This document shows positions 1-45,489 of a stretch of 45,489 nt of DNA, piece after piece. The translations under genes and the position numbers were made by a program. A model generated the notes under the pieces. That model was not told where the DNA came from and ran no database searches. It worked only from the letters and a program-made list of their open reading frames with translations. This DNA comes from Atractiella rhizophila (taxonomy: Eukaryota): contig MU271283.1 in NCBI GenBank assembly GCA_021432655.1, forward strand, positions 62,001 through 107,489, written 5' to 3'. Each line of letters starts with the position of its first letter. Position 1 is the stretch's first letter.

Positions 1-994
1 GCCAGCTTAGCGGGCGACCTGTTTACAAAATCACTTTTTGCCGCCTCTTCTCTTGAAGAGCATAAGTGCATCCTTGGGATGCAATACTTTACGTTGGAGA
101 GTATGAGGTCTTGAAAAAATGGTTGTTTCCTTCTTTCTACCTGGAATAGCCCACCCCTGCATCAGTACTCTGACAGCAGCAAGTAACCTCTACCGTTGAG
201 CCTGAGCTATCCTAAATATGCATACAGAGTCCGTCTAGCTCTTCGGTTCAGGTCACATTCATTTGACTAAGTGGCCAAAATGGTATTACACACCGCAAGG
301 CATTCCACGACTCATTTTCAGCTAATGTGGATTTATATAACCTGAACATTTCGAACTCGTTTCCTCTCCTTATCAAACCGCAATATATGACTTCATGACC
401 TGCACGGAAGTATTATCACGTGTCATAAATTGGAATATCAGAGAGCTGTACATATGCAATGGGGACAGATCAATCAAACAGCATATAATTGCTGCAACCC
501 TCCCATCAAAAGGCGTGCGTTGCACAAGAAAAGTCGGCAGCAAAGCAGCAATCATACATTCAATGCCCTTATGCCCTGATTATTGATTTGTGTCCCGGTC
601 TACATTATCCCCCCTCCGTTCTCTTTATCAGATTTCATCCCCGGCTGTGACACAGCATGTTTGAGGAACCTGCAGATAATTGGGGGGTAAATGAGGTGGA
701 GTCTTGGTAAATCTCTATCCTTCTTGCCACCTTGAGCTCGATCTTCTTTGGAATGATTGTGAACCGTTCCGCACCAGGATGAAGACTCGTGTATGAGGAT
801 TGTCAGGTCATGCCTTCTTTAGGTCCTTTTCAGCAGAAAAGCATCAGATTTGGTTCATTCCCTTCAGGTTAATATGATTAACGTGTTATTCTTGTCAATC
901 GAATTCTCCCTGTTTCGATTAGCATTTTCCTACCTGCTGATATTTGTAAGCCGTTGGACTGATCGTCATTTCTGCCCACTTCCGCTGGATACAG

Positions 995-2189
995 CATCGG
1001 GTCTCTCCTCTATGCTCTCGGGATTCCTAGCCGCCACTTCCGCATCAACAATTACCTTTCCAGTACCTGGCACCAAGGCGGTCATTGCTCCGTTGGTCCC
1101 TCTCTCTATTCATACTTCTTCTTTTTCAATGTAGCATACTGAGTGTGGGCCTTGATGATGTGGCAGGCACGCTGGATACGATTATTCTGGACCAACAGCA
1201 GCATGGGCATATGCCGCGTTCGAAGTGGAAAAGATGTGTGTTTATCGTTTGATGTCATTTCTCCACAACTAATACATGCACGCATTATGATAGAAAGAGG
1301 ATTTTTATCCTTGGACCTTCTCATCATGTTTACATTCCCGGCTGCGCGCTTTCAGCATGCTCTTCCTACGCAACTCCAATTGGGGACCTGCCCCTCGATC
1401 TCCCCAGTGCGCTATCCTTCCTTTTCATCTGTTTCTGTCCCTTTGTTATCTATGAACATATGCGTCTGCAGTCATCTCATCGCTACGTTCAACGGGGAAA
1501 TTTGAGGATCTCAGCAAAAGGGACGACGAAGCGGAGCACTCCCTCGAATTACACCTTCCTTACCTGGTCCACATCTTTAAAATCCACGACCTCCCTCCTC
1601 CGCCAATAGTTCCAATAGTAGTTGGGGCAGTGTCATTTGAGAAAGAGAAGGAATATGGGGCTCTCCTTGCGCCGTATCTACAAGAAGAGGGAACGGTTGC
1701 AGTCGTTAGCAGCGATTTTTGTCATTGGTGTGTCCCACCTTCCTCCCCCTGTCAAATATTAATGATGAGCATAGGGGACGACGTTTTGATTACACCCGAA
1801 GAGAAGAAGGAACCCCCATCTGGCAATCCATTGCGTCTTTAGATCGCAATGGGATGAATGCTATCGCTTTCCCCAATCCCCAAGTCTCTCTGGAGACACC
1901 TCAGACGGGGGAATACTTTTCTTCCCTTCCATCCCTCCACTCATCCTCTTCATCGAAGACGGCGAGAGAAGCCCACGAAGAGTTCAAAGCCTATCTGAAG
2001 GAAACCAAGAACACGATCTGTGGACGACATCCAATTGGGGTTTTGCTTGCTGCTCTCGCGAGCATACAAGAAGAACAACAGGAGGACGGATGGGAGATCA
2101 GGTGGACAAGATATGACCAGAGCTCGAAATGTACGAGGAGCGGAGATTCAAGTGTTAGCTACGGAAGTGGCGTGGTTACGAAGAGATAG
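995..2189 (+). CDS. MEMO1: MEMO1-family (AmmeMemoRadiSam protein B-like) protein, multi-exon; first coding exon not found
   Basis: Manually spliced exons give [12 protein letters not shown] / [15 protein letters not shown] / [35 protein letters not shown] / [15 protein letters not shown]...[15 protein letters not shown]...[13 protein letters not shown]...YDQSSKC...DSSVSYGS. These are the hallmark MEMO1 motifs. Stop TAG ends at 2189. Confidence 0.93.
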
Positions 2190-2722
2190 ACCCAGAATGT
2201 GAAGAAATAATTCGAAGCCGTTGTATTTGTAGAATCAAAGGATGTAGCTCAATCAGGACCCTTGTTGTATTTCATTTCTGCTGGTGCAGAGTGCGACATT
2301 TTTGACATGAGCAAGAAGGCATAGATTGCATACCGCACCAAGAACTAGAAACTAGCAAGAACCGACAACTTCTTCTGGATGGAACGTAACAAAGTATAAT
2401 TTGAACTCCAACATTCAACTTGACCACTGGGAACAGCTGACGGAATGATGTGATATCACGAAGAAAATGATACAATAATGTACTCGGAAAGAGAAGAGGA
2501 TCGATAAATGGTACGACATGACTTTCCTGCAATGCTTGTTACTTGTTGCGATGAGACTGCTTCGAATTTTGAGGCCGTTGAAAGATCTATGAATGGACGG
2601 AGATTTTGAGAGGTGAAGATTTTGAGGCAGATACTGGTATAATCGAGATAAGGACATAGGTATGGGCGACGTCTCAGCGTCCGCACGAAAGTTGATGAGG
2701 TGACGGTCCAAGAGGAGAAGCG

Positions 2723-5123
2723 TCAAATATGTTTAGTGCCGACGAGACAGAGGACGATGATAAGGGTTGCGAAGCAGCAGGTCGCGATTGCAGAAGCGAT
2801 TCGACATGCTAGGACGTAACCATTCACTTCTGGCTTTTGATTCTCTGTTGTGGCGGGTATTAAATATGGCTTGGAGCGTGATCGGAAGTCGGGGAGTGCG
2901 CCGTCTGAAGGACGAAGGTAGAGAGCCCCTAGGAGCCAGAACCAAGGGAAGAAGAAACCTGATTCCAACATCAGAGAGGCCGAAGTAATGAAGGTGGACT
3001 AACCGAGATAGAAACAGAGAGCAGGAATGTTGCCCTCATCTTCCAGTCTGTCCAACAATCCCCAGTCCGTTTCCTTGTCTTCCCTCCACTTCCATCTCCA
3101 CATTCGTTTTGAAAGCTTCCTCGACCTCTGCTGCTTCTTCTTCTTCAGCAATCCACGCTCACGCTCACTTTTCTTTTCCACGTTTCCTTCTTCGTCGCTA
3201 CCAGCGACGCTCATCCGGCTCTCACTTCTCTGCAGGTATTCAGCTATGCTTAACCTCGAGCCCTCATTCGGTATCGATATCTTGACGCTATTCGATCTTC
3301 TCCTCAACTTCGAAGCGCTTTCTCGAACGCGTTGGGAATACAAGCTTCCAGGACGATTTCCGCCTCCAGCTATTCCAGACTCTGGAAGACTGTCTATGTC
3401 GTCCATTCCAATCATCGTAAATCCCCTCCCTTCCACCAACCTCTTCTCCACCTCAACCAAATCCTCAAACCTGACTCCGACATGCGGCTTGGCATTCGAA
3501 CCCCTTCTCGATTCCAAAAGATTGACGTCCGACCTACTCGCATCCGAGTCCACTCTCGTCCTCATGCTCACTCCAAGTCCGACAGAAGCGCCGGCGACTT
3601 CTCCCACCTACGCCTTCTGTGCTCCTCCTCGTCCATTGAATACGACACGTGCTGTCCTCTCCTTCCCCCATACCCATCCACGTCCATACTCATACTCATA
3701 CTCGGTGGAGTTGAAGGGTTAGATGGGCTTAGAGCGCTGCGTCCCAACCACGGAATTCCAAAAATGCTCCCAAAGCTCCCCCAATTGCTTGTTCCCGGCG
3801 TTCCGCTTCCCCTGCCCTTTGGATTGACCTGCATGCCTCGAAACTCGGGACTTGCAGGGAGGGAGCTGAACACGCTGTCACCGGCGTCAGGGGAGGAGAA
3901 GAGAGGAGAGAGGGGAGTCTGGGTGGACGAAGCCGGGGAGGGAGGCTTCGGACGATCGCCAGTCGAAGGACGGGTGGGCGTCAGGGGCGGGTTCATGAGT
4001 CTAGAGGAGCGGGGAGAGACGAGGTGTTGTGAAGAGTTGAAGAAGCTTCCTATGGTCCAAGTTCCGGATCTTCTGTTGAGTTTCTCTTTCTCTTTCTTTC
4101 CCCTCGCCCTGCCGAATGTCCCTCCCTCATCTTCCGAGTCGACGGACATAGCAAGTGCGGAAGGAGAGATTGGAGCGGTTGGTGCGTAGACCCATCCTTC
4201 TTCTTCTACTTCTTCTCTTTCTCGACGTGACGATTCGTCCATGGAGAATCCAGCCATTCCCATTCCCATCCCGCTCGCCATCCCCACTCCCATGCTCGAA
4301 GTCTGGCTCTGCACTCTCTCCCTTCCCTCCATCCAACCAGGGGTGGTAGGAGCGCTTCTGCTCCTCTCCTCTTCGCTTCCACCCGAAGGAAAAACAAAGC
4401 TCCTCAATCTCCCCACCTCTTCCTCCTCAAACACCAACCGAGTCGAAGACCGCGGATCCGACAGGTCCTCCTCTCCATACGTCAACCTCACACCAATCAC
4501 GCTCGGTCGCTTCTTCGGTGTCGGTCCAACGGAATTGGAGAACGACAAACCTGGCACCTCGCCAGTGAAATCAAGGTCCACGTCTTCATCTCCCTCTTGC
4601 GTCCTCCCTCCCTCCTCCACCTCTCCACACTCGCCGGACTTCCATCCAACACCGTAGTATCAGCGTACGGAAACCCTTTCGGCGTCTTGTCCATCATGAG
4701 CTTTGGAAAACGGATGCGGGTCGCATTGCTGCTCGTCGACGCGGACATGCTCATGGGAGTAGAGTAACTCATTCCAGATTGCGAGATACGAGGTGGTGTT
4801 TGGACTTTTTGGGCTGATGGACGTTCAACCACCCTCTGTCTGTGAGGCGAGGGATTGGGAGAGTGGATGGCCGAGGTCGGGTTCCAGACGAAGGCATCGA
4901 GAGAGATTTGGGAGACGTCGGAGGCGCTGAGGGAGTGGTGAGGGGTCCGATAGGGAGTTGAAGTCGAATGTTGCGAGGGAGAAGAGGGAGAAGCGGTCGG
5001 TGATGGAGGTGAGATCGCAGGAAGCAGGACGGATGGTGAACGCGAAGGTGGGGAGGGAGCTCGAGGGCGGGCAAGAGGTGCATGGTACGTCGTCGAAGGG
5101 GAAGAAGGTTCGCTGGAAGACAT
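2723..5123 (-). CDS. Hypothetical Ser/Pro-rich, largely disordered protein with C-terminal transmembrane segments; two apparent 1-nt frameshifts
   Basis: ORFs 4497-5123, 3568-4620, 2999-3607 and 2723-2971 join into one protein through frame changes near 4600 and 3604 and one GTTAGT..TCAG intron near 2960-3004. The C-terminus has hydrophobic stretches ALCFYLGFFFPWFWLLGALY and CRIASAIATCCFATLIIVLCLVG. Confidence 0.7.
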
Positions 5124-5889
5124 TTGTTCCTACTGCCCATAACCAACATATTATTCCAACATTTGAAGAAGCTTAGAAAGAAGGAGAAACGTACGATGAT
5201 GGTATAGCTAAAGGTTGGTATTGTGTTCGTTGTTCGTTGTGCGTTGTGTAAAGAACGGGAAGTGGAAAGACCGTTGGATTTTGAGGCTCAAACAGGTATG
5301 CAGAGAGAAAAGTAAAGTCTATGCCAGCCCACAATAGCACACGAGGCAGGAAATGGCCAACGCATCGATCGAAGAAGGCATAATGAGAAATTCTCTTCCA
5401 CCCACGTCCGATTGCAGAGGAAAGAATGTTCTCACCTATCAATCTATCGACTTTCTGTCAGTCTGAGTTCCTTGCTGAATGGATATCTCGTCAAAATGCT
5501 GAGGTTCCTGCCCAATGAATAGCACCCTTATACCGCTGTAGAAATACCTTAATAACGTCGGATGCCGTAATAAATGTCCAACTTTGCCCAACTTGACAGG
5601 TGCAACTACGAGTCGAAGTGAGATGGTTGGGCGTAAACAACGGGGAGACCGACTCTTAGAGGAGAACGTAAAACGGATAGAGACTGATAACGGGTAGCGA
5701 CCGCAGGGAAGGGAAGAATGACTGACATAAAACAATCAACAGAAGGACATTGCGTTGGATATGCATCCGCTTGCAGCGTTGCTGGGCAAAATCTCAATCT
5801 CACACGTGGTCACTTTCGGCCTTCTTCTGCAACCTTTTTTCAAACGAGACAAAATTATCAACAGCACGTGATCACCTCGACGCGAGCGA

Positions 5890-6617
5890 ATGACCATCCA
5901 AGCAGAACTTGGAAGGTATTCCCCTTCCCTACCTCTGAGACTAGCGCTGGAACATCTGTCGTCGAAGGGAGAAGAGTCGTCTAAAGCTGTCATTCTTACC
6001 CCGTCGCTGCAGAGACTGCAGGAGGCTTTGAGGCAGGATGAGCCGAACCACGGTTGGATCGAGGAGCAATGGGGGAGGGAAGAATGGGATCGTGTAGAGA
6101 GTATGATGATTTATTCCTTCTTTACATTGATGTGATATGTACCTATGCTCATTCAACGCGTATAGTCAGGGAGTTGAGGACACTTGAGCTATGGGACACC
6201 TTCTTTCTTGCCTTTGTCGAGCCACCCACGACCACGCTCATAATCTTGCACTCTCTATCCTCACTCCTTCCGTACGACATAATCTCTCGATTTTACTCTA
6301 AATATATTTATACTGAAAGGAGAAACAGAAACTTGGCCTCCGTTCAACCCTACGCCTCAGTGCTCTCCTCCCTCCTTTCTCTTGACCGCTTCCTCTCCCA
6401 ACCTTCTACCTCCACCTCCAAGTCGAACTCTCAACCCGATCCTGGACACGCTGTAACAAAATTCGTGATAATAGACGACGTAGAAGGGAAGAACAGGGAA
6501 GCGGTTCCTTTCCACCTGAGGGAGAAGAGGGAGGAAGTTGGCGTCTCCTTGGACCTGGGCGACATTGTGCGCTGGTTCTTGAGCGATCCTCTTAATGTAG
6601 ATCGCGGTGTATCATGA
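5890..6617 (+). CDS. Hypothetical protein, possibly an inactive RecA/Rad51-paralog-like fold (SWSAP1-like)
   Basis: ATG at 5890 lies just downstream of a CACGTG. A GTATGA...TATAG intron (about 6101-6165) joins ORF 5890-6135 to ORF 6054-6617, giving the pattern LALEHL...AVILTP...DRVEIRELRTL...TLIILHSLSSLL...FVIIDD. The gene is likely; the family call is weak. Confidence 0.55.
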
Positions 6618-7357
6618 TTTTCTGTTGAATGTTTCTTCACGGTTTTCTCGTCGTTGTCTTTGTGTCACCGTTTGTTTGAGATCCAGGCTTTGGGCTTTGG
6701 GCTATCACCATGTTATGTAAACTCACCAGGTAGAAGATCTCGATTCCAATTTGCCTCTTGCTCTCCCCCGTCTGTTTTTACGCAACAGCACTAGATACTC
6801 CATCACTAATGAGGGAGATAAACCTCCAAGGGATGAATACGCTGGAACCTTCATGGCAGTTCAGCCGCACGTTCCTTCGCTTCGTGACAGCACCAAACTG
6901 TATTGATCCAAGGATCCATGAACTACTTACCCTTCTGAATAAGTTGTAATGCAAGAATTCAGCTGGAATCAATATAGAATTGTCATGAATTGATACACGC
7001 CAATTGAACCTGAATCCCCTGAAGTACGATAATGCCTATTCTCGCATTATCCTTTCCCTTCTCAAGCATCGAGCGCAACGATGTTCAAAATTATAATTTT
7101 GAAGGTTTTCTAATTAGCAGACCTTGCAGCAAAATGCACTTGACAGTATAATATCAGTGCAAGGTATTATCTGAAACAAGAGGCGAGCGAATCTGGATGA
7201 TAATTTGCATCACTGAACAAGGATAGAAATGTGCTTGTAATGCAAACGTCATGTGATCGGGTTAGGTCATCGGTGCCTTTTCTACTCTTTTGCCGTCCCA
7301 TCGAGGCACGATTTGACAATCGCAACTTGGAACTCTGCGGCCTGAAGGGACTCGAAA

Positions 7358-8432
7358 ATGCTCATTAAACAATCTTACACAGACATCGAGACGCCAACTG
7401 GCACCATGAGGTAAGTTCGACCATACAAACATCAGACAGATTGTCATTAATATTCATGTCCGGGTGTACCGATCAGAGTGCAATTGGTATATCCAAACCT
7501 GCCAGCGTACCCACAGGCCAAATTCCCAGGCGTTATCGTATTTTCTGAGATCTACCAAGTTGGTCTTATTCCCCATTCAAGATCAAGCTCTTATCTTTCG
7601 CTTAAAGACCACTGGTCCCGTCATGCGTTACGCCGCTGACATCGCATCTCAAGGCTACGTTGTCGCTGCTCCGTGCTCCTTCCACGAATTTGCTGGTCCC
7701 CATCCGATACCTTACGACACCAAAGGAACTGATGCTGGGAACGCTTACAAGGCACGGAAGCTCCTTAGCGCGTATGATTCCGACTGTAGACTCACCTTGG
7801 ACCTTCTCCAATCGCTCCCCAATTGTAACGGACGCTTGGCTGCAACCGGAATGTGTTTGGGCGGCCATTTAGCATTTCGGGCTGCGTTCGACAAGAGGGT
7901 CGAGGCCGCGGTTTGCTTCTTTCCTACTGATATTCATGAGGAGTCGTTGGGTACAAATAAGGCAAAAGAAAATCGGAAGAGTGATAGTCAGGAAAGAGCA
8001 AAGGAAATTGAAGGAGAGGTGGTCTTGATTTTTGGGGTTGATGATGGACATGTGGTATGCTCCTCGCTTGCACATTCATACTTGCCTTTCTCATCATTTT
8101 GCACAACAACCCCGACCTATCTTCTGTTGGGACCAGCCGTTTGAAGGACGAACGAAAATTCGAGGGGTCATGAGCTCATTGCATCCAAAAACACGAACGA
8201 GCTTTTTAGAGCTTCAAGCAAACCATGCTTTCATCCGAGACGAGTCCTCCAAAGGTTTGTCCACAATTAGTGTCTTGCCCTCATTTACAACTGTTTATGC
8301 CGAATAGATCGCTACGATGCTGCACTAACTCGCGTCTGTTTCGGCCTCTTGTTGGAGACATTTGAGAGGACCATTGGAAGAGATCTTGGTCCCAAAGGAG
8401 CTGCGGCGGGATCAGGCGAACTGGTTTGCTGA
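7358..8432 (+). CDS. Dienelactone hydrolase family protein (carboxymethylenebutenolidase-like), multi-exon
   Basis: [18 protein letters not shown] / ...[13 protein letters not shown] / [21 protein letters not shown]; nucleophile elbow [14 protein letters not shown] (G-x-C-x-G); acid region IFGVDDGHV; catalytic His in ANHAFIRD; ends ...GSGELVC* at 8432. Confidence 0.92.
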
Positions 8433-8647
8433 ATAGGCGCGAGAGGAGCAAAAAGCAGCGTAGAATGTATGGTATAACGAAAACCAAAGGTATATTCCAG
8501 AAAACATGTTGTACAAATCATTTTTTCTCTTCATGATGTCCCTCAGAGATTGCAACAGTACGAATAAACATATATCATCAGCCATGACGGGTATGCCGAT
8601 TCCTCCAATCCAAGTCTTTGAACAACGATGCACAAATATCCCCAGAA

Positions 8648-9676
8648 CTAATCGAGACGTGCCAGCGAAACTGAATGTACACTTCCAACGGTCGAGAGGG
8701 TACTGAAAGTAGGACCCGAAGCAAATTCAACGCGAATGATAAGCTCTGTGCCTCCTCCTTCGCCCTCCTGGATGATTTCTGGCTTCGTTTCGAGTCCGAT
8801 TGTCTTTCTCGGTTTTGGTGACGACCTGAGCTGTGCACAACGAGAATAAATTAATGACCTCGTCTCACATCTGAGGGAGAAACAAACCTCCGTGAGCCGT
8901 AAGATCGATAGCGTGTGGACGCCACTTTCCGTCAGTGTCGTCTTTGATTTGGAGAGTGTATTCAACTCGCGAATCAACTGGGTAGTCAAGGAAGAAACCT
9001 TCTTTCAACGCGTTTACTGAAGAGCGAGGTTGTGCAATGCTGTCGTAATGAAAGAAGACTGAAACCAGCAAATCATTCAGTATTGGGGCCAATGAGAGAA
9101 TCAAGGACATTGCGTACCCTGTTCTTTCACCAACATGGAATTCACGCCTCCCAGCTCTCCCTCGTCTCTTATGAATCCGTATCCCGTCCTCATAGAATAA
9201 CTGACTACCTTTCCCTCTCGTCTCTTCATCCCTATTATCTCCTCCCCTCCATTGACCGGAGTCCTCCGTGCCACCACATCTTCCCAAGTCTTTTTTCTTG
9301 TCCTCAATTGCCAAGGGAGTAGCCAGCGCGGCATAGTTCTCGTTCGACTCGGTCGTTGTGGTCCAATGAACTCTTCTTGCGGTTCATCTGTGACCACAGT
9401 GCAGAGGGATGTAGGGGAAGGAGGCTGTGGGCGGAATGGAGGGGGTAAGCGTCGGCGGACAGCGAGGAGGGCGGAAGAGAGGCGAGAGTTGATATTGGAG
9501 ATATTGGAGATATTGAGGATAGGGTAAGGGTCCGTCTGGGACTTCGGGAGGGACATGTGGGATATGGTGCTGTAGGAGGAAGTTTGGGTAGAGGTGCTGG
9601 AGTCGTAGGTGGTTGTTGATGGTGAGATAGAGAGCGTTGTCGCAAGCACGAGAGGGTTGCGATGTGGTGAGACCAT
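8648..9676 (-). CDS. Cold-shock domain (CSD/OB-fold) protein with a low-complexity N-terminus
   Basis: Removing the 59-nt GTACGC...TTCAG intron (9117-9059) gives REGKVVSYSMRTGYGFIRDEGELGG...KEQVFFHYDSI...RVEYTL...GKWRPHAIDLTAHGG, containing RNP1-like GYGFI, RNP2-like VFFHY and a CSD-type C-terminal strand. The start may be 9676 or 9556; the last exon frame is uncertain (stop at 8648 or 8578). Confidence 0.75.
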
Positions 9677-10560
9677 ATATAAGAATCTTATAAAAGGGGT
9701 GGTCTGCGAATGTCAGGCGAACCGCCGGGTCTCAAAGTAAATCGCCCTTTGGCTGTCCAATTGAATGGTCAATGTCCTTCGGGATGTTCCTCAAGTTCCA
9801 GTTTGCTGGCCGAAGTGCTGAATTTGGCTGAATCGTGCAGAAGAAAGTGGTTCTCGAGGAGAGAAAGAATTTCTGGAAGATCAGAAGAGTATATATATTA
9901 CTCTTCGTTCAACTGGTACAAGGACTCCGCACCTCTGCCTCCAATAGTCAATCCTGATGGATAGTACCAAAACGGCGGGCTGTGGCGGGGTACGTATTGA
10001 CGCGGATGAGTAGAGGAGGGCGGAAGAGAGGCGAGAGTTGATATTGGAGATATTGGAGATATTGAGGATAGGGTAAGGGTCCGTCTGGGACTTCGGGAGG
10101 GACATGTGGGATATGGTGCTGTAGGAGGAAGTTTGGGTAGAGGTGCTGGAGTCGTAGGTGGTTGTTGATGGTGAGATAGAGAGCGTTGTCGCAAGCACGA
10201 GAGGGTTGCGATGTGGTGAGACCATATATAAGAATCTTATAAAAGGGGTGGTCTGCGAATGTCAGGCGAACCGCCGGGTCTCAAAGTAAATCGCCCTTTG
10301 GCTGTCCAATTGAATGGTCAATGTCCTTCGGGATGTTCCTCAAGTTCCAGTTCGCTGGCCGAAGTGCTGAATTTGGCTGAATCGTGCAGAAGAAAGTGGT
10401 TCTCGAGGAGAGAAAGAATTTCTGGAAGATCAGAAGAGTATATATATTACTCTTCGTTCAACCGGTACAAGGACTCCACTCCTCTGCCTCCAATAGTCAA
10501 TCCTGATGGATAGTACCAAAACGGCGGGCTGTGGCGGGGTACGTATTGACGCGGATGAGT
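9464..10560. repeat. Direct tandem duplication: 548 bp (9464-10011), one A (10012), 548 bp (10013-10560)
   Basis: Copies align at offset 549 with only a few substitutions (agtttgctgg/agttcgctgg, aactggtac/aaccggtac, ccgcacct/ccactcct). It covers the promoter and 5' end of the CSD gene. Confidence 0.97.
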
Positions 10561-12369
10561 CGAAGCTTCACCCCCTTCCTTCGACTATTCTTTCGAAAGG
10601 ATCACAGACCACTCGCTGCTTCGATGCTTCGCTCCTCTTTTATCCAGAAAAGTGAGCTGATGATCCTCCAAGAAATAACGCCAAAGTTTCAATACACATG
10701 CACAGGCTCGGACATAAGGGGGAGATGAGGTTCGTTCACGTTGATTAATGGTTAATAAGCCATTCAACAATCCTGGACGCAAAGGAACAGAACGTGACAA
10801 AGTATTTGAAGTGATCTTGAGTCCTTCAGCTTTGCTACAGGTACTACATCTGATCGAGATTGATAGGTGGGAGAAGGATGTATTTGGAGCCAAGGTCCCA
10901 GGCAAGTGCAAGTGATAAGGTCAGGATACAGGAAAGAGAAAGGGTTTCCAAGCAGCCAGATTGGCCAACTGACCAGCGAGCATAATGCCAGACATCAGAC
11001 AGACTAATTATCAAGTGGAAACCCTGTGCCATACAGTATTATTTTGGTGAAAGCGCTCTGTCCATGTCTTCCCCGAGGACTTCACGTACTGCTTCCCGGG
11101 CAAGAACAACAACGAGAAACCTGAAGATGGCAAGGTGGAATTGGGGGTAGGCCCGTAAACAATCTTTCGTGTCGCCTTCAGACCCCCGAAGATCGGTGCG
11201 TCAATTCTTGTTATTTCCATCATACGCGTTGCAAATCATCCCACTACATTTCCTCCACCACGACCCAGCCTCAGTTAAGAATAAAGTGGACGGGAGCAGC
11301 CTCAGGCTGGAAAGGAAAAAGTTCGCCACATCTGATCGACATTGCTGGAGCGTGTCCATCTCTGATGCATCGGATGTGCCCCTGACGATCGTATTCTCGA
11401 ATGGAACGGGAGTGCAACATCAGCGCTGCAGCGCTTCCTTCGAGTGAAGCAATGATGACGGCAGAATCCGAATGCGTAGGCATGGACACAAAGGCGTCAT
11501 GGAATTCGGTAATGGAAGCGTGAGCGCGTGGAAGAGTCAGTGGAGAGAAAGCATGCTGGCTGAAATTTGACGCGCTGAATGTTCCTTGATCATGCATTAT
11601 GTCGTGCAAGTGGACCTCGTGAGACTTCCCCTCAATAGCCCCTGAAATTATGCATGAGATCTCCCCAACGAATCCAATGCCAGCTGTCTGACGACCAGAA
11701 AAGCTGGAAAGCTGAAGTTTCGACCTGGTGGCTTTGCTTTTAGTTTTGCAGGCACAGTCGAAGTGACCGCAGCGGGAGATCCGAGGAAATCAGAGTTTCC
11801 TTTCCAACTACCACCATCAGCCACACAGACCCTCACCTCCTTCTCGATATCCATCTAAACCTCGCCTAACTCCCTCCATAAACCTCGCCACGACACATAT
11901 CGAACGATACACAAGTCGCAAAATCGAAGAATCGACGAAAAACAGGTCGATTCGGTGGTGAAACGGACTTAGTTTCTGGATTGAGTCTCCAGGTGATCAG
12001 CTCTCCTTCTTTCCATCTTAGAATCGTCAGGGATTGGTGTTGAAGGTGCTCTGGATTAAACAGAGGATTTTTTGTCGCTTTTACCCTTGGGAGTGAAGTC
12101 GCAAGGAGAAGTCATTCCCAGCATCGCCAATAGAAATCAACCAAACTGTCACCCGTATCATTTCATTCTTCTTCGATTCAATACCTCGACGATATCAGTT
12201 CCATTTCGGCTAAGACTAATCCACTAATCATCCTCAATCACGCACTTTAATCCTTCATACACGTATCTAGCCTCCGAATTCAGCAATCACCAATACTCCG
12301 AACCTACCTACAGCCACAACCAGTCCAAACAACGCAGCTTACTCGACACCCCCAACCAAACCCCTTTCG

Positions 12370-16726
<4,357 letters not shown>

Positions 16727-17550
16727 AAGTCTGTTTTCTCGTCATTTCCGCATCAAATTTCCGTCTTCATCAGTTCACTTCATTTCCTCCTCTCCCATTT
16801 GATCAGACAAAGACAGACGTTTCGGTTCGGTTCTCTCGTTTTGGGGAAGATTCGATTTTTCAGTGCTCATTCCGCATCTATCGATTCTCTTCTCGAGGGA
16901 GGAACATCGAGTCAACATATCGGAAGTTTAATCAGTCCCCATTCCTTCTTATTTGCCTTTCCTCTTCACTTTCATGCAGATGGGGATCTAAATCGCGTCA
17001 AATCAGCAATTGATTGCATTCACTCGTCTTGTTTTCATCCTTTGCCTTTCGTGTGTTCAAAGTTCCCACAACCGATACACCTGCTTATCAGTTCCATTTG
17101 TCTCACAGATATCACTGAACTTTTCATTTCATCCTCCCAACGCCACTTAAACATTGATATCGTCAACTAAGTTCTGATTTGCTTTGTCGGTTCTCTTTTG
17201 GGATTCTGGTCGCTCCTTCTTTACAGTATCATTTCCTATGCAGCATATGATCTCCCTCCATCTACCTGCTCTTTAAATTCTCTCCTCTTCTACTTTTATA
17301 AGAAACCTTCGTTTTTGATCCCTGTTACTTGTATAACTTTCCCGTCGATACATTTTCAACGTTCACAGTTTGAAAGAAGAGAAATCATATGGCTAAGTTC
17401 AAGCTGTACTGTTTACTGAACAATAATAATTCTTCAGCGTCACCTCATACGTCCATGCGTGTTACAAACATGTGGTCTGCCGATTTTGATCTCAGGCGAG
17501 TTCGGACGCCGAAAGAACCAAACGACGACCAAGCTGGCCAACTTGTTGAG

Positions 17551-20500
17551 ATGTTTGAGCAGTCAATCTCAGGACTTATAAAATCGCTACGAGCGGTAAA
17601 GAATGACCCAGCTGGAGAGATTAAGGTGATAGAGAGCGCGAAAAGAGACATAGCAGTAGAGGTAGCAAGTACTGATCGGGATTTGAAGTGTGATGCTATG
17701 CTCAAAGCTATCTATGTAAGTGCTTCTCCAAATCACGAAGTAAGGTCTTTTGGATGTCAGAACACGCTGGCCAGGAGGTCTGATGTGGGAGCTGTTTCTC
17801 TATGACCTACATAAACGGATGGCGGACTAAGGTGTCCAGTTGAGAGCCACCTCACTGTCCAAGGAGAGTTTCTCGCACTTGCTCCCTCTGCGCTCTATGA
17901 GATTATCCGGTGTAAAGGTGTGAAAGTTTGACGGTCCCCATTTCCACTACTTTGGCATGATACTTATCCAATGAGACCCATTCAAGCGAGTTTTGCTGAT
18001 CCTTTCTTCCAGCTTGACATGCTTGGACATCGCACATTACACCAGCATCCCTTTCAGATCATTGAACTTATGTCATCCACTGTTCCGCACCATAAGCAAA
18101 CGGGGTATCTGGCGGCTGCTCAATCCTTCACTCCGAATACTGATACGTTACTACTCGCTGCGAATTTGCTACAGAAGGATCTCTCAACTTCTTCCGGCTC
18201 GCGGACATCAATCGCTCACTTCCATACAGTCCTTTCCAACCTCCCTTCCCTCCTCTTACTAGAACCTCTTTCACCAGGCGCCCTTGGGCTGGAAGCGCCA
18301 ACGCCAGGACGGCGGTCAACCATGATATCTCCACTATTATCCCATAGTAATCCTGGCATTCGACGGCTTACAATTCTTCTGCTTCACTCGCTGAAGCCAC
18401 GAACTATACAAATTCCTATTCCCCTCCTTAAACAGCTACTGAAGGATGAGGACACGTCCGTTCAGAGCGCGACCCTCAGCCTTGTGACAGAATTGGTGCT
18501 GCATGAGGACCCAAAAGAATACCTGGACGTTGCCCCGGAGCTATTCGCCATCCTTACGACTAGCTCCAACAACTGGATCTTGATCAAAGTCGTAAAGGCG
18601 TTCGCTCCGCTTCCAGCTGTGGAACCACGACTTCTGAAGAAGCTCGGTGGACCCCTCACTAACTTGATCAGTAACACGCCCGCCACGAGCTTGCTGTTCG
18701 AGTGCATAAGGACCTGCATCGACTGTGGTCTCATTGGTTAGCCTTTTCTCGCTTGTGCCAACGAGCTAACACATATGACTCGGTAGACGAAAACAATTCT
18801 GATGTTGTAGGCGCTTCTGCCTCATCGACTCTTGCACGAACCTGCATCGACAAGTTGGGCTCCTTCCTCCAATCCGGCGACCAGAACCTACGCTATATTT
18901 CCCTCGTGGCCTTGTCCAAAGTCCTCCGTTCTCACTCTCACCTTGTTGCACGACATCACTCCACCATTCTTTCCCTCATCGACGATCCTGACTCTACTAT
19001 TCGTTTACGCGCTCTCGATCTATTAGGAGGGATGGCGAACAGGCAGAACTTGATGGATATCACCAAACGGCTAATGGCCCATTTTTTCCCCGCTTCTAAC
19101 GCAGCCGAGAGGTCGAGTAGTAGCGCAATCGATCTTTTGAGCAAACAGCAGATGTCACAGAGCGAGAAGCTTGTCGCCGGATCGAGCGCGAAAGGCAGCG
19201 GAATCCCTTTGGTCCTGTCACCTGGGTACCGGAGTTCCCTAATTGGCCTCATCGTCAAAATTACCTCTGCGGATTCTTATGGAAATATAACAAATTTCCA
19301 TTGGTTCATTGATGTCCTCATCGACCTGGCGTACCTTTCTCTTTCCCTCTCCAACCTTTCGAGTAACGAATCCGGTGGTGAGAGCGTGAGTGAGAAGATT
19401 GCCGCCCAGCTCGTGGATGTAACTGCGAGAGTCAAAGGATGCCGTCCCTACGCCGTGAAAAAGCTGGAGCGACTGATCGATGATGAGACGTTCCTCGAGA
19501 ATTCTGCACAATCTAATCCCTCTTCGATACTGCACGGGACAGCGAGCGAGGGAGCGGAAATTTGGGAAGCAGCAGTATGGATCTGTGGAGAATATTGTAG
19601 GGATTCAGTGGCATCTCCTGATCAGACCATACGATCGATATTCAGAAAAGAGGTCTCCAATTTACCGACAAAGACTTTGACAGCAGTCGCGCATAATGGT
19701 ATCAAACTTATTGGAAAGTGGTTGGAAGCACTTGGAAATGGGGATCAATGGAATGAAGGGGACGCAGCTAGGGTAAGGGAGGGGTTGAGTCTAGCGGTAG
19801 AGCGTTTGGAGGAGTGGAAGTCTCAGGGAGATGTGGAATTGCGCCAGAGAGTGAGTGTTCCTTTCATGTTTTCCCTTCTTGATGATGACCTTTTGCATGC
19901 AGGCGGCTGAGTATGTGGCCCTTCTCAGGCTCGTATACCAAGGTCTCGACGTGCCAAATCGACTGCAATCGCATCCATCCAGCGAGACAACTTTGTACTC
20001 TGATCTAACATCAACCTACCAACAGTCCTCATTTCCATCGGATAATGAACCTAACCCCTTCTCAATATCCACTACCAAAGAGGTATTCGGACCACCAAAG
20101 TCCCTACTCCTTCTCGGCCCGCTGTTTACATCGCACGAACTGCCTCCAGTAAACGTCAAAGCACAATCTCTCATCCAAGCCCCACAAGGTTTAGACCTAG
20201 ATAGTTGGTGGTCACCTGATTCCGAGCTACTCAATCCGTCAAAATGGGAGGAAGTAGAAGAAGTCGGGATTGAACGAGATCCATACGGTCGACCACTAGG
20301 ATTGCCCGAACCGGTAGTACAGGAAGAGGAGACGAGGGTCAAAAAGAGGAAGAAGAAGGGAAAAGAAAAGAGTACCACTGCTGAAGATGATAATAATGAG
20401 GATCTGCAGCGAGCGGCGGAAGAAGATAGGAGGAGAGAGCAGCGAGAAGAGCGGCTTCGAAGGCAGGAGGACGATCCATATTATCTTGGTGGAAAGAAGA

Positions 20501-20802
20501 AGAGGTCCCGGAAGCCCAAAGTTGGAGCAGAAGCTGATGACGTGGAATCAATTCCGGTCGTCAAACTGGATTTCAACGAACTCGTTGCTCCTTCGGCACC
20601 ACTGATGGAGATGGAAGTAGATGTCGAGGGCGAGTTACCCGAGGGTATCGAAGTCCCCCAGCCGAAACCACCAGTGGAATCTAGAGTGGAAGCGAAGGAC
20701 GCACTGGAAGGGGAACTCGATGTTGGTGTCGGAGTGAGGAAGAAGGTGGTCAAGAAAGGGAAGGGGACGAGGAAGAAGAAGATTACGAGCTCAGAAAACT
20801 AA
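17551..20802 (+). CDS. APL5: AP-3 adaptor complex delta subunit, multi-exon
   Basis: MFEQSISGLIKSLR start; LDMLG...FQIIELMSS...KQTGYLAAAQSF; SSNNWILIKVVK; EPRLLKKL; PATSLLFECI; DQNLRYISL; IRLRALDLL; AAVWICGEY; ELPPVNVKAQ...PQGLDLD; ERLRRQEDDPYYL. All are typical of delta-adaptin. Confidence 0.95.
17743..17966 (+). ncRNA. Candidate intron-encoded structured RNA (H/ACA snoRNA-like) in AP-3 delta intron 1
   Basis: The intron spans 17716-18012 (297 nt) against about 40-70 nt typical here. Stems: AGGTC(17743)/GACCT(17804), ATGTCAGA/TCTGATGT and CGGAT(17816)/ATCCG(17905). An ANANNA H-box match (ACATAA, 17809-17814) follows hairpin 1 directly. Only an ATA variant, not ACA, follows the last hairpin. 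Confidence 0.45.
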
Positions 20803-20959
20803 CATCTCGTGCATATTAGGAACTGTACTAGCTGTCAAACATACCCAAGCCCAATCAAGCAACATGTACATTCATATTGATTACAGTATATTCCGCAGGT
20901 TACATCTTTGCACTTTCTGATAGAGAACTGTCTTTGTGAAGATGCTGTCTTCAGCTACT

Positions 20960-22342
20960 TTAATTATTATGAGACGTAGACGGAATCAACGTATTTGAAG
21001 GCAGGCTCTCATCCACCAACTTCTTCGCCTGGTCAACACCAACCACCGGCAACCCATTCGCATTTAAGAGGCCAAGCTGCATCAATACGCTTGCTTGATC
21101 CCAATAGATATGCTCGTTATAAAGTTTATCTCCTCTGATACAAACGATAGCGACCAGTGGCACCGACATCTATCCAAACCATTCATTGATGTTGGTCAGT
21201 TTCCTGCCACAGTTTGCTATTTCGGTTCAAGACGGCAACGTACTGGTTTACCAGTCGGGGCAACTCCAGGAAGCATCCAAGGGACTTCTTCGCTGTGCGT
21301 GAACGAAAAGATCATCTCATCTACCAACCTGTCACCGCCTATAGTTCGCGAGACGAGTGTGATCTGGGTATCCGGGGGGTTAGAGAAGATGAAATGATCC
21401 CTGTAGAATGCGGTGAGTCTCTCTCTCCCAACCCCACCTGTCATCTACAGCTAATAGTCACATTAAGTCAAACCTCTCGAACAAATGGACCAACTGTGGG
21501 TATATGATTGACGTATGGTTCCTCAACCATTGTATTCATGGTTTCCTCCACCGCTCTGTCGGAGAACTCGTACAAGATATGTTCCTCCCACACCTTCTCT
21601 AGATCGAAATAAGGGCCGCCGACATGCCTTTTGACAAAATCGAGAGAGCGAGAGTGAGCGATAGAAGAGGACGAGCGGTCATAGGTTGACAGAATTGAAG
21701 GTATCATAAATGTTGTCGAGTTTGTGGGATATGTGTACACTCGTTGAAGCCAACCTGTGGCCGGCGACGGCGGAGAGGATAAAGATGGAATATGAGCAAG
21801 CGTTGGATAAGAACTAGAGAGTAATGGCGCAAGTTCCGGTGCGTAAAGGACTCGTGGTCCCGTCGACACTATTGCCGTACACGATCAACATCTCTTGCAT
21901 GCTATTGCGACAGAAAATGGCGAACAGCTGTTGTTCAAACTGGACACATGAGCACAAGCCAGAGATCCATATGCTGTTTCATTTCTACTCAGTATAGGGA
22001 TATTAAGCGAAAGGAATATATGTACCGATCATTGCAATAGGCATCTTGCCATCAGTTTTCTCTTCTGCCTTCAGCAATCCCACCGCCTCCTCGACCACAC
22101 CTTTCATCTTCTCCATGGCACGATTTGTGCACAAGATAGAAGCAACAGCGAATCCCTTTCCTATAGTTTAGAAAGCAAATGATAGGACTGTAACTGACCT
22201 CTTCAGCCCACTTTTGTGGTGGCAGCGGTTCTAGCACTCCCTGTAACAATTCTTTTGAAGGCAGAGGTTCAGATAATAATATTATCAACCCAGGTCCGAT
22301 CCCCAATCTCGTTAATGGCATTTGCAAGGCGATTTCATCCAT
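20960..22342 (-). CDS. Fungal SnoaL-like/NTF2-fold protein (family usually annotated as carboxymethylenebutenolidase / dienelactone hydrolase), multi-exon
   Basis: GPYFDLEKVWEEHILYEF...ETMNTMVEEPYVNHIPT / MTGGVGRERLTAFYRDHFIFSNPPD...LVSRTIGGDRLVDEMIF...WMLPGVAPTGK / VPLVAIVCIRGDKLYNEHIYWDQASVLMQLGLL; N-terminal GPGLIILL...PPQKWAEE. Confidence 0.88.
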
Positions 22343-22957
22343 CGTGCTCAGAGTTGTCAGCCCACAAATGTCTGCGGTAACAACAGCTGTATTCAGCGAC
22401 AATTCACGGAAAAGACGAGACTTACCGCTCTTGTCTCATTCAACATCGGATCTTACAACCCTGTGAGCTTTATCAAATAACTAGTTATCAAATACATAAA
22501 CATGGAGCTTGAAGTCCATTTGGATATCACGTGAGGCACACACCAGCCTTCCCTCCAAAATACTACCTCAATTCGCAATCAGTACTTTGAACGGCGTGAT
22601 ATTAAACGTATCCTTTCTGGACTGACTTGAGTTGGAGTGTAACTTGTGCTCGGCTTAAGCAAATGTTGAGAGGTGCTCTAGCATAATTTGACAACCTGTC
22701 TCTGGGGAAAAACGAATCGGAAGGTATGGTTGTAGAATCCGGTAAGTTCTTGATTCTGCTATGAAACAGTCCTACTGGCGGGTGTTACTGGCGATGTGGA
22801 CGTGCAGTGCTCGTAAAAGCCGCTTCAATAGAAGTCTGCCTTGAAGTCCTGGCATCAGTCACGTGATCCAAACAATTTGGGTTACCAACTTCTTCCTTGA
22901 TTGCGTTGCAGTCTCGGTTCTCCATATCCTGATGCAACTTTTATTGTCTTAAATGCT
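22343..22957. promoter_or_regulatory. Divergent promoter region with two TCACGTGA palindromes (CACGTG 22528-22533 and 22860-22865)
   Basis: One full 8-bp palindrome lies near each of the two head-to-head genes. Confidence 0.45.
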
Positions 22958-25900
22958 ATGTTAACCTTTTATTCAGGCACGACAATCACGATTTCGGACA
23001 GTGATACAGACAGCGACAGTATCATTTTCGCAGGCGCATCCAGCCTCAAAGCTACTTCTAAACCTCTTGCTCCAACCGCTACCACATCGACCAATCCATT
23101 CTACTCTGCGCAGGTTCTGCGACCCACTTCACCCTCGACTTCTCGCTCCAATGTATGCGTACAGTCGTCAACTTCAAAACCGCCATCGACCTCAGTGTCT
23201 GCTACTTCCAACCCTCACCTAATACGCTCAAACTTTGGGGCGTCGACGTCACGGATACGAGTAACTTGCGACTCCAGATCCAATGTGAATATGAAGGGAT
23301 CCAATATCGTTCAATCTGCTGAACAGAATCCTGTTGGTCCGTCTGCATTGAAACATGGATTCCAGTCCATCGCGAGAAAGAATCTCGTACTCATCGACCT
23401 AGATGAAAGCAGTAGTGATGAGCGTAGTGAAATTGATGGAAATAGTGGGAGAGGAAGGATGGGGGTAGGTACGTGGCGGATAACAGCTGGTGACAGGCAT
23501 GCGACATGGACGGGGAAAGTGCAGGTAAGCGCCTTCGAGAATGATTGGAAGACGCATTTGAAAGGTGGAGGGACAGGAACGACCGAGCGGTGCGGAGGAC
23601 GAATTGGAGCAGGAAACCAAAGCCGATGTCATAGAGATTTCGGATGAGGGAGAGGACTGTCAGGAGCCGGATGAGGATGACGACGAACTGCGATATATCC
23701 CAAAGAAAAAGTTTCGTCGTCATGAGAAAACTACGCCGTATCAGAGGCAAGTGCGTTGCAGACCGGGCCCCTGTGCGCTTGTCATACTAACCTTGACCCA
23801 GATATCGATCTCAGAACACACCGCAAGACGCGATTGCTCCCCTTCCACCTTCCTCAACAACATCTTCTCGACCCCCTCCCTCCTCAGCTCACGACCACGT
23901 AGCCTCCATGTCGGGAATTCAACAGGTGTCGAAACGAGAGAATCTACATTTCGATCTCGAATGTCATCTATATCCGCTCGCTCAGACACTACTTCGATTG
24001 TGAGCAACTCCAGCCGTTTTTCTAATCGAGGTTTTCGACAACTTGGTGCTTCCTTCATGCTCTCGGCCGTCGCGAAGGCAGATTCCAAAGGAAGACCTCC
24101 TTCTGTTAGCTTGGCTTCAGAAAGAGCTGATCCTCTCCCGAACCAGATGTTCAGTGGCAGCTTAGATGCGAGCCAAATGGACACAGACGGGGGTTCAGAC
24201 AGAAAGGGAGGAGTGGAAGACCTGGACGAATTTGACCACGACGGCTTCTTGAAGTTGACGAATATCCAAAACGTCGATTCTCGCTTTCATCCTGTACAAT
24301 GGAAGCCGATAGAAAACACACCTAGTTTAGACCAGTCTCTTCCTGAAAGTGTTAAACCACTTGAGTTTGATCAGGATAGAGGTGCTGGGGCAGCACAGTT
24401 TCACAATGAGGATAGATCTTTTGAACATGAAGCACTGGGAAATAAAATGATGGATGGGGGACTTGGCTCTTCGAAGTTGTCATTGCCAAGGGCTTCCAAC
24501 ACTCAGTCTTACGTGCCATCAGCGGACGATGTCGAGATGACAGCTTCAGACTCCCGTGTAGGGAGGACCCCAGTCGCCCCTTCTTCCGTGACAGTAGGGG
24601 ACGTACTTTTGCCAGTCAGAGACGCTATCGAATTATTGCGTGAGGGATTGACCATGGGCGACGTGGGGCATCTTTACAGGTTGTCGCTGCAGAAAGTGGG
24701 TAACCACATTCACGAGTGCGCGAAGGAGAAAGAAAAGGACACCCGACGACGTTATCGATGGATTCTTTGGCAAACTGTTATTCCGGCAGATCAATTTGGC
24801 ACAGCGAAGTGGGAGAATGTGATGCATTCGTCCGTCCTATCTACTTTCCTTCTCCCTTTCTGAAAGAATACTAAGCTAGCCATTAGGTACAAACAATTGA
24901 TCAGATTCGGTAATCGTCCTCCTCAGCGTTCTGGTGTCCTGGTTCCTTCGCAGCCAATCAGAAAAGTCGATCCGTCACCGCCTATTATAGACGAGCTAAA
25001 GCCCATAAAGAAGCACGCTGCTTTGCGACGACGGGAAGAGAGGCTTCAGGAAAAAGAAAAAGCAGAAAAGATCAAAAGACAGGCTGAGAAGGAGGAACGA
25101 GTGCGGAAGAAGGAGAAGAAGAGACGCAAGAAGGACCGTCTTCGTGCAGAGCTTGGGAAGACTCCGATCCAAAAGTCTGAAGAGTCTTCCGTGTGCCTCT
25201 CAGACATGACCGCCCAATGCTCTGACTCGCCCAGCAAGGGCAAGAGGGTCGGACTGATGGCGCAACGAAATGCGTCAAACCGTTCCCCGAATCTCAATTT
25301 GGAGCGACACAAGTCGCGAGAGGCGATCCTCAGGATGTCGGTCTATAGGAAGCAGGAAATTGTTTCTGAATAGCGAGAAAGAATCTCGTACTCATCGACC
25401 TAGATGAAAGCAGTAGTGATGAGCGTAGTGAAATTGATGGAAATAGTGGGAGAGGAAGGATGGGGGTAGGTACGTGGCGGATAACAGCTGGTGACAGGCA
25501 TGCGACATGGACGGGGAAAGTGCAGGTAAGCGCCTTCGAGAATGATTGGAAGACGCATTTGAAAGGTGGAGGGACAGGAACGACCGAGCGGCGCGGAGGA
25601 CGAATTGGAGCAGGAAACCAAAGCCGATGTCATAGAGATTTCGGATGAGGGAGAGGACTGTCAGGAGCCGGATGAGGATGACGACGAACTGCGATATATC
25701 CCAAAGAAAAAGTTTCGTCGTCATGAGAAAACTACGCCGTATCAGAGGCAAGTGCGTTGCAGACCTGGCCCCTGTGCGCTTGTCATACTAACCTTGACCC
25801 AGATATCGATCTCAGAACACACCGTAAGACGCGATTGCTCCCCTTCCACCTTCCTCAACAACATCTTCTCGACCCCCTCCCTCCTCAGCTCGCGACCACG

Positions 25901-28467
25901 CAGCCTCCATGTCGGGAATTCAACAGGTGTCGAAACGAGAGAATCTACATTTCGATCTCGAATGTCATCTATATCCGCTCGCTCAGACACTACTTCGATT
26001 GCGAGCAACTCCAGCCGTTTTTCTAATCGAGGTTTTCGACAACTTGGTGCATCCTTGATGCTCTCGGCCGTCGCGAAGGCAGATTTCAAAGGAAGACCTC
26101 CTTCTGTTAGCTTGGCTTCAGAAAGAGCTGATCCTCTCCCGAACCAGATGTTCAGTGGCAGCTTAGATGCGAGCCAAATGGACACAGACGGGGGTTCAGA
26201 CAGAAAGGGAGGAATGGAAGACCCCGACGAATTTGACCACGACGGCTTTTTGAAGTTGAGGAATATCCAAAACGTCGATTCTCGCTTTCATCCTGTACAA
26301 TGGAAGCCGATAGAAAACTCACCTAGTTTAGACCAGTCTCTTCCTGAAAGTGTTAAACCACTTGAGTTTGATCAGGATAGAAGTGCTGGGGCAACACAGT
26401 TTCACAGTGAGGATAGATCTCTTGAACATGAAGCACTGGGAAATAAAATGATGGATGGGGGACTTGGCTCTTCGAAGTTGTCATTGCCAAGGGCTTCCAA
26501 CACTCAGTCTTACGTGCCATCAGCGGACGATGTCGAGATGACAGCTTCAGACTCCCGTGTAGGGAGGACCCCAGTCGCCCCTTCTTCCGTGACAGTAGGG
26601 GACGTACTTTTGCCAGTCAGAGACGCTATCGAATTATTGCGTGAGGGATTGACCATGGGCGACGTGGGGCATCTTTACAGGTTGTCGCTGCAGAAAGTGG
26701 GTAACCACATTCACGAGTGCGCGAAGGAGAAAGAAAAGGACACCCGACGACGTTATCGATGGATTCTTTGGCAAACTGTTATTCCGGCAGATCAATTTGG
26801 CACAGCGAAGTGGGAGAATGTGATGCATTCGTCCGTCCTATCTACTTTCCTTCTCCCTTTCTGAAAGAATACTAAGCTAGCCATTAGGTACAAACAATTG
26901 ATCAGATTCGGTAATCGTCCTCCTCAGCGTTCTGGTGTCCTGGTTCCTTCGCAGCCAATCAGAAAAGTCGATCCGTCACCGCCTATTATAGACGAGCTAA
27001 AGCCCATAAAGAAGCACGCTGCTTTGCGACGACGGGAAGAGAGGCTTCAGGAAAAAGAAAAAGCAGAAAAGATCAAAAGACAGGCTGAGAAGGAGGAACG
27101 AGTGCGGAAGAAGGAGAAGAAGAGACGCAAGAAGGACCGTCTTCGTGCAGAGCTTGGGAAGACTCCGATCCAAAAGTCTGAAGAGTCTTCCGTGTGCCTC
27201 TCAGACATGACCGCCCAATGCTCTGACTCGCCCAGCAAGGGCAAGAGGGTCGGACTGATGGCGCAACGAAATGCGTCAAACCGTTCCCCGAATCTCAATT
27301 TGGAGCGACACAAGTCGCGAGAGGCGATCCTCAGGATGTCGGTCTATAGGAAGCAGGAAATTGTTTCTGAATTTGATGGAGAATACCTCGATGCTGTGCC
27401 AGAGCCGACAGTCTACTCACAGGGCACAGACAGGTTGACAGTTGCCTGTAATGAGGAGATTGATCTCTCCCCAGGAATGCTGCAGGTAGAGCCGGAGGAA
27501 GACAAAGAGGAAGAAGGCATTGCGCAAATCAGCAGTCAGTTGCGTCGACAACTACGACTTAATCTCGACTCAAAGGTCGAGGACTTACAGCAAACTTTAG
27601 GTCGGCTATCTTCTTCTGAGCAAGAGTCCACTTAACGGAACGCTTTAGAGTCAAATCTACAAATCGGAGATGTGACGCCAGAACTCCACAACCAGAGACG
27701 CTTGAGTTATCCATATCAGGAAGTGCTCGACCGTGGTCCATTCTGGTTGGCGGAGCAATTTGCTGCAATCGAGACCCGGCCAAAATTGGGTGTCCCGAAG
27801 CCAAAGCGCCGAGCAAAACATAAGGGAAAAGTTCGTGTACCAGGACCATCCTCTGGAAGATACTATCATTTTCTGGTGCGTGCAACAATCCTGACAATTG
27901 GAATGTGTCCTAACGAGTGGTCGCTGCGATAGAGTAAACAACCGATCAGGGAGGAGGACATCTCAGATTCAGATGATGATGTGAGGCAGATGGAGTGGGA
28001 TGAAGAAATGCGCAACAATGTGCGTTCCGTTCCCACTTGCTTCTCAACTTGAATTTGTCTCTGCGGCAGGGAATCTCGAATTATCCATTCGACTACCGCT
28101 ACCTCTTGGTGATGCAAATCTGGTCGCGGCATTCTCGCCGATGGGGGTACTTTCGCTACCCTTCCTATCAGTACCTCATTGATGAGTCAACAATATTAGG
28201 CACTGGTCATTCAAAAGCTTTCCTGCCGCATGCTTCGATTTCATCCACGCACACGCAGATTTCATAATAGCTCAACAGCTCGAAATTCCGGTCAGTAATC
28301 TACTGCAGAAGTTCACGAAGGAAGATCTGCTTTCTGAATGGATGGGGGACGACTTGCTCAGCTTGATTGCGGAAGGGAAAACGGAACCAGATTGGGAAAG
28401 GGAGAAGAAGCTGTTCTTGAACCGCGTTGGAAGGGAGCAGAGTCTTGAGGAAGCACATAATCGATAG
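22958..28467 (+). CDS. Large low-complexity protein with a C-terminal VEFS-box-like (SUZ12/Polycomb PRC2) domain; interrupted in this assembly by a 2-kb duplication
   Basis: Splicing introns 27876-27932, 28020-28069 and 28147-28199 gives GRYYHFLSKQPIREEDISDSDDDVRQMEWDEEMRNNGISNYPFDYRYLLVMQIWSRHSRRWGHWSFKSFPAACFDFIHAHADFIIAQQLEIPVSNLLQKFTKEDLLSEWMGDDLLSLI. Stop TAG ends at 28467. The start codon is uncertain. Confidence 0.7.
23372..27372. repeat. Direct tandem duplication: exactly 2000 bp (23372-25371), one A (25372), 2000 bp (25373-27372)
   Basis: ORFs 23565-24863 and 25566-26864 are near-identical at offset 2001. Substitutions occur only in roughly the first 1.05 kb of the unit. The junction creates a TAG stop. 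Confidence 0.98.
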
Positions 28468-28763
28468 CACTCTTCCTCTTCAGGTATCTGGTGGAATTTT
28501 AACTCCTTCATTACTCCACCACAACCGGGGAAAACGCGAGCTTAATCATGCGCAGACAGTCAGCTGAATCACTTCCTCCTTGAACTCCTTTCCCGCTCCC
28601 GTTCCCTATCTCTTTCAGACCTCGTGGCATTCGGAGAATCGCGATGGGAGTGTATCGACTCCTTGTCCTCATCCTCAGGTGCCCCTCTCCGTCGTTTATT
28701 GCTATACCGCGAACAAGATTCAATATACCATACTACCTAAACAAAAAGACAAGGAAACCCAAA

Positions 28764-31017
28764 TCACCTAACAGATTCATTATCCTCCGCCTCTCTCTTC
28801 CTGTGTCTCCTCGATCCCCCTCTCTGTTCTCGTCGCTCCTCATCCCGCTCTCTTTTCTCTCTTTCCCTCTTCTCCTTCTCTTTTATTTCAAAGAAGTCCA
28901 ACTCTTCGCTCTTCTCCCTCTCCTTGCGACTCTTGTCTTTCTCTCTATCTCCCCTGCCCGACCTTCTCGATTCTGATTTCTTTTCTTCCCGATCACGATC
29001 CCTTTCTGGGCTCCTGCTCCTGCTCCTCCGGTCAGAACGATCTCGCTCGCGCTCATCGATTGAGTCCCGCTTTGGACCAGTTGGAGGAGCACCTCCGCGA
29101 GTTCCCGCAGGACCGCGAGGAGGTCCACCAGGCATATGTCGAGGACCCGTGGGAACACCAGGCGGGAGAGGGGATGGAGGACGAGGTGCAGCAACTGGAG
29201 CAAGCGGCGTACCGCGCCCACGCCCGCGTCCCGATGGCCCGGAAGGTGGCATGCCTCTACCTCGAGCAGGCATGCCTCGCCCTCTTCCTTCAAATGATGC
29301 ATTCGGATCCTGTGTACTTCGTTAGATAATAAGATGAAAGAAGAGAGAAAGCGTACGTCGTCCATATATTGTCCGTTCATTCCATTTATTATTGATGGCT
29401 CCTCGCTCTCCCCTCTCATCCCGGGAGTACCTTCATCAAAGCTCCTCTCATCCATCATGCCATTTCCAAAGGCAGCACCGCCGCCTGCTCCAGGCATGCC
29501 CATCATCCCTCCTCCCATGTTCATTCCTTGATTCATCATCATCTGTGGATTCATATTCATCCCCATGCCGCCCATCATCCCCATCATTCCACCAGGTCCA
29601 TTTGCATTTGGCCCAGCATTCGGTGGTCCATTGCCGGCCGACATGTTCATGATCATTTGTTGAAATGCAGGATTGGACAGCTGAACGAAGATTTGGGGCG
29701 GATAGCCAGAGGCGGAGAGGATGGTGCTAAGCATGAGGGTTTTGAGAGGAGCAGGGAGGGAAAGATAGGCTTCTCGGACGTTCCCAAACGCAAATGCCTA
29801 TCAGTTAAATTTTATCTCGCAAGTCAGCCAACTCCCCTCAGAACCGAGGCAGAGGAAGGACGCACAGCAAAAGGCATCTCCTCCTTAAAAGTGAGTGGTT
29901 TCCCTCCTCCTTCCCCACCACGCTGTTTGGGAGGCTCGGTTCTACCCTCTCCATACTTCTGCCTGAGTCTATACACTTTCCAATCGCGCTCATCAAAACC
30001 ATAGTTGAAATAATCGCTCTGATTGGCACCGCTCGCTCTCCAAGGAGCCTGTTCATTCGTCAATTTGTCAAGGTCATCGAGGTCCATCAATCCCTCTTCT
30101 CTCTCCGGGAGAGGTTCGAGTGGCACGGCAGGTGGAGAAGGTGGAGGAAAAGAAACAACCTCGCGTTGTGTGATGAGGATGTCAGACGGTGTAGGAGGGA
30201 GAGGGAACGTGAATGGTGCTCGTGTTTGTTGAGATAGTTGTGAGGAGGAAGCTTGCGTGGTAGCAGGTTGATTCACAGCTAAGGAGGCATTTCGAGCGTG
30301 AGGCGTGTACTCCGTAGTCGATAACGATTGTGATGGCTTCTCGCCTGCAGGCGCCGCTGTCGTCACAGTGGTCGTCGCCGTCGCCGCCGCTGGGGCTTGC
30401 ACAGAAAGAACTCGATTCCTGCACGCAAGAACAATGTTGGTTTGTTCTTCAACTCTAGAGGCCAATGTGCTCACACTGAGGGACGCGCTGGCGCTTTCGC
30501 TTCGGCGGTGTTATTTAACACGATTTCGATTTCCTTGACAGAATGAAGAGGGAAAGTTAGGTTCCATTGCATCGGGTTTTATTCTAGGGAGAGGAAATAC
30601 AGAAAAAGAATAACATTCTCATCCTGAGGTTGCGACCTCCCCTGTATCTCATTCTGTTCGCCTTCCATAACAGCTTGCCAAATTTACACGCAAGCAGCAG
30701 CACTTCCCAGCATCCACATCCGCTTCCGTGAAAATAAATAAAAAACGTACATCTTCGGACTCCTCTTGTACCTCCTCCGCTTCTGCCCCTTCTTCTGCGT
30801 CTTCTTCCATAGCGCTCCCTTCTTCCTCTGTACCGCCATCCACAGGTGCGTTTCTGCAGCAAACACATGAGCCAAATCACTCTGAACTTGGACAAACGGC
30901 TAATGCATACAGGAAGTCAGCCAAGGCCGCTTTCTCAGTGCCGGTCACTACCGGGGCAGCAGCAGATTGAGGAGCATCCTCTGAGTTACCGTACAGAAAG
31001 GCATCTTCGTCGTCCAT
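28764..31017 (-). CDS. FIP1: Pre-mRNA polyadenylation factor Fip1, multi-exon
   Basis: MDDEDAFLYG start; acidic ...ESED/EIEIVL; Fip1 motif MDLDDLDKLTNEQAPWRASGANQSDYFNYGFDERDWKVYRLRQ; Met/Gly-rich middle; PTGP repeats; RS/RD/RE-rich tail. Confidence 0.95.
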
Positions 31018-32058
31018 GGTTGAGAAATGTGTTGGGGCAGAAATGGGAATGTGTCGTGGTTGTGGTTTCTGGTCGTTTTCTCGTTTCCCACAAAGTTGAA
31101 ACCAGCCTTCTTACCAACGTTTGCCAATGTCCATATCGCAATTGAATATTGGAATGCTGCCCCGACTTAGGCATTGGACAGTAGGGCACTTTTCCAGACA
31201 AATATACTAACAGGCTTATATATCCCCAAGATGTAAATGGGTTACTGAGAATGACTGATCTATCGAGCTGGACGGTAAGCATGGTTCTATATTGATACGA
31301 AACAAACTATTGATGTGTAACGTGTTACCATCCTATTAATTGTGTTTGTACGATTGCCGCTCTTGAATATTGAATCGTTGAACTATTACGATCAAGCTGA
31401 TGAGAACAACAAGCATTGGCATTTTAGCTGCGTGCTGGACTGTCCGATGTCATTTACTTACAAGATGTATCGACGCACGTCGAATACTTGTTGCTTTGAG
31501 TGGAAGTAGAGAGAGATCATCGTTACCTTGTCTATATCTTAGTACTACATTGTGCTGACCAATCTTCGGTGCGCACAATTTCTGACAATTGCGATATGAA
31601 GGACCAAAGATTCTGATGCATATATGTCAACGTATCGAGTACTTATCACCCAATTTTGCTGAGTATGTATAGCTTAGCAAGACGATTATTAATGATTCCA
31701 CAAACTGAATTACCAGAGAGACTCGGTTGACAATTTGAATACTACGAGTCTGTTACTTGGACGAGAGATCTCCAGATGGAATTTACACCTTTCCACGATC
31801 CCCTCCTTTAAAGCCGTAATTGAGTGCCGCTCCTTGCGGATCGAATGCAGCGGGCTTCGGATCCAAAGCAAGTCCGCCAATACTTATAGTTGTTCTCCTG
31901 ATCCCTGTGACAATCTACCTCGTCGCACATGTCGCTGATCGCTCGCATCACTTCCGCCTGTTCAGGATCGGCGGGAGCTGTTTCCAGTCTTTCTGTCACT
32001 TGCAGCCAAGAGGCGAAGGAACTACTCGCATCCAAAGGGGCAACCTTGAAAGGTTTAT

Positions 32059-33749
32059 GTGACGGATTTGGGACATCAGAACGCCAACAATGGAGTTTTA
32101 TCCCTGCCATTGACCTTGATGAACGACAATGAATCGTGGAAGATCCGTCGGTTTAGTTCTCTTGAGCGAAACATGTCTGCCGACAGCGATGCTACCTACG
32201 ATGCGTTCGAACCAGAGTTGTCATCTCCCATCATTTTGGTTGTCCATTCAAGTTATTTGGCATTGCAGCGTTTTATTTGCAGTATCGGGGAATGCGTTGA
32301 GAGCCAGCATTTGACAGAACTTGATCTTGCTACATCTCAATCAGAGGTCACATCTTCCTTCGATAGTACCTTGATGTCCGCGAATGCACCTTCGTTCCAC
32401 ATCAAAATCCAATTTTTCCTCGGGTGGAAACAAGATCCCTTTCGTAACTTACCCGTCGAGCTCATTCATTCTTGTCTCGCGGCACTGCTCGCTCCATTTG
32501 ACAGACACAAGGAAGGGAATCTCCAACGTATTCAGAACTTCAGGCTCGTTTGTCGACAATTCGAGAAAATAGGGCGAAAGGATCTTTTTCGAGAGATTGG
32601 CAGGTTTCAACAATACGAGCCTTATTTCGCAAACTTGAAGCACGTCAACGTCATTAAATATTTCATGCGCTACGGGGACTCAGTGCTTCCTTGGATGAAG
32701 AAACTCCACCTTCGCCAAGAGCATTTTTCTGCGTTGTGGAACCCTCGGAACAAATGGTCAATCGCACTCCACATCTGTTGTCGCGCCAACAACGTGCGCA
32801 CTTTAGGGCTGGGCCTGTGTCCCCCCAAGCAAACGTCTCTTCGAAACGCGATTATGAAGACCATTTCAAGCCTTCCCAAGCTTGACTGTCTAGTCCTCGC
32901 TGGTATCAAGGAGCACGGTCATTTCCGTTGGAACTTCAAGGACCTTCAGACTTTATTTCAGGATAGCAGTCTCCAGAACCTTTTAATAATATGGTTACAA
33001 GGATGGGATCTGCTTGATTACGACTATACGACATCTCTCGAACCTCCGAGTACGAATCTGGAGCGCATAAACATTAACGACTGTAAACTCGCAGACTCCT
33101 TTCTTGAGTGGCTCAACCGTCTTGCTCCAAAAATAAAGTCTCTGTTCTTCGGATCCTTCTGGCCGACGCCGACATATGAATCTGCCAGCTTGTCACGCTT
33201 TCTTTCGGGGTCAAAGGATACCCTAACTCAGCTTTCTATCAGTCATGATCCCACCACGAACGAAAATCTGAAATTGCACTCTTCAAGCAGCTTTCGTGAA
33301 ACATTGAATGACGTTATTTGTTCCTGTCAGTAAGTTCTTCCTACTTTACACTCGACTACTTTCTCATCCCATACAGTGCCTTGGAGTGGCTCCACATCGA
33401 TGGTGGAAAAGAAGACTCGAATCTCATCTCTCCTGCACTCTTCAACAACCTGAACACTGCCTGTCCCAATCTCTCTATTTTCCAGATTTACGCATGCGAT
33501 GTTCCATCGAGTGCTATGCTCGACTGGTACAGAATCGCCTCGAAAAGAAGGTCAACAGACTTCATGCTGATTTGGAGTGCACTCTTTGGAGACCCAGAAA
33601 TCGACCAGGTTATGATTAACCTTACAACTCTAGATCCAGAGGTGAAAGGCACGATTTTTGATGAGGAAACTTTGCAGTTTCACTTTCGGGATATGGACTT
33701 CTATTTTGTGGAGGAGGGCTTCAGGGAGCCCAAGCGATTCTACTGGTGA
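32059..33749 (+). CDS. F-box protein with a putative RNI-like leucine-rich C-terminal region; start uncertain
   Basis: F-box-like DPFRNLPVELIHSCL...IQNFRLVCRQFEKIGRKDLFREI, followed by LxxLxL units (LPKLDCLVL, LQNLLI, LERININ, IKSLFF, LTQLSI, LEWLHI, CPNLSIFQI). A GTAAGT intron near 33330 joins ORF 33318-33749. Confidence 0.7.
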
Positions 33750-34460
33750 TGGGGCCAAGCTTGCTGACAAGGATGAGATGGCGCTTTAATGATTTCTTCT
33801 GGGCTCAATATGTTTGTTTCGTATCCTGGTCGCACACTGATCTTTGATCTTCAACCAGCACTGCCGACGCAGAAGCGGTTCAGAGATTGAGACGTTCACT
33901 TCCGTACTGACATGGTTAAAGGAATCGAAAGGGATATGCAGAGCGTGAAATAACATTAAAACGCCCTAGAAAAAAATTTACTCTTCCACGTCGACGTTAA
34001 TAACAATTTGTTGAATTGAAGGTTGAACGTTGAAAGTTGAAAACAAGGATAATGTTTGCTTCCGTCTGTTGCCTGGAAAAAGCACCGCCAAATAGAGAAC
34101 CCTAACCCTAAATCGAAGCTTGCGTTGCGGGACTTGCCCAATTACCACGACGATTACCTCCCCCAACCACCTCCACCTCGCCCTCCCTACGATTTCACCT
34201 CAGCCACCGCCAAACCAGTCCGACCCAGCGTGGTCGAGGCTTACTTGATCCGATTTCGACAGAATTCGAGATTGTTAGACTCAGAGAGGTATGCACGGAT
34301 CCCGCCTTGTCTCTCCCCTTTTTCAGAGTATCTTTTCCTTATTCTTTATTGGACGTCGGTCGTGGAGCAGTACCTCCTACACTCCCTCCTGAAACGCAAC
34401 GCGAACGAATTTACCTACTAGGAACCAATTTAATTGCTTTTTCCGCCTTCTCAAGCAAAA

Positions 34461-37400
34461 ATGGCCACCACAGATCAGACCCCTTCCCAGACGCCTACGC
34501 CTACCGTCGCGGTATCCCACGAGAACTGGGACTTGGATGCCGATTTTGTGCTCCCTTCCGGTCCATTGGACCTGAACCCGAAAGCACTATACAACCTCGA
34601 CCCCTCCTCCTTCTCCTCCCGCTCTGACTCTATCTTCTCCCACCTAGGACGGGAAAGTTCACTGGAACCTTTGTCCTCGGACGAGGGACGACCGACGCTG
34701 TCGAATGTGAAGGAAAGTTGGGATGAGGAGGACGAGGATTGGGCGGCGGAGATGGGTCTTGAGGGTGGGGATGGGAATGAAAGTGGAGACTCGAGTAAAG
34801 GTGATACCATCCGTGCTAAGTTTGGACTGGGTGACTTCAAGAGTCCGGAGAAGAAGGTGGCGGAGTCGGGGAAGGGAGATGAGCTGGGAGGAGCGGGCGT
34901 GACTGTGAATGTGTCGGAAGGGGAAAGCGAGGTGAAGGAGAACACCATCAAAGGTCTCCCGGTCGACTTTCCCAGGAAAGAGAAGCTACTCCCCAAGCTC
35001 TCCTCCGGAAGTTCAGCCATTGAAGCGGACGATGAGGACTTTGAGAGTTCCTTCGACCTCCCCATCTCTGTCTCCAAGTTCCAGCTCTCGCCTCAGCTGA
35101 AGAAGGAGAGATCCAGCAACGCTTTTCCCTCTTCTACCTTACCTTTTCCGCAAACGCCAACTACTCCCACTTCCCCCAACTCCACCTCCGCGGTGACAAG
35201 TGCGACGAACACCCGCTCTTCTCATGCATCCCAACCAGGTCTAACACTGGGCGTTCCCGCTCTTCCTCCCTCTCGTCGATGGAGCTCGACTCGGAAAATG
35301 ACGACGACAAGTTCTTCGAAGACATTGTCCTCCCTCCTTTCGGTGGGCTGAGGGGAGGGAGGAAGATTAGCACGGGAGGAAGCAGTGCAGGGGAGGACAT
35401 GGATGGTGATGGATTCGATATTTTCGGCGCCAAACTCGACCTTCAGAGTTACCTCAAGCGCAAGATGGAGAGCCGCCTCGAACTTGATCTCCCTCATTCA
35501 CCTCCGACCCCACAAGGCCCACAGTACAGCACACCGATCCCACCTTCACAGCAACATACGAGAGTCGCGAAGACGTCGGTCGGCTCGAACGGTTCTGCAC
35601 ACTCAAAATCCCCTTCGGCGGGTTCGACATCTTCTCGTCCTCCCCTTGGTGCCGGCGCACGCAAAAGAACGGTGACAGCACCGAAAACGTTTCAAAACCC
35701 GCTGGATGCCTTCAGGGAAGCCCCGTCCGGGGATACGGATGGGTTGGTGTTTGGGGATGTGAAATTGGGAACGGATCGGATGCGGGAGGCGAGTGTGAAT
35801 CGTAGGAATAGGGTGAACCTCATGAATCAGATGGAACGCTCTAGAGGTCGCCACAATAGCGCTGCTGCTCGTCTGGGACAGTCTACTGTTACACCCATCA
35901 GTGACCCGACGCGACGTGCTGGCGTCCGATCCCCCATATCTGGGTTTCGGAAGCAGTCGGCTAGCGAGGGGAAGGAAGTGAGACCTCGAAGCGTCGCGGG
36001 AATGGCGTCCACGATTTCTCCCACGCTAGGAGGGTTGAAAGCGAAGAGCATAGCAGCGGCTGCTGGTGGCCTTGGTCGACGCTCTCCCATCCCGAGCAGC
36101 TTCAGAAATCCTAACGCTCCTCCCGCGGCTCCTTCTTCTGGTGCGGGACGTGCAAGGACCCTGAGCGCTTTCGGAAAGGTCACACCTCCCCCTGCTGCCT
36201 CGACGGGCACTGGAATCGGAAGAGGCGCCCCTGCTGCTGCTCCCACAGGTCCAGGCTTGAGAAAGAAGGCTTCCGCATCGAACTTAAACAGTGGATCAGG
36301 GTCGAACGCGCCGACCCTCAGTCGAAAGCGGTCTATGCCTTCGCTTTCCATCAATGCGGCAAGAGATGGAAAGATCTCGCCAAGTCCTGTTGGAGCTACT
36401 GGTCCAGGTCCACGATCGCGGACGACGACGAGTACGACGAGTACCATTGCATCTACTTTTTCGACGTCGTCAATAAGTTCCTACGCCTCCGGATCTCAGT
36501 CTGCTACTGCCTCCAGGTTTGCAGCTCCCACCTTGAGTAGCATGTCCAAGCGGCGTGGACAATCAGATGATGGGAATGGCACCGTGGCGGATCCTTCTCA
36601 TGGACGATCGACAAGTCTAGGCTACTTCTCTAACGTCATGGCATCCCATCGTCCCTCCACCCCCTCCACGCTCACTCAACCGACCGCTTCAAGTCTTGCT
36701 AAGACTCGACCTCCGAGTCGATCGAGTACGATGCCGAACATGCACGTATTGAAGCGCCCGAAGCGGGTCAGGAATTATGGAGATGGAACGGAGCTGGATG
36801 CATTCGATGATTTACCTACGAATCGGGACGATGAGAGAAAGTTCCTGGGGAGCAGTGGGAACTCGAAGAGCTTGAGAAGAGTGAGCGGAGTAATGAGGAG
36901 CGAGAGGAATGGAAGTGGAGAGACCGTGCTTTCTGGTGGCAGTAAAGGGGCTCCTGCTACATCTACGAATACGGCAAGCAGGCTAAGTGATAGGAAAGCG
37001 AGCGCTGGTGGTTCGACTAGTACGATTGGGAAGAAGAAGAGAACGGTGACGGCTAAGAAGCCGCAGTTGATTAGAAGCCTCAATGCTTCCTCCTTGGCTA
37101 AAGGTGAGTTAATCTGCCCCAAATTCGTCAGTGTGCGGTTGGTGACTGAAGGATTTTGGTAGTTCAAGGAGAAATGATGTGGAACCCCATCGCTCATCGT
37201 TGGGAGGGAAATGAATCGGTTCTCAAAGATTTCGAGCGTGCAATGGGAACCTCGGTTCGCCCTGCCCTCATCACAAATTACTCAGCTGCGTCCACCCTCT
37301 CACCTTCCCCTACAAGGGTTGGTTCGCCGTCCACAATCGCATCGGCGAAACTTCCCAACGGTGTTCGGGTCGTCGGCAACATGATCTTCGATCCCATCCA

Positions 37401-37773
37401 GATGAAGTGGTATTCCAACGACGACCAAGAGGATGACTTGGACCTCGACCTTGTGCTGGATGATGATGAGTTCGATGAATGGGAGGAAGGCGAGCAAGCG
37501 AGGATGCTGAAGAATCGAGCGAGCTTCATGAGCGATGCTTCGGCTAGCAGTGAAAATGGAGAAGAAGATTTGTTTTGGAAGGAGTGCGAGGAGGGGGAAG
37601 CGAGAACAACGAAAGAATTTGAAGAGGGAGGATGGATAATTGAGGGCTCGGAAGGTAGAAGAGCCAGAGGAGAAAGAGATCATTTGTGGGATATTAGGAA
37701 TGTGAGTATCCAGTATCTTCCTCTTCGATTGATTCAGCTGCTCATGCCGTGGTAGTTGATTCTGCAACGATGA
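34461..37773 (+). CDS. byr4: Byr4/Bfa1-family GAP scaffold (septation initiation / mitotic exit network); one apparent frameshift
   Basis: ENWDLDADF N-terminus; LKRPKRVRNYGDGTELDAFDDLPT; KKPQLIRSLN; GEMMWNPIAHRWEGNE...RPALITN; VVGNMIFDPIQMKW; LWDIR end. Frame switch at the G-run 35249-35251. Confidence 0.88.
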
Positions 37774-38345
37774 CCCTTGCAGTCAAACAACGCACACGTG
37801 ACGAACTTTGAACGACTTTTTCGCTAGAACATCAGTATCCTCGCATCGCTCCCATCTGACTTCACCTTTTTTTGTCTGTTTAAAATTACGGTGAACCCCA
37901 AGAAATCCCTCATTTATTCCCATTTCTGTCCTTCTTTCCATTTCAGAGTTGTATACATATTTGAATTCACTTTAGTTTCTTGTCTCGTTGTCATCCTTTT
38001 CAGTGCCGGTTTCTGCTTCGTTGCTCAGCGGGTATTCGCTGAACGCTGGAGTTGATGCAGTTATGCTTCACATGGTGCTTGAGAGTTTCCCTGTATGATT
38101 CAACTTATTTCGGTTGCTTTGAACTCGTTTTTCACGTCTTCTTCCTTCATCAGGGGATTCATTCTCAATTAGCAGTGGAAGGAAGCAATGAATGCAAAGA
38201 TCGACATAGCTCTGTGGTTCCGAAGTTGTCTGCTAATAGTCATTCCACGATGCACAGAACCAAGAAACTAAGGTGACAAAATAAGTCGCTCTCTCCTGGT
38301 GAAACTCACATGAGCTAGAAACAGCAAGCAACAAAAAACGTTGTA

Positions 38346-41300
38346 TTAAAATAGGGATGACGCTCTGGATACTTTGGTCGATGGAGAAGAATCTAGAGTG
38401 CAGCTTGACTCTGTAGAAATGATCTCGGTCCTTCTCTTCCTCTTCTTTCCCTTTTTGCTGTTGCCCACAGACCCGTAACCAACGAAGACGATCTCTTCTT
38501 CGAGTTCCGCTTTGACCCTGCAAGGTAGCAAGTCCGCCTCCGTCTCTGCGGTAGTGATAGAAAGCTTCGTGGTTAATGTCAGCAAATCTGCATTGGTCAT
38601 ATTCGCTTTGCGTTCAAACTCGGCAACATCCACCTTTATTTGTTTCTGCGATTTGGGGTTGCTTGCGATCTCTTCGTGCGGTAGCCCAACGATGGGATCG
38701 TCTCTCCAATCCAAGTCATCCCCAAACCACGCTGCGTGTGCTCCCCGTCCTTCGAGCTCAAAACGGGACACGCATTGATCACAGCGGATGTAAAACGCAG
38801 ACGAACGAGGTGGAAATCCGAGTTTGGAGAACTCTGGTGATTCTTCGCCCAAGGCAAAGAGATCGCCAGGTGGTAGACAATCTTCGCAGAAGGAGTCTGG
38901 ACATGTCTGGCATCTATCACGGACTGAGTAAGTCTAAAGACAGGAAGCAAGACAATGAACCTGAAAACGAGGCCGCCGCATTCCGCTGCTGTTCTGAGAC
39001 ACGTAGTACAACTATGTCTGCCAGAAAGTCAGCGATGAACAACAGCGGGGGGAAGGGACTGACTGAGGGCATCTCCAACGAATACTCCTGTTCACGTCAG
39101 ATAAGCTCCAATCTGTGCATTCGAGGTGCGCCACTCTAGGACAGTGCATGCAAGTGTGCAGTTCACCTATAGACATTCAGCTATGGAAATCTTTGAATGA
39201 AAAACTTACCGCCGTCGCGGCAGTATATGCACCAGCTTTCATGTTCCCAGCTCTGGCTTTTGCGTTTCTTGTTGCTAAACCGTGCAGCTGCTTCGGGATC
39301 GGAGGTCACTGTTTTGACAGCTTCCCATCGTGAACAACCCTATGAAAAGATCGAGGCAAGAAAATTGGATCTAGATATGACCAACAATAGTTTCCGCCGC
39401 GACAGCATATCCATTGACCATTACGACCCTCTCTTGCCTTCGCCGTTTTCCTTCGACTTGCCAAAACTCTATTTGTCGCGCATCAACGAACGCTCAAGCG
39501 AAAGAGATGACACTCACCCTTCGCTATGTCCTTTATTGCCTGTTCCACCTTCTTGCCCTCAAACAGAGTAGTTTCCACCCTTTCAACGTGATTGAAAAAC
39601 TCCCCCTCTTCCTCTTCAACCGTCCTCTCCTCAGCCACGGAGAGCTCAAGTCTCCTCGCTTCTTCTTCTTCCTTCTGTTGTGCCTCTCGGACAAAATCCG
39701 AAAACTCCCTCTTCTGCCATTCGGCAAACACCTGCTCCTGCTCTGCTTCTCCCTCTTCGTTCCACTTCCCGACAGCTTGCTTTCCAGCACTTAGGACTCG
39801 ACGCAGCTCTTCTAAAGTCATCCGCTCAAGTTCATCTCCGCCCGTTGAATGGGTGTGACTGAAGGAAGAGTCGACTTTTGTCGCTAGGTAAAGCTTCTTC
39901 CGCACGCGACGGAGCATTTGCTCCTCCACACTGCCTTGAATGACAAATCGGTAGACATTCACGCTAGCGAAGTAAGAGTATGAGATAAGAATTAAGGAAG
40001 GAAGTGACGCACGGCTTCGTTTGCCCAATGCGATGTGCCCTTGCGATTGCCTGGATATCAACCTGTGGATTCCAATCCGAGTCTAGACGGGAGTTAAGCT
40101 TCGTTTTCAAGAAGTGATTCATACGCACCAAGCATGACTACAGTATCTGCTGCAGTGAGCGTGATACCGAGACCACCAGCGCGAGTAGAAATTACATATA
40201 CGCGATATGGGCTGTTGAGAAGGTTATAGTACCATCCAGATGCGAGAGAGGAACACACCTGTTCTTTTCCTGCTGAAAGAGTTTCATGTCTAAAGTTCGC
40301 CTCGCTCGAGGTGTAGATCCGTCTAATCGAGCATGGCTAATGCCACGCAGAGCCAAGAAGTCTTCGACATAATCGAGCATCCTTTACATCAATATCAACA
40401 ATTTTGCATCAGACCAAGCTGGGAAGTGAACGCGCACGAAGTGAAACCAGAAAAGATGAGTACTTTTTGTTCTGGTTTCAAAGACTGTAGTAGTTTATCA
40501 AGTAACTGAAGCTTTGATGAGACGTCTACGATGTGTTCACCGATTTGGTACGGATCAGGTTCAGCATGCATGATTGTATATCTGAAAACAATCAACGAAG
40601 AGCTGTACTGTGGGAAGTGGACATACGGATGGTTGCAAACCTTTCTGAGCTGCATCAAAAGGTTCATAAGAGTCTTGTATCTATTAGCATCTTTGTTCTC
40701 TCCTGCTCCATCTTCTGTCTTACTCAGCAATGTCAAGTCGATCCGTTTCAACAAGGCGAGATACCAAAACCGCTGAGCGGGACAGAGAGGGATCGTCAGT
40801 GTCATCTCGACCTTAGGAGGGACGGGGAAGACGTCTGGGCCGAGAGATGCTTTGGTCCGACGGCGCATAATGAGAGAAAGAAGCTTGCCCGCCTGAGAGA
40901 TAAACTTGGGGTCGTAGGTGCCTTCGGAAAGACTGAAAGAGGTTTGGAAGGTTGAAAGAGTAGTTGGTGTGAATATTCGAGGATACAGCCTGAATATCAA
41001 TTACATAAAAGGTAAGTCTACTGGACGATGCAGGCGACGTACCAATGTAAGAGAGACCAAAGCTCTACCATGTTGTTCTGCACGGTCGTCCCGCTCAAAA
41101 TCAACCTCCACAATCCACCACACCCTTGAATCACCTTCGTCAACTGGGTATCAGGGCATTTGATTTTATGTCCCTCATCGAGAATGACGGTCCCCCACAG
41201 TTTGTTGTTGAACCACCCGCTTTCGAAGCGATAGACATCGTAAGTCGTCAACAGAATGTCGAACTTGCCTGTCCGGAAGACCTCCTTGAGGCGCGTGCGC

Positions 41301-41911
41301 TCAGAGACCGCACCATGCATCGGCATGGCCTTGAGAGATGACCATCTCGCAACCTCTTGGGACCAGGAATTGAGTACAGACAACGGACAAATGACAAGTG
41401 CTGGTCTCTTCTTCAGATAGGCTAGCTCTGGTCCGCCTTGCCGCGAATATACGAGCTGCAAGAATGCAATGGTCTGCAACGTCTTCCCCAGACCCATCCT
41501 TTCCAACCCGTCATGACCTAGAAGGAAAAGGGAAGGAAGAGCTCACTCGTCACCCAAAATACAAGGAAACCGATTCCTCCCCATCCAGGTCAAAAAGCTG
41601 AATCCCTCTAGCTGGTAGCCTTTCATCTCGCCCTTAATCTCATCCGGCTGCTCCTCCAGGACATATTGTACAGGTTCAGGTATATTCGCAGGCGGATCGG
41701 AGAGATATGACTTTGGATGATTGACGAGGGGATTGAAGTATTCGATGTTGTTGAAGAGAAAGGTGTCGAACGCATCCAGGTCATGCTGTTTGTGTTTCGC
41801 CTTCTTTGAATCTCTCGTTTCTACCCTTTCGACCAGCGAAGCGCGTTTCCTTTTGCTTGTCATTTTTGTCGCCTCAGTCGCGTCCTCAAATAGTTGCTGA
41901 TATTTGTCCAT
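38346..41911 (-). CDS. SNF2-family chromatin-remodelling ATPase with C-terminal PHD and C5HCH-like zinc fingers, multi-exon
   Basis: [82 protein letters not shown]. Tail: [25 protein letters not shown]...WRCP/QHSCTTC...[18 protein letters not shown]...FYIRCDQC. Confidence 0.92.
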
Positions 41912-42169
41912 CTTCTCCCAGGTCACATGATGCTAGTTCTTGCGATACTCTTGCCTCTTCTGGGAGGAGTAATTAGCATGATGACCTGCAGATCAGACGA
42001 TCTAGTGCCAAAGAAATTATCGAGGGGCTGTCAGCTCAGCGTTATCGTAAAAAATGACAGTTCAAGGCAGGTATATCGCAAGAACAAGGTATTCGAACAT
42101 CAACACAAAAGCATCAATAAAAAATTGAGGCAGGAGGAGGAACAGTAAGTTGTACCGCAAAGAACGAGG

Positions 42170-43570
42170 TCAAAGTCTCTTCAATCCCGTTCTCCGCTTA
42201 ATGACCGGTCGCAAGCCACCGATGACTCCTCCGTCCCTCCTTTCCTTCTTCAAAGCATCCGAACCACCCACCGCATCCACAAGCGTGCTAGTTAACGTCC
42301 TCTTCCTTCCCGTTCCATTCCCCACAAGTCCAGCTATGACGGTGACATTGGACATCGAAGCAGTATCCGTCATCTCCACATCCTCTCCTCCCTTTGCAAC
42401 CGGTTCTTGACTTGGGAAGGTAGACGTGTTTTCTTGACCCGGAGTTGCAACGGCAGAGGTTGGAAATGAAGAGTTGACAGGGGAGGGTATGGGAGTGAAG
42501 CCACCGGACGGTGGCCGGATAGGTACTGAAGGAGCGTTCGACAAGCCGTCCGTCTCTGATTCTGACGTGCCTATCCCATTCCCGGCTGGAGCGACGAGAG
42601 GTTGTCCAGAAGTTGAACGTTCCCGTCGCCTCATGGTTGAAATGGGTGATGAAGCACCGTTTTCGATGGATGTTGTGAGAGATAGGGAGGTGGGAGCATC
42701 TTTGGGTAATGGTGGGAAGGGGATGGGAGATGCGCCGCGCTTCTTCTTGTGAGATGTTGGGGGTGGGACTAAAGGAGCTATGCTTGTACTTGTTGCCGGC
42801 ATCGAACTGGTTGCTGATGTGGAAGCGGAGGTGGAAGCTGAAGCAGATGTAGACGTATCTACACGATCCTTGACTCGACGAAACTCGACCGGTTTCTCCT
42901 TCGGGATCGCGTTGATGCTCGTAAACATCCTCGCTCTACCGACGAAAGCGTCCCAGTCTTCGAGCATGAGTCTGCCCGCATCTTCGTTGAGCGCCGATTC
43001 CGCATTGGGGCAGAACATCAGGCCCTTGATGTTTATGAGCACGTCTGCAATCGTGAGCGTAGACTTCCAGTCCTTCTTCAACGTCGAGACGCATATCGCT
43101 CCATCGGATGGAGAGACATTGGGGTGCATGATCTTGGTCCGGAAGAACCCTGTCAGATTAAGGTAAGTAGAAATTCATTCAACATGGAGGCAAGGGATCG
43201 ACTGACCTTTTGGAGGAGCGGCTGGAAAGTCGTCTCCGAATTGGAATGATATTTTGAAGAAGCCACCTGTCGACATGCAAAAAAGGCATGAGCAGGGATT
43301 TCCACATCCAAACCCAACACGGCACATTTTGCTTCTTCAACAAAGAACGGTGCGCACCTTCGTAAGCCGTTCCTTTGGGCCCTTCCACCCAACACAACAC
43401 GTCCTCCCCCAGATTCTCATCCCATCCGTCACACACCCTTATACCCTCTGAAGGAGCGCGAGCGAGGTTGGTGAGATCACGAGCTATCTTCTTCAGCGCT
43501 GCTGCAGTTGGCTGCGTTCCGTCGATCGTCAGGTCCTAACTCAGCTGTAAAGCATAAAAACACGGACCAT
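42170..43570 (-). CDS. UBE2S: Ubiquitin-conjugating enzyme E2, UBE2S-like; first coding exon is the ATG only
   Basis: ATG|intron|PTAAALKKIARDL...EGI...WVEGPKGTAYEG/G...; HPNVSPSDGAICVSTLKKDWK (active-site Cys); PNAESALNEDAGRLMLED; basic C-terminal tail KRRTGLKRL resembling the UBE2S APC/C-binding tail. Confidence 0.88.
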
Positions 43571-43808
43571 TTCGAATATTCTTATCGGATGAGAAGTAGC
43601 GAGAGCGGGGGAGTGGCTGACAGGGCAGATGATGAGTTTCTTGGTCGCTAGAAAAGTGGCGTTCTTAAGTCACGTGTGTCGGCGACTGCCTGGTGCAGTG
43701 AGTATCAACGGGAATAGCCGCAACGATTTTATCCAGTTCCACATCGACAGCTGCATCACTTCAGCCAACTTTCGCCAGTCTTCCATCACTCCAAAGCGAC
43801 GACGAGCG
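43571..43808. promoter_or_regulatory. Compact divergent promoter shared by UBE2S and beta-COP, with an E-box GTCACGTG (CACGTG 43671-43676)
   Basis: Only 238 bp separate the two head-to-head ATGs, and the E-box lies near the middle. Confidence 0.55.
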
Positions 43809-45489
43809 ATGGAGCAGCCAATCCACTTCCTCATATCCGACAGCTTCCTCTCCTCCCTCTCCTCCTCCTCAGGCGGCGGCCTCTCCGACTCGCCCTCCAC
43901 CTCTGACCTCCGCTCAGCCCTCCAAAAGGGCCCAGACTCCCTCCGCGTGCTCGCCCTCAAGCATCTCATCCTCCAGACACTCTCAGGGTCGAGCAATACC
44001 TCAGGGTTGCTTATGCCAGTCATCCAATATGTCTTGCCGTCGAAGAGCAAGCAGCTGAAGAAGCTCGTGCACTTTTACTGGGAAGTCTGCCCGAAATATG
44101 AGGATGGGAAAGAAGGAACACTGAGACAGGAAATGATCCTCGTTTGTAATGCTATCAGGAACGATCTGCAGCACCCGAACGAGTACATAAGAGGGGCTAC
44201 GTTGAGGTTTTTGCAGAAGATTAGGGAGGTTGAGCTGCTCGAACCTCTCGTTCCCACAGCCAGGGCTTGTCTCGTGCGTATCCCATCATTTTATCCGCTC
44301 AAACGTTGCAAAGGGAGGTGCGTTGAGACGGTTTAAACGCAGGAACATCGACATCAATACGTCCGCAAAAACGCCATCTTTGCAATCTTTTCCATCTACA
44401 AAGTAGCGGAACACCTCGTACCCGATGCCGCAGAACTGTTAGAAACCTTCCTAGCCGCTGTCCGTCATTTCATTTCCTTCCTTGTCCTTCCACGTTGATC
44501 GAAGACGGAGCAGGAAAGTGATCCTACCTGTCTGAGAAACGCCTTCGTTGCGCTGTCCACGATCTCACCCCCGACCGCCCTTCAATGGCTCAAATCCAAT
44601 CTGGACAGTGTACGCTTCTTTCCTATCACTCTCATGTACCTTAGTTGGATGTTGATCAATGTTGTCGATGCTAGGTCGCGGGCATGGACGAGGTCCTGCA
44701 ACTTTCCATCGTCGAGGTTATTCGGAAGGAAGGACCGCGAGTCTCCGCCGCCGACAAGGTATGCAGACCTTCTCCTTCCCCATTCCAAGGGAGTGAATGC
44801 TCAAAGGACGTTGTGGTCGCAAGGCGAAATACATCCGTCTCGCCCTCGAGCTTCTCTCTTCCAACTCCCGAGGCGTGAAATACGAAGCAGCGACCACATT
44901 GACCGGACTGACAGGGAACCCATCCGCCGTCCAAGGTTCGTGTCATCGCTTCGAATACATTGTAACTGCTCATGGAATAGCGTAGCTGCGGCTAACTGTT
45001 ATATATCGCTCATCACGAAGGAGAGCGACAACAATGTCAAGCTCATCGTCCTCGAGCGATTGGATGCCCTTCGCGAACGATTTGAAGGCGAGGGAGTCTT
45101 GGAAGCGCTCGTCGTCGATTTACTCGCCGTCTTGAGCTCGTGAGCTTTTCCCGCTACTCTCTCCTTCCTGATGTGAATGGGAGACTGATGTTGGTTGGTT
45201 GGAAGGACGGATTTGGAGGTCAAGAAGAAGGCTTTGGAGATGGGCATGAAACTTGTTAATAGTAGGAATGTGGAAGAGGTCGTGGGAGTCTTGAAGAAGG
45301 AGTTGTCGAAACCGATGGAGAATGATAAGGTCTGTCTCTCCGTCCCTCACTCTTGCTATATCCTTTGGATGGTTTCTGGATAAGGTGGCTGAATAGAGGG
45401 AGTAGAACAACGAATACCGTCAACTTTTGATTTCCACGATTCACTCTCTCTCCCTCTCTCACCCTTCGATCGCCTCATCGACCATATTC
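43809..45489 (+). CDS. SEC26: Coatomer subunit beta (beta-COP), 5' part; runs off the window end
   Basis: DLRSALQKG...[30 protein letters not shown]...[76 protein letters not shown]. Confidence 0.96.

Follow-up and report, generated by a model that had tools for sequence, protein, structure and literature searches.

SUZ12 is the least conserved of the PRC2 core subunits. Members of the SUZ12/Su(z)12/EMF2-VRN2-FIS2 family carry a VEFS-Box (PF09733), which has been described as a C-terminal domain with an acidic cluster and, after it, a stretch rich in tryptophan and methionine, and the same source places a single C2H2 finger approximately 100 residues N-terminal of the box in SUZ12 (bioRxiv 10.1101/2021.07.16.452543). 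A review presents fungal SUZ12s as resembling one another only in the VEFS motif, which in some fungi is difficult to recognise (PMC7348808). Several Basidiomycota are reported to have E(z)-type genes (PMC9692433). The best-studied basidiomycete PRC2, that of Cryptococcus neoformans, was long said to lack SUZ12, and its Bnd1 subunit was first described as a protein without domains (PMC8788455). In 2023, Bnd1 was reinterpreted as a diverged SUZ12, a relationship which required HHpred and AlphaFold2 to be seen (PMC10638273). The same report treats MES-3 of Caenorhabditis elegans, likewise a PRC2 subunit long deemed unrelated, as a diverged SUZ12, although in an animal lineage; both Bnd1 and MES-3 are compared here by description only. 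A search of the literature on VEFS/Suz12 in basidiomycetes and on H3K27me3 in Pucciniomycotina, as far as the sources seen extend, found no basidiomycete VEFS protein, and one could exist in print or in databases.

The locus described here lies within a stretch of 45,489 nt, referred to below as the window. An earlier note had recognised in it, from the letters alone, a SUZ12-like VEFS-box spread over four exons, and had used as background a Cryptococcus PRC2 without recognisable Suz12, a premise which is dated now that Bnd1 has been argued to occupy this place. We consider that the gene probably encodes a strongly diverged VEFS-box protein, a candidate scaffold of fungal PRC2 of the SUZ12/Bnd1 type, and give this reading a probability of roughly 0.6. 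The gene as modelled and its parts are listed in Table 1. When one copy of the 2001-bp duplication that it contains is removed and the introns are spliced out, as the earlier note had proposed, a reading frame of 3141 nt (about 1046 aa) is obtained whose sole stop codon is at its end. The start codon is a putative one: no other ATG precedes it in the open frame, and a search for exons 5′ of it found no exon chain. A gene on the minus strand occupies positions 21217-22435, upstream of this ATG.

Table 1. Parts of the modelled gene (window positions; residue numbers refer to the protein after collapse of the duplication and splicing)
Feature	Positions	Strand	Details
Whole gene as modelled	22958..28467	+	ATG at 22958; stop codon TAG at 28465-28467
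Duplication, copy 1	23369..25369	+	2001 bp, inside the gene
Duplication, copy 2	25370..27370	+	Junction ...GAA/TAG creates an in-frame stop at 25371-25373
Intron, 52 nt	25526..25577	+	GTAAGC..CAG; X3 contig; placement is a reading of an ambiguous CAG
Intron, 51 nt	25752..25802	+	GT..AG; X3 joint 25751 to 25803
Helical domain weakly resembling the CHD1 C-terminal domain (CHCT, Pfam CHD1-like_C)	26604..26780	+	About aa 515-573
Intron, 57 nt	26831..26887	+	Joint in X3 and in root metatranscriptome run X4
Intron, 48 nt	27601..27648	+	Branch site TTAAC; X3 joint 27594 to 27643, cut +6
Exon ending G-R-Y-Y-H-F-L	27649..27875	+	RYYH at 27858-27869 (aa 898-901); VEFS-like region begins here
Tail intron 1, 57 nt	27876..27932	+	X3 joint; X5 loose end
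Exon with Q-P, acidic cluster and W925	27933..28019	+	DSDDD at 27966-27980 (aa 915-919)
Tail intron 2, 50 nt	28020..28069	+	X3 and X5
Exon with V-M-Q-I-W-S-R-H	28070..28146	+	M947 at 28112-28114, W950 at 28121-28123; M..W core of the box
Tail intron 3, 53 nt	28147..28199	+	X3 and X5
Last exon	28200..28467	+	C969-F-D-F (28231-28242), H-A-D, L985, L993, L1001-L-S, helical tail, stop

The gene is spliced and expressed, as supported by RNA-derived contigs. The three GT-AG introns of the tail (57, 50 and 53 nt) had been proposed to splice in frame, and this was borne out: joining 27636-27875, 27933-28019, 28070-28146 and 28200-28467 leaves one open frame which ends at the TAG at 28465-28467 and contains the peptide quoted in the earlier note. 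All three introns include branch sites of the CTAAC/TCAAC type. The joined form is present in contigs from two public runs, X3 and X5, and in both cases the evidence consists of Logan contigs and not of raw reads. A single 1787-nt contig from X3 lacks all three tail introns, and X3 contigs have also lost three introns further upstream, giving six joints in total; the kind of this run is not on record and it is taken to be RNA because these six joints are all of the GT..AG type. One contig from X5, a run from a different study labelled "RNA?", lacks tail introns 2 and 3 and ends at 27932 in 10 loose letters which, by reading, are the final letters of the exon preceding intron 1. Contigs of X4 and X5 cover small parts of the window and the parts they leave uncovered were not counted as evidence. 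In run X1, labelled "DNA?", the introns are retained.

The VEFS-like region extends over aa 898-1020, is encoded by four exons and ends 26 aa short of the C-terminus. It shares with the SUZ12 family as a whole the C-terminal position, the succession of an acidic cluster and a W/M-rich stretch, and an upstream [FY]YH, which is here accompanied by Q-P ahead of the acidic cluster. The published hallmark of the VEFS-Box is thus found in the tail: the acidic cluster occupies aa 910-919, and tryptophan and methionine together make up 9.9% of aa 920-1010 vs 2.6% elsewhere in the protein (Fisher p 0.0016). From the acidic cluster onward, the tail can be aligned by eye without gaps to SUZ12 orthologues (PMC10638273, Supplementary Data 8). 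In rows such as PHYINF001598 and PARATL004507, as in the tail, 26 residues lead from the acidic cluster to the M..W core, a C is found at W+19 and an F at W+22, leucines occur at +35 and +43, and LL followed by a small polar residue occupies +51 to +53. The claim that VEFS-type motifs occur in the family's order and spacing is thus borne out by real SUZ12 sequences, although 12 of 20 family-conserved columns are missed. The absent columns include F.D[VI]...EK before M..W, the best kept of the family, the N after W (here S), and most of L[RK].NF.LHL.

These absences leave room for a second explanation, according to which the likeness arose by chance or convergence. The tail would then be an unrelated domain, helical and C-terminal, in a nuclear protein that evolves fast and is confined to one lineage, and it would merely happen to have an acidic run and a few aromatic residues at VEFS-like positions. 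We regard this as possible but doubtful. Two separate blocks, an upstream one ([FY]YH, acidic cluster and W) and a downstream one (M..W, C..F, L and LL), match the SUZ12 rows in order and spacing, and the W/M enrichment follows the acidic cluster at the C-terminal end, as in the published definition. The full motif chain appeared in 0 of 200,000 composition-preserving shuffles of a 150-aa segment and in 0 of 20,000 shuffles of the whole protein, with a regular expression that was written after the peptide had been seen. Eight of the 20 conserved columns are occupied in ungapped register at W950, a score of at least 8 being reached in 3 of 5000 shuffles, where the columns too had been picked by eye from the SUZ12 rows (PMC10638273 supplement) once the peptide was known. 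Both motif tests were thus devised with the peptide already known, which speaks for chance, as does the background level in unspliced sequence: of the 1577 W anchors that the window offers over its six frames, the best one already reaches 7 of 20 columns, against 8 at W950.

The chance explanation also draws on the fact that sequence and structure searches with single exons were all blank and that no orthologues were found which could reveal the conserved positions. Pfam returned no family at E<=10 for each of the four exons singly or for exons 1-2 read through intron 1 with X, the queries being pieces of 25-88 aa and not the joined domain of about 125 aa, so that this search had little power. 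Searches of PDB sequences with phmmer (E<=10), again with exon pieces only, recovered no SUZ12 chain from exon 4, exon 3, exon 2 or the read-through piece. No relatives among longer proteins were retrieved in a word-indexed search by exon 4 or by the 433-aa ORF, and the ESM Atlas gave no usable match to exon 4. The AlphaFold2 model of exon 4 alone is all-helical and of low confidence (pLDDT 57); Foldseek found no PDB match to it at E<=0.001 (best E 1.6), a null result which counts neither way because the model is too poor.

Some candidate relatives were retrieved and set aside. A phmmer search of 1.84 billion representatives with exon 4 gave three matches, all to tandem-repeat proteins (7-10 stretches), and these were rejected as summed-repeat artefacts. 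Among metagenome contigs there were 363 pattern matches, of which a single locus passed tblastn with only 17 residues and was dismissed as chance. Between strains, the tail shows one synonymous and no non-synonymous difference vs 12 synonymous and 24 non-synonymous differences in aa 202-872; since the invariance extends to the tail introns, this low diversity need not mean selection.

If the gene is indeed a diverged VEFS-box gene, as we favour, its product would be a nuclear protein, about 1046 aa long, with the C-terminal 125 residues or so (aa 898-1020) forming the box. From the motif-level likeness we infer homology to SUZ12 and, with it, membership of PRC2. By analogy with solved PRC2 structures, the box would lie between an E(z)-type methyltransferase and EED and would keep the SET domain active, while the N-terminal part would replace the zinc-finger/WD-binding lobe of animal and plant SUZ12 and might perhaps touch DNA or nucleosomes. 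A scan of 12 large ORFs in the window found neither E(z) nor EED. The protein differs from SUZ12 in having no C2H2 finger, which counts against the reading, and no recognisable N-terminal SUZ12 lobe. It shares with Bnd1 the character of a large basidiomycete protein without standard domains and a candidacy for the place of SUZ12, as Bnd1 is portrayed in the two papers cited above (PMC8788455, PMC10638273); unlike in Bnd1, the VEFS motifs can here be read by eye. An unusual H3K27-methylation complex, which the earlier note had drawn from a divergent Suz12-type subunit with a long unrelated N-terminus, is not implied, because fungal SUZ12s are already described as differing widely outside the VEFS motif (PMC7348808).

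A further explanation accepts a real VEFS-type gene and supposes that it is broken in the sequenced strain. As assembled, the frame ends at codon 752, at the junction of the two copies and ahead of the VEFS-like part; were the duplication genuine, the protein would be cut at residue 751 and the VEFS-like part would not be made from the main frame. This is a tentative possibility which we judge rather improbable. It is favoured by the clean junction of the copies, with two bases (AT) common to both ends, and by the differences between them: the copies differ at 20 of 2001 positions, all within 23371-24420, the final 951 nt being identical, which makes the duplication something other than a trivial exact repeat. 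Copy 1 moreover agrees with the X1 haplotype at 15 of the 20 sites, in the first half, yet agrees with copy 2 in the second half where X1 differs, a mosaic unlike a simple stacking of two alleles. Against a genuine duplication, X1 and X3 contigs at 25373 continue upstream into the sequence flanking copy 1, so that the left border has the order expected of a single copy, and the junction of the two copies is crossed by no contig of the public runs. This contig evidence is weak because contigs can collapse repeats, and no run was identified as coming from the assembled strain. The window also contains two more exact local duplications (14769-15200, where 216 nt occur twice, and 9464-9803, identical to 10013-10352), and such a pattern suggests assembly joins.

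The N-terminal part preceding the putative VEFS-box is long and mostly disordered, with Ser/Thr-rich, acidic and Lys/Glu-rich stretches. Its description in the earlier note as a long unrelated N-terminus fits, since no C2H2 finger is present and no Pfam family lies above its cut-off: the pattern C..C-H..H has no match in the 1046-aa model, and Pfam identified no zinc-finger family in the exons. One piece with a resemblance to a known domain is the helical segment at about aa 515-573, for which Pfam CHD1-like_C (PF13907) gives E 0.0022 and 18.8 bits, short of the cut-off of 28.3. The best phmmer match of this piece in the PDB is the CHD1 C-terminal domain (2n39_A, E 0.05), and the best Foldseek match of its model (pLDDT 56) is the same structure, 2N39 (E 2.8). 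None of these matches reaches significance or its cut-off, and they are not independent evidence, so the likeness to the CHD1 CHCT domain is a weak lead. The ESM Atlas groups the piece with HTH-type clusters at 0.83, also at lead level. To our knowledge, the CHCT domain is not known in any SUZ12.

The most elaborate reading, which we find unlikely, would make the gene a basidiomycete PRC2 scaffold, in a Pucciniomycotina-like host, that stands between SUZ12 and Bnd1. Its readable VEFS-box would be coupled to an N-terminal lobe of entirely other make-up, which would replace SUZ12's zinc-finger/C2/WD-binding lobe and combine a nucleosome/DNA-binding CHCT domain of the CHD1 type with extended disordered tracts, some acidic and some basic. 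If true, it would represent a PRC2 with a swapped targeting lobe and a sequence intermediate leading from canonical SUZ12 to Cryptococcus Bnd1.

Taken alone, the diverged VEFS-box gene is an annotation-level result. If confirmed, it would aid in tracing the divergence of SUZ12 into Bnd1-like proteins, would provide a handle for finding the SUZ12 subunit in other basidiomycetes and would reveal the VEFS positions that can be dispensed with. Scans of the window for Rfam families and tRNAs returned nothing. The basidiomycete nature of the host, implied in the earlier note, finds weak support in the neighbouring AP-3 delta gene, which has 14 matches, all 13 of the named ones in Microbotryomycetes at 39-44% identity.

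The three introns that the earlier note had read between 27855 and 28467, and the peptide encoded by the joined exons, are confirmed. All three introns have GT..AG borders and CTAAC/TCAAC-type branch sites, and once the exons are joined a single open frame includes the proposed peptide and continues to a TAG stop (28465-28467). The evidence for splicing is provided by assembled contigs of public sequencing runs, not by reads. One X3 contig (1787 nt) lacks all three introns, and a contig from X5, a run of a separate study, lacks introns 2 and 3, its first ten letters being the end of the exon preceding intron 1. Altogether six GT..AG segments of the gene are absent from X3 contigs and it is because of these joints that X3, whose kind is without record, is taken as RNA. 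A further joint (26830 to 26888) is present in X4, a root metatranscriptome, and the introns are retained in run X1.

These exons form the 3′ part of one gene on the plus strand (22958-28467). Collapsing an internal duplication to one copy and splicing out the RNA-supported introns, as the earlier note had proposed, leaves a frame which is open to the stop and encodes 1046 aa from ATG 22958, which we infer to be the start codon. No upstream exon chain was found 5′ of this ATG, and a minus-strand gene occupies the neighbouring upstream interval. The front of the protein is Ser/Thr-rich and acidic and its middle includes a Lys/Glu-rich stretch. A Pfam scan of the gene's exons gave no family above the cut-off and there is no C2H2 finger in the 1046-aa model. 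A segment resembling the helical C-terminal domain of CHD1 (CHCT) is a weak lead (PF13907, E 0.0022, 18.8 bits, under the cut-off of 28.3); its best match is 2n39_A in a PDB phmmer search (E 0.05) and 2n39 in Foldseek (E 2.8, with a query model of pLDDT 56).

Features of the gene and its neighbourhood (window positions)
Feature	Position	Strand	Details
AGC-type kinase, C-terminal part	15584-16726	+	
AP-3 delta adaptin	17932-20802	+	Adaptin_N, E 7e-30
Unnamed gene upstream of start	21217-22435	-	
2001-bp tandem duplication	23369-25369 (copy 1) and 25370-27370 (copy 2)	+	inside gene
CHCT-like helical domain, weak lead	26604-26780 (aa 515-573)	+	Pfam, PDB phmmer, Foldseek
Intron 1	27876-27932	+	57 nt, GT..AG
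Intron 2	28020-28069	+	50 nt, GT..AG
Intron 3	28147-28199	+	53 nt, GT..AG
Fip1-motif protein, convergent with the gene's 3′ end	28883-30510	-	
Ubiquitin-conjugating enzyme	42170-43174	-	

The two copies of the duplication differ at 20 positions, all within the first 1052 nt, and their final 951 nt are identical. In the assembly the frame ends at codon 752, upstream of the VEFS-like part, because the copy junction (...GAA|TAG) creates an in-frame TAG at 25371-25373. The duplication may be an assembly join: X1 and X3 contigs on the start of copy 2 extend upstream into the sequence flanking copy 1, which implies a single-copy order in those runs, and none of the public-run contigs spans the junction between the copies. 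At 15 of the 20 positions where the copies disagree, X1 has the letter of copy 1. It may also be real and break the gene in the sequenced strain. Two exact local duplications lie elsewhere, one of 216 nt repeated head to tail (14769-15200) and one of 340 nt (9464-9803) found again 549 nt downstream (10013-10352); three duplications in one 45-kb window point either to assembly joins or to a genome that readily undergoes tandem duplication.

Compared with X1 and X3 (window 25600-28467), the tail (aa 880-1046) shows one synonymous and no non-synonymous difference, while aa 202-872 show 12 and 24, respectively. Evolution is fast in the front and middle parts of the protein but not in the tail. Since the tail introns are invariant too, the low divergence of the tail is no more than suggestive.

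A preprint (10.1101/2021.07.16.452543) quotes a definition of the VEFS-box as a C-terminal region in which a stretch rich in tryptophan and methionine comes after an acidic cluster; roughly 100 residues before the box there is usually one C2H2 finger. In the tail the acidic cluster lies at aa 910-919, and W and M make up 9.9% of aa 920-1010 versus 2.6% elsewhere in the protein (p 0.0016). From this cluster onward the tail can be aligned by reading, without gaps, with SUZ12 orthologues of Supplementary Data 8 of PMC10638273 (e.g. PHYINF001598, PARATL004507 and an R-Y-Y-H row). Shared with these rows are the 26 residues separating the cluster from the M..W core, C at W+19, F at +22, L at +35 and +43 and L-L-[S/N] at +51 to +53, together with [FY]YH and Q-P upstream at equal offsets; H-A-D after the F is shared with one row. 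Two rough controls were devised after the peptide had been seen. Shuffling the 150-aa segment 200,000 times never produced the VEFS motif chain. Of 20 columns common to most SUZ12 rows, 8 are matched at W950; the 1577 W anchors across the window's six frames score at most 7, and 3 of 5000 shuffled versions of the protein score 8. The order and spacing claimed in the earlier note stand as an ungapped register and as an acidic cluster followed by W/M, but the tail misses 12 of the 20 columns, among them the family's best-kept stretch before M..W, the N that follows W in SUZ12 and the greater part of the L[RK].NF.LHL motif. In the same dataset, the SUZ12 row of Neurospora is likewise distant from the consensus. 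On this sequence likeness, we consider that the tail is probably a VEFS-box (probability about 0.6).

If so, the gene would add a new and very divergent representative to the SUZ12/Bnd1 kind, one whose N-terminal part is non-canonical; membership of its product in PRC2, like its mechanism, is presumptive. Reviews list the Cryptococcus PRC2 without Suz12 and with Bnd1 in its stead (PMC7348808, PMC8788455), and the premise that this complex has no recognisable Suz12 is dated, as PMC10638273 argues that Bnd1 is a highly diverged SUZ12. According to PMC7348808, the VEFS motif is the sole likeness among fungal SUZ12s, and there are fungi in which it is difficult to recognise. PMC9692433 reports E(z)-type genes in several Basidiomycota. 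No publication on a basidiomycete VEFS protein was found in a literature search covering listings and text passages.

Neither Pfam (each of the four tail exons separately, and exons 1-2 read through intron 1), PDB sequence searches (tail exon pieces and the same read-through), an ESM Atlas search of the tail exon nor a fold search with a poor single-exon model gave a match. Because searches with queries as short as these (25-88 aa) are of low power, their blank outcomes count just mildly against a VEFS-box. Two word-indexed searches retrieved no relatives. Three phmmer matches among 1.84 billion representatives scanned (P0001-P0003, E 1e-18 to 8e-9) were rejected as artefacts, being long tandem-repeat proteins in which many weak repeat matches sum to the score. 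The sole metagenome locus was rejected as chance, since its match spans just 17 residues. With the adjacent AP-3 delta gene, 14 proteins matched at E<=1e-20, and all 13 that are named come from Microbotryomycetes (Pucciniomycotina; 39-44% identity). The DNA is therefore most likely that of a basidiomycete whose close relatives are missing from the searched collection, which is consistent with the lack of retrieved orthologues. Two root-metatranscriptome contigs match the window at 99% identity or more, which shows that the organism, or a strain almost identical to it, is present there.
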